Positions 1 to 64,000 of a stretch of DNA of 64,000 nt are shown in pieces (the first letter of the stretch is position 1; each line of letters begins with the position of its first letter). Position numbers and translations under genes: made by a program. Source of the DNA: an uncultured delta proteobacterium (GTDB taxonomy: Bacteria; Desulfobacterota; RBG-13-43-22); the NCBI GenBank assembly GCA_963743305.1, contig CAVUPH010000018.1, positions 32,001-96,000 of the forward strand. The letters are read 5' to 3'. The notes under the pieces were generated by a model that worked only from the letters and a program-made list of their open reading frames with translations, made no database searches and was not told where the DNA came from.

Positions 1-1
1 T

Positions 2-940
2 TTCGCCAAAATACTTTTCACCCTGGTTGGGCTATTGGCTATAGCCCCTGATCTGGCTGCCCAAGAGCCGATGGCCCCCTTCTTTCTCATGGGCGACGGC
101 TGGTTGCATATTCGGAATGCCCAGAATAACCTGGAGATCAAGGTCAATCTGCTCAACGCCGACGGATCCTTGAACGATTCGGCCTTGAGCCAGGTCGACA
201 CTGTTTTTGGCTTTTCCACTAAGGGTCAGGGAGAGCATATCTCGCCTCGATTGCTCTTTATGCTCGATTACTTCTCGGATCTAGTGGCGCCGGGGAAATT
301 GATTCACCTTCATTCCGGATACCGGAATCCGGAATACAACAGCAAGCTTAAGCAGGCGGGGCTAACCGTGGCCAAGACCAGCCTGCATATAGACGGCATG
401 GCCCTGGATTTCTCCATCGAGGGGGTGAAAGGCCGGGATCTCTGGGAAATCATCCGGCAGAAGAACTGCTGCGGTGTTGGTCATTACGGCGGCGAGATCG
501 TTCACCTGGATGCCGGCCGGCCCCGATTCTGGGAGAAGGCCACGGCCGGAGTCGGCACCGGCGAGAGCGATTATAACCGGCGCCTGACCCTCTCCACGGA
601 ATTTGATCGCTACCGGCCCGGACAAAGGGTGCGGGTCATTTTGGCCTCATTGAGTGACTTGGGGTTTGGGATCAACCGGTCGGGTGTCCTGGTCGGTGAT
701 CGGGAAGGGGAAGAATCCGTCGCCGGTTTGAACCTCCAAAACAGCGACAGCCAGGACTGTATTTTTATTCAGGACCGGAGGGCTACCCGTTTTATTTATT
801 TTGACCTCCCCCCGGAAATCACGGAAGGCCGCTACCGGATTCGTCTTGACTTTTGCCGACGGCCTTTTGAGCAGATGCCGTTCAAGGCCGTGTCCAATGA
901 GATCGAGATATGGAGCTCACTGAAGAAATCAGAAAAATAG
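2..940 (+). CDS. YcbK/DUF882 (peptidase M15-like) exported protein with C-terminal extension; 5' end outside window
   Basis: SGYRNPEYN, SLHIDGMALD and VHLDAG motifs; frame stays open to the window edge through a hydrophobic signal-like stretch (FAKILFTLVGLLAIA). Confidence 0.8.
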   Translation, partial: FAKILFTLVGLLAIAPDLAAQEPMAPFFLMGDGWLHIRNAQNNLEIKVNLLNADGSLNDSALSQVDTVFGFSTKGQGEHISPRLLFMLDYFSDLVAPGKLIHLHSGYRNPEYNSKLKQAGLTVAKTSLHIDGMALDFSIEGVKGRDLWEIIRQKNCCGVGHYGGEIVHLDAGRPRFWEKATAGVGTGESDYNRRLTLSTEFDRYRPGQRVRVILASLSDLGFGINRSGVLVGDREGEESVAGLNLQNSDSQDCIFIQDRRATRFIYFDLPPEITEGRYRIRLDFCRRPFEQMPFKAVSNEIEIWSSLKKSEK

Positions 941-1338
941 CCGAGGGAATTCCGGCCGAACTGAAAGAAGAGAAGCACGGCTTTCTATTGGAATGGGTGG
1001 TGGCGGAGAGAAAAAGCTTTCTGTCGAAAAAGAAGCTGGTCTATCAGGCGAAAATTCACCTGGATCGGGAACGGAATGAGCTTCGCTTCTCCGAAAGGCT
1101 GAAAGAAAGCGGATTCGGACTTTCCGCCGGCGGATCGGCCGATGATCTCAGTCCCGGCTTTGGTTTCAAGACCGAAACCTACCGCAGCGGTTCGGGCCCG
1201 AGAGTAGGGACCCTGGAGGAACAGTCCAACCTGTTCGGACGCAAATATGAGTACCGATTTGACTTCGGCCTGATCCGGCGGTCCATCGAAGCTAAAACCG
1301 TCGAGGCCGGGTACCGGTTCGTATATTCCATTTTCTAA
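910..1338 (+). CDS. Hypothetical protein
   Basis: 142-aa ORF overlapping the upstream stop, host-like codon usage. Confidence 0.65.
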   Translation: MELTEEIRKIAEGIPAELKEEKHGFLLEWVVAERKSFLSKKKLVYQAKIHLDRERNELRFSERLKESGFGLSAGGSADDLSPGFGFKTETYRSGSGPRVGTLEEQSNLFGRKYEYRFDFGLIRRSIEAKTVEAGYRFVYSIF

Positions 1339-1362
1339 TAACGCGAGTTTGAATCGAACCGG

Positions 1363-1641
1363 TTATTTTCCGCCGGAGAAAAAGGTCATCCAAACCCCCA
1401 ATACCATAAAAAGCACCCCGGCCCCCATTTTTATCATCTGGGGTGGGATCAGCTTGTGGACGACCCCTCCCAGGAGCACTCCCAGCAGGGAAGTCAGGAC
1501 CAGTGCCCCGGCCGAACCTAAAAAGACGGCCAGACGTGATGAGCTGTTGGCTGAAAAGGCAAAAGTGGCCAACTGGGTCTTATCCCCCAATTCAGCCAGA
1601 AAGATCATCCCGAAGGTAGTGAACAAGGTTTTATAGTCCAT
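1363..1641 (-). CDS. TMEM165/GDT1 (UPF0016) family Ca/Mn transporter, single-repeat form
   Basis: FLAELGDKTQL signature, three hydrophobic helices. Confidence 0.9.
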   Translation of the reverse strand: MDYKTLFTTFGMIFLAELGDKTQLATFAFSANSSSRLAVFLGSAGALVLTSLLGVLLGGVVHKLIPPQMIKMGAGVLFMVLGVWMTFFSGGK

Positions 1642-1744
1642 GAAATTCTCCCGAGTGTATTTTATTATAACATTCGATTTTAAGGGTGTATATTTACCTG
1701 ATTTTAATACCGGATGACAACCCCATTATTTAAAGGAGGACAAA

Positions 1745-1858
1745 ATGGCTGAATGCTTCTATCCCAAGGACGGCCGCAAGTATATTCCACAACTGAAGGA
1801 GCTGAAACCCGAACTCTTCGAATCCTTCATATCCCTGGAAACCTTGGATCCCAAATAA
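1745..1858 (+). CDS. 37-aa small ORF, possibly a truncated CMD/AhpD-like N-terminus
   Basis: Strong RBS AAAGGAGG then ATG; MAECFYPKDGRKYIPQLKELKPELFESFISLETLDPK*; not in ORF track. Confidence 0.45.
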   Translation: MAECFYPKDGRKYIPQLKELKPELFESFISLETLDPK

Positions 1859-1893
1859 AGGGGGAAAACGATCGGGGGGAGTTGAACCTATCT

Positions 1894-2394
1894 ATGGCGA
1901 ATATCCTTTGTTTTACCAGAAATCGATGCACCACCGTGGAAAGGGTGGATGATCAGACGACCCGATCCACCTGCCGCGTCCAGGATACGCTGATGGAGGC
2001 CTGGGTGGAGATCCTGGTTAAGTCTCCCGACCTGGAAATCGTTGAGGTGAGGGGTCAAGTCAGACGGTCCGGTGAAGGGGACCGGGCCGACATCTCCCCG
2101 GATCTGCAACAAGTCCTCGGCGCCCGGGTGGGGCCGGGGATCAAGAAAATCATTCGGGGTCTTATCGCCAGCGGGCCAATGCGGGAAACGTTATCCAACC
2201 TTTTAGATGAATGCTGTAACGGCGTCATCCTCTCTTTTACCCGGGACGTCCTGGTACTGGCCCCCCGGGACCGGGCCGGCGAGAAGGACTTTTTTTCCAG
2301 CATGGTTCGGGCCAATCCCAGGTTGTACAACAGTTGCGCGGCCCTTTCCGCGGACAGCCCGCTGATGGCGGACCTGGTTCTTGAAAAGGACTAA
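1894..2394 (+). CDS. DUF2889-like protein
   Basis: FTRNR start, GARVGPG and LLDECCNG motifs; paralogous to N-terminus of next gene; start moved to ATG 1894. Confidence 0.6.
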   Translation: MANILCFTRNRCTTVERVDDQTTRSTCRVQDTLMEAWVEILVKSPDLEIVEVRGQVRRSGEGDRADISPDLQQVLGARVGPGIKKIIRGLIASGPMRETLSNLLDECCNGVILSFTRDVLVLAPRDRAGEKDFFSSMVRANPRLYNSCAALSADSPLMADLVLEKD

Positions 2395-2458
2395 CCAAAA
2401 TTTAAATATTTTTGGTTAAAACTCGAAATCCAAATTTCGAAACTCGAAACAAATTCAA

Positions 2459-3580
2459 ATGCTAAAATTCGCTAGAAATAAACTGACCAGCGTTTACCGG
2501 AAGGGTGAAGACCGGTTGTCGGTTCATGGGGTATTGGAAGACGACATCTACGGCCTGGAGATTGACCTGGACCTGAGTCTCTCCGGTTTGGAGGTCCTGT
2601 CCATCCAGGGGCGCTGGAATCGGATGGAGAATGCGGAATGCCCCCGGGCCCTCCCGTTTCTACAGGAGGCGGTGGGATTCCGGATCGATCAGGATTTTAC
2701 CCAGAAAGTTCAAAAGATCGTGGGCCGAAGGTCCTGCCGACATTTTGCGGATTTGATTCTGGAGTGCGGCGAAGCGGCTCGAGATGCCGCCCGGCTCATC
2801 CGGGGAAAGGATCCGGAACTTCAAAGGCCGGAGATGGAGGTCCAGGACTATTTCGGGAAGGCCGGTGAGTCGGGAAAAACCGAGGCCCCGTCCGACTTTT
2901 CCGTTGAGGGAAAAGTGGCGGAACGCGGCCGGGAGGTCTCCCGGGGAATGGTGATCGACCTCCATGTCCATTCCTCCCCGGCCTCCCCCTGCAGTTCCAA
3001 TCCGCTGGAGCGGCTGATTGGAGAGGCCCGGGCCATCGGCCTGGATGGAATCTGCCTGACCGATCACCATCATGTTTGGGATCCGGCAGAGGTGGAAGAC
3101 CTCCGCCAAAAACACGGCTTTCTGATTCTGAGAGGAAATGAAATCACTACGGACCAGGGAGATATCCTGGTTTTGGGTCTGGAAGAGGATATTCAGGGGG
3201 TGATTCGACTGGAAGAACTCCGGGAAAGGGCGGTGAAGGCCGGCGCTTTTATGATCGCGGCCCATCCCTTCCGCGGTTTTCTGACCTTCGGGATCGGGTA
3301 TCTCGGCCTGACGTCGGAAAAGGCCGGGGAGCGGCCGGTCTTCCAGGGGGTGGATGCCGTGGAGGTCTTGAACGGCCGGGTATCCGAAAAAGAAAACCGC
3401 TTTGCCGCCCGAGTGGCGGAAGGTCTCGGGCTGCCGCTGACCGGTGGGAGCGACGCCCATCAGGCCGGGGAAGTGGGCCGGTACGCCACCCGCTTTGCCG
3501 ACCCGATTCATGATGAACGAGATCTGGTCGAGGCTTTGAGAAAAGGCCGGTTTTCCCCGGTAGTCTTTCGAAAACAGTAA
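2459..3580 (+). CDS. DUF2889-like domain fused to PHP-family phosphoesterase
   Basis: N-terminal ECPRA..SCRHFADL; PHP motifs DLHVHS, LTDHH, AAHPFR, GGSDAH. Confidence 0.75.
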   Translation: MLKFARNKLTSVYRKGEDRLSVHGVLEDDIYGLEIDLDLSLSGLEVLSIQGRWNRMENAECPRALPFLQEAVGFRIDQDFTQKVQKIVGRRSCRHFADLILECGEAARDAARLIRGKDPELQRPEMEVQDYFGKAGESGKTEAPSDFSVEGKVAERGREVSRGMVIDLHVHSSPASPCSSNPLERLIGEARAIGLDGICLTDHHHVWDPAEVEDLRQKHGFLILRGNEITTDQGDILVLGLEEDIQGVIRLEELRERAVKAGAFMIAAHPFRGFLTFGIGYLGLTSEKAGERPVFQGVDAVEVLNGRVSEKENRFAARVAEGLGLPLTGGSDAHQAGEVGRYATRFADPIHDERDLVEALRKGRFSPVVFRKQ

Positions 3581-3683
3581 GCGGCTGTTTGCTAAACCAC
3601 TATCCGCATATATTAATTCTTCAGCCTGCCGAGAGCCAGACGGCAACGGGGGCTGGATCTACTATGATATACCTCGAACGTTA

Positions 3684-5141
3684 TTGGCTAAAATTATGAT
3701 AACGGATGAAACGGTAATGAACGCGCCCCGGAACTGGGAAAAGATCGTTCGACGGATGGAGCAGTTGTTGCGGCTGAAATCTTTTCCGGTGGCCTTCAAG
3801 ATGCTGGAGAACAAGGCGGAGCTGGAGGCCATTCCCTTCATTCGCCGCCTGGACAAAAAAGTCACCCTCTGCCAGTTGATTACCCTGGCCCGAAACTTCG
3901 ACTGGACGGTGGGTGCGGAAGGAGACGACTTTCTCTCCCCCACCTGCCCCTCCATCCTGGGCCTGACCGAGGTGCCGGAAATAAACCGGGACGGGACCTT
4001 CCGCAGCATTGTCTGGGTCAAGACCCGGGAGGAAGCCCAAAAGTTCGAGGCCGCCATCCCTCGCCTGCCCCTGGGAAAATACCAAGCCGTAGTCCTGGCA
4101 CCCCTGGTCTACAAACCTTTTGAGCCCGATATCGTCCTGATCTACGCCAATCCGGCCCAAATGATACTCCTGATCAATGCCCTCCAATTTGAAAAATACG
4201 AAGTGATGCAGTTTTATTGTGTGGGAGAGTCTTCCTGTTCGGATGCCATTTCTCGCTGTTACCTGACGGGAAAACCCTCGCTGACCATTCCCTGCTATGG
4301 GGAGCGGCGCTACGGCCACGCCCAGGATGAAGACCTGGTGATGGCCTTGTCGCCAGAGGATATGGAAAAAGCTTTAAGAGGGCTGGAGACCCTCTACCGG
4401 AGGGGCATCCGCTATCCCATCAGTTATGCGGGGGCCGAACAGGACCTCACCCGGGCCTTTCCCGGGTCCTATAACGGCCTGGGGCAACTGGAAGCGATCC
4501 GGGGCCGGGATGAGCGATTTCTCCTGGGCGTGACCGGAGGCATTGCCTGCGGAAAGACCACCGTGGTCAACCTGCTTCGGGCGAAGGGAGCTGCGGTGAT
4601 CGACTTCGATCTTTTGGCCAGAAGCGTGGTGGAGCCCGATAAACCGGCCTGGAAGGATATTGTGGCCTACTTCGGGGAACAGGTCCTCCAGGAAGATCGG
4701 AGCCTGGATCGAAAAAAGTTGTCGGAGATCGTCTTCCAGGATCTGGAGAAACGGAAAAGACTTGAGGGGTTCACCCATCCCCGGATACTCGGGGAGTTTA
4801 TTCAGGAGCTGAATACAATCGTCTCCGCTAACCCTCAGGCCATTGTCCTGGTGGACATTCCGCTGTTGATCGAGCTGAACCTTCAGTATCTGTTTCATAA
4901 ACTCCTGGTGGTTTATGTGCCGGAAGAAGAACAGATCCAACGACTGATGAAGCGGGACGCCATCAGCCGGGAGGAGGCGGCCGGTCGGCTCCAGGCGCAG
5001 CTTCCCATTGATGAGAAGGTGGGCTACGCGGATTTTGTCATCCACAATGAAGGCTCGCTGGAAGAGACAAGAAAACAGGTGGATGCGCTTTGGAATAAGC
5101 TAAAGCAGCTCCAAGAGGAAAAGACGAAGCAGGTTTTTTAG
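3684..5141 (+). CDS. coaE: DUF169 domain fused to dephospho-CoA kinase
   Basis: N-terminal TLCQ, PDIVLIYANPAQM, PCYGER; C-terminal GVTGGIACGKTT P-loop, LDRKKL, THPRI, DIPLLIE, QLPIDEK. Confidence 0.85.
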   Translation: MAKIMITDETVMNAPRNWEKIVRRMEQLLRLKSFPVAFKMLENKAELEAIPFIRRLDKKVTLCQLITLARNFDWTVGAEGDDFLSPTCPSILGLTEVPEINRDGTFRSIVWVKTREEAQKFEAAIPRLPLGKYQAVVLAPLVYKPFEPDIVLIYANPAQMILLINALQFEKYEVMQFYCVGESSCSDAISRCYLTGKPSLTIPCYGERRYGHAQDEDLVMALSPEDMEKALRGLETLYRRGIRYPISYAGAEQDLTRAFPGSYNGLGQLEAIRGRDERFLLGVTGGIACGKTTVVNLLRAKGAAVIDFDLLARSVVEPDKPAWKDIVAYFGEQVLQEDRSLDRKKLSEIVFQDLEKRKRLEGFTHPRILGEFIQELNTIVSANPQAIVLVDIPLLIELNLQYLFHKLLVVYVPEEEQIQRLMKRDAISREEAAGRLQAQLPIDEKVGYADFVIHNEGSLEETRKQVDALWNKLKQLQEEKTKQVF

Positions 5142-5153
5142 AGGTTATTTCTC

Positions 5154-5236
5154 GTCATCCCCGAATGTCTTTATCGGGGATCCAATGTCCCCAGAGAAAA
5201 ACCTGGATTCCCGCTGAAAAGCGCTGCGGGAATGAT
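5154..5236. repeat. REP-like palindromic element, family B
   Basis: GTCATCCCCGAATG..ATCGGGGATCC..CTGGATTCCCGCT..AAGCGCTGCGGGAATGA; related copies at about 6910-6992, 15885-15955 and 25847-25870. Confidence 0.75.
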
Positions 5237-5314
5237 GCTCCATGATTTGGTTTTATTTTGAGACCGGTTAAAACAAGAGAATCTTTAAATCCGAAATCCG
5301 ACCATGGTAATCCC

Positions 5315-6682
5315 ATGAAAAATAACCCTTTGCCCTCTAATTTACAGGACCTCCCCCGGATGCTCTATGCCGATGAGCAGGGAAGGATTTTTGAACATCC
5401 TTATTTGCGGATGGCCGGGTTCTTCGGACGCCATCCGGCCCCCATCGCTAAGGATGATCTGATCCCCATGCCGGAATTCAGCAAGCTTTTCTATCTGCCG
5501 GGGTGTGCGCCCCTGGGCCGGGACCCGGAGACCGGTGAATACCGCCTGGTTTCCGAGATCCTCGTCGCCGGGGAAAAGATTCGTTGTTCAGCCGTGGCGG
5601 CCTTCCCCGAACCGGGGCTGGTGCGCAGCCATTTGCCGGCGGCGGACTATCGGTACCGGGAAGTGCCCCTGCCCCTTTGGGGGTATACGGCTGTGGGCTT
5701 CAAACGGGGCCGCTACCGGATCGCCGCCTTCCGGATTGAATCCAACTTCCGGTGGGACCCGCGCAATTTCGATGACCGAGAATTGATGCCGGCTATTCGG
5801 CGCTATCAAAAGAAGCAGGCTGGGGGGCCCCTCTTGGAACACCTCATCGGCTGCGCTGTTCAAAACCACTGTTTCGCCGCCAAGAACCTTTTTTTGGGCC
5901 GCTGGGAGGCACCCCTGCCGGTGAGTCGCCGCTGCAACGCCCGCTGCCTGGGTTGTCTTTCCCTGCAGGGAAAAGAGACCTGCGCCGCTTCCCATCAGCG
6001 CATCGGCTTTAAACCGGATCGGGAAGAGATCGTCTCCCTCGCCGTGCGGCATCTCCGGCAGGCCCCGGATGCGGTAGTCAGCTTTGGACAGGGCTGCGAA
6101 GGGGAGCCCTTAACCGAATACCGGCTGATTGCCGACAGTATCCGGGAGATCCGTCGCCGGACCGACCGGGGAACTATCAATCTCAATACCAACGGCAGCC
6201 TGCCGGAGCGGATTCGGCTGTTGGCCCAAAACGGGCTGGACAGCATCCGGATCAGCCTGAACAGCGCCCGTCCCTCGTTTTACCAGGCCTATTATCGTCC
6301 CCAGGGGTATGCTTTTAAGGAGGTGGTCACCTCCCTAAAAACGGCTGTGGATCAGGGCTTGTTTACCATGGTCAATTACCTGGTTTTCCCGGGCATCACC
6401 GACCAGGAGTCGGAGTTGAGGGCCATACAAAAAGTAATCCGCCGCACCGGCCTGAATTTTCTGCATCTCAAAAATTTAAATATCGACCCCGAGTTTTATC
6501 TGAGCCGGTTGCCCGTTTCCAGATCTCCCTCCCTAGGGCATAAAAATATGGTGACCGTGCTAAAAAAGGAATTTCCCGAGATGCAACTGGGGTACTTTAA
6601 CCAAGCGGTTAAGCGAAAAAGATCGCGGGTTCAATACGAAAATAGGGTCCAAGCTCACCAGCGCTCAGGCCTTTCCCCTTAG
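5315..6682 (+). CDS. Radical SAM protein
   Basis: CNARCLGC motif, SFGQGCEGEPL, INLNTNGS. Confidence 0.85.
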   Translation: MKNNPLPSNLQDLPRMLYADEQGRIFEHPYLRMAGFFGRHPAPIAKDDLIPMPEFSKLFYLPGCAPLGRDPETGEYRLVSEILVAGEKIRCSAVAAFPEPGLVRSHLPAADYRYREVPLPLWGYTAVGFKRGRYRIAAFRIESNFRWDPRNFDDRELMPAIRRYQKKQAGGPLLEHLIGCAVQNHCFAAKNLFLGRWEAPLPVSRRCNARCLGCLSLQGKETCAASHQRIGFKPDREEIVSLAVRHLRQAPDAVVSFGQGCEGEPLTEYRLIADSIREIRRRTDRGTINLNTNGSLPERIRLLAQNGLDSIRISLNSARPSFYQAYYRPQGYAFKEVVTSLKTAVDQGLFTMVNYLVFPGITDQESELRAIQKVIRRTGLNFLHLKNLNIDPEFYLSRLPVSRSPSLGHKNMVTVLKKEFPEMQLGYFNQAVKRKRSRVQYENRVQAHQRSGLSP

Positions 6683-7047
6683 GCTATTTCATGCTTCGTG
6701 GCCTCAGGAGGCCATGGGGGTTATACTATCAAGCGCCACCTTGGGCATTGTTTTTACCGTCATGCCGGAAACGATCTGGCATCCAGGTACTTTGAGAGTT
6801 AACCGAGGCCTGGATTCCGGATCGCGCTTCGCTTGTCCGGAATGACGAGATGACTCGATCCGTTCAAAGCCTAATTACATGCTTCGCAGGTGGCCCTGAT
6901 GAAAAACTCGTCACACCCGAATGCTTTTATCGGGGATCCACTCCTCTTCTCGAGGACCTGGATTCCCGCTCAAGAGCGCTGCGGGAATGACGATCTTCTT
7001 TGAAGTGGTGGCCATTGAGGGACCAGTTAGAGGTCAAAAAAGCAATC

Positions 7048-7431
7048 ATGCGTCCTCTCGACCTTTCCATGGATGAATTTGAAAAGATGACCTCCCAGGC
7101 TATCAGGGAGATACCGGAAGATTTCCTGGAAGCCCTGGAAAATGTGGAAGTCTTTGTGGAGGAGGAAGCCGGACCGGAGGTCTTGGACGAAGTGGAGATC
7201 GGCTTCCCGGGCAATCTCCTGGGTCTTTATCAGGGCGTACCCCGGGGTGAGCAGAGCGCCTTTAACCCCCCGCCCATCCTGCCGCACCGGATTATACTCT
7301 TCCGTCGCCCGATCCTCCGGATATGCCGAAACCGGAGGGAAGTGGTAGAACAAATAAAAAAAACCCTGGTCCATGAAATTGCCCATCATTTCGGTTTTTC
7401 TGATAACCGCCTCCGGGATTTGGGTTATTGA
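7048..7431 (+). CDS. Zincin-like metallopeptidase
   Basis: LLGLYQGVP and HEIAHHFG (HExxH). Confidence 0.85.
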   Translation: MRPLDLSMDEFEKMTSQAIREIPEDFLEALENVEVFVEEEAGPEVLDEVEIGFPGNLLGLYQGVPRGEQSAFNPPPILPHRIILFRRPILRICRNRREVVEQIKKTLVHEIAHHFGFSDNRLRDLGY

Positions 7432-7520
7432 GGCCCGTTTTTATGTTTGACAAAGGGGTTTGCTTTTAGATATAGAAAATGACATAAGGGACCGAAGCTC
7501 CACAAGTTAAGGAGGTTGGC

Positions 7521-8453
7521 ATGAGTGCCCAGGGAAAACCAAAGGCCTTGATCTTGGTTATCGACGATGAAATGATCGTCCATCAGAGTATTTCCAGAAT
7601 TCTCGAAGCGGAGGACTATCGAGTGGACGGGGTCCTCCGGGTGGACGAAGCCCTGGAGCGGCTGAATAAAACGCCCTACGATCTGGTGTTGACCGACCTG
7701 ATGATCCCTGAAAAAAGCGGGATGGAGGCGGTCAAGGTCATCGCCCGAGATCATCCCGACATGGGCGTGGTAATGTTTACCGGTTTTCCCACCGTTGATT
7801 CCGCGGTCGAATCGATGAAGCTGGGCTCCCTGGATTACCTGCCCAAGCCCTTCACTCCGGACGAATTGCTGGCCGTGGTTGACCGGTCCCTGGAAAGAAT
7901 CCAAAAAATTCGACGGGAACGAGAACTGGAGGAAATATACTCCGAAGCCGAAATGGCGATCCAGTCCAGTCTGGAACTGAAGGAAATCCTAAATTCCATC
8001 AATGAAAATGTGGTTCGCCTCTTTAAAGTCAAGGGCAGTTCCCTTTTAATCCTCAACAAGAAAAAGGAGACCCTGGAACTGGCTTCCTCCCTGGGGCTTT
8101 CCGAGAGCTACTTGCAGAAGGGGATCATCGACGCCACAAAAAGCGTGCCCGAGGTGCTCAGGTCCAGCGAAGCGGTGGTGGTCCAGGCCGACCAGTTTGA
8201 AAATCAACTTCAGTATCCGGAGGAGGCTCGCCGGGAAGGGATCTCCACGATCCTCTCCTATCCGCTCAAGGTGCAAGACCGGATTTCGGGTATGCTGCGG
8301 CTCTATAGCCAACAGCCCCGTTCTTTCAGCCGGGAGGATCTGGACCTGCTCCAGAAATTCGCCGAGCAGGGAACTAGGGCCATCGAAAACGCCTTGGCTT
8401 ACGCCAAAGTGCGCAACGACCTGGAAGCGCTCCAGAAATACGTCCCGGATTAG
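7521..8453 (+). CDS. Response regulator, REC-GAF
   Basis: LVIDDE, DLVLTD, YLPKPF; GAF with LSYPLK..GMLRLY..AIENA. Confidence 0.85.
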   Translation: MSAQGKPKALILVIDDEMIVHQSISRILEAEDYRVDGVLRVDEALERLNKTPYDLVLTDLMIPEKSGMEAVKVIARDHPDMGVVMFTGFPTVDSAVESMKLGSLDYLPKPFTPDELLAVVDRSLERIQKIRRERELEEIYSEAEMAIQSSLELKEILNSINENVVRLFKVKGSSLLILNKKKETLELASSLGLSESYLQKGIIDATKSVPEVLRSSEAVVVQADQFENQLQYPEEARREGISTILSYPLKVQDRISGMLRLYSQQPRSFSREDLDLLQKFAEQGTRAIENALAYAKVRNDLEALQKYVPD

Positions 8454-8593
8454 ATTTTTACATCCATTGTCCTGAGAATTGGTCTCTAACAATGGATGTA
8501 AGAATCTAAATTAATAGACGTTAGCTTTAAATCTGTTATGTGGTTTTTTTATAGCCAAAAATATTTCTAATATTTTTGGCTCGGGAGAAGAAA

Positions 8594-9541
8594 ATGACCG
8601 CAGAGATCAAAGGGAACGTCCTGGTTTTAGACGGCGATCCCCAGGTGCTGGAAGAAATGACCCGTCTGCTGGAAGCCGGTCAATACCGGGTATCCTCTTG
8701 CCGGACCGGAAAAGAGGCGCTCGCCCTATTCAAGGAAAAAGATTTTGACCTATTGATTTTCGAGTGGCGTTTGGACGGTCGGGACGGCTTTCAGGTCATG
8801 GAATCGGTCGGCAAGCTGGATCCGACCCTGGCCATGGTGGTCGTGACCGCCTTTCCTGATGTGGATTCGGCTGTCAAGGCCATGCGTTTGGGCGCCAAGG
8901 ATTATCTCAAAAAGCCCCTGGTTCCGGAACAGCTCCTGGCCGTGGTCGGGAGGATGATTGCTGACCGAAAAGCCCTTAGGGCTCAAAGGGAATGTAAGGC
9001 GATCTTGGAAGAACTCAAGCGGAAGATCTCCTCGTCCTTGAATCTCCAGGAGGTGTTGGACCTGATTGCCGCCGGGGTAACCAAAGGGATGGGGGCCAAA
9101 GGTTGCACCATCAGCCTCCTGGACAAAAAGCGGGATCAACTGAAGGTAGTGGCCTATCAGGGACTGACCCAGAAGTATATCGAAAAAGGCCCGATTGATC
9201 CCGCCCGCAGCCTGGGCGGGATGGTCCAAAGCGGCCAAGACCTTTTGGTCGAGGACGTCGCTCGGGATAGCCGGGTCCAATACCCCGAAGAGGCCAAGGA
9301 AGAAGGTATTCGATCCATCCTGAGCGTGCCTTTGCTGCTCAAACAGCAACTTATCGGGGCATTGCGAATTTATACGGCCACGGCCCATAATTTTTCCCCG
9401 GAAGAATTCAAATTCCTTCACGGACTGGCGGATCAGGCCGCGCTGGCCATTGAAAATGCCCGTTCCTACGAAGACATGAAAAAGAAATACGAGGCCTTGC
9501 GCGGGGATCTGGTCGATTATTTTGAAGACGGCTGGACTTAG
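8594..9541 (+). CDS. REC-GAF protein with atypical receiver
   Basis: REC fold with DLLIFEW (Glu at the phospho-Asp site); GAF with LSVPLL..AIENA. Confidence 0.8.
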   Translation: MTAEIKGNVLVLDGDPQVLEEMTRLLEAGQYRVSSCRTGKEALALFKEKDFDLLIFEWRLDGRDGFQVMESVGKLDPTLAMVVVTAFPDVDSAVKAMRLGAKDYLKKPLVPEQLLAVVGRMIADRKALRAQRECKAILEELKRKISSSLNLQEVLDLIAAGVTKGMGAKGCTISLLDKKRDQLKVVAYQGLTQKYIEKGPIDPARSLGGMVQSGQDLLVEDVARDSRVQYPEEAKEEGIRSILSVPLLLKQQLIGALRIYTATAHNFSPEEFKFLHGLADQAALAIENARSYEDMKKKYEALRGDLVDYFEDGWT

Positions 9542-9635
9542 AGGGCCTGCCGTATCCCGTAGCCCTCTCTCTTTATTCCTTAATTTTTTCGCCGCAGTAG
9601 GGTCCTCCCATACCATCCAGGTGGCTTAAACCGCA

Positions 9636-10766
9636 ATGAAGAAACTGAAAAAAAACAAGTCGAAAATTCCGGTTCCGGCCAAGGGTAAAATCGCCGACCT
9701 CAACAGCTTACCCAAATTTTGGGCCAACCTCATTGAAAATTCTCCGGATGCCATCGTGGCCATTCGCAAGGGGGGGGAGATCATCATCTTCAACCGGGCG
9801 GCGGAAAAGCTTTTGGGCTATCGGGAGGCCGAGGTCATCGAGCGAATGAACATTACGGATATTTACCCTTTCGGCCAGGCCAAGGTGATCATGAAGGACC
9901 TGAGGTCCGCGGAATACGGCGGACCCGGTTTGCTGGAGAAGAGGGAATTCCTCCTACTGGATAAAAACGGTTGGGAGATCCCGGTCTATATTTCGGCTTC
10001 GATACTCTACGATGCGGAAAAGGAAATCGGTTCGGTGGGGGTATTCACCGATCTGCGGGAGAAGCGGGAATTGGAAAAGCAACTCCTGCGGACCGAAAAA
10101 CTGTCTTCCCTGGGCAAGATGGCGGCCGGGATTGCCCATGAAATCAACCAGCCGCTGACCGGTGTTTTAACCTTCGCCCATCTGCTGCTCAAGAAATTCA
10201 AGGACGATGAAGCGACCCGAATGGATCTGGAATTAATCGTTCGGGAAACCACCCGCATCAAAAAGATCGTTCAGGGGGTCCTGGATTTTGGCCGGGAAAC
10301 TCCGATGAAAAAAGAGTTACAGACCATCGAGGATATCCTGGACACCACCCTGGAGATCATCATCCACCAGGAACGTTTTTTCGGCATCAACCTGATCAAG
10401 AAATACGGCGCCGACATACCGCCGGTCATGGCAGACAGCAGCCGAATGGAACAGGTCTTTTTGAATATTATCTTCAATGCCCTGGAAGCCATGGGTGGTT
10501 CCGGCACGCTGACCGTTCAAACTCGAAAGACTTCCGATGGGGTCGAAGTCGACCTGAGCGATACCGGGCCCGGGATCCCCGCGGAGATCCTGGATAAAAT
10601 CTTCGATCCTTTTTATACCACCAAGGATTCCACCGAAGGACTGGGCATGGGCCTGGGTTTGGCCGTTTGTTACGGGATTGTCAAAAAACACAACGGGGAT
10701 ATCCAGGTAACCAGTTCTCCCGAATCAGGTACCACTTTTACCGTCAGGCTGCCACTTCTTGGGTGA
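9636..10766 (+). CDS. PAS sensor histidine kinase
   Basis: PAS (ENSPDAI, FNRAAE), H-box AHEINQPL, NALEAM, DTGPGI, GLGLAV. Confidence 0.92.
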   Translation: MKKLKKNKSKIPVPAKGKIADLNSLPKFWANLIENSPDAIVAIRKGGEIIIFNRAAEKLLGYREAEVIERMNITDIYPFGQAKVIMKDLRSAEYGGPGLLEKREFLLLDKNGWEIPVYISASILYDAEKEIGSVGVFTDLREKRELEKQLLRTEKLSSLGKMAAGIAHEINQPLTGVLTFAHLLLKKFKDDEATRMDLELIVRETTRIKKIVQGVLDFGRETPMKKELQTIEDILDTTLEIIIHQERFFGINLIKKYGADIPPVMADSSRMEQVFLNIIFNALEAMGGSGTLTVQTRKTSDGVEVDLSDTGPGIPAEILDKIFDPFYTTKDSTEGLGMGLGLAVCYGIVKKHNGDIQVTSSPESGTTFTVRLPLLG

Positions 10767-10852
10767 TATTTGACGAGACGCGCGAGAAATCCGTCTGACA
10801 GACGTTTTGCGAGGTTATCGGAATTGGAGAGTTCGCTTTCTGGGGTGGGCGC

Positions 10853-11974
10853 TTAAATCAAACCTTTCACTTTAAGTTCTTTAAAGATGAACTGCCCTTC
10901 ATTCAGACCCCGATAAATGGCGGCCGAGGTAATGGTGGCCGAGGTAACGGCATCGACCTTGCGCGAAAAGTGAAAGGGGTTGTAAATATATCGGCCGACA
11001 ATTCTTAGGCGCATCTTGGCGATATCGGCGTCATCCCAATTTTCATTACCGTATTTGGTCAGTTGAACAGGAATGAATTGAAGGATTTTTCCGTTGGCTT
11101 CGAAAGTGTATATAAAATGAGTATCATGACAGACGTCACAGGTGGGCAACTGGCTGACCACCTGGGCGAAGAGGCGCCGGCTTTCCCCGTCTTTTTCAAC
11201 GACCCCCGTATAAATGACGCGGCCCTTTTTGAGGGTAACTCTATCAAAGCCGGATAGCCGGCCCCCTCCCTCGGTAAAGGCCTCCTTCACCTTGGTTTGA
11301 ATCTCTTCCTCGCTGATGGGAGGCTTGAGGGTTACGACCTGGGCTTTGGTCCTTTCTCCTTTTTTCCGGATAGCGGCCAGCGTCATACCGGACACGGCCT
11401 TTAACTTTTCTAGCAACCCCTGAATGTCCTCGTTGACACCCAAGTGGGCATCCGCCACCAGGGCAGGTTTAGCCGTAGGATCTCTGCGGACGATAATTGA
11501 AAAGGGGGTCGGACTCCCGCCCACCGCCTCATGGAGGATATATTGGGTGTCGGGAATAATCGGGTAGGGTATCTGGAAATGATCGCGAAAAATTTTAATC
11601 TCCTCGTCGTCGTTCCCTACGGCGATCCCGATCATTTTGATTTGTTTCCTGGTGGCCGCCTTCGATTGTATTAACTCAAAGAGTCGGTTGTAGGAGGGGG
11701 CCTGTTTTTGGCAAGCGGCGCAATAGACGTTTAATATCTCCACCAAAATAACTTTCGCTTGAATATCTTTGATCGTAAAACGATCACCCTTGGGAATTCC
11801 CAAGTAGGCCCTGTCTTTGGCCTTTAGCGGTATTTTCAGGGCGGTAGCCGGAAAGTCGTCTCCGCCCTTGATGAATGTTTTTTCCTGGGCTCGGAGTTCG
11901 GCCGGCCCCCCGAAAAAAAATAAAAACATTCCAATGGCCACCAAGATCGGGATAAAAGCGAATTTTCTGGACAT
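10853..11974 (-). CDS. Exported TlpA/redoxin domain fused to a CxxCH-containing FMN-binding-like domain
   Basis: Signal peptide; CAAC thioredoxin motif; CDVCH; C-terminal VDAVTSATITS flavinylation-like motif. Confidence 0.7.
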   Translation of the reverse strand: MSRKFAFIPILVAIGMFLFFFGGPAELRAQEKTFIKGGDDFPATALKIPLKAKDRAYLGIPKGDRFTIKDIQAKVILVEILNVYCAACQKQAPSYNRLFELIQSKAATRKQIKMIGIAVGNDDEEIKIFRDHFQIPYPIIPDTQYILHEAVGGSPTPFSIIVRRDPTAKPALVADAHLGVNEDIQGLLEKLKAVSGMTLAAIRKKGERTKAQVVTLKPPISEEEIQTKVKEAFTEGGGRLSGFDRVTLKKGRVIYTGVVEKDGESRRLFAQVVSQLPTCDVCHDTHFIYTFEANGKILQFIPVQLTKYGNENWDDADIAKMRLRIVGRYIYNPFHFSRKVDAVTSATITSAAIYRGLNEGQFIFKELKVKGLI

Positions 11975-12181
11975 GGCGGGTCTTCCTTCCCTGTTCATCG
12001 GAGATAATCCTGCCGAATACTATTCACAGTCTCTATAATAGAGATTAGCGCAACTTCTTTTCTTGCCTCTTAACGGCTGGACCCCGGCGTTCGCCGGGGT
12101 GACGACTTTTGAGCCGAAAGGGATGACGCCGGGTCGATTAGGCATCTACTTTTTCGGCTGAGGGGACGGCGTCTGCGGCAC

Positions 12182-12769
12182 CTACCGCAGCAGGGACTTC
12201 ATTTCTTTGAACAATCCCGGCATGTCCTTATTGAAACCCAAATGCGTGCCGGTCACTTGAAAGGATTTTCCCCCCGCATCCCGGCGCACAATAATGGAAA
12301 AAGGGGCCGGTGGTCCTCCCACCGCCTTATGGAGGATGTAATCCGGATCAGAAACAATCGCGTAGGGCACCTGGAAGTGGTCTCGGAACTTTTTAATCTC
12401 GGGCTCCTCGTCCCCGACGGCGATGCCGATCATTTTGATTTTGTCCCGGGTGGCCGGATCCGATTGAATCATACCGAATAGTTGCTTGAAGAGAGGCGCC
12501 TGCTTTTGACAAGGGATACAATACACATCAAATATTTCCACTAAAAGGACCTCGGCCTTCAAGTCTTTGAGCGTAAAATGGTCGCCTCCCGAAATTCCCA
12601 GATAGGCCCGATCTTGGGCCTGGACCGGGGTTTTCAGAGCGACTGTCGGAAAGGCCTCTCCCTTTTTGATCACCTTTTTCTCCTGGGCCCGGAGATCATT
12701 CAGCCATCCGGATAACAATAAAATCACCCCCAACCCCAGGACCGCGAAACGCATGGATTTTTTAAACAT
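12182..12769 (-). CDS. Exported TlpA/redoxin family protein
   Basis: Signal peptide; YCIPCQKQAP; clear paralogue of the N-terminal half of 10853-11974. Confidence 0.8.
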   Translation of the reverse strand: MFKKSMRFAVLGLGVILLLSGWLNDLRAQEKKVIKKGEAFPTVALKTPVQAQDRAYLGISGGDHFTLKDLKAEVLLVEIFDVYCIPCQKQAPLFKQLFGMIQSDPATRDKIKMIGIAVGDEEPEIKKFRDHFQVPYAIVSDPDYILHKAVGGPPAPFSIIVRRDAGGKSFQVTGTHLGFNKDMPGLFKEMKSLLR

Positions 12770-13814
12770 GGGCAGTTTTTCCTCCTCTTGTCAGCTTATT
12801 TCCTGGCCACCGTCGGGAGACCAGCTTCCCTCCTTCCCGGGTCAGGAGCATGGCCGCCAGCCGCTCCTTCCGGTTTATCAAGGACAGCCCCTCTTCCGGG
12901 CCTAAAAGCAGGAGGGCGGTGGCCAGGGCATCGGCCGTTTCAGCCGAAGAGGCGGTAACCGTGCCGCTGACCGCCCGGGGGGGAGACGAACCACTTACCG
13001 GGGACAGGATATGATGATGGATTTTTTCCTGGTCAAAATAGACCATATAATTTCCCGAGGTAGCTACGGCCCCTTCCCGCAGTAAAATCATTTCCGGAGA
13101 CCTCGTTCCGCCGTTCGGTTCATAGACTGCTATTCGCCAGGGTTTATCGTCTCCCCGGCCCCCGAAGACCCGAAGGTCTCCCCCCGCATCCACCAGACCA
13201 TGTCGAATCCCCTCTTTCCGGAGATAGGCGCTGGTATCGTCGACGATGGTCCCCTTGGCAATGCCGTCAAGGGTGACTCCCATGCCTTCCTTGGAAAAAG
13301 TGATTTCTTCGGGGCGAACCTTCAGTGCGGCGGCGCCTACCCGGCTTAAGGCGTCCCGGACGGACGACTCCGCGGGAAGACGGCCTAATTCCTTTTCAGA
13401 CTCATAAAGGTCCAGTACAGGTTTTATGGTCACGTCAAAAAGACCCCCCGTCTGGGCATGGATGGCCAGACATTGCCTGAGCAGCCGATGAAGTTCAGGA
13501 GGAGGACTCGAAAGGGCCCCCCGTTCATTCAAATAGCTGAGAGCCGAACCCGGATCATGGCGATTAAATATTCGAATCATTGTTTCCATCCGCTGAAAGG
13601 CCGTTCCCAGGACGGACTGGGCTCGATCACGGGAGGGATCGAAAAGGGTAATGGTGACAAAGGTCCCCATCAGGTTCCGGGTCTCGGAGATTTGAGCCAG
13701 GGAGGAGGAAAAGGGACTCGTGGTCATGGGCGACGCCCAGCCTTTGACCGTCCAGCCGGCGCCCAGGAGGCTCAGGCCTTGGAGAAAGGCCCGTCGGGTC
13801 CATAACGTTTTCAT
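12762..13814 (-). CDS. apbE: FAD:protein FMN transferase, Tat-exported
   Basis: TRRAFL Tat motif; LMGT, GLFDVTI, LDGIAKG, DAGGD, VATSGNY, ADALATA. Confidence 0.92.
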   Translation of the reverse strand: MKTLWTRRAFLQGLSLLGAGWTVKGWASPMTTSPFSSSLAQISETRNLMGTFVTITLFDPSRDRAQSVLGTAFQRMETMIRIFNRHDPGSALSYLNERGALSSPPPELHRLLRQCLAIHAQTGGLFDVTIKPVLDLYESEKELGRLPAESSVRDALSRVGAAALKVRPEEITFSKEGMGVTLDGIAKGTIVDDTSAYLRKEGIRHGLVDAGGDLRVFGGRGDDKPWRIAVYEPNGGTRSPEMILLREGAVATSGNYMVYFDQEKIHHHILSPVSGSSPPRAVSGTVTASSAETADALATALLLLGPEEGLSLINRKERLAAMLLTREGGKLVSRRWPGNKLTRGGKTAHV

Positions 13815-13900
13815 AAGTTGTCTATCCTGTGAGGCGGAAATGAGGTTGGGCAGAAAGAGTTGCCGTCGGTCGAGGAGTTCATAGTCATAGAAGACGCCAT

Positions 13901-13934
13901 AAAAAAAGGCGGCGGGGTGAACCGCCGCCTTTTT
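13901..13934. terminator. Rho-independent terminator, possibly bidirectional
   Basis: AAAAAAAGGCGGCGG-loop-CCGCCGCCTTTTT downstream of 13959-14351. Confidence 0.8.
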
Positions 13935-13958
13935 CGGATTAATCGATTTCAGGTTGTA

Positions 13959-14351
13959 CTACGGCTGCAGGGTCCTCATCATTTCGTCTTCAGCCTTTTT
14001 GCTCCAGACGACCTTGCCCTTAACAGTCATCGTATCGACATTAATGGCACTGTATTTTTTGTTCACGGTCCCATTAACTTCGACGGTTTCCAAGAAGTAC
14101 TTGGCTTTGAGGCCCAGACCGATATTGGACAAATAATAATACTTCCCGTCGGCCGTAACCAACACAAAGTCTTTTTCCAGGTTGATCACCGGATCGGCCT
14201 TGTCTATCGGGCAGATGTAGCCTTTTAAGAGACAGGTTAACCCTTCAATCTTTCCCTTGACCGTTTCCGCGTTGACAATCATGGGAATCAGTAGAAATAA
14301 GACCAACAATACAGCCGGCACCAGCGTTTGCTTTTTGATTCCGTGCATCAT
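13959..14351 (-). CDS. Small exported hypothetical protein with two Cys
   Basis: Signal peptide (VNA-E), TCLLKGYICP, beta-rich; RBS GAGGTG. Confidence 0.75.
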   Translation of the reverse strand: MMHGIKKQTLVPAVLLVLFLLIPMIVNAETVKGKIEGLTCLLKGYICPIDKADPVINLEKDFVLVTADGKYYYLSNIGLGLKAKYFLETVEVNGTVNKKYSAINVDTMTVKGKVVWSKKAEDEMMRTLQP

Positions 14352-14382
14352 ATCACCTCATAATTTATAAGATTTTGTTTTC

Positions 14383-14415
14383 GGGGGAGGGAAAGGCCGT
14401 TAAGCTTCCCCCTCC
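14383..14415 (-). terminator. Stem-loop downstream of porin gene
   Basis: GGGAGGGGAA..TTCCCCTCCC inverted repeat. Confidence 0.55.
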
Positions 14416-14439
14416 CTCTGGTTTTCGTTTGGAGTCAGG

Positions 14440-15585
14440 TTAGAATACAAACTGGAACTGTACGCCGCCCAACCATTCCTTGCCCAGGTCGGGGTTGCCG
14501 GCGACGTTCGGGTTCTTCCCGTAATCATAATAGGTGAATTCCGGAACGACGTAGAAGCTCTCAGCGACCTTCCAGTTGACGCTCGCACCGTACATCATGC
14601 GGATGTTGTACTTGTCGCCCACATACACGTCGGTGTTTTCAGCCTTGTCGTAGCCGACGTATAAGTGAGGAATAACCGGGCCGGCGTTGAAGGCCAGGTC
14701 GACAAAACCATTCAACCCGGTGGTATCCTTAACCTTACCGTTAACTCTCTGGTATTGCTGGAAGCCACTTTCCAGGGCCAGCGGGCTGGCGATGTTCGCC
14801 CCGTAGCCAATCTGGAAGGTACCCGTAAAGGCGCCGGCTTTAACCACGACCGGCAGCACGGTATACCAGGAGGTCATGTTGTCGTCAAACCCGTTCGGTA
14901 AATTGTTCCATTTGACGTACTGATAATAACCGGCCGGCATCAGGGAGACCACGCCAAAGTTCAACCGCAGTTTGGCGGCGACCAGAGGGATGGTGGCAAA
15001 GGAGCGTTGATTGGTGTCGGTGTAGTATTGGGGCTGGACCAGAGAGATGTCATACCCGACGACCTTGGTAACATCCTGGGAGAAACGAACCTGGGTGTTA
15101 CGTTGATCATAAACAGTACCCCAACCGAAGCCGGCCACGTGGCCGCTGACCCCGAGGCCTAAGTTCTGACCGGCGGTCACGGAAAATACATGGCCATCGG
15201 TCTTGCCTGCTAAGAACGTGCAGTTTCCGAATTTATACCAGCCATACAGTTTGGCGCTTTCCACAAATTCGGCGCCACCGGAGAAATTTGTTTTCGTCGT
15301 CGCTTGATCGCCGGCCATCCGGAGTTCAAAATAGCCGCCCACGTTGCCGACTTCCATCGAACCGCGGACTCGGGAATGAGGGGGAACATTCAGGAAAAAC
15401 TCCGTCTGATCGGATTTTCCGTCGTATAATTCTTTGCTCCGGTTCCAGGCCCCGATATCGGTCAACATCAGAGCTCCAAAATAAAAATTGGTGTCCTTGG
15501 CGCCCTCGATCTTGAAAGCGAAAGCCGGAACGGCAAACATTACGGCCAGGCCCAAGACCAATGCGAAAATTAAAGTTTTTTTCAT
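14440..15585 (-). CDS. Outer-membrane beta-barrel (porin-like)
   Basis: Signal peptide (AFA-F), amphipathic Tyr/Gly-rich strands, C-terminal GVQFQFVF; strong RBS. Confidence 0.8.
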   Translation of the reverse strand: MKKTLIFALVLGLAVMFAVPAFAFKIEGAKDTNFYFGALMLTDIGAWNRSKELYDGKSDQTEFFLNVPPHSRVRGSMEVGNVGGYFELRMAGDQATTKTNFSGGAEFVESAKLYGWYKFGNCTFLAGKTDGHVFSVTAGQNLGLGVSGHVAGFGWGTVYDQRNTQVRFSQDVTKVVGYDISLVQPQYYTDTNQRSFATIPLVAAKLRLNFGVVSLMPAGYYQYVKWNNLPNGFDDNMTSWYTVLPVVVKAGAFTGTFQIGYGANIASPLALESGFQQYQRVNGKVKDTTGLNGFVDLAFNAGPVIPHLYVGYDKAENTDVYVGDKYNIRMMYGASVNWKVAESFYVVPEFTYYDYGKNPNVAGNPDLGKEWLGGVQFQFVF

Positions 15586-16006
15586 TGTCTCTTTTCTCCT
15601 TGTTAAGGTTGATCTCTTTTCTTTAAGTAAACAAACTCCTTGTTATTACTTATCTTTTTAGTACCAGCCGATGACCACCTCCCCTCCTGAACAGGATTCA
15701 CTCATTTTCGACCAGCAATTTATACGGTTAAGCCGTTGAAGTCAAGCATTATTTTGAATCCCGGGGCATTTTTTTTATCGGTTATTGGGGGGGGGGTAGG
15801 ACGGAACCAACCCCGTCCCGAGTTAACTTGGATAACGGTTTCTATTTATCGTAATTACAGGCAATTTCTCTTCATTCCCCAATTTCTTTACCGGGGATCC
15901 AGCGTTCCTTTAGAAAGGCCTGGATTTTCGCTCGGAAGCACCGCCTAAATGACGCTCTATTCTCTGATATTGTTACTATTTTTAGAGCAGTTAGGACTTC
16001 TTTAGA

Positions 16007-17275
16007 TTAAACCAGACTTTTGACTAATTGGCCTATTTTTTCAAAATCGTCGGTCCCGACCGAGAAGGATAGGCCCGCATTCAGGATTTGTCCGTCTCTG
16101 ACCATCTGTACTTTGATCACCGGGAGAAAATTTCCATCCCACTCCTCCAGTCCGAAGGACACTTGATAGGAAATATCGGCCGGAAAGGGTGGGCCGGCCG
16201 GAAGTGATTCTGTTTGCTGAGCAAAAAAGGTCTCTTTTCCCTGAGGCTCCAGGGGCCGGCAAAACAGACCGCTCCCCTGTTTTAACTGTTCCACGCAGTG
16301 ATTGCAGGAAAGGCAGGCGGCTTTTTGTCGGTCGCCCCTTTGCCAGCGATTGATCAAATCCGGCTCCCGGATAAAGGGCCGGCAGAGGGCGATGAAATCG
16401 GCGGTCCCTTCTTCCAGAAGGCGCCGGGCCGTGGGAAAAGACCGGATCCCGCCCACCAAAATGACCGGGATTTGGAGCTGCTGCTTGAAGGCCCGGGCTT
16501 CGTTTCGGAAAAAGGCCGGGTCTTCCTCGCCGCTGTTTTTATCCCGGAGCAGGTTGGGCAAGTTCAACAGGCCGCCGCTGATCTCCAGGGCATCGACGCC
16601 GGCCGCCTCCAGCCGCCGGCCTACCTGGATGGATTCCTCCAACCGGAGTCCATCCTCGATCAGGTCCCGGCTGTTGATTTTCACCAAGAGGGGGTACTCG
16701 GGGTGAAGCTGTCCCCGGACGGCCTCTGCTACTTCCACCAGGGCCCGGGCCCGGTTTTCTATCGAACCGCCGTACTCATCGCTGCGGGGATTGTAACGGG
16801 GGCAGAGGAGCTGGCTCAGGAAGAAGCCGTGAGCGGCCAGGATCTGAATCCCGTCGAACCCGGCTTGCTCTGCTCGGCAGGCGGCCCGGGCAAAGGCCGT
16901 GCCGACCGCCCGGATATCCTCCGGGGTCATTTGGCTCACCCGGGACCTGGAGAGATAGGCTCCCCCATAATTAAGCTGCAGGACGATCCGGCCGCCCCGG
17001 TCATGGACAGCCCGGGTCAATTGTTGGAGTCCGGGGAGCAGGTCGTCCGAATAACTGCCGAGCTGCCGGGGCGAATGTTTCCCCGAGGGGTGGACATAAC
17101 TATGACCGGTGATGATCAGACCCACCCCACCGTCGGCCAGGGCACGGTACAGATCGATCAGGGGCGCGGTAACCGACCCGTCCTCGGCCGCCATTCCCTC
17201 CCAGGTGGCCGAGCGCACAAAACGGTTTTTTAAGGTCAGGCCGTTTATCCGACCGGGCTCAAACAAGGGTTCCAT
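16007..17275 (-). CDS. NADH:flavin oxidoreductase (old yellow enzyme family) with C-terminal extension
   Basis: LKNRFVRSAT, AGFDGIQILAAHGFFLSQ, YGGSIENRAR, CRPFIREP, CLSCNHC. Confidence 0.9.
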   Translation of the reverse strand: MEPLFEPGRINGLTLKNRFVRSATWEGMAAEDGSVTAPLIDLYRALADGGVGLIITGHSYVHPSGKHSPRQLGSYSDDLLPGLQQLTRAVHDRGGRIVLQLNYGGAYLSRSRVSQMTPEDIRAVGTAFARAACRAEQAGFDGIQILAAHGFFLSQLLCPRYNPRSDEYGGSIENRARALVEVAEAVRGQLHPEYPLLVKINSRDLIEDGLRLEESIQVGRRLEAAGVDALEISGGLLNLPNLLRDKNSGEEDPAFFRNEARAFKQQLQIPVILVGGIRSFPTARRLLEEGTADFIALCRPFIREPDLINRWQRGDRQKAACLSCNHCVEQLKQGSGLFCRPLEPQGKETFFAQQTESLPAGPPFPADISYQVSFGLEEWDGNFLPVIKVQMVRDGQILNAGLSFSVGTDDFEKIGQLVKSLV

Positions 17276-18484
17276 TCACCCTGCTCCTCTTCAATGACCC
17301 GAATGGTCTGGCGCGCGATCTCCAGTCCCTCATCGGTCGGGATGACCAGCACTTTAGTCGGGAGACCTTCCAGGTGTATTTCGGAAATACTCCCGAAGAG
17401 GCCCGGTTTTTTGCTTGATCCACGGCAATGCCCAGGTGTTCCAGTCCCTGGCAGACCTTCTCGCGCATCACCGGAACATTCTCTCCAATGCCGCCGGTGA
17501 AGACGAGGGCATCGATCCGACCGAGGATCGCCACGTAAGCGCCGATATATTTCTTGATCCGGTAGCAAAACAGGTCGGCCGCCAGCCGGGCCCGCACATT
17601 TCCCTGGTTTTCCAGTTCGAGGATTTCCCGCATGTCGCTCACCCCGCCGAGACCTTTGAGCCCGCTCTGGGAATAAAGGAGCCTCTCCAGCTCTTCCGGA
17701 GACATCCCGGTCTCCCGCAGCAGATAGAAGTGCAGGGCCGGGTCGAGGTCGCCGCAGCGCGTTCCCATGACCAGGCCTTCCAGCGGGGTGAGCCCCATGG
17801 AGGTATCCACGCTCCGGCCGTTTTTTATAGCCGTGGCGCTGGCCCCGTTGCCCAGATGCAGGGTGATGACGGTGGTTTCCTCCAGGGCCTTCCCCAGATG
17901 TCTGGCCGCTTCTTTGGCCACAAAATAATGGGAAGTGCCGTGGAACCCATAGCGGCGGACATGAAAGCGCTCATAGAAATCGTAGGGGAGCGCGTAGTGA
18001 TAGGCCTGGGGGGGAAGGGTCTGGTGAAACATGGTGTCAAAGACGGCCACCTGGGGGACCTGGGGAAAGGTTTCCCTGAGAAACTCGATGCCCAGAAGGT
18101 TGGCCGGGTTGTGGAGCGGGGCCAGCGGGATGAGCCGGCGAATAGCGGCGATGACCTGCTCGGTGATCAGGGTCGGTTCCCGGAACAGCTCGCCGCCGTG
18201 GACTACCCGGTGCCCGATGCCGAAAAGTTCCGACCCCCCGGTAATGATCTTATCCCGGGCGTTCACCCGACCGATCAGCTCAAATCCCCGGACGTGATCC
18301 GCCACCGGTTCTCCGTTTTCGAGGGCCTGGAAGGGGCCGTCTTTCGGCGTCGGCGCTGAATCAAACGGGCCTCCGGGCTGCCGATCTTTTCCAGCAGTCC
18401 GCTCGGGAGCAGTCGGCAGCCCTTCCTCTCAAAGACCTCGTATTTGATGGAGGAACTGCCGCAGTTGATTACCAGAAGTTTCAT
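17245..18484 (-). pseudogene. ackA: Acetate kinase split by two frameshifts (error or decay)
   Basis: INCGSSSIK (18484 frame); GHRVVHGG, APLHNP, YGFHGTSH, FTGGIGEN (18305 frame); VIPTDE (17568 frame). Confidence 0.88.
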
Positions 18485-18523
18485 GAGTGTTCGACCGATA
18501 AAGGCAACCGACCGGGGCGGGCA

Positions 18524-19552
18524 CTACGATGGAAACAGGGTTGTGCCGGCGGACCGCAGGTCGCTGACCGCCCGCTTCACCCGCTCGGCCATGGCCCCTT
18601 CCGCTTCGGACAGATAGGTGCGGGGATCGTAGGCCTTTTTGTTGCCCATTTCGCCGTCCACCTTCAGCACCTCGTGGTAATGCCGAAACATATGGTGCAC
18701 GACCTGCCGGGTGAAGGCGTACTGGGTGTCGGTGTCGACATTCATTTTAACCACGCCGTAGTCAATGGCCTCGTGGATGTCGGCCAGTTCCGAGCCCGAG
18801 CCGCCGTGGAAGACCAGGTAGAAGCGGGCCTCCTCGCCGTACTGTTTGACCACCGCTTCCTGACAGTCCCGCAGGATGGAGGGTTTCAATTTGACTGCCC
18901 CGGGCTTGTATACGCCGTGCACGTTTCCAAAGGTGGCCGCCAGCAGGTAGCGGGCCCCTTTTAAGGCATTGAGGCGTCGGGCGACCTCCAGGGTATCCTC
19001 GGGGGTGGTGTAGAGCTTGGCCGAGGCCTCGGCCTTGATGCCGTCTTCCTCCCCTCCGACCACCCCGGCTTCGATTTCCAGAATCAATTCGTTTTTTTGA
19101 AACCGCTCCAGCAGCTTGATGGAAATATCCAGGTTGTCTTTCAGAGGCAGGGCGCTGCCGTCGAACATGTGGCTGCTGAAGAGGTTGGGCCTTCCGGCGG
19201 CCCGCCGCCGCTCCGTTTCCTCCACCAGCGGAAGGACATAGTGATCCAGCTTGTCCGCCTGGCAGTGGTCGGTGTGCAGGGCCACATAGATCGGATAGCG
19301 TTCAGCCGCCCGGTGAACATGTTCGGCGATGGAGATCGCCCCCAGGACCATGTCCTTGACCGACGACCCGGAGGCGAAGGCGGCGCCCCCGGTGGAAACC
19401 TGGATGATACCGTCGCTTTGGCTTTCCGCCAGCCCTTTCAGGACGGCGTTGGCCGTGGTCAGGGAAGTGACGTTGATGGCCGGGTAGGCGAAGCGCCCCT
19501 CACGGGCACGATCGAGCATTTTACAGTAGGTCTGGTAATCGGCAACCGGCAT
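18524..19552 (-). CDS. fbaA: Class II fructose-bisphosphate aldolase
   Basis: YPAINVTS, ALHTDHC, HMFDGS, FGNVHGVYKPG, VFHGGSGS. Confidence 0.95.
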   Translation of the reverse strand: MPVADYQTYCKMLDRAREGRFAYPAINVTSLTTANAVLKGLAESQSDGIIQVSTGGAAFASGSSVKDMVLGAISIAEHVHRAAERYPIYVALHTDHCQADKLDHYVLPLVEETERRRAAGRPNLFSSHMFDGSALPLKDNLDISIKLLERFQKNELILEIEAGVVGGEEDGIKAEASAKLYTTPEDTLEVARRLNALKGARYLLAATFGNVHGVYKPGAVKLKPSILRDCQEAVVKQYGEEARFYLVFHGGSGSELADIHEAIDYGVVKMNVDTDTQYAFTRQVVHHMFRHYHEVLKVDGEMGNKKAYDPRTYLSEAEGAMAERVKRAVSDLRSAGTTLFPS

Positions 19553-21741
19553 GACTTTTCCTTTCTGATGAGGCTAAAAAAGAAATAGCGCTTTCATCTG
19601 GTAAATTCTCTTTATCCCCAAAGGCCATTATCGGGGGTCTGGTGTTCCTTCTGAATCCTTGCGCAATCCGTTCCATCAGGACCACAATCGACCGGGGCTG
19701 CACCGGGTAGGTCGATCCGGAAACAGCCGGGGCGTAGGCCCAAGTGCCGATGTCTTCGGGCGGGTCCAGCGCGGTGTCGATCCAGCGGTGCCAGGCCTTG
19801 CCCTGCAGGTTTTGAACGGGCGGCAGTTCAAAGGTCAGGGGCTCCCAGTAGGCGTTCAACATCATGTGAGTCAAGAGCCGTCCCTGGCGGCTCCAGGCGC
19901 TGAAGGCCAGACTATGAGAATCCGGACCCCAATCAGGCTGGCTGAGCTTGACCCCGTGCCACTGAATCCGGGCCTGTCTGAGGATCTGGCTCAGGGTCAA
20001 CTCCTGGCTGGGGGTGAAGGTGTCCGTGCGCAGGCGGGCCGCGATCAGGCTCTTGACGAAACGGTGCACGTCGGCATGTTCAGCCAGGAGGTCCCAATCA
20101 AACCAACTGATTTCGTTGTCCTGGCAGTAGGCGTTGTTGTTTCCCCCCTGGGTCCGGCGGACCTCGTCGCCCATCAGCAGCATGGGTGCCCCCAGGGACA
20201 GAAGGGTAACGGTCAGAAAGTTCTTTACCTGGCGGTTGCGGATCCTTTCGATTTCCGGGTCGTCCGCTGGGGCCTTCCACCCCGCAGTTCCAACTCAGGT
20301 TGTCGTCGGTGCCGTCGCGGTTCTCTTCGCCGTTGTCCTCGTTGTGTTTGGTGTTGTAGGAGACCAGGTCGTTCAGGGTAAAGCCGTCGTGGCAGGTAAT
20401 GAAATTGATGCTTTGTTCCGGTTCGCGTTCCTGCCCGCCGTAAAGGTCCGGGCTGCCCAGCAGCCGGGAGGCCACCCCGGAAACGGCTGCCGCGGTCGCC
20501 TTTGATAAAGCTCCGCACATCATCCCGGAATTTGCCGTTCCATTCCTTCCAGCTTTCCCCGACAAAGCTGCCCACCTGGTAAAGCCCGGCCGCATCCCAG
20601 GCTTCGGCAATCAGCTTGGTTCCGGCCAGGACCGGGTCGGAATCGATATCCCAGAGGACCGGGGGATTGGCCAGGGGTTGGCCGGTCTTCATCCCGGGAA
20701 AGGATGGCGGCCAGGTCAAAACGGAAGCCGTCCACGTGCATCTCCTTGACCCAGTGGTGCAGACTATCGATGATCATCCGCCGGACGATGGAGTTGCCGG
20801 AATTGAGGGTATTGCCGCACCCGGAATAGTTGGCGTACCGTCCGGTGGCGGCCTCCAGGATGTAGTAGGCCCGGTTTTCAAAACCCCGATAGCAGAGGGT
20901 CGGACCGTCTTCGTGCCCTTCGGTGGTGTGGTTAAAGACCACGTCCAGGATGACCTCGATCCCGGCTCGGTGCAGGGCCTTGACCATATCCCGGAATTCA
21001 TCCAACGGACCGAGGGGGCCTCGGCGGGAGCAGTAACCCCCGTGAGGGGCGAAGAAGCTGACCGGACTGTAGCCCCAGTAATTCTTGAAGCCGGGAGGCG
21101 CGTCCTGTTCATCAAATTCGAAAGACCGGGAGGAGCTCCACGGCGGTGATTCCCAAATCCTGCAGGTAGGGGATTTTTTCGATCAACCCGGCGTAGGTCC
21201 CCCGCTTGTCCACCGCTACACCGGAACTGGGATGACGGGTGAATCCCCGGACGTGCAGTTCATAGATAATGGTATTGGAAAACGGACGCCGGAGTGGGGC
21301 GTCCCCCTCCCAATCGTAAAGGCTCAAATCCGCCACCACGCTTTTCATGGCCGTGGCCGTGTTGTCTCCCGGAAGGCCGGCGGCCAGCCGGCTGTAATGA
21401 GGCGGCGTCACCAAGGCCTTGCCGTAGGGATCCAGCAGAATTTTTTGGCCGTCAAAACGCAGCCCCTTTTCCGGTGCATAGGGGCCGGAGACATGGAAGC
21501 CGTAGATTTGTCCGCAACGCAGGCCGGGGACGAAGACATGCCAGTAAAAATAGGTCCGGTTTTTGTTTGGTTCCAGGAGAATGACCCGGGCCGGTCGGGC
21601 GTCATCGGCCCGGTCGAACAGGAGCAGTTCCACTCCGGAGGCGTTTTTGGAATAGACGCTGAAATTGACGCCTTCCGGGTTGCCAGTGGCTCCGAGGGGG
21701 AAAGCGCTTCCCGGGGGATAGTGATCGCTAGGAGAGTTCAT
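19521..21741 (-). pseudogene. glgX: Glycogen debranching enzyme/isoamylase with several frameshifts
   Basis: [63 protein letters not shown] spread over several frames. Confidence 0.9.
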
Positions 21742-21926
21742 CGGTCCGTTGCCTCCGGTTGGAAGGAAAACCTGCTCAGGCGTGTGAAAAATTGAATTTT
21801 TGTTCCCTAATCCGTGGGGCCAAACCGCCTGAGGATCTGGCTACTCACCCCAAAAGGGTGAAAGGCTTCAATAATACCAGAAATCATATTTCATCTCAAA
21901 GACTAAATGGAGATGAAATTAGTCTC

Positions 21927-21955
21927 TTGACAAGACTTAATAGGGTCTTTATAAA
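21927..21955 (+). promoter_or_regulatory. Sigma70-type promoter of TA pair
   Basis: TTGACA-17 nt-TATAAA six bases before ATG 21962 (leaderless); AGAC/GTCT inverted repeats overlap it. Confidence 0.65.
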
Positions 21956-21961
21956 GTCTAT

Positions 21962-22242
21962 ATGAAGACTCTAACGATCACTGACGCCAAAAAAAATCTC
22001 AGCCGGTGGTTGGTCGCCGCCTCCAGCGGCGAAGACATCGGGATTATCTGCGGGGCGGACGATCATCGCCCTGCGCAAAGTCACGGTGGAATCCACGGAC
22101 TACGCACAGCGCGAATACGGTGCGACGCCCGAACAGGTCGCCGCCTTGGAAAAGGCCACGGGACAGACGCTACCGTAAGCTCAAGCTGCTCCGGAGAATC
22201 TGGTCCGTCACGACCGAACAGTTGGGGAAGTTGATTGGCTAA
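21962..22242 (+). CDS. Phd/YefM-like antitoxin, frameshifted
   Basis: MKTLTITDAKKNLS..GEDIGI N-terminus; continues across frameshifts. Confidence 0.6.
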
Positions 22243-22525
22243 ATCGCTCACCCTCGACCCTACCGTGATACGGCGGCTACGGGAGTCTGCAAGACCGAAA
22301 AGGGTGAGTGCCTGCGGGCGTTATCTGAGCTAACCGAAACTTTCGGTCAACCCCATATTCACAGCGGGTTGGCCATTCGTAAATTAGGGAGCAAGCTCTT
22401 TGAATGTCGTGGTAGCTTGGCGTTGCGTTTTATCTTCCAAGACCGGCCCACCGGTCTTTTCGTCTCCTTTTTGGGCAACCACGACGAAATCACAAGCTTT
22501 GCTTAAAAGTGGTAAGTATCGTTGA
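22235..22525 (+). CDS. RelE/ParE-like toxin, frameshifted
   Basis: Manual translation: FGQPHIHSGLAIRKLGSKLFECRGSLALRFIF..LGNHDEI; overlaps antitoxin stop. Confidence 0.55.
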
Positions 22526-22668
22526 ATCTAAATGGTTGATTATCCCCGATTGCCATTATCGGTGACCCAATATTCCCTCTCTGTGCGTCCTGGTAATAAT
22601 CCAACAGAAAAACCTCTGGCTTTGCCGGGGGGCATTCAACTTTTCCCTGAAAATTAAGGTTGGAGGGG

Positions 22669-23715
22669 CTAAGGTTCCAAAAAACATTGCGGGTCTTCCC
22701 CGGTCAGATGGGGACGGCCCCCGGCCCGGGAAAAGGCATAGGCCATGGCCCGGCATCCCCGGCAGGCCGCCCACCGGCGGCAACGGCCGCATTTTCCCTC
22801 GTAACTGTTTCTATCCCTTAGCCGCTCCAGGACCGGGGAGCCGCTCCAAAGTTCACGCAGGGAGTCCCGGCGCACATTTCCGATGGGGACCGGCAACCGG
22901 CGGCAGGGAGTGACCGTGCCGTCGGCCATCAAGGTCAAGCCGGATACCCCGGCCGCGCACCCGCCTTGGGGGAACCCTCCCAGGTCGTTCGGATCAGCGC
23001 CCGACCCCATCTGCCGGTAAAGGGGATCGCCGCTGACCAGTTCCAATCCGTCGGGAGAGAGGGAATGGATTTCCTGATAAAGGTCCCGGACTTGATCCGG
23101 TTTTAACAGCTTGGAAGAGAGCAGGGCACCTTGACCGGCGGGGATCAATCGGGAGAACCCCAGCCGCTGGACTTTTAAGGCCTGGGCCAGGGGAATCATT
23201 TTTAAAAATTGGTCCCGGTTGAGATCGGATAAAGTCGTATTGATGGTCACCGGGATCCCGGCTTCCACTAAGGTTCCGATCCCTTTCAGCGCTTCGGCAA
23301 AACTGCCTTTCCCCCTGAGGGCCTCATGGGTTTCCTCCAGACCTTCCAGACTGATCTGGACTCCCCGAACCGCCAGGCGGCTCAGTCGGCCTGCCCTATC
23401 CCGATCCAGGAGGGTCCCGTTGGTCAGGAGATAAAGGTCAAAACCCCTCCGACTCATTTCTTCGAGAATTAGAAAAAGATCGGAGCGCAGGAATGGCTCT
23501 CCTCCGGTAACATTGATACTGGTCTGGAAGGTCAGGCCATAGATATTTGACCAGTCTGCCAGCATCAGGGTTATCTCGTTCAGGGTTTCTTTGATTTCAG
23601 AGAAAGTTAATTCCTCAAAATGCCCTTTCTCCTGGTAACAGTGGAGACAATGAAGATTGCATTTTTCGGTCAGATGCCATTGAAAAAAGAAATCCAAGGG
23701 ATGGTCGGTTTGCAT
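22669..23715 (-). CDS. Radical SAM/SPASM protein, candidate peptide maturase
   Basis: CNLHCLHC, TGGEPF, LTNGT; SPASM Cys set GCAAG..TPC..CGRC..CRGC..DPQC. Confidence 0.9.
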   Translation of the reverse strand: MQTDHPLDFFFQWHLTEKCNLHCLHCYQEKGHFEELTFSEIKETLNEITLMLADWSNIYGLTFQTSINVTGGEPFLRSDLFLILEEMSRRGFDLYLLTNGTLLDRDRAGRLSRLAVRGVQISLEGLEETHEALRGKGSFAEALKGIGTLVEAGIPVTINTTLSDLNRDQFLKMIPLAQALKVQRLGFSRLIPAGQGALLSSKLLKPDQVRDLYQEIHSLSPDGLELVSGDPLYRQMGSGADPNDLGGFPQGGCAAGVSGLTLMADGTVTPCRRLPVPIGNVRRDSLRELWSGSPVLERLRDRNSYEGKCGRCRRWAACRGCRAMAYAFSRAGGRPHLTGEDPQCFLEP

Positions 23716-23734
23716 TGTTCAGGCCCGTTATCCA

Positions 23735-23890
23735 TTTTCGCATTAAGCCCAAGGTCCGGGGGCGGGTACCCCAAAGCATGAAAATAATGGAGCAGACATA
23801 AACCTACTTGATTGACGTTAGTAATTAATAATCAATTGTTAATTATTAATTGTTAATGAGTACCTATGTGGAGCCGAGTTTATTTACACA
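23735..23890. repeat. Dispersed AT-rich element, family D
   Basis: ATTTTCG(T/C)A(C/T)TAA..GCATGAAAAT modules recurring at about 6685, 31575-31712, 33700, 39368-39440 and 44680-44760. Confidence 0.65.
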
Positions 23891-23901
23891 CCAAGGAGAA
23901 A

Positions 23902-23955
23902 GGCGGATAGGGAGCAGGTTAGCGATGCTTTTTCCCCGCCTCCTCCCTATCCGCC
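23902..23955 (-). terminator. Strong stem-loop between peptide ORF and radical SAM gene
   Basis: 13-bp stem GGCGGATAGGGAG/CTCCCTATCCGCC followed by TTTCT on the minus strand. Confidence 0.65.
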
Positions 23956-23964
23956 CGTTGATTC

Positions 23965-23983
23965 CATTGCTGAACCAGCAATG
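23965..23983 (-). promoter_or_regulatory. Candidate bacterial SECIS hairpin
   Basis: CATTGCTG-GTT-CAGCAATG; G-initiated loop 27 and 18 nt after the two in-frame UGAs. Confidence 0.55.
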
Positions 23984-23984
23984 T

Positions 23985-24107
23985 TTACGATTTTCACCCT
24001 TTTCACTTGTGGCATACTGTTTTGGGACCTTCCTTCGCCGCTGCCTTCATTTTGGCCCAAAAAGCTGCCTCTTTAACCAACCCCTCCGGGTTCATCTTTT
24101 TTTTCAT
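23985..24107 (-). CDS. Putative selenocysteine-containing RiPP precursor, 40 aa (34 aa if the first UGA is a stop)
   Basis: RBS AAAGGAGGTG; MKKKMNPEGLVKEAAFWAKMKAAAKEGPKTVCHK-TGA-KG-TGA-KS-TAA. Confidence 0.65.
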
Positions 24108-24189
24108 CCCTTTTCACCTCCTTTCTTCGGTCAAATCGCCGGTATCGACTTTCGTCTTTATCCGGCATCCGTCCTTCAACCCGCGACCC

Positions 24190-25833
24190 TCAACTTTGCT
24201 CCCCCTTCTCACGGTCCAAATCCATTTGCCGCAGATCCTTGCGCATGATTTTGCCGGTGGCCGTCAGGGGCAGTTCGGCCAGGAATTCGATTTCCCGGGG
24301 GTATTCATGGGCGGCCAGTCGGGTTTTAATAAACTGCTGGATTTCTTCTTTCAGGGCATGCTCGGGAAGTATTCCGGATTTAAGAACGATAAAGGCCTTG
24401 ACGATTTCCCCCCGTACCGCGTCTGGGCTGCCGATGACCCCGGCCAGGGCCACAGCCGGGTGTTTGATCAGGCAATCTTCGATCTCGGCCGGCCCTATCC
24501 GGTACCCGGCGCTGCTGATCAGGTCGTCCTTGCGCCCCACGAACCAGAAATAGCCCTCCTCGTCCTTGCGGGCCAGGTCGCCGGTCAGACTCCAGTCGCC
24601 GATGAACTTGTCTTCCGTGGCCTGGGGGTTGCCCCAGTAGCCCAGAAACATGACCGGGTCGGGCCGCTGGATGGCCACCTCTCCTATTTCTCCCGAGGGC
24701 AGGACCTGTCCTTCTCCATCCACGATCTCCACCCGGTGACCGGGGATGGCCCGACCCATAGAGCCCCGCCGGTTTTCCATGATCTCGGAACAATTGCCCA
24801 CGACCAGGTTTACTTCCGTCTGCCCGTAGAATTCATTGATCGTCAGCCCCATGACCTTGCGGCCCCACTCCAGGAGTTCTTCGCCCAGTGTCTCCCCGCC
24901 GCAGCCGATGGTCCGCATGGCAAAATCGTAACGGTTCCCCGGGTCCGGGACCTGGCGCATGATCTTCAAGGCCGTGGGCGGCATGAAGGCGTTGCGGATA
25001 CCGTATTTGGCGATAAAATGAAAGGCCTGCTCGGGGTCAAACTTTTTTGCCCGAAAGGCGACCACCGGGACCCCGTGGTGCCAGCTCGGCAGCAGGACGT
25101 CGATCAAACCGCCGATCCAGGCCCAGTCGGCCGGTGTCCAATACAGGTCATCTTTTTTGGGAAAAAAATTATGGAAGAACTCCACTCCGGGGACATGGCC
25201 CAGGACTACCCGCTGGGCATGGAGTGCCCCCTTGGGCGGTCCGGTGGTGCCGGAGGTATAGATAATCAAGGCCGGATCGTCGGCCCTGGTCCGCAGCGGG
25301 GTAAAGGAAGGGGATCCCTTTTCCAGGATTTTCCAGAAATCGACCACTCCATCGGGGGGTTCTCCCCGGGTGACGATGAGCGTCTTCAACTCCGGCAAGC
25401 GGTCCTTTATTTCCAGGATCTTGGGGAGATTGTCTTCGTCGGTGATCACCGCCCGGGCGCCGCTGTGACCCAAACGGTATTCCAGGGCCTCGGGTCCGAA
25501 GAGGGTGAAAAGAGGGAGAGCGATCCCCCCGGTTTTATAGATGGCCAGATGGGAGAGGGCCGTCTCCGGGCATTGCGGCAGGAGGATCCCCACCCGTTCC
25601 CCCCGATGCAGGCCGCAGGCCTGCAAGGCGTTGGCCAGGCGGTTGGAGCGCTGTTTGAGGTCCCAAAAGGTATATTTTTCGACCTGCCCCTTATCGTCTT
25701 CGTAGATCAGGGCCAGGCGGTAGCGCTGATCAGCCCACTTGTCGCAGCAATCCACCCCGATATTGTAGAATAGGGGGACTTTCCAGTGGAAGGAGTTATA
25801 GACCTTTTCGTAGGTGTTCCCTTTTTTGAGCAT
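24190..25833 (-). CDS. AMP-forming acyl-CoA synthetase
   Basis: YTSGTTGPPKG, EFYGQTE, TGD, GRKDD, TATGKI. Confidence 0.93.
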   Translation of the reverse strand: MLKKGNTYEKVYNSFHWKVPLFYNIGVDCCDKWADQRYRLALIYEDDKGQVEKYTFWDLKQRSNRLANALQACGLHRGERVGILLPQCPETALSHLAIYKTGGIALPLFTLFGPEALEYRLGHSGARAVITDEDNLPKILEIKDRLPELKTLIVTRGEPPDGVVDFWKILEKGSPSFTPLRTRADDPALIIYTSGTTGPPKGALHAQRVVLGHVPGVEFFHNFFPKKDDLYWTPADWAWIGGLIDVLLPSWHHGVPVVAFRAKKFDPEQAFHFIAKYGIRNAFMPPTALKIMRQVPDPGNRYDFAMRTIGCGGETLGEELLEWGRKVMGLTINEFYGQTEVNLVVGNCSEIMENRRGSMGRAIPGHRVEIVDGEGQVLPSGEIGEVAIQRPDPVMFLGYWGNPQATEDKFIGDWSLTGDLARKDEEGYFWFVGRKDDLISSAGYRIGPAEIEDCLIKHPAVALAGVIGSPDAVRGEIVKAFIVLKSGILPEHALKEEIQQFIKTRLAAHEYPREIEFLAELPLTATGKIMRKDLRQMDLDREKGEQS

Positions 25834-25876
25834 GAAGAGATCCTTCTCAGAAGCGCTGCGGGAATGACGCGCTCAT

Positions 25877-26407
25877 TCATTTTACCAGGTCCGCCTCCAC
25901 CTCCAGGTTAAGGAAGACGTCATTCCCGGCCACCAGGCCGCCGTTTTCCAGGCGGACATTCCACTTTATCCCGAAATCCTGGCGCTTGATCCGGGCAGAG
26001 GCCGAAAAACCTAGGCTGATATCCTCATCAAATGGGCTTTTGACCTGGCCGAGGTATTCCGCATCCATGGTGATCGATCGAGTGACGTCCCGAATGGTTA
26101 GATCGCCGGTCACAATAAAGCCGTTGACGGCGACCGGTTCGATCCGGGTACTTCTAAAGCGAATGAACGGGTATTTATCCACTTCCAAAAAATCAGGGCT
26201 GCACAAGTGCTCGTCCCGCTTCGGGATACCGGTATAGATGGAGGCGGCCTCGATCTCGACTTCCACCGAACCCAGGTCGGGTTTGTCCGGATTGAATTGA
26301 AGGGACCCGGAAATCTTGTTGAACTGGCCGCGAACCAGGGTGATCATGAAGTGCCGGACGGTAAAAGTGGCCACGGTGTGATCAGGGTCAATTTTCCACT
26401 CAGACAT
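25877..26407 (-). CDS. YceI family protein
   Basis: WKIDPDHT, RDEHL.SPDF, GDLTIRDVT, RQDFGI. Confidence 0.9.
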   Translation of the reverse strand: MSEWKIDPDHTVATFTVRHFMITLVRGQFNKISGSLQFNPDKPDLGSVEVEIEAASIYTGIPKRDEHLCSPDFLEVDKYPFIRFRSTRIEPVAVNGFIVTGDLTIRDVTRSITMDAEYLGQVKSPFDEDISLGFSASARIKRQDFGIKWNVRLENGGLVAGNDVFLNLEVEADLVK

Positions 26408-26525
26408 AGAAACCTCCTTGAAATTCCATTTGCCAACAACTAGAGGAAAGTTTAACATAGTTTAAAAAAAGTTTCTAGTCCAGCGGCTCGACCCTGTTGT
26501 AAAAATATTGATACCATTGATATAG

Positions 26526-26873
26526 GTGGCTTTTATGGGACGCATGAGTTTTGGCCCCGGGAGGCGATCTTCCCGCAGTCCGGTAAAATCCCCGTCCTCG
26601 GAAAAAGACCCGGCGGCTTTTGTCCGGGATTTGAAGAAGTCTCTGCCGGTCCGGGAAAGCTATCGGGACCGCTCTCTGGCTATCCACGGATTGATCTGCG
26701 CCCGCTGCGGACGGGAATTCGAGCCGGCTCAGCGGCAATTGCTCACCGTCCATCACCGGGACGGGAACCATCAGAATAACCCGCCTGACGGCAGCAACTG
26801 GGAAAATCTATGTATCTATTGCCATGAGGATACCCACTCCCGGGAGTTGCTGGGGGAGTATTTAAAAGACTGA
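26526..26873 (+). CDS. YajD-like HNH nuclease
   Basis: CARCGREF, LTVHHRDGNHQNNPPDGSNWENLCIYCH. Confidence 0.88.
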   Translation: MAFMGRMSFGPGRRSSRSPVKSPSSEKDPAAFVRDLKKSLPVRESYRDRSLAIHGLICARCGREFEPAQRQLLTVHHRDGNHQNNPPDGSNWENLCIYCHEDTHSRELLGEYLKD

Positions 26874-28856
26874 ATGATTTCCATCGACCGTGTTTCCAAA
26901 TTCTATGGCCGGCAGGACCTGCTGAAAGAGGTTTCCTTTTCCATCAATCCCGGGGACAAAATGGCCCTGGTCGGGGCCAACGGCACGGGGAAAACCACGC
27001 TTTTCAGAATTCTCCTGGGCGAAATCGAGCCGGACAGCGGCCAGGTCCACCTGAAAAAAGGGGTTCGGTTGGGGCATCTTCCTCAGGAGGTGATCCGGGT
27101 AAAGGGAAAAAGGGTCCTGGACCAGGTGATGGAAATGGATCCGGAGCTAAAACGGTACCAAATTGAGTACCGGGAGGTCTCGCGACGGTTGATTGCCGCC
27201 TCTGATCCTGCCGACCAGGAGATTTTGGCCCATAAGCAAAGCCGTTTATTGGAGGAACTGGAACGTCTGGGGGGGTATGATCTGGAGGCCCGGGCCCAAC
27301 AAATCCTGTCCGGTTTGGGCTTCTCGGAGGAACAGTTTCAGGCCCCGGTGGAGACTTTAAGCGGAGGGTGGGTCATGCGGGCGGCCCTGGCCCGGATCCT
27401 GCTGTTGAAGCCCGAGCTGCTCCTTTTGGATGAGCCGACCAATCACCTGGACCTGGATTCGTTATTATGGTTGGAGAATTTTCTTAAAGGGACTTCATCG
27501 GCCCTGCTTTTGATTTCCCACGACCGGGTCTTTATGGATAAAGTGGTCCTGCGGGTCCTCGAGCTGGAAAAGGGGGGTCTGACCTCCTATGCCGGCAATT
27601 ACAGCCGGTACCGGGAAGAAAAAGCCAAGCGCCTCCAGCTTCAAGAGGCCGCCTATTATAATCAGGTAGAGAAGATTCGTCAGATTGAGGACTTTGTCGC
27701 CCGAAACCGGTCCCGAAAAGATCGGGCCAAGCAGGTGCAATCCCGGATTAGGGTTCTGGAGCAAATGGAACGCCTCGAACATCCTCGGGAGGAAAATCAG
27801 GTTTCCTTTCAATTCCAGGAGCCGGTACGGACCGGCAAGGTGGTTTTGGAACTCCAGGGAGTCGGGAAATCGTACGGTGAAAAAATACTCTATCAAGGAG
27901 TTGATCTGACGATCAGCCGGGGAGATTGTGTCGCTTTTCTAGGCCCCAACGGCGCCGGGAAGAGCACGCTGATCAAGATCATGGCCGGGATCGTCCCACC
28001 CGACCAAGGAAAACGGGAACTGGGGCATCATGTCACCCTGGACTATTTTGCCCAGCATCAACTGGACCAGTTGAGAGGCGAGCGAACGGTCTGGCAGGAG
28101 ATCGGCGATGTGGCCGGCGATCGGACCTACGGGGCCTTGCGAAATCAGTTGGCGGCCTTCCTATTCCGGGAGGAGGATGAAATCAAAAAAAAGGTCTCGG
28201 TCCTTTCCGGGGGGGAGAAAAGCCGTCTGGTGATACTCAAGATGCTCCTGGGCGGGGCCAACTTTCTGCTTTTTGACGAACCCACCAACCATCTGGACAT
28301 CCCTTCCCGCGACGTGTTGGAAGAGGCGCTGCGTGCCTTTAACGGGACTATTTGCCTGATTACCCACGACCGGCATCTGATCGATGCCCTGGCCAACCGG
28401 ACGGTGTATATTCGAGACGGGCGGCTGGAAATGTTCCCGGGAAATTACCGGGACTTTGAGCAGATCTGGAAAGGACGAGTGGAATCGAAGGAACCTTCCG
28501 AGGACCCAGATCCCAAAGACCTTTCCCGAGCGGCCGGTTCGAAAAACGGTGCCCCGGGCCGCAAAACGACCCAGGAGAAGCGGCAGGAGGCGGAGCGGCG
28601 CAACGCCCTGTTTAGACAAAAAGCGCCCCTTAAAAAGGAAATCGAAGAGCTGGAAGGGCGGTTAGCCGGGGCCGGCGCCGAGAAAGAAAGACTGGGGGAA
28701 ATCCTGGCCGATCCGGAATTCTACCGCCAGGGGACGGGGATTCAGGAAGCCCAGCAAGGGTATGGACGGCTTCAGAAGGAAATTGAGACCCTGACCGAGC
28801 GTTGGGCGAAAGCCCTCCAACGGTTGGAAGAACTGGAAGCCCAGGCGGTGGACTGA
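26874..28856 (+). CDS. ABC-F family ATPase
   Basis: Two ABC domains (GANGTGKT, LSGGW, DEPTNHLD; GPNGAGKS, LSGGEK), no TM segments, coiled-coil tail. Confidence 0.95.
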   Translation: MISIDRVSKFYGRQDLLKEVSFSINPGDKMALVGANGTGKTTLFRILLGEIEPDSGQVHLKKGVRLGHLPQEVIRVKGKRVLDQVMEMDPELKRYQIEYREVSRRLIAASDPADQEILAHKQSRLLEELERLGGYDLEARAQQILSGLGFSEEQFQAPVETLSGGWVMRAALARILLLKPELLLLDEPTNHLDLDSLLWLENFLKGTSSALLLISHDRVFMDKVVLRVLELEKGGLTSYAGNYSRYREEKAKRLQLQEAAYYNQVEKIRQIEDFVARNRSRKDRAKQVQSRIRVLEQMERLEHPREENQVSFQFQEPVRTGKVVLELQGVGKSYGEKILYQGVDLTISRGDCVAFLGPNGAGKSTLIKIMAGIVPPDQGKRELGHHVTLDYFAQHQLDQLRGERTVWQEIGDVAGDRTYGALRNQLAAFLFREEDEIKKKVSVLSGGEKSRLVILKMLLGGANFLLFDEPTNHLDIPSRDVLEEALRAFNGTICLITHDRHLIDALANRTVYIRDGRLEMFPGNYRDFEQIWKGRVESKEPSEDPDPKDLSRAAGSKNGAPGRKTTQEKRQEAERRNALFRQKAPLKKEIEELEGRLAGAGAEKERLGEILADPEFYRQGTGIQEAQQGYGRLQKEIETLTERWAKALQRLEELEAQAVD

Positions 28857-28899
28857 TCCGGGCAAGAAATTATCCCTACCACTTTGATGAACAAGTTAG

Positions 28900-29070
28900 T
28901 ATAAATCCGAAATTCGAAGCACGAATTCGACTCGGCTGAGCCTTTCGGTAAACTCAAGGCCCTGAGCTTGTCGAAGGGCTCGTCGCAGGCCGAAATAAGC
29001 ACAAAGGTCCAAAATCCAAATGATCAAAACAAAAACGTTTCGATTTTCGATTTTCGATTTTCGGATTTCC
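28900..29070. repeat. Palindromic plus short tandem (TTTCGAT) intergenic repeat
   Basis: CCTTTCGG..CCTGAGCTTGTCGAAGGG and repeated TTTCGAT. Confidence 0.55.
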
Positions 29071-29541
29071 AGCCGAAAATTAAAATATTTTTGGTTAGCC
29101 TTTTCTTTGATACTGCTGCTGCTTCCTGCGTCCACGGTCTGGGGCGTGGATTGGAAATTTTACAGCGCCAATGAATACTTTTTTTGCCTCTATGATCCCG
29201 ATCGGGTGCTCCGTCCGGAACCGGACGTGGTTCACGTCTGGGCCAACTGGATTGCCACCCCGGAAGGAAAAAAATACCGGACCCGGGAAATGGCTCAAAC
29301 GAAAATCCCTAAATCCGCGTTGGAACGCTACGAGTCCACCCGGGTCCGGATGGCCCTCCATTGCGCCGATCGCACCTATCAGCTCTTGTCGATCGCCGAT
29401 TACGATGATCAGCAGCGAGAGATCGGGAATGGATCGCAGGCTTGTTTTTTGGAGGAGTTCGTAACCCGCCAGCCGATTGGAAAGAACTCCAGCGAAGAAG
29501 ACTTGTACAAAATTCTTTGTTCGGGCCAAAAAGGCAAATAG
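29020..29541 (+). CDS. Exported hypothetical protein (adhesin-E-like); start uncertain
   Basis: Signal-like stretch then DWKFY..VHVW..LHC..YD..LC. Confidence 0.55.
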   Translation: MIKTKTFRFSIFDFRISSRKLKYFWLAFSLILLLLPASTVWGVDWKFYSANEYFFCLYDPDRVLRPEPDVVHVWANWIATPEGKKYRTREMAQTKIPKSALERYESTRVRMALHCADRTYQLLSIADYDDQQREIGNGSQACFLEEFVTRQPIGKNSSEEDLYKILCSGQKGK

Positions 29542-29915
29542 CTGGATTCTTACATCCATCGCTCTGAGAATTAGTTGAATCAAAAATTATAAACCAACTG
29601 AAAATTGGCCAATCTGGGATGGGCACCCTGAGGCAGAAAATTTTTACGAAGAATCTCGGCTTTCAGCTCAGGGACGGCCCGGGGGATCCTTCAGGCGTCA
29701 AGGACGGGCGTGAATCCATCAGAATTACAAAAAAGGTTGAGATCGATTCGATTCAAGCGCCGATTGGCTCGGAAGGCTGTTAGGGTATAAGACGCTTCGC
29801 CCTTTTGGCGGTTTAATCCCCAGGGGCGTCGGCCAAGGAGGACCAATTCGGGATTGTTCTGCGCTATATTGTACCCACGTAGCCAAAAGGGCGAACCAGG
29901 GGTATGACCCTCGGG

Positions 29916-30900
29916 TTAGCCTGCGGCCTTTCGGGCCAGGAAAATCCCCAACAGGACCAACAGGCCGCCCAGGACCTGCCAGTGCTCCAGTCCTTCCCGG
30001 AGAAGAACCCAGGCAAACAGGGCGGCCAGAACCGGCTGGAGCAAAAGGGTTACTGAGGAAAAAGAGGCGGGCAGTTGGGCCAGGGAAAAAGTAATCAGGC
30101 CCTGGCCGGCCACATGGGAGATTAAGGCCAGGCCGATCAGGACCAGCCAGCCCTGGAAAGAAAGGGCGAAAAAATTTTCTCCGGATACCCGGGTGACCCA
30201 GAAGGAGCAGGACCATCGAACCGGCGGTGGTCCAATTCATGATGATCGCCGTGGAAAAATCCCGGCGGAGATATTTGATGGATAAAAGATACCCGGCATA
30301 AAATATCGAGGCGATCAGGGCCAGAAGATCTCCCCACACCTGTTCCAGACGGAGTTGGAGGCTTCCGCCCACAATCAGGGTGGCGCCGGCTAGAGCCGAA
30401 AGCATACCGACTAAAAAAACTTTTTTGATTCGATCCTTAAACAGCCACCAGCCGCCTAACGTTACCCAGAGAGGAGCATAATTGACCAGCAGGGTGGCGT
30501 TGGCTACGGAGGTGAGACGCAAGGAGACCATGCCAGAGGATAGGTCACCGGCGAAAAATAAGGCGGCCAGAGACAACCGCAGATAGTCGCTTTACCGGGA
30601 GAGGCCGCCTGTCCGAGACGTTGACGCCCTTGATCACGGATCGTCCAGAGCCAGAGGGCGGGCCAGGCCAGCAGCAGACGCCAGAAGGCCGTGGCCAGAG
30701 GACCGACCTCGCTGATCCGGACAAAAATGGGGGCAAAGGAAATGGCGGCGGCCCCGCCAATGCAGGGCCAGAAGGGGAAGGTGGGGGGTTGTCGGGGTAG
30801 AAGTCGGTGCAATAGAGCTGATGCCGGATATTGGATAAGAAGCGGTTGCAGGGGCCAATGGCGATTGAAAGCACCAAGCTGGTTAGGCGAGACATCAAGG
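29916..30900 (-). pseudogene. EamA/DMT transporter, frameshifted
   Basis: ISFAPIFVRIS, TSVANATLL, GQGLI..LLLQPV across three frames. Confidence 0.8.
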
Positions 30901-30946
30901 CAGGTCAAGAGGGCGCCATTTCAATTGCCAGCGGATACGATCCAGG

Positions 30947-31525
30947 TCATCTGGCGTATAATCCGTAGGGAGAGAAGGGGAGGTCCCGGAATATTTTTTT
31001 TTCCTGGTTAAAGGAGCTTTCCAGGAGGGCGGCGATTCGTTGTTGGTCTTCGGGGGTGCGGCCATAACGCTCCTGCAGATAGCGAAACCGGGTCTCCAGG
31101 TCAACGATTTCGTCGTGCAAGACCCGTTTATCGGCATAATGAACGAGCTCTATTTCGGTTATTCGGTGATTTCGGGATTGCCCCTCATCCAGGTTGACGT
31201 GCTGGGCGACGATTTCGGCGACTTCCGGATAACCGCGGGTCCGTAAAAAATCGGCCCCGATTTCGGTATGTTTTTTTTTGGTTTTCAGACACTCGGTCTT
31301 GGCGATGTCATGGAGGAGCGCCCCGGCTTCCAAAAGGGCCAGATCCAGGGGAGGGTTGGAGGACGGCAAATGGGTCGCCAGGACCTGGGCCACCCGGGCC
31401 ACCTGCAGGCTGTGGTTGCGGATATTGGGGAGCATACCCTGGTCTGCCATCAGGGCCAGGCACTCTTCCCGGGAGGGGACGCGGGGCTTAAGCTCGGATG
31501 AATGGGAGTTAGGGGATAGGGTCAT
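30947..31525 (-). CDS. HD-domain protein (HDIG-like)
   Basis: HSLQVA, ALLHDIAK, VHYADKRV. Confidence 0.88.
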   Translation of the reverse strand: MTLSPNSHSSELKPRVPSREECLALMADQGMLPNIRNHSLQVARVAQVLATHLPSSNPPLDLALLEAGALLHDIAKTECLKTKKKHTEIGADFLRTRGYPEVAEIVAQHVNLDEGQSRNHRITEIELVHYADKRVLHDEIVDLETRFRYLQERYGRTPEDQQRIAALLESSFNQEKKIFRDLPFSPYGLYAR

Positions 31526-31705
31526 CGCTCAGGTTCTCTTTTTAGAAATGAATTAGACGAATTCGATCGAACGCCCATGCCCTGGGCGGGAACCTCGAAG
31601 CATGAAAATAAAGGGGCAGACATAAGCCTAAGTTTTTGACATTCATAATTATCCATTATTAGTTGATTGATGAATGTTCGAGTGGCGCCGGGTTCAATTT
31701 TCGTA

Positions 31706-33658
31706 CTAAACCCTCAACTCCGGCAGGTCCCGGTACAGCTCCAGGGCCTGGGGATTGGCCAGGGCGTCCCGGTTGGTTACGGGTTTGCCGTGGACCACAT
31801 TACGAACCGCCAACTCCACCTTCTTCATATTGATCGTGTAGGGAATGTCGGCCACCGGGATGATCTTGGCCGGTACATGGCGGGGAGAAGTGTTTTCCCG
31901 AATGGTTTTGTTGATCTTTTTAGCCAGGGTCTCATTGAATTCCACTCCGGGGGCCAGTTTGATGAAAAGAATGATGCGGACATCGTTGTCCCAGTCCTGG
32001 CCGATGACGATGCTGTCGGCGATCTCCTCCAGGGTCTCCACCTGGCGGTAGATGTCGGCGGTGCCGATGCGCACTCCGCCCGGGTTCAGCGTGGCATCCG
32101 AACGCCCGTAGAAGATCACCCCGCCGTTTTCGGTGATCTCGATGAAGTCCCCATGGGTCCAGATGTTGGGAAAGACCCGGAAATAGGCGTTCAAATATTT
32201 TTCGTTATCGGGATCTTTCCAGAAATAGAGCGGCATGGAGGGGAAAGGGGCTTCGCAAACCAGTTCCCCCTGTTCGCCGATCACCGCCTTTCCTTCGGTG
32301 TCATAGGCCTTGACCTTCATGGCCAGACCCCGACACTGCAGCTCCCCCTCGTAGACCGGGCCGAGGGGATTGCCCAGGCCGAAGCAGCCGTTTAAATCCG
32401 TTCCCCCGGCGATGGAGGCCAACTGGACATCCGGCTTGATGTCCCGGTAGACGTAGTGAAAACTTTCAGCCGGGAGCGGGGAACCGGTGGAGAGAATGGC
32501 CTTCATCGGGGTCAGGTCGAATCGTGATCCGGGCTTGAAGCCCTCCTTCTCGATGGCGGCCAGGTAGCGGGCGCTGGTCCCGAAAACGGTTACCTTTTCA
32601 TCCTGGGCCAGTTTCCAGAGGGCCCCCGGGTCGGGGTAGAAAGGCGAACCGTCGAACAGTACCAGTGTGGCCCCCACGGCCAGGGAACTGGTCAGCCAGT
32701 TCCACATCATCCAACCGCAGGTGGTGAAATAAAAAATCGTGTCTTCCCGCTTCAGATCGGTGTGGAGCATAAGCTCCTTGAGGTGATGGACCAATATGCC
32801 CGCTACCCCCTGGACCATGCACTTGGGCAGGCCGGTGGTCCCGGAGGAATACATGATATATAGGGGATGATCGGCCGAGACCTGTACAAAGTTGATTTCC
32901 GGGTGATCGACCGGGGTAAGAAAATCCTGATAATGGACGGCGTTGGGGATGGGTCCCAGGTCGGCCCGCTGTTCGGTGTAGGGGACCACCACCACCTTTT
33001 GGATGGAAGGGAGCTGCGAAATGATATCGGCAACCCGGGCCAGCGAATCAAAGGACTTGCCGTTATAGGAATAGCCATTGGCGGTGAAAAGGACCTTGGG
33101 TTCGATCTGGCCGAAACGGTCCAGGACCCCCTTGATCCCAAAATCCGGCGAGCAGGAAGACCAGACGGCGCCCAGGCTGGCGGCGGCCAGCATGGCGATG
33201 ATGGTTTCCATCATATTGGGCATGAAGCCCACCACCCGGTCCCCGGGTTGAATACCCTCCAGCCGCAGGGACAGGGCCAAGGCCGCTACCTGAGCGTACA
33301 ACTCGGCATAGGTGATTCGGCGCGGTTCCTGCACCTCGCCCTTAAAAATCAGGGCCACTCGGTCGTCCCGATAGCGGAGCAGGTTTTCGGCAAAGTTCAA
33401 CCGGGCCCCTTCAAACCACTTCGCCCCGGGCATCTTGCCCGGATCGTCCACCACCCGGTCATAACCCCGGGAGGCCTGGACTCCGGCAAACTCCCAAAAG
33501 GCGGCCCAGAAATCCGGGATCTCGGTGATGGACCACTCGTACAATTCCGGATAGTCCTCAAAGTCCTTATCGAATTTCCGGTTGACCCACTGGATAAAGC
33601 GGGTCAGGTTAGCTTGTTTTTTTCGCTCGGCGGACGGTTCCCAGAGTGGTTTTTTCAT
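31706..33658 (-). CDS. Acetoacetate--CoA ligase
   Basis: WFEGARLNFAENLL, SSGTTGLPKC, TCGWMMWNWL, GRSDATLNPGGVRIG, KKVE. Confidence 0.93.
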   Translation of the reverse strand: MKKPLWEPSAERKKQANLTRFIQWVNRKFDKDFEDYPELYEWSITEIPDFWAAFWEFAGVQASRGYDRVVDDPGKMPGAKWFEGARLNFAENLLRYRDDRVALIFKGEVQEPRRITYAELYAQVAALALSLRLEGIQPGDRVVGFMPNMMETIIAMLAAASLGAVWSSCSPDFGIKGVLDRFGQIEPKVLFTANGYSYNGKSFDSLARVADIISQLPSIQKVVVVPYTEQRADLGPIPNAVHYQDFLTPVDHPEINFVQVSADHPLYIMYSSGTTGLPKCMVQGVAGILVHHLKELMLHTDLKREDTIFYFTTCGWMMWNWLTSSLAVGATLVLFDGSPFYPDPGALWKLAQDEKVTVFGTSARYLAAIEKEGFKPGSRFDLTPMKAILSTGSPLPAESFHYVYRDIKPDVQLASIAGGTDLNGCFGLGNPLGPVYEGELQCRGLAMKVKAYDTEGKAVIGEQGELVCEAPFPSMPLYFWKDPDNEKYLNAYFRVFPNIWTHGDFIEITENGGVIFYGRSDATLNPGGVRIGTADIYRQVETLEEIADSIVIGQDWDNDVRIILFIKLAPGVEFNETLAKKINKTIRENTSPRHVPAKIIPVADIPYTINMKKVELAVRNVVHGKPVTNRDALANPQALELYRDLPELRV

Positions 33659-34106
33659 AAGGGCCTCTTTATAACAGATGGATTTCTATCTTATATCCTC
33701 ATGCCCAGGGCGGGTACCCCGAAACATAAAAATGGTTTTCGCCAAACCTTGCACCTTGGACCATACGCCCTGCACCTCGCGCCTAAGCGTCGAGCCCTGC
33801 TTTTTTATTAAAGCAATTCACCATATTTAAAAAAAAATAAGGTGTCAAGCAGGATATTCGGTAAGCTAACTATCATTAACTGTTTAAGATATGGGATATT
33901 TTGGCTTTCAGGGGCCAGTCGCTGTGAAGAATGATGATCTCCTCGCTCCAAGGGGCCGGTCTGAATTTTTATTCGTACGTTCGATAAATCGCGGCTTATT
34001 AAGAAACAAGGGACCGTAGATCCTCGAATTCAAATCGAAGTAATTTCCACGCTACAAAAAATGTTTGCCTTTTGATTGAAAAGGGTGACAGCGCGGGTCT
34101 CTTCAT

Positions 34107-35831
34107 TCACCGCTGATAGCGGTTGGTGATCGGCAGCCGCCAGTCCTTGCCGAAGGCCCGGGTGGTTATTTTGATGCCCGGCGGGCTTTGGCGGCGTTTA
34201 TATTCGTTGCGGTCCACCAGGCGAATTACCTTTTCCACCATGGCTTGATCAAATCCCCGCCGGACCATCTCCTCCACCGAACAGCTTTCCTCCACATAGG
34301 CTTGAAGAATGGGATCCAGCAGGTCGTATTCGGGCAGGGAGTCGGAATCCTTCTGATCGGGGCGAAGCTCCGCGGAAGGAGGCTTTTCCAGGACCCGTCG
34401 GGGCAGGAGTTCTTTCCCGGCCAGTTGGTTCCGGTGACGGCACAGTTCGTAGACCAGGATCTTGGGCACATCCTTTAACACGGCGAATCCTCCGGCCGTA
34501 TCCCCGTACAGGGTGGAATAGCCCACGCCGGTCTCGCTTTTATTGCCGGTGGTCAGCACCAGCCAGCCGAACTTGTTGGAAAGGGCCATCAGGATCGTTC
34601 CCCGGATTCGGGGTTGCAGGTTTTCTTCCGTCAGTTCCTCCGGCAGCCCTTGAAAATGGGGATTCAGGACTTCCAGGTAGGTTTGAAAAAGGGCGTCGAT
34701 AGGAATGACGGAAAAATGAATGCCGAGATTTTGGGCCAATTGCTCGGCGTCTTCCAGACTATGGGAAGAGGAAAAGCGGGTGGGCAGGGCGATGCCGTGC
34801 ACCCGCGCGGGCCCCAGGGCGTCGGCGGCCAGGACGGCGGTCAGGGAACTGTCCACCCCGCCGGAAAGACCCAGCACCACTTCCTTGAATCCGTTCTTGC
34901 GCACATAGTCTCTAGTTCCTAAAACCAGGGCCTGGTAGCCTTCCGCGGTACGGGGCAGAGGGGCTTGCTTTTTAGGAACGGCGGAGACCGTTTTGGAAGC
35001 CGGGGGAAGAGGCGGGAGAAGGATCTCCCGCAGGGAACCGCTATCCTCTCGGGGCTGCTTTCGCCGCCGCGGATCAAATAGACGCCAGCGAAAGACTTCG
35101 GTCAGGTCCAGATCGGCCACCAGAAAATCTTCTTCAAATTGGGCCGCCCGGGCCAGAATTTCCCCCTGGGGTCCGAAGATCAGACTCTGCCCGTCGAAGA
35201 TCAGTTCATCCTGGCCGCCCACCAGGTTGCAATAGACCAGATAGGAGCGATTGTCCGCCGCCCGGGTGGCCAGCATCCGCTCCCGATCGCCTCCCTTGCC
35301 CAGGTAGAAGGGTGAGGAGGAGATATTGATCAGCAGTTGGGCCCCGCCGGGGCCGGCCTGTTCCCGGGCCGGGCCGTCCGGGTACCAGAGGTCTTCGCAA
35401 ATACTGACCCCGAAACAGGCCTCGCCCCATCGAAAGACGACATTGTTTTGCCCCACCTTAAAGTAGCGATTTTCATCAAAAACCCCGTAATTGGGAAGTA
35501 ATTGCTTATGATAAACCGCCTGGATCCGACCATCGGCCGCGACCAGGGCGCTGTTATAGAGATCGTCTTCCACCCAGAGACCGCCGATAACGGCCACTAA
35601 CCCTTTCGTCTGGGGCAGGAGGTCCAGGAGGGTCTGCCGGGCGGCATAAACAAAATCCGGTTTCAGCAACAGGTCCTCGGGCGGGTATCCGCTGACGGCC
35701 ATTTCCGGAAAGGCCACCAGGTCCACTTCCTGCCTGCGGGCCAATTCCAACTGTTCTTCGATCTTCCGGCGATTTCCCGGAAGGTCACCCACGGTGGTGT
35801 TGATCTGGGACAGGGCGATGCGCAGGTTCAT
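34107..35831 (-). CDS. nadE: Glutamine-dependent NAD+ synthetase
   Basis: Nitrilase domain (FPE, ICEDLW) plus GLSGGVDS, TTGNKSE, PPSAEL, EYKRRQ. Confidence 0.95.
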   Translation of the reverse strand: MNLRIALSQINTTVGDLPGNRRKIEEQLELARRQEVDLVAFPEMAVSGYPPEDLLLKPDFVYAARQTLLDLLPQTKGLVAVIGGLWVEDDLYNSALVAADGRIQAVYHKQLLPNYGVFDENRYFKVGQNNVVFRWGEACFGVSICEDLWYPDGPAREQAGPGGAQLLINISSSPFYLGKGGDRERMLATRAADNRSYLVYCNLVGGQDELIFDGQSLIFGPQGEILARAAQFEEDFLVADLDLTEVFRWRLFDPRRRKQPREDSGSLREILLPPLPPASKTVSAVPKKQAPLPRTAEGYQALVLGTRDYVRKNGFKEVVLGLSGGVDSSLTAVLAADALGPARVHGIALPTRFSSSHSLEDAEQLAQNLGIHFSVIPIDALFQTYLEVLNPHFQGLPEELTEENLQPRIRGTILMALSNKFGWLVLTTGNKSETGVGYSTLYGDTAGGFAVLKDVPKILVYELCRHRNQLAGKELLPRRVLEKPPSAELRPDQKDSDSLPEYDLLDPILQAYVEESCSVEEMVRRGFDQAMVEKVIRLVDRNEYKRRQSPPGIKITTRAFGKDWRLPITNRYQR

Positions 35832-35984
35832 AGGGTAGCCACTCCTTGTAAATATTAAGATAAGTGTATCACAAAGGGGAAAAGGATTGCAATGAACCGA
35901 AATTTCTTTCGTTGACACTCCGCAGCTTTTTTGATTTAAGGTGAGCGATGGATTGTGTCCTTTTTTATCAGGGGTTTTGTATAG

Positions 35985-36115
35985 CTCAGATCCTTCGCGG
36001 AGTTTATCCTGAGCCGAAAACCCAGATCCTTCGCGTTGCTCAGGATGACGGCAGGCGAAGGGCTCAGGATGACAAGAGAAGGACTCAGGATGACAAGAGA
36101 AGGACTCAGGATTAC
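35985..36115. repeat. REP-like element with 21-bp tandem units
   Basis: AGATCCTTCGCG twice and about four CTCAGGATGAC units. Confidence 0.75.
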
Positions 36116-36173
36116 AGGGACCGTGCAATGCCGGTCACCCGGAGCGGAGCGAAAGGAAATAGATTTGACGACC

Positions 36174-36302
36174 TCGCAAAAAGTCCAAAACCCTGTCATG
36201 GCGAGCGAAGCGAAGCAATCCCCATCATGGTAACTAGCTGATTCTTGGGGATTGCTTCGTCGCTTCACTCCTCGCAATGACAGCGCTGGAGACTTTTTGC
36301 GA
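36174..36302. repeat. About 130-bp palindromic MITE/REPIN-like element, family A
   Basis: Terminal IR TCGCAAAAAGTC/GACTTTTTGCGA around GTCAT.GCGAG..GAAGCAATC/GATTGCTTC..CTCGCAATGAC. Confidence 0.85.
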
Positions 36303-36352
36303 AACAATCAGATTTATAGCTTTGAATTTATTTAGAGCGGAAGGGAAAGCCC

Positions 36353-37189
36353 ATGTATAGTGATTTGAAAGGTAAGACGGCGTTGGTGACTGGAGCGGGT
36401 AAGGAGACCGGAATCGGTTATGCCATCGGCCGGAAACTGGCCGCCTCGGGAATGAATATTATCCTGGCCGATCTGGGCCGCGAGGGGGCGGGTAACGGAC
36501 CGGTCAAGACCGGGACCCGGGAAGAACTGGAAGCGCTTGTTCAAAAAGCCTCGGCGGAATATGGGGTGGGGGCCCTGGGGGTGGAAGTGGATGTGACCGC
36601 CAATGAATCCATCCAGAGGATGATGGAAAAAATTAAAGAGCGGTTCAGCCGCATCGATGTGCTGGCCAATAATGCCGGCGCCTCCTTCGGTGTTCCCAAT
36701 TTATTTCATACCTATAACGAAGCCGATTGGCTGAAGACGATTGACGTCAATCTGCACAGCGTCTTCCGGGTGACCCGGGCGGTGCTCCCTTTGATGATGA
36801 ATAGCGGGGGAAGCATTATCAACACCGCTTCCCGGGCCGGCAAGGTCCCGCCCTTGTTCAACGGGGCCTACGCTGTGGCCAAAGCCGGTTTGATCATGCT
36901 CACCAAGGTCATGGCCCAGGAATTGGCCGGAATGAATATCCGGGTGAACGCCATTTGCCCCGGCCAGGTGATGACCGATCTGGAAAAGTGGCGATTCGGT
37001 CTGGAAGCGCAGTTCTATTCCTGTACCAGCGAGGAGCGGGAACAGGCCATGTGCCAGACCATCCCCTTGCGCCGTATCGGGTCGCCGGAGGAAGTGGCCA
37101 ACCTGGTCGCCTTTCTGGCCTCCCGGGAGTCCTCCTATATGACCGGCCAGGCCGTCAATGTGACCGGCGGTCAGTTGATGGAACTGTAA
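36353..37189 (+). CDS. Short-chain dehydrogenase/reductase
   Basis: TGAG..GIG, NNAG, YAVAK, NAICPG. Confidence 0.93.
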   Translation: MYSDLKGKTALVTGAGKETGIGYAIGRKLAASGMNIILADLGREGAGNGPVKTGTREELEALVQKASAEYGVGALGVEVDVTANESIQRMMEKIKERFSRIDVLANNAGASFGVPNLFHTYNEADWLKTIDVNLHSVFRVTRAVLPLMMNSGGSIINTASRAGKVPPLFNGAYAVAKAGLIMLTKVMAQELAGMNIRVNAICPGQVMTDLEKWRFGLEAQFYSCTSEEREQAMCQTIPLRRIGSPEEVANLVAFLASRESSYMTGQAVNVTGGQLMEL

Positions 37190-37230
37190 AAGCAGGATAA
37201 AGGATCGAGGATAAAGGAAAGGAGTTGAAT

Positions 37231-38925
37231 ATGGCGAATATTTCCGGCGGTCAGCTTACCGCTGAAGCGCTAATCGAAAGAAAGGTGGAATATGTTTTCA
37301 CCTTGAGCGGGGGGCACATCACCCCGATTTATCAGTACCTGGAAAATTCAGCGGTCCGGCTGTTTGACACGCGGCATGAACAGGCGGCGGTCTTCATGGC
37401 CGAGGCCTATGGCCGGCTGACCCGAAAACCCGGGGTGGCCATGGTCACGGCCGGGCCGGGTTTTACGAATTCGCTGACCGCCGTGGCCAGCGCCTATCTG
37501 GCCAATACCCCGTTGGTCCTGATCTCCGGTTGCGTGGGGATCGACAGTTGTGAAAAATTGGACCTCCAGGATATGCGTCAGCTCCCGGTAATTGAGCCCA
37601 TGGTCAAAAAGGCCCTGGTCTGCCAACGGACCGAACGGATCCCGGAATATATCGATATGGCTTTCCGCACGGCCCGCAGCGGCCGTCCCGGGCCGGTTTA
37701 CCTGGAGCTGCCGATTGATATATTAAACGGCTCGGTGGACCCCTACCAGGCCAAGAAAAGAAGAACCGACGTGGAGTCCCACCCGGCCGATCCGGACCAG
37801 GCGGCTATTTTGATGGATATGATTCGTCAGGCCCGGAAGCCGTTGGTCATTGCCGGAAGCGGGGCCTGGTATTCCGGGGCCGAAAAGGCCCTGGTCGAAT
37901 TTATAGAGAAAACCGGTTTGCCGGTCTTTACCGCGGGGCTGGGACGGGGGACTATCCCGGATACCCATCCCCTGTGCTTTGAATCTTCGCTGGCCATTCG
38001 ACCCGGGGCCGGTTTTTTTGCTTTTATGAATACCGATCTGGTTATTCTCCTGGGTAACCGCCTCAGCCTCTTTTATATTTTCGGTGAGGTCTTCAATCCC
38101 CAGGCCAAATTGGTCCAGGTGGATATCCAAGGGGAGGAGCTGGGGCGCAATCGGGCGGTGGACCTACCGGTGGTCAGCGACGTTCGGGCTTTGCTGACCG
38201 AATTGAACCGTCTGGTCGATCAACAGGGCGCGGCCGAAAGCCTGCGCCGGCAATTCGCCGGCTGGATAGACGAGCTCAAGAAATCGGAAGCCGACAACAA
38301 GGCCATGACCCGACCCACCTGGGAAGGCGATCAGGTCCCCATCCATCCCTTACGGCTGGCCCGGGAGGTCGACGACTTCATGAACCGGGAGGAGGACATC
38401 GTCGTGGCCGACGGCGGAGACACCACCACCTGGATGGGGATGACCCGGACGGTCCGTCGTCCCGGTCATTATTTGGACTATGGTCTGTTCGGCTGCCTGG
38501 CCGTGGGACTGCCCTTTGCCAACGCCGCTCAGCTCCTGAATCCTGATAAACGGGTCTGCCTGCTGACCGGCGACGGGTCGGTGGGCTTCAATTTCATGGA
38601 GTTTGAGACGGCCCTTCGAAAACAATTGCCCATCGTGGTGGTCATCAACAACGACCTGGGTTGGGGCATGATCCGGCACAGCCAGGAAATCAAGATCGGG
38701 AGGGCCATCCCGGACGGCACCTTTATCGGGAAGGTGGATTACCACAAAATGGTGGAGGCCCTGGGCGGACTGGGCCTGTTCGTGGAGCAGCCGGCGGCCA
38801 TCCGGCCGGCACTGGAGGAGGCCTTTGCCTCGGGGAAAACGGCCTGCATCAACGTCATGACCGATCCAACGGTCATCAGCCCGGGAAGCATTGCCTTGGC
38901 TAATCTGGGAGGGTATAAAGCCTGA
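37231..38925 (+). CDS. ThDP-dependent enzyme (acetolactate synthase/2-hydroxyacyl-CoA lyase-like)
   Basis: RHEQAA, TAGPG, VADGGD, FGCLAVG, GDGS..NND. Confidence 0.88.
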   Translation: MANISGGQLTAEALIERKVEYVFTLSGGHITPIYQYLENSAVRLFDTRHEQAAVFMAEAYGRLTRKPGVAMVTAGPGFTNSLTAVASAYLANTPLVLISGCVGIDSCEKLDLQDMRQLPVIEPMVKKALVCQRTERIPEYIDMAFRTARSGRPGPVYLELPIDILNGSVDPYQAKKRRTDVESHPADPDQAAILMDMIRQARKPLVIAGSGAWYSGAEKALVEFIEKTGLPVFTAGLGRGTIPDTHPLCFESSLAIRPGAGFFAFMNTDLVILLGNRLSLFYIFGEVFNPQAKLVQVDIQGEELGRNRAVDLPVVSDVRALLTELNRLVDQQGAAESLRRQFAGWIDELKKSEADNKAMTRPTWEGDQVPIHPLRLAREVDDFMNREEDIVVADGGDTTTWMGMTRTVRRPGHYLDYGLFGCLAVGLPFANAAQLLNPDKRVCLLTGDGSVGFNFMEFETALRKQLPIVVVINNDLGWGMIRHSQEIKIGRAIPDGTFIGKVDYHKMVEALGGLGLFVEQPAAIRPALEEAFASGKTACINVMTDPTVISPGSIALANLGGYKA

Positions 38926-38984
38926 TTGACAGCTCGCCCGGAAAAATGTAATCATAATGTAATAGTTGCTGTACCGGCGTGCGT

Positions 38985-39330
38985 ATGGTCAGAACACAGA
39001 TTCAATTGACGGATGATCAGGCCAAGATGGTCAAGAAGTTGGCCATGGCCCGCGGCGTCTCCATGGCTGAATTCATCCGTCAGGGGTGAGGGTATTTATC
39101 GATACCTCGCTGCCGGTAGTACGCCTTGCTCGATCGGACGGATGGGAAATTATCCTGAAGCGTCAAGGGGGCGGCTGATGTATTTTCGAAAGGCCATGCT
39201 GATTACGACTTCGCCCTTCCCGTTTCTCCGATCATCGACCTCTGGAACTGCAAAAAAGGCATCAGCGTTAGGTCGGTTTTATGGAGCCTGGACACGTCCA
39301 CCTGCACCTTCGCCAAAGATTTCCCCCAAC
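38985..39330 (+). pseudogene. Degenerate VapBC-type TA (CopG/RHH antitoxin plus PIN toxin remnants)
   Basis: MVRTQIQLTDDQAKMVKKLAMARGVSMAEFIRQG* overlapping (V)RVFIDTS..ALLDR; 3' end approximate. Confidence 0.6.
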
Positions 39331-39662
39331 GCTTCATATGTTCATTATTAGCCATTATTATTTGCCTTGTGGTGCCGAGTTCTATTTTTGTATTAAACCC
39401 GGCCATGCTCGGGGCAAGCACCCACGAAGCATGAAAATTTCCCCTCCCCCTTTTTCAAAGGGGGATTTAGGGGGATTTCAAGGGGGCGGGAATAACCACC
39501 AACCTCTATTTTCGTATTAAGGGATAAGGTAGGATATCTTGGCGGGCCGGGAATGATGGCGGGAAAAGCGTGATGAGGTGATGAAAGGGGGAGGCCCCCC
39601 CGCTCCCTGCCCTCAGGAGGGCCGGGAGCGGAGGGGCAATTTCCCTTTGCCGGGCCAGGCCC

Positions 39663-39761
39663 CTATTTCTTCTTTTTTTCCTGCTTGGCCTTCTTCTTTT
39701 CTTTGGCTGTTTTGGTCGGCTTCTTTTTTGCGTCCTTCTTGGCGTCCATTGATTTGGCCAT
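39663..39761 (-). CDS. 32-aa lysine-rich small basic protein
   Basis: RBS AAGGAGG; MAKSMDAKKDAKKKPTKTAKEKKKAKQEKKKK*; GC hairpins downstream. Confidence 0.7.
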   Translation of the reverse strand: MAKSMDAKKDAKKKPTKTAKEKKKAKQEKKKK

Positions 39762-39860
39762 GAGAGCCCTCCTTAAAAATTAAATTGATGGAGAATACCA
39801 TTTTCGTCTTTTAAAAAAAATGGAAAAAAGTTACTTTTTCTAAAAAAAGGAGGCCTCCCG

Positions 39861-41330
39861 ATGAAATATGTCGCCGCCATCGATCAGGGGACCACCAGCA
39901 CCCGCTGTTTTCTTTTTGACCGGGCGGGACAACCGAAGGCCGGGGCCCAACAGGAGCACCGGCAGATTTATCCGCGACCGGGCTGGGTGGAGCATGACCC
40001 GGTCGAGATTTGGGATCGGACCCAGCGGGTGTTCGCCGAGGCCCTGGACTCGGTCCGGGCCGAACCGGGTGACCTGGCCGCCATCGGTATCACCAACCAG
40101 CGGGAGACGACGGTGATCTGGGAAAAGGCCGGCGGACGGCCGATCCACAATGCCCTGGTCTGGCAGGATACGCGCACGGCCGGCCTCTGTGCCGAGCTGG
40201 CCGGGCAGGGCGGGCAGGACCGCTTCCGCCCCAAAACCGGCCTGCCGCTGGCCACGTATTTCTCGGGCCCGAAAATCCTCTGGCTGCTGGACCAGGTTCC
40301 CGGCGCTCGGGAGCGGGCCGAAAACGGCGATTTATTGTTCGGGACGATCGACACCTGGCTGGTCTGGAACCTGACCGGCGCTCATGTCACCGATGTGACC
40401 AACGCCGGCCGGACCCTGCTGATGAACCTGGAGACCCTGGATTGGGATGAAGACCTGCTTCGCGAACTGAAGGTGCCTCGAGCCCTGCTGCCGCGGATCG
40501 TTTCCTCGAGCGAGGTCTACGGCGTCACCGGGCAAGGCGTGTCGGTGTCGGGGATTCTGGGCGATCAACAGGCCGCCCTCTTCGGGCAGACCTGCTTCTC
40601 CCCGGGTGAGGCCAAAAATACTTACGGCACCGGTTGCTTCATGCTGCTCAACACCGGAGAAACCGCGGTGCCTTCGAACAACGGCCTGTTGACCACGCTG
40701 GGGTACCAACTGGGAAGACAACCCCCGGTCTATGCCCTGGAAGGCTCGATTGCCGTAACCGGCGCGCTGGTGCAATGGCTGCGGGACAACCTCGGCCTGA
40801 TCGGGCAGTCCGCCGAAGTGGAGGCGCTGGCCGGCTCCGTGGACGACAACGGCGGCATCTACTTCGTGCCGGCCTTCAGCGGTTTATATGCGCCTTACTG
40901 GAAGGACAGCGCCCGGGGGGCTATCGTCGGGATGACCCGCTACGTGAACAAGGGGCATATCGCCCGCGCCGCCCTGGAAGCCACGGCCTTTCAGACCCGC
41001 GAAGTGCTGGAGGCGATGAATAAAGACAGCGGCGTTCGGTTGAGCTCCTTGAGAGTGGACGGCGGGATGGTCCGCAACGAGCTCCTGATGCAGTTCCAGG
41101 CGGACATCCTCCAGGTCCCGGTGACTCGTCCCCGGATCTCCGAAACCACCGCCCTCGGGGCGGCCTATGCCGCCGGCCTGGCGGTCGGCTTCTGGTCCAA
41201 CCTGGAAGAACTGCGCCGGAACTGGCAGGCCGATAAAACCTGGCGACCCCGGATGGGAGAGGAAGAGCGCGATCGGCTGTATCGCGGCTGGCAGAAGGCT
41301 GTCACCCGCACCTTTGATTGGATCGATTAA
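39861..41330 (+). CDS. glpK: Glycerol kinase
   Basis: [38 protein letters not shown]. Confidence 0.97.
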
Positions 41331-41371
41331 CAGTTTGATGAAGTGGATCAAAGAATGAGGAGGTAAGAATC

Positions 41372-43102
41372 ATGCCCAAGCAAAGAATGACCCCCAGCGA
41401 AGCGCTGGTCGAGACCCTGGTGGCCGAGGGGGTAAAAACAGTATTCGGGATCGTGGGTTCGGCCTTCATGGATGCCCTGGATTTATTCCCGGCGGCGGGA
41501 ATCCGCTTTGTTTCCGTGGCCCACGAACAGGCCGCCGCCCACGCCGCTGACGGCCTGGCCCGGGTGACCGGCCGGCCCCAGGTCTGCATCGCCCAGAACG
41601 GCCCGGGGGTGGCCAATTTCGTGTCCGCCGTCACCGCCGCCTTCTGGGCCCACTCGCCGGTGGTGGCCATCACCCCGGAAACGGGTTCCCTGGGGATCGG
41701 GACCGGCGGGTTTCAGGAACTGGACCAGATGGCCTGGTTCAAGGAGCAGACGGTCTACCAGGTGCGCGTCAATCGGCCGGAGCGAATGGCCGAGTTGGCC
41801 CGCCGGGCGTTTTATCTGGCCAAATTGGAAAACGGACCGGCCCAGCTCAATATCCCCCGCGATTACTTTTACGGTTTGTGCGAGGATGAGATCTACCCCA
41901 CGCTGACCGTCTCCCGGGGCAGCGGACCGCGGGAGGCCCTGGAAGCGGCCGCCCGGCTGCTGCTCAAGGCCAAAACCCCGGTCATTCTGGCCGGAGGCGG
42001 GGTCTCCCAGGGGAACGCGCTGGAAGAAGTAATGGCCCTGGCCGAGTACCTCGGCGCCCCGGTGGCCAACACCTATCTGCACAATGACACTTTCCCGGGG
42101 GACCATCCGCTGGCCGTGGGGCCCATCGGCTACTGCGGCTCCAAGGCGGCCATGCGGACCTTAGCCCAAGCCGATGTGGTCCTGGCCCTGGGCACCCGCC
42201 TGGGCCCCTTCGGCACCCTGCCCCAGTACGGATTGGACTATTGGCCTAAACAGGCCAAGCTTATTCAGGTGGACGTGAATGCCCGGGTCCTGGGCCTCAG
42301 TCGGCGAGTGGACGTGGCCAGCCCGGCGGAAGTGAAGGAATTCACCCGTGAAATGATCCTGCTGCTCAAAACCCGCAAACCGGAGATGAAAATTAATCGA
42401 AAACGCCTGCGGGAGTTGGAAAATGAGAAACGGGACTGGTCCGAGGAATTACGGAAGGAATCTTCCTCCACAGCCAAACTGATGCACCCCCGGAGATTTC
42501 TATGGGAGCTGTCCCGGGCCATCCCCCCGGGTTCCATCGTCACCACGGACATCGGCAATAATTCCTCTATGTGCAATGCTTATCTGAAGTTCAACGACGT
42601 CCGGCAGCATCTGGCCGCCCTGAGCTGGGGTAATTGCGGCTTTGCCTACGGGGCCGCCCTGGGGGCCAAGATCGGCCGGCCCAAGGTCCCGGTCTTTGCC
42701 TTCCAGGGAGACGGAGCCTACGGGATCAGCGGCCTGGCCGAAGTCATGACGGCGGTGCGGGAAAATATCCCGGTGATCGCCGTGGTGGCCAATAACCAGG
42801 AGTGGGGGGCGGAGAAGAAAAATCAGATCGATTATTACGATAACCGTTTTGTGGGCGCTAACCTGCCGGACAACCCGGATTACGCCCGGTTGGCGGAGGA
42901 TATGGGGGCCAAGGGCTTTCGGGTGGAGGACTACCGGGACGTGCCGGAGGTGGTGCGCGAGGCCGTCAAGTCCAACCGGCCCTGCGTGATCAACGCGCTG
43001 ATTGAAGGCGGCGAAAAGGTCCTGGCCGAGCCCTTCCGGAGGGATGCCTTGAAAAAGCCGGTGCGCCTTCTGCCTAAATACAAGCACTTGACGGTTCGGT
43101 AA
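41372..43102 (+). CDS. xsc: Sulfoacetaldehyde acetyltransferase
   Basis: MTPSEALVETL, GIVGSAFMD, AQNGPG, AFWAHSP, GYCGSKAAM, WGAEKKNQ, EPFRRDAL. Confidence 0.9.
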   Translation: MPKQRMTPSEALVETLVAEGVKTVFGIVGSAFMDALDLFPAAGIRFVSVAHEQAAAHAADGLARVTGRPQVCIAQNGPGVANFVSAVTAAFWAHSPVVAITPETGSLGIGTGGFQELDQMAWFKEQTVYQVRVNRPERMAELARRAFYLAKLENGPAQLNIPRDYFYGLCEDEIYPTLTVSRGSGPREALEAAARLLLKAKTPVILAGGGVSQGNALEEVMALAEYLGAPVANTYLHNDTFPGDHPLAVGPIGYCGSKAAMRTLAQADVVLALGTRLGPFGTLPQYGLDYWPKQAKLIQVDVNARVLGLSRRVDVASPAEVKEFTREMILLLKTRKPEMKINRKRLRELENEKRDWSEELRKESSSTAKLMHPRRFLWELSRAIPPGSIVTTDIGNNSSMCNAYLKFNDVRQHLAALSWGNCGFAYGAALGAKIGRPKVPVFAFQGDGAYGISGLAEVMTAVRENIPVIAVVANNQEWGAEKKNQIDYYDNRFVGANLPDNPDYARLAEDMGAKGFRVEDYRDVPEVVREAVKSNRPCVINALIEGGEKVLAEPFRRDALKKPVRLLPKYKHLTVR

Positions 43103-43140
43103 CTCTTTTCTCGGTTACGAAACCGTCATTTTTGATGGTT

Positions 43141-43269
43141 TCGCAAAAAGTCCCCAGCGCCGTCATTGCGAGGAGTGAAGCGACGAAGCAATCCCCAAGA
43201 ATCAGCCGGTTACCATGGGGGGGATTGCTTCGCTTCGCTCGCAATGACAGGTTCTTGGACTTTTTGCGA
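43141..43269. repeat. Family A palindromic element, reverse orientation
   Basis: Same terminal IR and core as 36174-36302. Confidence 0.85.
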
Positions 43270-43348
43270 GACATCGTTTCTAATGGACTCACTGAAAAGG
43301 GAAGATCGAAATTTAGGAGAAGGCTTTTAGAGGAAAGGGGTACCAAGT

Positions 43349-44440
43349 ATGGAGATCAAATGGGGAAAACTGGTCGGGCTGGTTTTCATCGGGATCTGTC
43401 TCATCATTAACCCGGCGTCGGCTGCCCAGAAGAAAGCCGCGGTGAAGAAAGCGAAAGTGACGCAAAAAGAACCCGCGCGACCGAAGGCGGCGGATGTCAA
43501 TACGGCGCTGGTCTTTGGGAAGGCCGGAACGGGTCCGGGCGAGTTCGAGACCATCGACGGCGTCTGGGTGGATGCCCGGGGCCGGATCCTGGTCGTCGAC
43601 AAGGGGAATAATCGGATCAGCTTTTTTAATGGCGGCGGCCGGTTTTTAAAGTCTTTCGGGGAATCGGGCGAAGGACCGGGCCAATTCAACCTGTGCACGG
43701 GTGTCGTCATTGACCGGCAGCAGCGCATCATCGTCTCCGACCAGGGCAATTTCCGCATCCAGGTCTTCGATGCGGATGGAAAATTTCTGACCGCTTTCGG
43801 ACGCCAGGGAAACGGTGACGGGGAATTTCAGGAACCCATGGGCCTGGCCCTGGATGAAAAGGGTAATCTCTACGTTGCCGACGGGACCCGGGACGATGTT
43901 CAGGTTTTCGACGAAAATTTCGCCTTTGTCCGGAAATTCGGAATCTTAAACCCTGATGCCGGACGAATGGAAATGATCGAGTCAGTGGCTGTCGGCCCCC
44001 CGCCACAGCAGGAAGTCTATGTCTCCGACGAAAAGAATTCCCGCATCCAGCGCTTCAGCGCCGAGGGGGCGCACCTCGGGACAATCGGCAAAAAGGGTTT
44101 CGGACCGGGGATGTTTGCCAAAGAAGTGGAAGGATTGACGTTTGATAATCTGGGGTACCTCTACGCGATGGATGAAACCGGGGGCAAGATCGAAGTCTTT
44201 GACCCGGAAGGCCGGCCGGTTCATTCCTTCGGCGGGGGGTTGGGCATCCGGCCGGGCCAATTCAATTCACCGGACGGCCTTCACTACAGCCCCCTTTACA
44301 ATAGCATCCTGGTCGCCGACCAGCGGAATCACCGCGTTCAGGTCTTTCATCTGGATGATATCTGGAAAAACAAAAAGCGGGCAGTTCAAAAACACGAGAA
44401 CCGACAGATCGACCATTCCACCGACGACGGTCGGTCATGA
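43349..44440 (+). CDS. Exported NHL-repeat beta-propeller protein
   Basis: Signal peptide; about six repeats of G.G.GxF..P.G..D..N.RIQVF. Confidence 0.88.
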   Translation: MEIKWGKLVGLVFIGICLIINPASAAQKKAAVKKAKVTQKEPARPKAADVNTALVFGKAGTGPGEFETIDGVWVDARGRILVVDKGNNRISFFNGGGRFLKSFGESGEGPGQFNLCTGVVIDRQQRIIVSDQGNFRIQVFDADGKFLTAFGRQGNGDGEFQEPMGLALDEKGNLYVADGTRDDVQVFDENFAFVRKFGILNPDAGRMEMIESVAVGPPPQQEVYVSDEKNSRIQRFSAEGAHLGTIGKKGFGPGMFAKEVEGLTFDNLGYLYAMDETGGKIEVFDPEGRPVHSFGGGLGIRPGQFNSPDGLHYSPLYNSILVADQRNHRVQVFHLDDIWKNKKRAVQKHENRQIDHSTDDGRS

Positions 44441-44575
44441 TCCCTGGGTACCCCTTAATACGAAAATAATCTTGAATACCGCTTTTTAGGCGGCTTCGGG
44501 TAATTTTTCCAAGTCCACTTTATAACCGAGGGCTTCCATTCTACATTTAGTATGAGAATAACCCGGCCGCCCCAT

Positions 44576-44668
44576 TGTCTTTGCGAACGAAGCGAAGCAA
44601 TCCCCCTGTTGGCTTACTCCGCCCCCCAAGCTCAATCGGGGGATTGCTTCGCTTCGCTCGCAATGACG
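44576..44668. repeat. Family A core, partial
   Basis: GCGAAGCAATCCCC..GGGGATTGCTTCGCTTCGCTCGCAATGAC. Confidence 0.75.
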
Positions 44669-44928
44669 CGCATTTCGAATATTTTCATGATTTGCGGGTG
44701 CCTACCCGCGGGCATGGGGGTTTAGTACGAAAATAGAACTCGGCACCACTCGGGCATTCATCAATAATTAATAATTAACAAATTAATTATTAATTATTAA
44801 TTTCAATACCGATTTAATACGGAGCGGCCCGCCAGGGACACGATCGAGTTAAGGACCCCTTTTGGTGCTCTTGACCAGAACCGGAAACGCCCGGCTCCGT
44901 CATCCTTTGCTTAGACTGATATATTTGT

Positions 44929-45810
44929 CTACAACAGATGGTCTTGTTTCAATCGATTGATGATTTCTGTGGTCGAATAGCTTCGGTTCATCGTGTAAAA
45001 ATGAAGTCCGGCCACGTCCTCTTTGAGCAAACCTTGGCATTGCTCGGTGGCAAAATCGATGCCTACCTGGAGTACCGCCTGACTGTCGGCCTGATCCACG
45101 CCATCCAAACGACGCTGCAATTGAGGCACAATTTTGGAGCCACATATCTTGGACAACATTTGGGTCATTTTTACTGTATACACCGGCATAATGCCCGGAA
45201 TAATCGGCACATCGATGCCAATCGCGTGGCACTTGTCAACGAAGCGCAAAAAATAGTCGTTGTCGTAGAAATACTGAGTCACAACATAGTTCACGCCGTT
45301 GTCCACTTTTTGCTTCAGATACTCGATGTCTTTTTCCAGACTTTGAGCTTCGACATGCCCTTCGGGGTATCCGGCACATCCAAGTATAAAATCATAGCGC
45401 TTTTTTACAAAAGCGATTATATCCGAAGCATGGGCAAAACTATCCGGATGGGCGGTAAAATTCTTTTCTTTGGGTTGATCGCCTCTGATTACATAAATGG
45501 TTTGGACGCCCAGCGCTTTATAATCGTCCAGAACGCTGACAATCTGATCAGGCCCCAGACCGTATCCCGCTATGTAAGCCACCGTAGGCAAGTGTTTGTC
45601 GGCTATCAACTGCTTGACCGTCTGGTAGGACCCTTCACGGGTGGAACCACCGGCGCCGAATGTAACGGACAGGTAATCCGGCTTCAGCCGTGATAGGCTA
45701 TCCACAGTGTCCGAAAACGATTCAGCCGCTTTTTGGTCTCTGGGGGGAGAAAATTCCATGGAAACAGCCGGTTTTTTGTTTTGATACAAATCTTTAACGT
45801 TCACTGACAT
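44929..45810 (-). CDS. metF: Methylenetetrahydrofolate reductase
   Basis: SMEFSPP, SVTFGAGGS, RGD, AGYPEGH, TQYFYD, PGIMP, LHFYTMN. Confidence 0.92.
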   Translation of the reverse strand: MSVNVKDLYQNKKPAVSMEFSPPRDQKAAESFSDTVDSLSRLKPDYLSVTFGAGGSTREGSYQTVKQLIADKHLPTVAYIAGYGLGPDQIVSVLDDYKALGVQTIYVIRGDQPKEKNFTAHPDSFAHASDIIAFVKKRYDFILGCAGYPEGHVEAQSLEKDIEYLKQKVDNGVNYVVTQYFYDNDYFLRFVDKCHAIGIDVPIIPGIMPVYTVKMTQMLSKICGSKIVPQLQRRLDGVDQADSQAVLQVGIDFATEQCQGLLKEDVAGLHFYTMNRSYSTTEIINRLKQDHLL

Positions 45811-45880
45811 CCTCCTTTGTAAGAATAACTGTTTATGGTTCCTCTGCCAAAATCCTTTTCACCCAAATTTCGGTCAGAAA

Positions 45881-45932
45881 AGCGTACATAGAGTTCCACC
45901 GGGAGCGCTAGCGATCCGGTGGAGCGTCTGGT
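45881..45932 (-). other. attC-like site interrupted by intron (rest at 46707-46711)
   Basis: Removing the intron gives minus-strand GCATAAC-cagacg-CTCCACCGG-atcgctagcgctc-CCGGTGGAA-ctctat-GTACGCT. Confidence 0.7.
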
Positions 45933-46706
45933 GTACGCCCGGCATAGGCGTGATCTTATGGGGGACCCGACCTGTTCAGTCGAGGAAGTCCCTGTATGCC
46001 AAACTCGTTACTGTCGTAAGCAGGAACATAAATACTAGCCGAAAGCAAGGGCGATCTCGCGAGGGATCGTCCGAAGGAAGCTGGAGTGCAAAGCTATGAG
46101 CTCGACGATGATAGAAATGGCATACAAGGCCCAGTCTCCGGGTAAGTCAGCACAACGTGACAAAGCCCCGGGTTTAGGAGACACGGTAAATGCCGCGGTT
46201 GTGTAACGACAGATCACGTCCTTATCCGGGGAGGCCTGTTCGACAGGCGGTCCAGTCAACATTGGACAGCATCCGGCCTGGAAAGATGCCGAATGACCGG
46301 GCAGGAGTCAGCCGAGGTCATAGTAGTTCGCCATCGACGAACGAAGGACCGAACCCAGGGCATGGAAAAGGCCCGGCAACTGGACCATCGCCATGAACCA
46401 GTCCGGGGGATCGAGTGGCCGGGGCGTTGCTGATTAACACAATCCTAATGAACACCTGCGGACTGCTATCTCGGTCGGGATGAGCCGGAAAGGCTCCTGA
46501 CGACTCTCACGCACCCTGGCCACCCAGAAGGGCATGATCCCGCCTTGAAGTGACTCAAGGATCAAGGGTTGCTGTCTGTCAAAGATCAGTGAGTAAACAT
46601 CCATTACACGGTTACGGCTCGGTAGTCTATCTGCGGAACACGCCTAGTGCGGACCCGCATGCTAGGTGGTGCGGGAGGGGAAGAGAAAAACTCCTCCTTG
46701 CCCGAT
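45933..46706 (+). mobile_element. Group IIC (attC-targeting) intron, internally deleted, no RT ORF
   Basis: 5' GTACGCCCGGCATAGGCG; conserved blocks CTTATCCGGGGAGGCCT, GAGTCAGCCGAGGTCATAGTAG, GAAGGACCGAAC; domain V CGCCTAGTGCGGACCCGCATGCTAGGTGGTGCGGGAGGGG; 3' CCCGAT; maturase C-terminal relic at 46453-46625. Confidence 0.88.
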
Positions 46707-46815
46707 TATGCCATGGTCCTTCACTCCTGTCCCAAAACTTCAGCAGTTCCTCTCTTTGCTTTTTCGATCTGCGGGTCTTACCTGTCGGATTCTTTCCAGT
46801 GCATTGTTTCCCCAA

Positions 46816-47300
46816 TCAGACTTTTAGTGCATACAGTTGGTTATGAGCGGCCGAAATGAGTGCGTTGATGGCTCCCATGGTTACATAGGCATCGTTTGGA
46901 GATTCTTTAAGATTCGTTTTTGAGAATGCGATGGTGCCGCGCTCAATTGCTTTGCTGAACTGCTCATCACGAAAACGGCACCCGATGAGATTTGGGTGAT
47001 CAATCTCAGCGATTTTGGCGTTGAACTCACAGTTCGTCAGACGAGTGCTTCGTAAAGGACCTACGTCTGACGAAACAAAGGTCTGCAATAAAATTTCCAT
47101 TTTATCATGGCAAAACCTAATCGTCTCTCTGCGTCGATGGTCGGTTGTCGATACCCCCCCGGTATTCCTCTGCATGAGGATGAACTCCATATCGTTCTTG
47201 ATGATCACGTTCGGCTCGTACGGTATTCCGTATGAATTTCGAGCCGTTGGATACCAGATCTGTAAGAAGGGTTAGCGATTTTGTGCCAAATGACTTGGTC
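46816..47300 (-). pseudogene. Fragmented low-GC hypothetical cassette-like gene
   Basis: Overlapping ORFs 47117-47365 and 46816-47208 upstream of the attC. Confidence 0.35.
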
Positions 47301-47304
47301 ACGA

Positions 47305-47751
47305 CTGGTCGAAGTCCTTCGACGACATTCAATATTGATTCTCTTATCTTGCAGAGGAAATTCATGCGTACCTCCGAAGCTTCCTATTTCCTGCTTCGAA
47401 TTTTTACCAGCACCCATTCTCCACGCTCAATGATTCAAGGATATCCTTTTCCTCGACATCCAAAACTATTTTTTTCATTTCTTTGCCCTCGCGTTCTTGT
47501 TTGTAGCGTTTCTACTGGGGATAATGGTCTTGAGAAATAGCTCCTCACTTTTTTCGGTGTAAGGAACAGATCCGCGTAGTCATCAATCCTGATTATGGCG
47601 ATGTTTTGTCCTGGATATCGATCCGGTTTGGATGTTCTATTGTGTCGAGAACATCTCCTCTTTCCATCAGCACGACAACCTGTTAAAAACAAAGGCCTCT
47701 AGTTTTCCTGAGCATCTCGTTTTTTTCATTATCCCATCGAAAGACATTCAT
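47305..47751 (-). pseudogene. BrnT/BrnA-type toxin-antitoxin remnant
   Basis: MNVFRWDNEKNEMLRKTRGLCF*Q..RYPGQ..LFLKTIIPSR, then MKKIVLDVEEKDILES..DKRINI; internal stop and frameshifts. Confidence 0.75.
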
Positions 47752-47863
47752 ATTATATGTTTACGACAATGTGTGCCTTTTGTCAATATCTATTCTTTTA
47801 ATTCCTTCTTTTCCATACCCTTCAAATCATACCAGGGCCATGCCTCACGACTTGGCCCGGGAT

Positions 47864-48845
47864 CTATACCGAGCATTTCGAAAACAGTTCCTCAAACAGC
47901 TTTTTCAAGGCCCCATCTTCCGCCATTCGGGACACCAGCCTTTTCCTTTCCTGGCTGACTGCGCTGGCGCCTATCCCGAAAAGGCTTCCGATCTCGTCTC
48001 CGGTCAGATCCGCCTACCCGATACAGCAATTCCATGGCCAACCGGCGCCGGTCCCCCTTGGAAGATTTAAGCTCTTCCAAACTCAAACCGGTTTCCACTG
48101 CCAGCAATTCCAGGACCTGCTCCTTGGATCGATAGCGTTTCAAGTCGTTATATCCGCTGTAATCCCCGATCGGCAGATCCTTAATGTGTTTTTCCCGGAC
48201 CCATTGGATATAACCCGCCCGGCCCAGAACACACCCGCCGACTATTTTTCCTTTCAGTTCGATACCCCCGACGAGGTCTTCTCGAATACGTTTTCCATAA
48301 CCTCGCCGTCCCTTCGCGTTGTCTCCGCCGAATTCACCCAAAACCAACCCGTAATCCACCCCCGGCCAGCGGTCTTTGATATTCAAATATCCCGGTAGAG
48401 TGCTCCAGGGATAGTCCAGCAGATAGTGCCAGCGGATTTTGGGGTCCTCCGATTCCAGTTCTCGTGTCCGGACGGGGTTCAAGTGGATATAACGGGACAG
48501 CTCGGATAGATAGCTCTCTTTTTCTACCAGAATGCTTTTATATCGGCCTTGGTACAAGTGGCCCACCCGCCGGTGCCGGCGGTTGAAATAGCCGGTATAC
48601 GTGATGTTAAACCGCCGCATGAATTCGTTCAGATTGCCCAAAGGAGTCTCCAGCAGCAGATGAAAATGATTCTCCATCAAAACCCCGGCATATATCTTCA
48701 CGTTATAGATGGTTCGGGACCCCGCCAGGATATCCAGGAACTCCGTCCGGTCCGTATCGTCCCGGAAGATGTCCTGACGGTCATTGCCCCGGCAGGTGAC
48801 GTGATATACCGCCCCGGGATATCGGATGCGCAAAGGTCGACTCAT
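47864..48845 (-). mobile_element. Y1 HUH (RAYT-like) transposase with C-terminal HTH; one frameshift near 48008
   Basis: MSRPLRI..YHVTCRGN, NHFHLL, GHLYQGRYKS, YIHLNPVR; alternate frame GDEIGSLFGIGASAVSQ; flank GGGGTCAATTCT. Confidence 0.9.
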
Positions 48846-48899
48846 GGAATCCCTGTATCAAATTGGCACAGAAGATGTCAACAATAAAGAATTGACCCC

Positions 48900-49212
48900 T
48901 ATTCTCTACGTCCTCCCAGTTGAGCCGCGTAGTCTTGCTGGTCCGGCCGTTCATTCTGAGGAAGATCTGCTCGTTGGTGAGATCAATGTACTGGTATAGA
49001 TTCGGGAACGCCTGCTCTAACTCCTCTTCTCCCAGCTCTTGCCCGAGGTGGGCTTTCACTGGAATACTCCGGGCTAGTTCCCGGTATTCGCGTGACAAGT
49101 CATCCTCGAAATCTGTCCTCGCCTGTTGAGTGCTCTTGCGAACCTGCCAGGCGGCGACGAGCACTGCTACTGCCGTGCCGATCGACCCTATGGCGGACAT
49201 TTTGATGCTCAT
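48900..49212 (-). pseudogene. Cassette-like gene with N-terminal TM, apparently truncated by the transposase element
   Basis: Starts just after attC core GTTAGGC; runs into the transposase flank near 48900. Confidence 0.5.
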
Positions 49213-49235
49213 TGTTCGTACCCTATCTCTCTTCG

Positions 49236-49298
49236 GCCTAACGTGGAGGTAAGGAACGGCGCGCTTTTGCGCCGTCCAGCTTGAGTCTAGGATTAGAA
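49236..49298 (-). other. attC-like recombination site
   Basis: Minus strand TTCTAAT..ACTCAAGC-TGGACGGCGC-AAAA-GCGCGCCGTTC-CTTACCT..GTTAGGC, 63 bp. Confidence 0.65.
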
Positions 49299-49343
49299 CT
49301 CATGTTGGCATCACGAAAACGACTTTTATTCGTCTGTTAGAAT

Positions 49344-50177
49344 TCAAAGACCGAATTCCAATTTTAAGCTCTTCAGGTCTTCCTCAAATTGATCCGCCAT
49401 TTTCAACGTATAGATGCGCTCGATGTAGCCCTCATTCTGAAACTTGATTATCTTGGCCAAATCGCTTTGGCGCTGGTTCCATGATAAACCGTCTGTAAAG
49501 AATAGTAATTTGGTGTCGTGACGCTTTGCCCTCATTATTTTTTCGATATCACCGATAACATCGGTCATTTTTGAACCGGTTGCGGCATACCCCTTCGCCT
49601 CAACAATTATTTTGGGAAGTTCACGCCCGGGAATTGAAAAGTCACACTTCGCTTTTGTTCCGGAGATGCCGGTAAAATTGCACCGAACATCGTATGCCTT
49701 GAATATCATTTTTATAATCTCTTCAACGAAATTTTCAAGATTGCGACCGCGCCTCATGCCGCTGATTGCACTGCCACGTCCACTCCTGAGCCGTTCCTCA
49801 AGAGTGTCTGACCAGTGCGGGACTCGGTTGATGCAGACCATCATTGACTGAGGGACCCCTAGGGCAACTAATGCTTGAATGAAATCATCCGGATGATCGT
49901 GAAATCGTTTAATTCCACAACCGCCGCTTCCTAATGCAGAGCTGAGCATCGGGGTGAACTGGTCCTTTGACAATCCAAGGAATAAACGAAAGATGAGCAA
50001 TGCATCATCAAAATTATTTTCAAGAATGCGTTTTATGTCCGCTGGTCCATATTTCTTTTTTTGTGGAATATTTCTTAGATAAGCAATGACTCGAATAGCC
50101 ACATCATCCTGCCAATCAACCTGTAGCGGCTGCAGAGACTCCAAAATCTCAGCCAAAGTTTGTCGCGTTCGCCTCAT
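49344..50177 (-). CDS. Type II restriction endonuclease, DpnII-like PD-(D/E)XK
   Basis: KCDF..IVEAKGY..GSKMTD..TDG; low GC; abuts MTase. Confidence 0.75.
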   Translation of the reverse strand: MRRTRQTLAEILESLQPLQVDWQDDVAIRVIAYLRNIPQKKKYGPADIKRILENNFDDALLIFRLFLGLSKDQFTPMLSSALGSGGCGIKRFHDHPDDFIQALVALGVPQSMMVCINRVPHWSDTLEERLRSGRGSAISGMRRGRNLENFVEEIIKMIFKAYDVRCNFTGISGTKAKCDFSIPGRELPKIIVEAKGYAATGSKMTDVIGDIEKIMRAKRHDTKLLFFTDGLSWNQRQSDLAKIIKFQNEGYIERIYTLKMADQFEEDLKSLKLEFGL

Positions 50178-50178
50178 T

Positions 50179-51261
50179 TTAGCACCCGACTATCAGAAAT
50201 TCATCAACCAGAGCCCGCTCGACATGGTTGTGTGTCCCGAAATGATACCGGTGAGGCTTCTTGTAAGTGATTACCTTTCCCTTATACTGATTCATAATGG
50301 ATTCAATCTCTTCCAAATTTGGAAAACCATTTGAACTATAGGACAAAACAATAATTGAATGCCTGAATTTATCAAAAAGGCGATTAAAAGCGTCTATTGC
50401 GGTTCGCCGATAGCTGAAAGGCGTATAGCGCTTCGTGATCTTCTTGACCTTCGTATTCTCCATAATTTCAAGTCCTCTCCAATAGCAGGAGAGTCCTTCC
50501 AGAAAGTGGTATCTCTTCACATAGCAATTATCGTCTGATCTTGGAACATAAGGCGGGTCAAGATAAACGAGATCTACGCCCTTCGGCGGTATGTCGAAAA
50601 CGTCTCTGTGATAAATTTCATTTTGCTTTCCATTGTCGAATATGAGGTGATTAAATACCTGTATCTGCTCGAGGAAATGCGCTTCGATGGATAGTCTCAT
50701 ATCGCGTCGGCCATCATCGTACCTGGAAGAGTTGCCCGAGACTGTAAACACGCCGCGGGGCTGCTTTTTGAGACAGGATCGCATCAATGCTGTACGGACG
50801 ATATTCTGCTGGTATTCATTACTCAATCGCTCAAGATTCCCGCAAATCCGGTCGAGAAACTTAAGATCTTCTATGTCGAAGAATATTCCAGCGAATTTTT
50901 GTTGAATAAAATCGGGGGATTTTATTCGAGTGGATAACAGACGGTTCAGAACTTTTGTATCGACCTGCTCTTTGCTATTTTCAATGGTAGCCTTTGCTAT
51001 CACTGTGGGGAAATTGAGAAAATCGGACCCGATGACTCTCTTTCCCATGCTTTTCAACAAATAGGCGACACATCCGCTGCCAAGAAACGGGTCAGCCGCG
51101 GAGTCAAAATCAAAAGATTTCAATACGCTGTAAATCCAAGGTAAAAGACGATTTTTCGAACCCATGTAGCGAAGTTCCGGATAAAACCCAGCTCTAGGAG
51201 GGAGTGGAAGATCATCATGAACTTCTGCAAAAAGTTTCTGCTGTGCTTCTGCGTAGCGCAT
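50179..51261 (-). CDS. N6-adenine DNA methyltransferase (Dam/D12-like)
   Basis: RYMGSK, DPFLGSG (motif I), YLDPPY (motif IV). Confidence 0.9.
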   Translation of the reverse strand: MRYAEAQQKLFAEVHDDLPLPPRAGFYPELRYMGSKNRLLPWIYSVLKSFDFDSAADPFLGSGCVAYLLKSMGKRVIGSDFLNFPTVIAKATIENSKEQVDTKVLNRLLSTRIKSPDFIQQKFAGIFFDIEDLKFLDRICGNLERLSNEYQQNIVRTALMRSCLKKQPRGVFTVSGNSSRYDDGRRDMRLSIEAHFLEQIQVFNHLIFDNGKQNEIYHRDVFDIPPKGVDLVYLDPPYVPRSDDNCYVKRYHFLEGLSCYWRGLEIMENTKVKKITKRYTPFSYRRTAIDAFNRLFDKFRHSIIVLSYSSNGFPNLEEIESIMNQYKGKVITYKKPHRYHFGTHNHVERALVDEFLIVGC

Positions 51262-51432
51262 TTAATCTCTGGGACCTCATTTTTTGATACGATGTCCTTT
51301 TCTTATGGCGCGTATCTTCCTTTTTTTCAACTATATTATTTAAGCGTTAAGGGAAGCGGGATGGGGAAAGTCAGTCTTCAGGCGCGAGGGCGGGGGAAAA
51401 AGGCCGGATGGAAGATAGAAGATAGAAGAGGG

Positions 51433-51596
51433 AAGATTGACGGAGGTCATCCCCGAAAAGCCTTCCGGCAGGGCCCTTCCTTTTTGCTAGGAAATCATAG
51501 GCTTAGTCGCTTCAAAGATTGACGGAGGTCATCCCCTAAAAGTCTTCAGGTAGGGACCCCCCCCGTTTTGCTTGGAAATCATAGGCTTAGTTGCTC
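51433..51596. repeat. Two imperfect tandem direct repeats of about 83 bp
   Basis: AAGATTGACGGAGGTCATCCCC..GGAAATCATAGGCTTAGT twice. Confidence 0.85.
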
Positions 51597-51714
51597 CGCG
51601 CCCGATCGGGGCGAGGCGAAATAGCAGGTCCGGCCCTCATTCTTTTTTTGGCCAAAAATGGAAAAATAGCCTTATAATAAAAAAGATTTTTCTGTTTTCC
51701 TAATTTTGACGACC

Positions 51715-51855
51715 TCGCAAAAAGTCCAAAACCCTGTCATTGCGACCCCGGACTTGATCCGGGGGAAGCAATCCCCACCATGGTAACTAGCTGATTCTTG
51801 GGGATTGCTTCGTCGCTTCACTCCTCGCAATGACAGCGCTGGGGACTTTTTGCGA
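51715..51855. repeat. Family A palindromic element
   Basis: Near-identical to 36174-36302. Confidence 0.85.
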
Positions 51856-51985
51856 AACCATCAATTTTTACTAACGCGTATCCGCAAATCCAAGGTTTCC
51901 GGAGAGAACTGGCAGCGATCGGGTGAAAGAGGACCCCTGGCCTCGGCCGGAAACTTAGGGGCATAACCGTGCCATTGGAGATAAT

Positions 51986-53671
51986 ATGAAAAAACGTTTG
52001 ACCAGAGAGCAACTATCGCAGGAACTGGGGAAAATGCGCCGGCAACTTCAGTCACTCGAAAGGTGCGGTTGGGAAAGGGAGGCCATCCAGGGCAAATACG
52101 ACAAACTCCTGGAATCGGCCCCGGACGCCATGTTCTTCGTCGATCGAGAGGCCCGGATTCTTCTCACCAATGCCCAGGCGGAGAAATTGCTCGGATACCC
52201 CGCGGAAGAGTTGATCGGGAAAGACCTGCACTTTCTGATTCCGGAAAGATATCGCCTCACCCATAGAAAGAATCTGGCCGACTACTTTTCGCAGCCCGTT
52301 GTTCGAAATATGGGAAGCGGCCTGAATATCTATGGACTCCGAAAAGACGGGACCGAATTCCCGGCGGACATCAGCCTCAGCCCGATCGAGGCGAACGGGG
52401 AATTGCTGGTCATTGCCTCGGTCAGAGACGTCACGGAACGCAAGCAGGCGGAAATGCAGATTGAGCGGAATTACCGGATCCAGACGGCGATCAGCTCCGT
52501 ACTCAAGATTTCCTTGGAGCCGATTTCCCTGGAAGAGCAGTTGAACAGAGTACTGGACCTGATTTTGATGATCCCCGGCCTTTCCTCCCAACGCCAGGGA
52601 ACCATCTATGTGGTCGAAAACGAAGCGGAGGTCCTGGTTTTAAAGGCCTGGCGGAGCCTTCCTGAAATGCCCCCTCCCAGCGCCAGGATCTCCTTCAGCC
52701 AATGCCTTTGCGGGAAAGATATCTCAACCTGTACGTCGGCCCTTACGGAGCGTTGGGATGGAAAACAGGAAATTCAACGGCCCGCCGAATTTCCGCAGGG
52801 CTATTATTGCCTGCCCATTGCCTTAGCCGGACAGACGCTGGGACTGATCATCATCTTCATCGAAGAAGGCCACGAAAAAACGTTGGAGGAAGAAAGGTTC
52901 CTGACCGCCGTGGCCGACACCCTGGCAGCCGTGATGATGCGTCAGCAGGCCGAAAGGGAGAAAAGCCGGCTTAAGGAAGAATTGGCCGAGGCGGAGAAAA
53001 AAGCGGCCCTCGGAAGAATAACCGCCAGTTTGGCCGACAAAATCAGAAACCCCCTGACCGCCGTCGGAGGGTTCGCCAGGAGACTCGACAAAAAGATTCC
53101 CGAAGGGTCTAAAGAAAAGGAGTATACGAAATTTATTCTGGCCGAGGTCGGCCGCCTGGAAAACATATTGCGAAACGTCCTTTCTTTGTCCTGGGGCCCG
53201 GCCGCCCGCCCGGAGAGGTGCGACCTGAAAGAAATTGTCCGGGAAGCCCTGGAGATTTTCGAGGAGCTGTGTAAAGAACGCTCCATATCCCTGGAGCGGT
53301 CCTTGGAAGACGTGCCGCCCATCGAGGGGGAAAGAGAGTTGTTCCTGGTGACGGTCGAGAATCTGATTTTCAATGCCATCGATGCGATGCCTAACGGAGG
53401 CCGGCTATCTGTGGCTACGGGTACAGCGACGGTCAACGGGACGGCCTATGCGACGGTCAAGGTCAGCGATACCGGGGAAGGGATAAAGAAAGAAGATCTG
53501 GACAGGATTTTTGAACCCTTTTTTACGACCAGGGTCTCCGCTAAAAGGATCGGACTGGGTCTTTCCGTTGCCAAGAGGGTCCTGGAGGATCACCAGGGGT
53601 GGATCCAGGTGGAAAGCACGGTCGGCTCGGGCGCCCGCTTTGTTCTCTACTTCCCTCACGCGGCGGAGTAG
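51986..53671 (+). CDS. PAS-GAF histidine-kinase-like protein lacking the H-box His
   Basis: PAS (ESAPDA, RKDGTEFP), GAF, ADKIRNPL, NAIDAM, DTGEGI, GLGL. Confidence 0.85.
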   Translation: MKKRLTREQLSQELGKMRRQLQSLERCGWEREAIQGKYDKLLESAPDAMFFVDREARILLTNAQAEKLLGYPAEELIGKDLHFLIPERYRLTHRKNLADYFSQPVVRNMGSGLNIYGLRKDGTEFPADISLSPIEANGELLVIASVRDVTERKQAEMQIERNYRIQTAISSVLKISLEPISLEEQLNRVLDLILMIPGLSSQRQGTIYVVENEAEVLVLKAWRSLPEMPPPSARISFSQCLCGKDISTCTSALTERWDGKQEIQRPAEFPQGYYCLPIALAGQTLGLIIIFIEEGHEKTLEEERFLTAVADTLAAVMMRQQAEREKSRLKEELAEAEKKAALGRITASLADKIRNPLTAVGGFARRLDKKIPEGSKEKEYTKFILAEVGRLENILRNVLSLSWGPAARPERCDLKEIVREALEIFEELCKERSISLERSLEDVPPIEGERELFLVTVENLIFNAIDAMPNGGRLSVATGTATVNGTAYATVKVSDTGEGIKKEDLDRIFEPFFTTRVSAKRIGLGLSVAKRVLEDHQGWIQVESTVGSGARFVLYFPHAAE

Positions 53672-53724
53672 TCCGATAAGCAGGCGTCTAGAGGGTCAAA
53701 CCCTGAGTCGGACGCCTGCTGCGC

Positions 53725-54498
53725 TTATTCCGGCGAGTTGTAATTTTGGTAGTTGTAGGGGTTATCGAATCCAATTCTTTGATACACCGGCTTCCCCAGG
53801 GCAGAGGCCTGCAGGCTGGCAAAAGTACAGCCCTTGTTCCTCCCGGCTACCAGAGATTGGACGGTTATGGCCTTTCCAAAACCCTGGTTTCTGAATTGAT
53901 CCAGAGTGGCGACCCAATAGATCCCCGCCACCGGTCCGGTTTTAATCAACATCGAAGTGCAGGCCGGCTGGTTGTCGGCGTACCCGACGAACAGTTCCGC
54001 ATCCGGCAGCTTCAATAATCGCTCGGTGACCACGAAGGGGCCGGAACCCGCGGGAAGAGAATAACTTTTTTCGATGACTTCCTGAGCCTGGGCTAATTCC
54101 TCGGGACTCGAAATCCGCCGGATATCCAAATCCTTCTGGAAGACGTTTTTATCCGGCAGGTCCAACAGGGTCATGACCGTTTCGGAGGGAGCCTCCTGAT
54201 AGCCTCTTTGAGACAACAGAGGGATAAAGTCTTTTTCCAGACCGAATCTGAACGAGATACGGAAAGGCAGTTTCCCTGGTTCAAAAAACTGCTCGCCTTT
54301 TTTTATTAGCTTCTCCGGGTTCGACGTCTTCTCCTTCACGAAGAGGACATTAAACCGCCTGTTTGGAAAACCGCTGTTGAAGATGGTGAATTTGTAGCTA
54401 TTAAAGAATTCACCGGCGACGGTATTGGAGAGTAACAGCCCCATACAGGAAACATAATTATAATCGACTAAATCCTGCCGGGCTCTATCCAAATCCAT
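53725..54498 (-). CDS. GNAT acetyltransferase
   Basis: VATLDQFRNQGFGK, LQAS..GKPVYQRIGF. Confidence 0.85.
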   Translation of the reverse strand: MDLDRARQDLVDYNYVSCMGLLLSNTVAGEFFNSYKFTIFNSGFPNRRFNVLFVKEKTSNPEKLIKKGEQFFEPGKLPFRISFRFGLEKDFIPLLSQRGYQEAPSETVMTLLDLPDKNVFQKDLDIRRISSPEELAQAQEVIEKSYSLPAGSGPFVVTERLLKLPDAELFVGYADNQPACTSMLIKTGPVAGIYWVATLDQFRNQGFGKAITVQSLVAGRNKGCTFASLQASALGKPVYQRIGFDNPYNYQNYNSPE

Positions 54499-54522
54499 GG
54501 TGTGCCTCCCGTTTCTCGATTT

Positions 54523-54861
54523 CTAATAAAGCAGCTCACCGGTTTCCCTGAGCTTGTCGAGCCAGAGTTGCTTAAGCACCCGAAGATCTTCCGTTGCGTC
54601 ATAGTCCGAATCATTCGTGGGCGCAAGTTGGTCCAAGGCTTCGAAGGTAAAAGCGTCAGACCCGAATTCGGCCCAGTCCTTCCGCAGTTCCTGGTTCGGG
54701 TGTGAACCGTGCTCTAGCTGAAAACGAAGTCGATTAAGCATTCCCGGAAGATTCGGGCTCGATCCGATAAGCGATTTCATCCGGATATTGTTGCGGACTC
54801 GGTACACCCCCGCTGGAAGGGGGGTCTCTCTATAGGTACGAATAATTTCTTTACGATCCAA
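54523..54861 (-). CDS. Small GIY-YIG-like protein
   Basis: AGVYRVRN..LIGSS..HPNQELRKDW..FTFE. Confidence 0.7.
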   Translation of the reverse strand: MDRKEIIRTYRETPLPAGVYRVRNNIRMKSLIGSSPNLPGMLNRLRFQLEHGSHPNQELRKDWAEFGSDAFTFEALDQLAPTNDSDYDATEDLRVLKQLWLDKLRETGELLY

Positions 54862-54977
54862 GACGCTTACTCCTGGTTAAGGTTTCTGTGGGGCTTTTCA
54901 TGCGGCGTTGACTCGTGGTAGGCAGCTTCCGCGGCAGGAAAACTATGCCCAGCGCCTGATCCACCAAGGCTCTTTTC

Positions 54978-55241
54978 CTACTCAAAGTGCGTCCACATCC
55001 GGATGACCTTCACGGTCTTGATGTCTTCTAAAACCTGATATACCAGGCGGTGCTGGATGTTGATTCGCCGGGAATAGGAACCGAAGAGATCACCTTTGAG
55101 CTTTTCATAAGGAGGAGGGTCCTGATAGGGGCTTTCCCGAAGGAGTTCCAACAACCGGGAGGCTGTCGGCTTAAGTCCTGATCGGGCTATCTTCTTGGCG
55201 TCCTTTTGAGCCTGCTTGGTAAAAACCAGGCGCCAGCTCAC
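54978..55241 (-). CDS. yoeB: Txe/YoeB toxin
   Basis: PPYEKLKGDL..SRRINIQHRLVY..MWTH; GTGA overlap with antitoxin. Confidence 0.92.
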   Translation of the reverse strand: MSWRLVFTKQAQKDAKKIARSGLKPTASRLLELLRESPYQDPPPYEKLKGDLFGSYSRRINIQHRLVYQVLEDIKTVKVIRMWTHFE

Positions 55242-55480
55242 CAACCCGGTTCCTCCGCACACTTATCGACAGGGGTCAGCAAGCCCTTCTTGATGGACTC
55301 GCGCATTCCCGGTAAGGAAGTGAGATACAGCGTCTCTTCAATGGCCCGCCAATCTTCCTCGGAAACAAGTACCGCAGTACTCCTCTTGCCCACAATCTGA
55401 ACCGGAACGTGACTTTCCTTCACTTCGTCAACCAAGTTGTAGAGCCGTTTTCTGGCTTCAGATGCCGATAATATGGTCAT
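55238..55480 (-). CDS. yefM: Phd/YefM antitoxin
   Basis: SASEARKRLY..AVLVSEEDWRAIEETLYL. Confidence 0.92.
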   Translation of the reverse strand: MTILSASEARKRLYNLVDEVKESHVPVQIVGKRSTAVLVSEEDWRAIEETLYLTSLPGMRESIKKGLLTPVDKCAEEPGW

Positions 55481-55499
55481 TCCGGGCGAACCTCCTAAT

Positions 55500-55538
55500 C
55501 GTACCATATATGGTACGGCACAGCGGGGGAAATGTCAA
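55500..55538 (-). promoter_or_regulatory. yefM-yoeB promoter/operator
   Basis: TTGACA-17-TACCAT overlapped by perfect palindrome CGTACCATATATGGTACG. Confidence 0.75.
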
Positions 55539-55682
55539 GTCAGTTTATAAGGATTTAAAGAAGATTCAAAGGCAAGAAAGGCAATCCTTCGGACGATTGG
55601 TTTCCAACCTCCTGGCCCAGGCCCTGGGGTAGCGTCAATCGGCCAAAAATTCGATCCAGCCGACAGGGATCCTTTTAGCCGA

Positions 55683-57776
55683 TCAGCTTAGGATAATGCT
55701 GGCGTCCACGGCGATCGGCTTTCCTTGGACGATCAGCAGCGGATTGACGTCGATCTCCCGGATCGCCTCCACCCGGCAGGCCAGTTCACCCAGACGGATC
55801 AGCCAGTCGGCCAGGAGGTTCAGATCCACCGGGGGTATCCCGCGAAAGCCTTCCAGCAGTGCCCGGCCCCGCAATTCCGAAACCATGGGCTCCACTTCCA
55901 GCCGTGTAACCGGGGCCAGTCGAAAGACCACATCCCGATAAACCTCGGCCCGGACGCCGCCCAGGCCCAGCATGACCGCCGGACCGAACTGAGGATCCCG
56001 GACGACGCCGACGATCAATTCCAGGTCGCCTTTCAATTGCGGTTGGACAATAAAAGCCGTAGGCGGGTTAGGCCGGTCGGCCATTTCCTCCAAAGCGCTT
56101 TGCAGCGCTTCCGGGGTGTAGAGATCCAGGCGGACCAGGCCGGCCTCGGTCTTATGGACCAGGCCGGGCGAGCGGCCCTTGAGAACCACCGGGTAGCCGA
56201 AGGTCCGGGCCGCTTGCCGGGCGGCTGAAAGGTCCTCGACGGGAATTTCCGGCACGGTGGCCAATCCCAGCTCCTGCAGCAAATTTTTGGAATCCCTTTC
56301 ATCCAGGACGGTTCCCCGGAACGCTTCCACTTTTCTCTTGATGGAGGGAAACACTTCGGCGTCCACTTCGCGGGCCAGGACCGGCGCCGCTTCCCGGACT
56401 TTACTGAATTTGAAAATCCCGGCCAGGACCTTGACCACCCGCTGAATTTCATTGAAAACCGGAAAACCCCTTTTCTCGACCGACAGGCGGGTGGGATGGA
56501 ACCCTTTCTCGTGGCCCATGACCCAGAAGAGCACCGGCTTGCGGGTTTCCGGAAGATCGGCCAGTATTTTTTCCATGTCGAGGAACCAGACGCCGAACCC
56601 GGCGAAGAGATGCACAATGATTCCGTCCACCCCAGGGTCCTCCAAGAGGGCGGCCAGCCCTTCCCGGTAGGTGATCTCCGGGCCGTGTTTTTCCATGGCC
56701 GGCCAGAAATCCACCGGGTTGCTGACCGGCATCCAAGGCGGGGACAATGCTTCCAGCCGCTGTTTGGTTTGCGGGGCCAGATCGGCCAGCGTCAACCCGG
56801 AGGCTTCGAGGTGATCGGTGGTTACGATCCCGGCCGCCCCGCTGAAAGTAAAAACCGCCACCCGGGGTTTCCCTTCCTTCGGGCGAGACGTTTCAAAATC
56901 CATTTCCAGGGTCCGGGCCAGATCCACCAGCTCAAAAAAATCATCGGCTTGATAAACCCCGGCCTGGTCCAGGGCGCCTCGAATCAGTTCAAAGTTTCCG
57001 GCCAGTGACGCCGTGTGGGAGGCGGCCGCCCGGGCGCCGGCAGCGCTTTTCCCCCCTTTGAGCACCACGATGGGCTTTTTTCTCCGGGCGGCCAGTTCGA
57101 AAAATCGCCGTCCCCGGGGAAAGGACTCGACGTACAGGGCAATGACCCGGGTGTCGTCATCCTCCAGAAAATACTCCAGCAGATCGGTTTCATCGACGTC
57201 GCTTTTATTCCCGATGGAACAGGCCTTGGCCAGACGCAGGGTTTTGTGGCTCATGAGGGTGGTCATGAAACCGCCGGCCAACAGACCGCTCTGGACGATC
57301 AGGGAGACCCCCCCGGGATTTAAGTTATCTTCCCAGGCCTCAGGGGTGATGAAGGAAAAGACGTATCTTTTCCGGATGTCGATCAGGCCCATGCAGTTGG
57401 GGCCCCAAAGCCGTATCCCGCCCCGGCGGGCGATCTCCAGACAGCGTTCCTGCAGTGCGCGGCCTTCGGGTCCCACTTCGGCGAAACCGCCGGATTCGAT
57501 GATGGCTCCCTTGACGCCCCGGGCCGCGCATTCCTCCAGGATCTGCGGAACTCCGGGGGCCGGGATAAAAATCAGGGCCAGCTCCACCGGGTTCGGGACG
57601 TCGGAAATCGAGGGATAACAGGTCAGCCCGAGAATCTCGGGATAGCGGGGATTAACCGGATAAATCGGGCCGTCGTAGCCCAAGGTCAAGTTGCTGAGCA
57701 GGTTATACCCGCCGGTATGGATTTTAGGGGTGGCGCCGACCAGGGCGATCCCTTGGGGTTCAAAGAAAGATTTCAT
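55683..57776 (-). CDS. ADP-forming acyl-CoA synthetase (acetate--CoA ligase family, fused alpha/beta)
   Basis: GGFAE, GPNCMG, QSG, SHTASLAG, YPVVLK, HKTE, IDVNP. Confidence 0.92.
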   Translation of the reverse strand: MKSFFEPQGIALVGATPKIHTGGYNLLSNLTLGYDGPIYPVNPRYPEILGLTCYPSISDVPNPVELALIFIPAPGVPQILEECAARGVKGAIIESGGFAEVGPEGRALQERCLEIARRGGIRLWGPNCMGLIDIRKRYVFSFITPEAWEDNLNPGGVSLIVQSGLLAGGFMTTLMSHKTLRLAKACSIGNKSDVDETDLLEYFLEDDDTRVIALYVESFPRGRRFFELAARRKKPIVVLKGGKSAAGARAAASHTASLAGNFELIRGALDQAGVYQADDFFELVDLARTLEMDFETSRPKEGKPRVAVFTFSGAAGIVTTDHLEASGLTLADLAPQTKQRLEALSPPWMPVSNPVDFWPAMEKHGPEITYREGLAALLEDPGVDGIIVHLFAGFGVWFLDMEKILADLPETRKPVLFWVMGHEKGFHPTRLSVEKRGFPVFNEIQRVVKVLAGIFKFSKVREAAPVLAREVDAEVFPSIKRKVEAFRGTVLDERDSKNLLQELGLATVPEIPVEDLSAARQAARTFGYPVVLKGRSPGLVHKTEAGLVRLDLYTPEALQSALEEMADRPNPPTAFIVQPQLKGDLELIVGVVRDPQFGPAVMLGLGGVRAEVYRDVVFRLAPVTRLEVEPMVSELRGRALLEGFRGIPPVDLNLLADWLIRLGELACRVEAIREIDVNPLLIVQGKPIAVDASIILS

Positions 57777-58020
57777 AAAAGGCCTTTCGCGGTTCCTGAT
57801 TTTAAAACAGACCTGGTATAGCACATAAGTCAGAGGTTGGATAGTCCTAGCATCCACCGGCTGCCTTGACTTCCCCCCCCTATTTAGTTATAAATAGAAA
57901 TACTCATCGTTCGCAACTGAATTCAAAATCCACCGACCCTATTGACTCCCATAGAAACGGATAAACCTCTATGGTTGTTGGTTGTCCCGAATCGATCCAC
58001 TCAATATTCGAGGAGCTATC

Positions 58021-59286
58021 ATGTATATCTCCGCCTTAAGACCCTACGCCTTGAAACGGTTGGAGGAAATCGAAAAAGCCGATATTCTGGTCGGGATTCC
58101 CTCCTTCAACAATGAAAAAACGATCGCCCAGGTGGTCCAGATGGTCTCCCACGGCCTGAATAAATACTTCCGAGACCAAAAAAGCGTCATCATGATCGCC
58201 GACGGCGGATCGACGGATGATACCCGGGAGGTGGTAAAAGAATTTGAGTTGAAGCCCTGGCAGGAAAAATTGCTGATCATTTACCGGGGGCCCGGCGGTA
58301 AAGGTACGGCTTTTCGCTCTATTTTCGAGGCGGTGGAGAAGCTGAAGGTCAAGGCCTGCATGGTGGTGGACTCGGATATTCGCAGCATCACTTCGGACTG
58401 GGTGAGTTACCTGCTGAGTCCGGTGCTGGAACAGGGCTACCAGTACGTCACCCCCATCTACAATCGCCATAAATATGATGGCACCATCACTAACAATATT
58501 GTCTATAACCTGACCCGGGCGCTATACGGGAAGCGTATCCGGCAGCCGATCGGCGGAGACTTCGCATTTTCCGCCGAGGTGGCGGCCCATTTTCTCGGCC
58601 AGCCGGTTTGGGATACGGAGATCGCCCGCTTCGGCATCGACATCTGGATGACCGTAGAAGCCATTATCGGAAACTTTAAAATCACCCAGGCCAATCTGGG
58701 GGTCAAGATCCACGACGCCAAAGATCCGGCCACACACCTGGCCCCCATGTTCCGGCAGGTGGTTTGGACGTTTTTTCATCTGATGGAACAGTATGAATCC
58801 TATTGGCTGAAGGTGAAGGAAAGCCAGCCCCTGGAAGTCTTGGGCGCCTGCGCCATGGGTGAACCGGAACCGATCAAGGTCGACCTGGAGGCCTTGGTTT
58901 ATAAATTCAAAGTGGGGTTCAAACAATTCGGGGTTTTTTGGAAGGATATTCTGGATTCCGGAAGCTACAATACTTTGAAAAAGGCCTCCAAAATGGAAAC
59001 GCAGCATTTTTCTCTGCCCATTGAGGCCTGGGTTAAAATTCTGTACGAACTGGCCGCCACCTTTCATTACTGGCCTATCAACCGCAACAAGCTGATCGAC
59101 CTGATGACCCCTCTCTATCACGCCCGCGTCGCTTCTTTCGTTCGGGAGAGTTGGGATATGGATTCGAATGCCGCCGAGGCCCTGGTGGAAAAACAGGCCG
59201 AGGCCTTTGAGGCCAATAAAAAATATCTGATCGAGGTCTGGCAGAAAAAAAGGAAGATCTTTCAACGCTTGAGCGAGAAACTCTGA
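58021..59286 (+). CDS. GT2 glycosyltransferase, single-step glucosyl/mannosylglycerate synthase-like
   Basis: GIPSFNNE, DGGSTDDT, GKG, VDSD, RQPIGGDF, FGIDIWMT. Confidence 0.75.
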   Translation: MYISALRPYALKRLEEIEKADILVGIPSFNNEKTIAQVVQMVSHGLNKYFRDQKSVIMIADGGSTDDTREVVKEFELKPWQEKLLIIYRGPGGKGTAFRSIFEAVEKLKVKACMVVDSDIRSITSDWVSYLLSPVLEQGYQYVTPIYNRHKYDGTITNNIVYNLTRALYGKRIRQPIGGDFAFSAEVAAHFLGQPVWDTEIARFGIDIWMTVEAIIGNFKITQANLGVKIHDAKDPATHLAPMFRQVVWTFFHLMEQYESYWLKVKESQPLEVLGACAMGEPEPIKVDLEALVYKFKVGFKQFGVFWKDILDSGSYNTLKKASKMETQHFSLPIEAWVKILYELAATFHYWPINRNKLIDLMTPLYHARVASFVRESWDMDSNAAEALVEKQAEAFEANKKYLIEVWQKKRKIFQRLSEKL

Positions 59287-59287
59287 G

Positions 59288-60160
59288 TTGGCAAAGACCC
59301 CGACCATTCGAAATCGGAACATCAGGGCCGCAATTAAAAACACGGTGGTTGTTTTCACCGACCTGGACGGGACCCTTTTAGATCACCAAACCTACGGGTT
59401 TGAACCGGCCCGCCCGGCTCTGGAGATAATCAAGGAAAAGAAAATTCCCCTGATCCTTTGTTCCAGCAAGACCCGGGCGGAGATGGAAGGGTACCGGCAA
59501 AAGCTGGGGATCACCGGCCCGTTCATCGTGGAGAACGGGGCGGCTATTTTTATTCCCCCGGAGAGTTTGAAAATGGAAGGCGCCTTATTCCGGGAAGCCC
59601 ACGGCTTTCAAGTCGTGGAGTTTGGTCTCCCCTACGGGCAACTCGTCCGGTCCCTGCAGGAACTCCGGGAGGAAACCGGTCTAAAACTGATCGGCTTTTC
59701 CGACATGTCCGTAGAGGAGGTCGAACAGGTCACCGGGCTGGGTCGGGACTTAGCCGAACAGTCCAAGCAGCGGGAGTATTCAGAGCCTTTTCTTTTGGCC
59801 GACGAAGGCGCGCCCGTCTCTTTGTTGATGCGGGCGGTGAAGCGACGCCGATTAAACCTGGCCCAGGGAGGGAGATTCTTCCATTTGACGGGCGACCATG
59901 ACAAGGGTCGGGCTGTTCGCTATCTGACCACGCTTTATGGGAAAGAGATCCCGGACCTGATCACGATCGGGTTGGGGGACAGTCCCAATGATAGGGCGCT
60001 GCTGGAAAATGTGGATCTGCCGGTGCTGGTTAAAAAACCATTCGGCGGGCATGAAGTCTGGCACGGTGAAAAGGAGGTCCTTTATACCCAGGGCGTGGGA
60101 CCGGAAGGATGGAACGAAGCCATACTAACCCTGTTGAATAAGGAGGGTCGGCATGAGTGA
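59288..60160 (+). CDS. Mannosyl/glucosyl-3-phosphoglycerate phosphatase (HAD IIB)
   Basis: FTDLDGTLLD, SSKTRAE, REYSEP, GGRF, GDSPND, GPEGW. Confidence 0.88.
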   Translation: MAKTPTIRNRNIRAAIKNTVVVFTDLDGTLLDHQTYGFEPARPALEIIKEKKIPLILCSSKTRAEMEGYRQKLGITGPFIVENGAAIFIPPESLKMEGALFREAHGFQVVEFGLPYGQLVRSLQELREETGLKLIGFSDMSVEEVEQVTGLGRDLAEQSKQREYSEPFLLADEGAPVSLLMRAVKRRRLNLAQGGRFFHLTGDHDKGRAVRYLTTLYGKEIPDLITIGLGDSPNDRALLENVDLPVLVKKPFGGHEVWHGEKEVLYTQGVGPEGWNEAILTLLNKEGRHE

Positions 60161-61358
60161 TTTTTTTCAAAACGGAGTGATTACCACCCTGCATCGATTG
60201 AACCGGGAAAACCGGGCGGAATTGGAACGGGAGATGATCCACCACAGCCTGCGGCGACCCATCGCCCTGGTGCTGCCGGCCCTTTATTCGGAACTGGAAA
60301 CTCCGGCCCTGCCAAAGATTGTCGAGGCCCTGAAGGAGGTGCCCTATCTGACCCAAATCGTGATCACCATGGGCCGCACCGATGAAAACCAATTCCGGCA
60401 GGCCAAAAAATTTTTTGAGGTCCTGCCCCAGGAAAAGGTGATCATCTGGAATGACGGACCGCGACTGGAGCGGATCTATCAAAGCATCGAAAAGGAATTC
60501 GGACGTTTTGAAAAGGGGAAGGGGCTTTCCGCCTGGATGGCCTATGGCTACGTCCTGGCCGCCAGCAAATGCCAGGTCATCGCCCTCCACGATTGCGATA
60601 TATTAAGCTATGACACCGAAATGCTGGCCCGTCTCTGCTACCCCATCGTCAACGCCCATCTGAATTATGAATTCTGTAAGGGGTATTACGGCCGGGTGAC
60701 CGACCGGCTGCATGGCCGGGTGACCCGCCTGTTTGTTACGCCCCTGATTCGCGGCCTGATCCAGATGCTGGGCCCCAATCCCTTTCTCGCCTATCTGGAC
60801 AGCTTCCGCTATCCGCTGGCCGGGGAATTCGCCATGGTGACCGACTTGGCCTGGCGCAACCGCATCCCCAGCGATTGGGGGCTGGAGGTCGGGGTCCTGG
60901 CCGAGATTTACCGGAACTGTACGCTCACCGGTATCTGCCAGGCCGACCTGGCCGACAATTATGAACACAAGCACCAGGATCTCTCGCCCGACGACGCCTC
61001 CAAGGGCTTGATGAAGATGACCGCCGACATCGCCCAAAGCCTTTTCCGGACACTGGCCGGGGAAGGGGTCGTCTTTTCCGAGGGCTTCTTCAAATCCCTA
61101 AGCACCACCTATGTGAAGCAGGCCCAGGACGCCATCAAGCGCTACCACGACGACGCCCTGATCAACTCGCTGGTTTTTGACCGCCATGAAGAGGCCACGG
61201 CTATGGAAGCCTTTGCTCGGAGCATCCAACTAGCCGGGGACCAGACCCTGGAGGATCCCCTGAATATTCCGCTGATCCCCAATTGGAGCCGGGTCCTGTC
61301 CGCCCTGCCCGACTTGTTTGACCAGCTTTTGGAAGTGGTGGAAAAGGATAACGCTTGA
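60153..61358 (+). CDS. Glucosyl-3-phosphoglycerate synthase-like glycosyltransferase
   Basis: MSDFFQNGVITTLH, LHDCDI, GRVTRL, RYPLAGE, DWGLEVG, YEHKHQ. Confidence 0.8.
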   Translation: MSDFFQNGVITTLHRLNRENRAELEREMIHHSLRRPIALVLPALYSELETPALPKIVEALKEVPYLTQIVITMGRTDENQFRQAKKFFEVLPQEKVIIWNDGPRLERIYQSIEKEFGRFEKGKGLSAWMAYGYVLAASKCQVIALHDCDILSYDTEMLARLCYPIVNAHLNYEFCKGYYGRVTDRLHGRVTRLFVTPLIRGLIQMLGPNPFLAYLDSFRYPLAGEFAMVTDLAWRNRIPSDWGLEVGVLAEIYRNCTLTGICQADLADNYEHKHQDLSPDDASKGLMKMTADIAQSLFRTLAGEGVVFSEGFFKSLSTTYVKQAQDAIKRYHDDALINSLVFDRHEEATAMEAFARSIQLAGDQTLEDPLNIPLIPNWSRVLSALPDLFDQLLEVVEKDNA

Positions 61359-61526
61359 GAGGTAGGCTTTGTCCGCAAGGTTAGGAACTCTTTTTGGGCC
61401 TGACCTTTTCTCTGACTTCGGAAAGGGATCTTCTTAACGGTCTCAGAATAATATTGACCGGATTCCTTAACGCTGCCCAGTCATAAACAAAGGCAAAGGA
61501 CGATCTCTCACAGATGTAAGCTGGTT

Positions 61527-61655
61527 CCGTAAAAAGTCCCCCGGGCTGTCATTGCGAGGAGTGATGCGACGAAGCAATCCCCAAGAATCAGTCAGTTGCC
61601 ATTGGGGGGATTGCTTCGCTTCGCTCGCAATGACGGGTATTTTGACTTTTTGCGA
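61527..61655. repeat. Family A palindromic element, reverse orientation
   Basis: Same core and terminal IR as 43141-43269. Confidence 0.8.
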
Positions 61656-61719
61656 GGTTATCTTATAAGCCTGTCAATAAATGGCCGGCAGGTTCAGGGG
61701 CTCAGGTAAACAGTTGCCT

Positions 61720-62937
61720 CTATCTTCCGGCACAGGCCGGATCGGCTTTTTCATAGTACATTTTGAACAGTTCCCGGGTGATGATCATTTTTTGTACGTT
61801 GGAGGTCCCTTCCAGGTATTCCATGCCCCGGGCATCGGCGGCCAACTGGCTGATCAGGGCGTTGCGCAGATACCCCCTGCCGCCCATGATAATCTGGGCC
61901 CGGGCGGCCACCTCCATAACCATTTGGGTGGCGAAGAGCTTGGCCAGGGAAGAGCTCAACCGGTAATGGGGCGAGCCCACCTGCTCCAGGGCGTGGAAGC
62001 ACAGTCCCCGGGCCGCGTTCATCTTGGAGTACATGTCGGCGATCTGGAAGCTGATATCCTGGCTGCTGGTGAGGGGGTGGTCGAACTGCCTCCGGCGCAG
62101 GGCGTAATAATAGATTTCGCGGAAAATCCGGTAAGCCAGTCCGCAGCAGATGCCGGCGATGTGAATCCGCCCGCGGTCGATCACCTCGAGGGCCAATAAC
62201 AGGCCCTTCCCTTCCTCGCCGATCCTGTTGGCTTCGGGTACCCGCACATCCTGGAAGACCAGACGTCCCGTAGGCAGCGCCTTCAGACCGTCTTTTTCCG
62301 GCAAACCTTCGACGGAGAAGCCCGCGGTCCCGTTTTCAACAATCAGGAGGCTGAGGGAACGCGGACCCTTGGTCCCGCGGGTGTTGACCAGGATGGCGTA
62401 GATATCGGCCAGTCCGCTGTTGGAGATGAAAATCTTTTCCCCGGTCAACAGGTATTGTCCATCGGTTCGCTTGGCCGAAAATCCGATGGCGCTGGCGTCG
62501 GATCCCGCTTTTTCCTCGGTCATGGCAATGGCCCCGAATTGCCCGGCGGCCATTCGGGGCAGATACGCTTCTTTCTGCCGTTGATTGCCTTGACAGACGA
62601 TGTCGATAGCCCGCCCGTGGGATACCAGGATAATGCCGATGGCCGGAGAGGCATAGCCCAGGAGCTCCATGAAACAATAGATGTCCGACTCCGAGATTTT
62701 TTGTCCACCGAATTCCCGGGGGATGAACCGCTCAAAGATACGGGCCTCTTTGAGACCCAGGGTGATCCGATCCCATTCTTCGGGGAAAACGGCCTTATGG
62801 TTTTCAATCTTGTTCTCTAGATCCGGATAGTTGGGAATGATCCGTTCCTCCAGGAGGGCCAGAAAATCTTTTACCCCTTCTTTTTCTTTCCACCCCGGTT
62901 TGAAGGAATCGAGGATGCTCAAAAGGTTGTCCATCAT
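61720..62937 (-). CDS. Acyl-CoA dehydrogenase
   Basis: AMTEEKAGSD, GEKIFISN, RRQFD, GGRGY, EGTSNVQK. Confidence 0.93.
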   Translation of the reverse strand: MMDNLLSILDSFKPGWKEKEGVKDFLALLEERIIPNYPDLENKIENHKAVFPEEWDRITLGLKEARIFERFIPREFGGQKISESDIYCFMELLGYASPAIGIILVSHGRAIDIVCQGNQRQKEAYLPRMAAGQFGAIAMTEEKAGSDASAIGFSAKRTDGQYLLTGEKIFISNSGLADIYAILVNTRGTKGPRSLSLLIVENGTAGFSVEGLPEKDGLKALPTGRLVFQDVRVPEANRIGEEGKGLLLALEVIDRGRIHIAGICCGLAYRIFREIYYYALRRRQFDHPLTSSQDISFQIADMYSKMNAARGLCFHALEQVGSPHYRLSSSLAKLFATQMVMEVAARAQIIMGGRGYLRNALISQLAADARGMEYLEGTSNVQKMIITRELFKMYYEKADPACAGR

Positions 62938-63569
62938 AAACCTCCACTGGTGGTCGGGAGCCCGCCCTGGTCGGGAGGGGCGGTCCCCGCGATTTCCTGT
63001 CCGCGATCTTTTAATTCCGCTTCAGCCAATTTTACCGCCGCCGGCGTAAAAAACCAACGCCGAACCCTGGCCGAGAGAAACTGATATAGTTCGTCCGCGT
63101 CCAAACCCTGCCTTTTTATTTCATTCCAGAAGCCGATGCGGGAGAAACGCCAGAGCTTATCCGCGTCTTTCAGGATCTCTTCCTCCAGGGAACCGGCCTG
63201 TTCTCCGGAGTCATGCCGCCCGATCAAGAGGACGATCCGTTCGATCCACGGCGTCGGATAGTTCTGGGACTGGAGGATGTGTCGGGCAATGACCGCCCCT
63301 TCCTTTTCATGGATCCGGTTGAGCCGTTCGGCCTCCTCCCCCCCGGCCCGCACCCCGAAGGCGATTTTGATCTGCGCGGGTTCCAGTCTCGACCAGCCGA
63401 CATCATGCAAAATAACGGCCGGTTCCACGATCCGCGCTTCACCCCCCCCTTCTCCCAGCAGGCGCAAGGCATAGCCATGAGAAACCCGGGCATGCGGGAG
63501 ATCGCCCCTCTTCTTTAAATAAGGTTCAGCCAGCCGGAAAAGCTCGCGGATGAATTCATCCCAATCCAT
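62934..63569 (-). CDS. HD-domain protein
   Basis: ILHDVGW, HEKEG, HDS, DADKLWRF; overlaps the acyl-CoA dehydrogenase start. Confidence 0.85.
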   Translation of the reverse strand: MDWDEFIRELFRLAEPYLKKRGDLPHARVSHGYALRLLGEGGGEARIVEPAVILHDVGWSRLEPAQIKIAFGVRAGGEEAERLNRIHEKEGAVIARHILQSQNYPTPWIERIVLLIGRHDSGEQAGSLEEEILKDADKLWRFSRIGFWNEIKRQGLDADELYQFLSARVRRWFFTPAAVKLAEAELKDRGQEIAGTAPPDQGGLPTTSGGL

Positions 63570-63690
63570 GTCTGGAAAAATACTATAGGGGGGGAAAGAA
63601 AACAAGGGAAAGGTCTAATCAAAAATATTAGAATTTTGGGTTCAAAAGTTAGACTTGTTTATCCCGTTGATATTTCCTACAATAGGGCCG

Positions 63691-64000
63691 ATGAAGCGCA
63701 AATTATTAATCATCGGCGGAGGTCCGGCCTTTCAGGATAAGGTCCGGCACCACTTTCAGGATCGCTATGAGATAAAAATTTCCTCCTCCGGGAAAGAAGC
63801 CCTGCCCCCGCTCATGACCTGCAAACCCGCCATGGTCCTTTTAGGCGCCCCGCTGCCGGACACGAATAGCCTGGAAATACTTCAGCGGATTCAACAGGAA
63901 TTCCCCCAATCCAAGACCATTCTCTTTTCCGCCTTCCAGGATATGGATACGACCATTCAGGCCATTAAATTGGGGGCCTATGATTATGTCCTGGAAGATA
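63691..64000 (+). CDS. Response-regulator-like protein with atypical receiver, truncated by window end
   Basis: Manual translation MKRKLLIIGGG..PAMVLLG..AIKLGAYDYV. Confidence 0.7.
   Translation, partial: MKRKLLIIGGGPAFQDKVRHHFQDRYEIKISSSGKEALPPLMTCKPAMVLLGAPLPDTNSLEILQRIQQEFPQSKTILFSAFQDMDTTIQAIKLGAYDYVLED

What the first reader, a model, noticed from the sequence alone, without database searches (positions are those of the whole stretch)
22669..24124. Candidate di-selenocysteine RiPP: C-x-x-U-x-x-U peptide, SECIS-like hairpin and radical SAM/SPASM maturase
Seen (minus strand): RBS AAAGGAGGTG, ATG at 24107, then MKKKMNPEGLVKEAAFWAKMKAAAKEGPKTV-C-H-K-TGA(24005-24003)-K-G-TGA(23996-23994)-K-S-TAA. 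The two UGAs continue an every-third-residue register from the Cys. An 8-bp hairpin with a G-initiated loop follows, with its loop 27 and 18 nt from the UGAs. Next come a 13-bp stem-loop and a co-oriented radical SAM/SPASM gene. Known: bacterial SECIS elements lie just 3' of the UGA; SPASM enzymes form thioether crosslinks in Cys-rich peptides (sacti/ranthipeptides); Sec-containing 'selenobiotic' precursors were predicted in Geobacter-type bacteria, but this leader and core do not resemble what I recall of them. Inference: a helical leader plus a CxxUxxU core modified into seleno-ether crosslinks, with one SECIS serving two UGAs. The enzyme shows no obvious N-terminal RRE, and no transporter or protease is adjacent.
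Basis: partly seen in the sequence, partly recalled or inferred. Interest (0 to 1): 0.92.

Follow-up and report, generated by a model that had tools for sequence, protein, structure and literature searches.

The report
Two-selenocysteine peptide with radical-SAM partner
A tiny, unannotated gene encodes a 40-residue peptide with two selenocysteines, and in many anaerobic bacteria it travels with its own radical SAM enzyme, so this looks like a second, widespread family of selenium-containing modified peptides.

Summary
On the minus strand, ATG 24107 opens a 40-codon ORF ending C-H-K-UGA-K-G-UGA-K-S-TAA. An 8-bp hairpin, a strong terminator and a 348-aa radical SAM/SPASM gene follow.

- **Conservation:** the same peptide (leader motif EAAFW, core C-x-K-U-x-x-U-K-x) lies upstream of the enzyme in 16 of 16 orthologous loci of relatives. 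It also does so in 68 of 80 loci from Desulfobacterota, Nitrospirota and other MAGs.
- **Co-occurrence:** a peptide-first search hit 21 of 401 genomes. All 21 have two TGAs and the enzyme downstream.
- **Translation past the UGAs:** the Ser after the second UGA uses both TCN and AGY codons, and one locus has Cys at the second site.
- **SECIS:** the hairpin covaries (5 of 6 pairs). Its loop starts at +22 from UGA2, as in this genome's own FdhA SECIS.
- **Sec machinery:** selB, selD, tRNA-Sec and UGA-containing fdhA genes are present. selA was found only in congeners.
- **Enzyme identity:** it is not AhbD or SbtM.
- **Binding:** a complex model supports leader binding (0.88 against 0.02 for controls).

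The chemistry is untested. The closest known system is SbtA/SbtM, but peptide and enzyme differ from it. I read this as a new variant of a known kind, of high interest.

The parts
24115..24124 (-). Shine-Dalgarno sequence AAAGGAGGTG, 7 nt before the ATG
   Evidence: Read directly.
23985..24107 (-). Peptide gene: 40 sense codons plus TAA. The leader spans residues 1-31 with the invariant E13, A14 and W17. The core is C32-H-K-U35-K-G-U38-K-S.
   Evidence: Conserved in 16 of 16 loci and 68 of 80 loci.
24012..24014 (-). Cys32 codon (TGC), first of three chalcogen residues spaced three residues apart
   Evidence: TGC 63 and TGT 19 of 82 rows (this position was fixed by the collecting pattern).
24003..24005 (-). 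UGA1, read as selenocysteine 35. The SECIS loop starts at +31 counted from its U.
   Evidence: The codons after it are under protein-level constraint.
23994..23996 (-). UGA2, read as selenocysteine 38. The SECIS loop starts at +22, the same as in this genome's FdhA SECIS.
   Evidence: TGC stands at this site in L028.
23965..23983 (-). SECIS-type hairpin lying wholly in the 3' UTR: an 8-bp stem with a G-initiated loop
   Evidence: z = -4.15; 98.6% of 426 cells paired, 5 of 6 pairs with compensatory change, 0 of 500 shuffles as high.
23895..23956 (-). Intrinsic terminator: a long interrupted stem (23901-23956, outer 14 bp) followed by a U-rich run. It separates the peptide gene from the enzyme gene.
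   Evidence: -37.4 kcal/mol, z = -5.01. A like hairpin follows the SECIS in nearly all loci shown (output partly cut).
22669..23715 (-). Radical SAM/SPASM enzyme of 348 aa. It has C19, C23, C26 and seven invariant Cys in the SPASM part, and no RRE or N-terminal domain.
   Evidence: Co-occurrence with the peptide. Predicted leader binding.
25877..26458 (-). YceI-like gene, a loosely associated neighbour. This family sits near the enzyme in 18 of 80 loci.

Best explanation
This is a conserved two-gene module. The first gene makes a 40-residue peptide whose two UGA codons are read as selenocysteine. Decoding is directed by one SelB-type SECIS hairpin that starts just after the stop codon. The hairpin is at the canonical distance for UGA2 and 9 nt further from UGA1.

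A strong terminator gives a short, separate peptide transcript. The second gene makes a minimal radical SAM/SPASM enzyme without a separate recognition domain. This enzyme binds the peptide's helical leader (the EAAFW motif) directly. That places the C-terminal core C-x-K-U-K-x-U-K-S at its auxiliary iron-sulfur clusters.

Inferred steps: a Cys or Sec side chain ligates the open iron of auxiliary cluster I. The 5'-deoxyadenosyl radical abstracts a hydrogen from the core. A C-S or C-Se bond (crosslink) or a beta-carbon oxidation of the SbtM/anSME type follows.

The core is invariant, there is one copy per genome, and no protease or exporter travels with it. The product is therefore most likely an intracellular, selenium-dependent, cofactor-like peptide and not a secreted antibiotic.

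My own odds: real Sec-containing peptide about 0.93; functional partner of the enzyme about 0.85; radical modification of the core about 0.65; specifically thio- or seleno-ether links about 0.35.
For: **Peptide conservation**
- 16 of 16 orthologous loci in relatives have it.
- 68 of the best 80 of 346 genome-contig loci have it.

**Translation past both UGAs** (82 rows, some genomes fetched twice)
- The codon after UGA2-Lys is Ser in 74 rows, split TCN 29 and AGY 45, plus Thr 6 and Asn 2.
- The codon after UGA1 is Lys in 81 rows (AAA 9, AAG 72).
- L028 has TGC at the second Sec site.

**SECIS**
- 98.6% of cells are paired, and 5 of 6 pairs show changes on both sides, in 40 cells. None of 500 shuffles reached these values.
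- The loop starts at +22 from UGA2, the same as in the UGA-containing FdhA gene of this genome.

**Sec use in the genome**
- selB scores 363.5 bits.
- selD is over its cut-off and has an in-frame TGA.
- tRNA-Sec is present.
- Four Fdh-alpha matches have one in-frame TGA each.
- selA is present in all 3 congeners.

**Partnership with the enzyme**
- A peptide-first search hit 21 of 401 genomes. All 21 have 2 TGA and the enzyme just downstream on the same strand.
- Five of 5 tested genomes whose enzyme lacks an adjacent peptide carry the di-TGA peptide elsewhere.

**Predicted binding**
- ipSAE was 0.88 in three runs, and the best of 3 controls scored 0.02. That mark was reached by 51 of 78 solved complexes and 2 of 108 mismatched pairs.
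- The runs agree in at least 76% of contacts, and the partner's pLDDT is at least 69.
- Peptide E13, A14, F16 and W17 touch enzyme W55, Y59, R287 and W290. Peptide residues 26-34 lie by enzyme residues 248-254, C271 and C321. Most of these residues are invariant: peptide E13, A14 and W17 and enzyme W55, R287, W290, C271 and C321; Y59 is nearly so, F16 is not.
- No close solved relative exists; the best PDB match is SkfB at E = 1.1e-17 over the core only.

**Chemistry precedent**
- SPASM maturases accept Sec, bind it to a cluster iron and form selenoethers (PMC10177961, passages read).
- SbtM modifies a natural Sec peptide (PMC9204691, passages read).

**Expression hint**
- Contigs of two metatranscriptome runs from two studies cover 23928-24131 and 23937-24131. 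That is the peptide gene and SECIS only.
Against: - No chemistry was measured: no mass shift, no selenium labelling.
- selA was not found in this 90%-complete assembly with two models.
- UGA1 is 9 nt further from the SECIS than the FdhA spacing. Its decoding efficiency is unknown, and part of the product may end at residue 34.
- Two loci have TAA at a Sec position: L091 at the second site and L110 at the first. L053 is a leader-deleted remnant.
- Six of 80 enzyme loci have no adjacent peptide. A terminator separates the two genes, so they are not always an operon.
- An invariant core, and the lack of an RRE, protease or exporter, are atypical of natural-product RiPPs.
- The complex model used only the 34-residue code-11 peptide, without alignments or clusters. 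It is a model's confidence, not a measurement.
- RNA-library contigs cannot prove transcription.
- The tree leaves the family unresolved against three long-branch paralogues.
Confidence: 0.62

Rival explanations
1. The peptide is a finished small selenoprotein and is not modified. Its C-x-x-U-x-x-U triad binds a soft metal or metalloid, or an iron-sulfur cluster, or it acts as a redox or selenium-donor partner. The radical SAM enzyme uses it as an accessory subunit or donor, not as a substrate.
For: - The core is invariant while the leader varies.
- There is one copy per genome.
- No Cys-only form was found in 401 genomes, which suggests selenium itself is needed.
- The peptide gene has its own terminator and is unlinked from the enzyme in 5 genomes.
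- No protease or exporter is conserved.
- Other short selenoproteins with Sec close to the C-terminus are discussed as metal ligands (PMC13188914, passages read).
Against: - Strict genome-level co-occurrence with one SPASM enzyme family.
- Leader-type binding is predicted, with the core end lying at the SPASM cysteines.
- Seven, not eight, invariant Cys are available for two auxiliary clusters. In PapB this arrangement is read as an open iron that takes the substrate chalcogen (PMC10177961).
- This rival still predicts binding, so only chemistry can separate the two readings.
Confidence: 0.22
2. The enzyme is a tetrapyrrole enzyme related to AhbD. The peptide is a heme or other tetrapyrrole attachment site: the overlapping C-x-x-U-K and U-x-x-U-K resemble the CXXCK heme-binding variant (recalled). 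The product would be a selenoether-linked heme peptide.
For: - AhbD is the best NCBIfam hit, at 172.3 bits.
- Some sources name homologues 'AdoMet-dependent heme synthase'.
- Lys follows both Sec residues almost invariably.
Against: - The score is far below the AhbD cut-off of 500.
- A true AhbD (541.7 bits) lies elsewhere in the genome.
- AhbD and its kin form a separate clade, with support 91/80 and branch length 0.72.
- The peptide has no signal peptide for periplasmic cytochrome c maturation.
- The motif likeness is recalled and was not tested.
Confidence: 0.06
3. The small ORF is only a cis-acting leader that senses selenium supply. Ribosomes pausing or terminating at the two UGAs would control the terminator and hence the enzyme gene, and the peptide itself would have no function.
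For: The layout recalls attenuators: a short ORF with tandem special codons, then a hairpin, then a terminator, then the gene.
Against: - Leader residues are conserved at the protein level across phyla.
- The leader is predicted to bind the enzyme.
- I saw no alternative antiterminator pairing between the two hairpins. This was by eye, not computed.
- In 5 genomes the peptide gene with SECIS and terminator stands far from the enzyme and in front of unrelated genes.
Confidence: 0.04
4. There is no selenocysteine. The ORF ends at the first UGA (34 residues) and the hairpin is an ordinary RNA structure.
For: - Gene callers stop there: the protein collection holds only three clusters of 34-residue 'hypothetical protein'.
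- selA was not found in this assembly.
- L110 has TAA at the first position.
Against: - Lys, x, TGA, Lys and Ser are kept after UGA1, with synonymous changes and TCN/AGY variation.
- Cys stands at the second site in L028.
- The hairpin covaries, and its loop sits at the FdhA spacing from UGA2.
- Sec machinery and UGA-containing fdhA genes are present.
Confidence: 0.03

Closest known systems
SbtA/SbtM thio(seleno)oxazole system of Geobacter and relatives ('selenobiotic'; NCBIfam TIGR04082)
   Same: - A ribosomal peptide with UGA-encoded Sec and a SECIS right after it.
- Probably at least two Sec residues.
- Paired with a radical SAM/SPASM enzyme that acts on Cys or Sec (PMC9204691, passages read).
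- The window's enzyme aligns to the C-terminal 317 positions of the SbtM model.
   Different: - The enzyme scores 161.6 bits against a cut-off of 350 and lacks the first ~198 model positions.
- Sec sits in K-U-K and x-U-K, not in GGUG.
- No NCBIfam peptide model matches, even at E up to 10.
- The range is wider, including Nitrospirota/Thermodesulfovibrionales.
- I could not read the primary SbtM paper or Haft and Basu 2011.
Thioether-forming SPASM maturases (PapB ranthipeptides, Tte1186/CteB SCIFF, SkfB)
   Same: - A radical SAM core plus a SPASM domain.
- The substrate Cys is thought to ligate an open iron of auxiliary cluster I.
- PapB and Tte1186 make selenoethers from synthetic Sec peptides (PMC10177961).
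- SkfB is the best PDB match.
   Different: - Family cut-offs are not reached: PapB 68.6 of 340 bits, StsB 98.2 of 625 bits.
- There is no N-terminal RRE.
- Those natural substrates have Cys, not Sec.
- The core here has no Asp, Glu or Thr acceptor of the kind those enzymes use (that acceptor preference is recalled).
Peptide-derived cofactor systems PqqA/PqqE and MftA/MftC
   Same: - A very short precursor with an invariant C-terminal core.
- One copy per genome.
- A SPASM enzyme acting on it, and an intracellular product (recalled).
- MftC scores 132 bits and PqqE 78.6 bits.
   Different: - Those systems need a PqqD-type RRE partner and further tailoring or peptidase genes (recalled). None is conserved here.
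- Their cut-offs are not reached.
- They contain no selenium.
AhbD heme b synthase (TIGR04545) and NirJ-type enzymes
   Same: - Same minimal architecture of about 340 residues.
- AhbD is the best-scoring NCBIfam model, and the alignment runs end to end.
   Different: - The score is 172.3 of 500 bits.
- The genome's true AhbD is at C14:169629-170645, scoring 541.7 bits.
- AhbD forms a separate clade.
- AhbD has no peptide partner.
Selenoproteins with Sec near the C-terminus ('UXX-star' families NF041114 and NF041211) and UxxU selenoproteins
   Same: - Sec lies three residues before the stop, so the SECIS falls in the 3' UTR.
- Pairs of Sec spaced as UxxU are listed for several predicted families (PMC13188914, table passages read).
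   Different: - Those NCBIfam models do not match this peptide.
- They are not described there with a radical SAM/SPASM partner, as far as the passages I read show.
- The primary paper (Haft and Tolstoy 2025) was not held.

Membership tests
SbtM (NCBIfam TIGR04082) | Whole-protein score at or above the curated cut-off of 350 bits over the 516-position model | tested here: not met
   161.6 bits, matching model positions 199-515 only.
SbtA-type selenopeptide | [quoted passage not shown] | tested here: not met
   The core is C-x-K-U-K-x-U-K-x in all rows of alignment A3. No NCBIfam peptide family matched at E up to 10.
AhbD heme b synthase (TIGR04545) | Score at or above 500 bits, as the genome's heme b synthase | tested here: not met
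   172.3 bits. A separate gene scores 541.7 bits. It forms a separate clade.
Radical SAM/SPASM superfamily | CX3CX2C cluster motif plus a SPASM domain with Cys for two auxiliary clusters | tested here: met
   PF04055 scores 81.2 bits and PF13186 scores 40.7 bits. Invariant Cys are C19, C23, C26, C253, C271, C309, C312, C318, C321 and C344.
Bacterial SECIS element | Stable hairpin just 3' of the UGA with a G-initiated apical loop at a fixed distance, kept by compensatory change | tested here: met
   z = -4.15. 5 of 6 pairs covary and 98.6% of cells are paired. The loop starts at +22 from UGA2, as in the genome's FdhA. No Rfam family matched.
Bacterial SECIS element | Binding by SelB and Sec insertion at both UGAs | not testable with these tools
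   Needs reporter or labelling experiments. UGA1 is at +31, further than the FdhA spacing.
Selenoprotein gene | The genome has selA, selB, selC and selD | tested here: inconclusive
   selB, selD and tRNA-Sec were found. selA was not found in the 90%-complete G000 but was found in 5 of 5 other carrier genomes, including 3 congeners.
Selenoprotein gene | Homologues with Cys in place of Sec | tested here: met
   One locus only: L028 has TGC at the second site. No all-Cys form was found among 21 hits in 401 genomes.
RiPP precursor and maturase | The maturase recognises the leader through an RRE (PqqD-like) domain or partner | tested here: not met
   Only Radical_SAM, SPASM and Fer4_12 were found, and the radical SAM motif starts at residue 19. 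No RRE gene is conserved among neighbours.
RiPP precursor and maturase | The enzyme binds the leader and modifies the core | tested here: inconclusive
   Binding is supported by a model only: 0.88 against a best control of 0.02, a mark reached by 51 of 78 solved complexes and 2 of 108 mismatched pairs. Modification was not testable.
Ranthipeptide/sactipeptide maturases (PapB NF047865, StsB NF045574) | Score at or above the curated cut-off | tested here: not met
   PapB 68.6 of 340 bits and StsB 98.2 of 625 bits.
UXX-star selenoproteins (NF041114, NF041211) | Match to the family model; Sec three residues before the stop | tested here: not met
   The U-K-S-stop layout is present, but no NCBIfam model matched.

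The most novel reading that the evidence does not exclude
The peptide is the precursor of an obligately selenium-dependent, ribosomally made cofactor. Its tri-chalcogen C-x-x-U-x-x-U site would be matured by a leader-binding, RRE-less SPASM enzyme. The maturation might be selenoether crosslinks, a seleno-heterocycle, or covalent capture of a metal or tetrapyrrole through the C-x-x-U-K and U-x-x-U-K motifs.

The cofactor would be shared by sulfate-reducing Desulfobacterota and Thermodesulfovibrionales, with both Sec residues inserted from a single 3'-UTR SECIS. That would be the first selenium-containing peptide cofactor of core anaerobic metabolism.
Probability: 0.2. Interest if true: 0.92.

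Novelty: new variant of a known kind. Interest (0 to 1): 0.8.

Why it matters
**Rarity of the precedent.** The only natural selenocysteine-containing peptide with a radical SAM maturase that turned up in the papers I could read is SbtA/SbtM. It is described there as limited to Geobacter and 'Desulfbacteria' (PMC9204691).

**Scale of this family.**
- The enzyme scan confirmed relatives at 346 places among one genome for each of 185,579 species.
- The protein search found 1740 clusters at E <= 1e-60 among the 8000 candidates scored.
- The family spans at least Desulfobacterota and Nitrospirota.

**It is invisible to annotation.**
- Gene callers stop at the first UGA.
- The enzyme is named generically or as 'heme synthase'.

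**Unusual features.**
- It keeps Sec almost without Cys variants, which is unusual for selenoprotein families and suggests chemistry that needs selenium.
- It is a compact natural test case for how one SECIS serves two UGAs nine bases apart.
- It also shows how an RRE-less SPASM enzyme may recognise a leader.

**Testability.** Both genes are small enough for direct tests by co-expression and mass spectrometry.

Tried and rejected
**Searches that found nothing**
- Rfam at E up to 10 gave no SECIS family over 22000-25000, only weak chance hits.
- NCBIfam and Pfam gave nothing for the peptide.
- The promoter and terminator consensus scan gave no more sites than shuffles did, and it missed the long terminator.

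**Side checks that were not informative**
- My look at the selD region for its Sec codon and SECIS was uninterpretable, because the gene is split there.
- A genome-wide regex for look-alike hairpins gave 9 places and nothing informative.

**Neighbours considered as part of the system and set aside**
- The acyl-CoA synthetase at 24190-25833 is a neighbour only in the window's own genus.
- ABC-F, MFS and BrkB-like genes are each present in 14 or fewer of 80 loci.

**Tree.** It separated AhbD from the family, but it did not resolve the family against three long-branch paralogues.

**Sequencing runs.** Twenty runs held small shares of the stretch. None held half of its words, so no habitat claim is made. 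Parts of the stretch without cover are not evidence of anything.

**Literature**
- Searches found no description of this peptide. One search was wasted on the muscle meaning of 'spasm'.
- Four papers were not held: Haft and Tolstoy 2025, Lewis et al. 2021 and Haft and Basu 2011.
- Supplements were not consulted.
- A prior description in those papers or supplements therefore cannot be excluded.
Full report
**Observation.**
- TGA codons stand at 24003-24005 and 23994-23996, and TAA at 23985-23987.
- Three bases later an 8-bp hairpin (23965-23983, loop GUU) folds at -10 kcal/mol, z = -4.15, with 0 of 200 shuffles as good.
- A long stem-loop with a U-rich tail (23895-23956) follows at -37.4 kcal/mol, z = -5.01.
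- The co-oriented ORF 22669-23715 is a radical SAM plus SPASM protein whose CX3CX2C motif begins at residue 19.
- Its neighbours are an acyl-CoA synthetase, a YceI-like protein, an ABC-F ATPase, a fragmented glgX and central-metabolism genes. No protease, exporter or RRE gene is among them.

**The peptide is conserved.**
- A search of 41 related genomes with the enzyme found orthologues of 47-100% identity at 16 loci (L015-L030).
- All 16 have the same small ORF upstream: C-[HR]-K-U-[KE]-[GS]-[U or C]-K-S. L028 carries TGC (Cys) at the second Sec position.
- A scan of one genome per species with an enzyme alignment confirmed 346 relatives. The best 80 are MAGs labelled delta proteobacterium, Thermodesulfobacteriota, Desulfobaccales, Desulfobulbia, Geobacteraceae, Nitrospirota/Thermodesulfovibrionales and Deferribacteres.
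- Of those 80 loci, 68 have the peptide with both TGAs within 1 kb upstream on the same strand.

**The other 12 loci**.
- Three are cut by a contig end (L049, L056, L105). L049 still shows both hairpins.
- L091 has TAA at the second Sec position.
- L110 is degenerate, with TAA at the first position.
- L053 is a leader-deleted remnant.
- Six show nothing in the locus. For five of those six I searched the whole genome, and all five have a di-TGA peptide gene with SECIS and terminator elsewhere.

**Peptide-first search.** In a sample of the window's phylum the peptide alignment hit 21 of 401 genomes, one match each, all with two TGAs. All 21 have the enzyme just downstream. The model has Cys at the Sec columns, so an all-Cys form should have scored at least as well, yet none appeared.

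**Both UGAs are translated.**
- The evidence comes from 82 collected rows. Some genomes were fetched twice, and there are 71 distinct sequences in the 80-nt region.
- The codons that my collecting pattern left free show protein-level constraint.
- After UGA1 the codon is Lys in 81 rows (AAA 9, AAG 72).
- The next codon is Gly, Ser, Ala, Glu or Lys.
- The codon after UGA2-Lys is Ser in 74 rows, split between the two unrelated Ser codon families (TCN 29, AGY 45), plus Thr 6 and Asn 2.
- The positions Cys, Lys34, both TGAs and Lys39 were fixed by the pattern and prove nothing by themselves. However, they were also found by the independent searches.

**The hairpin is a SECIS.**
- On 71 distinct sequences, the six-pair stem is paired in 98.6% of 426 cells. 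Five of the six pairs show changes on both sides, in 40 cells. None of 500 shuffles reached these values, and slid registers fall to 16-61% paired.
- Loops are G-initiated (GGUC, GGUCA, GGUUC, GUU).
- In the window the loop starts at +22 counted from the U of UGA2. This equals the computed hairpin of the genome's own UGA-containing FdhA gene at C40. A second FdhA, at C6, reads the same by eye. UGA1 lies nine bases further away, at +31.
- Both distances are within the range I recall for bacterial SECIS predictors (recalled, not checked).
- In many Nitrospirota loci a third TGA follows K-S and sits 1-3 nt from the stem. That is too close for the hairpin to act, so I read it as the stop.
- Rfam has no matching family.

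**The organism uses selenocysteine.**
- selB scores 363.5 bits.
- selD is over its cut-off and has an in-frame TGA.
- tRNA-Sec lies at C6.
- Four Fdh-alpha matches have one in-frame TGA each.
- selA was not found with two models in this 90%-complete assembly. It is present in all three congeners and in two other carrier genomes.

**The enzyme.**
- No NCBIfam cut-off is reached: AhbD 172.3 of 500 bits, SbtM 161.6 of 350 bits (C-terminal part only), and all others lower.
- A true AhbD (541.7 bits) is encoded elsewhere.
- In a tree, AhbD and the weak hits of relatives form a clade apart from the peptide-linked family, with support 91/80. The family is not resolved against three long-branch paralogues.
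- Fourteen orthologues share ten invariant Cys: three for the SAM cluster and seven in the SPASM part. Seven ligands for two clusters would leave one iron open. In PapB this is read as the site that takes the substrate's Cys or Sec (PMC10177961, passages).
- The nearest solved structures are distant: SkfB at E = 1.1e-17, then MoaA, PqqE and CteB.
- Public names for homologues are generic or 'AdoMet-dependent heme synthase'.
- The peptide exists in the protein collection only as three clusters of a 34-residue 'hypothetical protein'.

**Binding.**
- The window's enzyme with its 34-residue table-11 peptide, without alignments, scored ipSAE 0.88 in three runs against 0.02 for the best of three controls.
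- That mark was reached by 51 of 78 solved complexes and 2 of 108 mismatched pairs. The runs agree in at least 76% of contacts, and the partner's pLDDT is at least 69.
- The least-error contacts join peptide E13, A14, F16 and W17 to enzyme W55, Y59, R287 and W290.
- Peptide residues 26-34 lie by enzyme residues 228-231, 248-254, C271 and C321.
- Of these contacts, peptide E13, A14 and W17 and enzyme W55, R287, W290, C271 and C321 are invariant in their families; Y59 is nearly so and F16 is not. This is a model's confidence, not a measurement.

**Expression hint.**
- Contigs from two metatranscriptome runs of two studies lie on 23928-24131 (5 differences) and 23937-24131 (15 differences). That is the peptide gene, the SECIS and the start of the terminator.
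- Apart from one 38-base piece in X14 (22736-22773), these two runs put nothing on the enzyme gene.
- A DNA run continues past 24131.
- This fits a short, separate peptide transcript, but contigs from RNA libraries cannot prove transcription.

**Context.**
- No other gene is kept across the 80 loci.
- A PEMT/ICMT-like membrane methyltransferase follows the enzyme directly in 17 loci (19 loci hold one).
- A YceI-like protein follows it directly in 13 loci (18 hold one, the window included).

**Comparison and verdict.**
- The closest known system is SbtA/SbtM. It is a Sec peptide with a SECIS and a radical SAM enzyme that forms a thio(seleno)oxazole. It is said to be limited to Geobacter and 'Desulfbacteria', with Sec in a GGUG motif (PMC9204691, passages).
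- The present module works like that kind of system but is not a member. Both the peptide motif and the enzyme model tests fail.
- The invariant core, single copy and lack of export genes resemble peptide-cofactor systems more than antibiotics.
- My searches of the held library found no description of it. Three key papers and all supplements could not be read.
- I rate it a new variant of a known kind, interest 0.8.

Noticed in passing
window 23820-23860 (minus strand), between the terminator and the enzyme gene: A 34-nt AT-rich motif here is a dispersed repeat. There are 23 copies with at most 5 substitutions on 18 contigs of the genome. Unrelated contigs from three sequencing runs also match only this piece. 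It may be a regulator site or a small repeat element.
   Followed up: partly
window 23901-23956 and the matching place in other loci: The base of the terminator stem is alike in sequence across phyla (roughly GGCRGRTR...YAYCYGCC), while its top varies freely. That is more sequence conservation than a plain terminator needs.
   Followed up: no
window 19521-21741 (glgX), 17259-18484 (ackA); G000 C26:75850-76774 (selD): glgX is broken into at least three frames, ackA lacks its first ~70 residues in frame, and selD is split in two overlapping pieces. Either the assembly has indel errors or these are pseudogenes.
   Followed up: no
Loci L043-L109, directly after the enzyme gene: A PEMT/ICMT-like membrane methyltransferase (17 of 80 loci) or a YceI-like protein (13 of 80) follows the enzyme on the same strand. 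Both families are linked to lipids or isoprenoids. A role in the system is possible but untested.
   Followed up: partly
Loci such as L047, L051, L058, L063 (Nitrospirota): The peptide's stop codon is itself TGA in many loci. It sits 1-3 nt from the SECIS stem and is sometimes followed at once by TAG or TAA. Whether it is ever read as a third Sec is open.
   Followed up: no
L039 and L040 (one 67.6-kb contig): The same contig carries two copies of the peptide-enzyme module near its two ends, in opposite orientation. This could be a duplication or an assembly artefact.
   Followed up: no
G000 C40:32119-34125, C40:29827-30570, C34:11740-12498, C6:206733-207539: Four formate-dehydrogenase-alpha-like matches each have one in-frame TGA, so the genome encodes several other selenoproteins.
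   Followed up: partly
Homologues of window 22669-23715 in public collections: Several homologues are named 'AdoMet-dependent heme synthase' by one source. Given the true AhbD elsewhere in this genome, that name is probably wrong for this family.
   Followed up: partly
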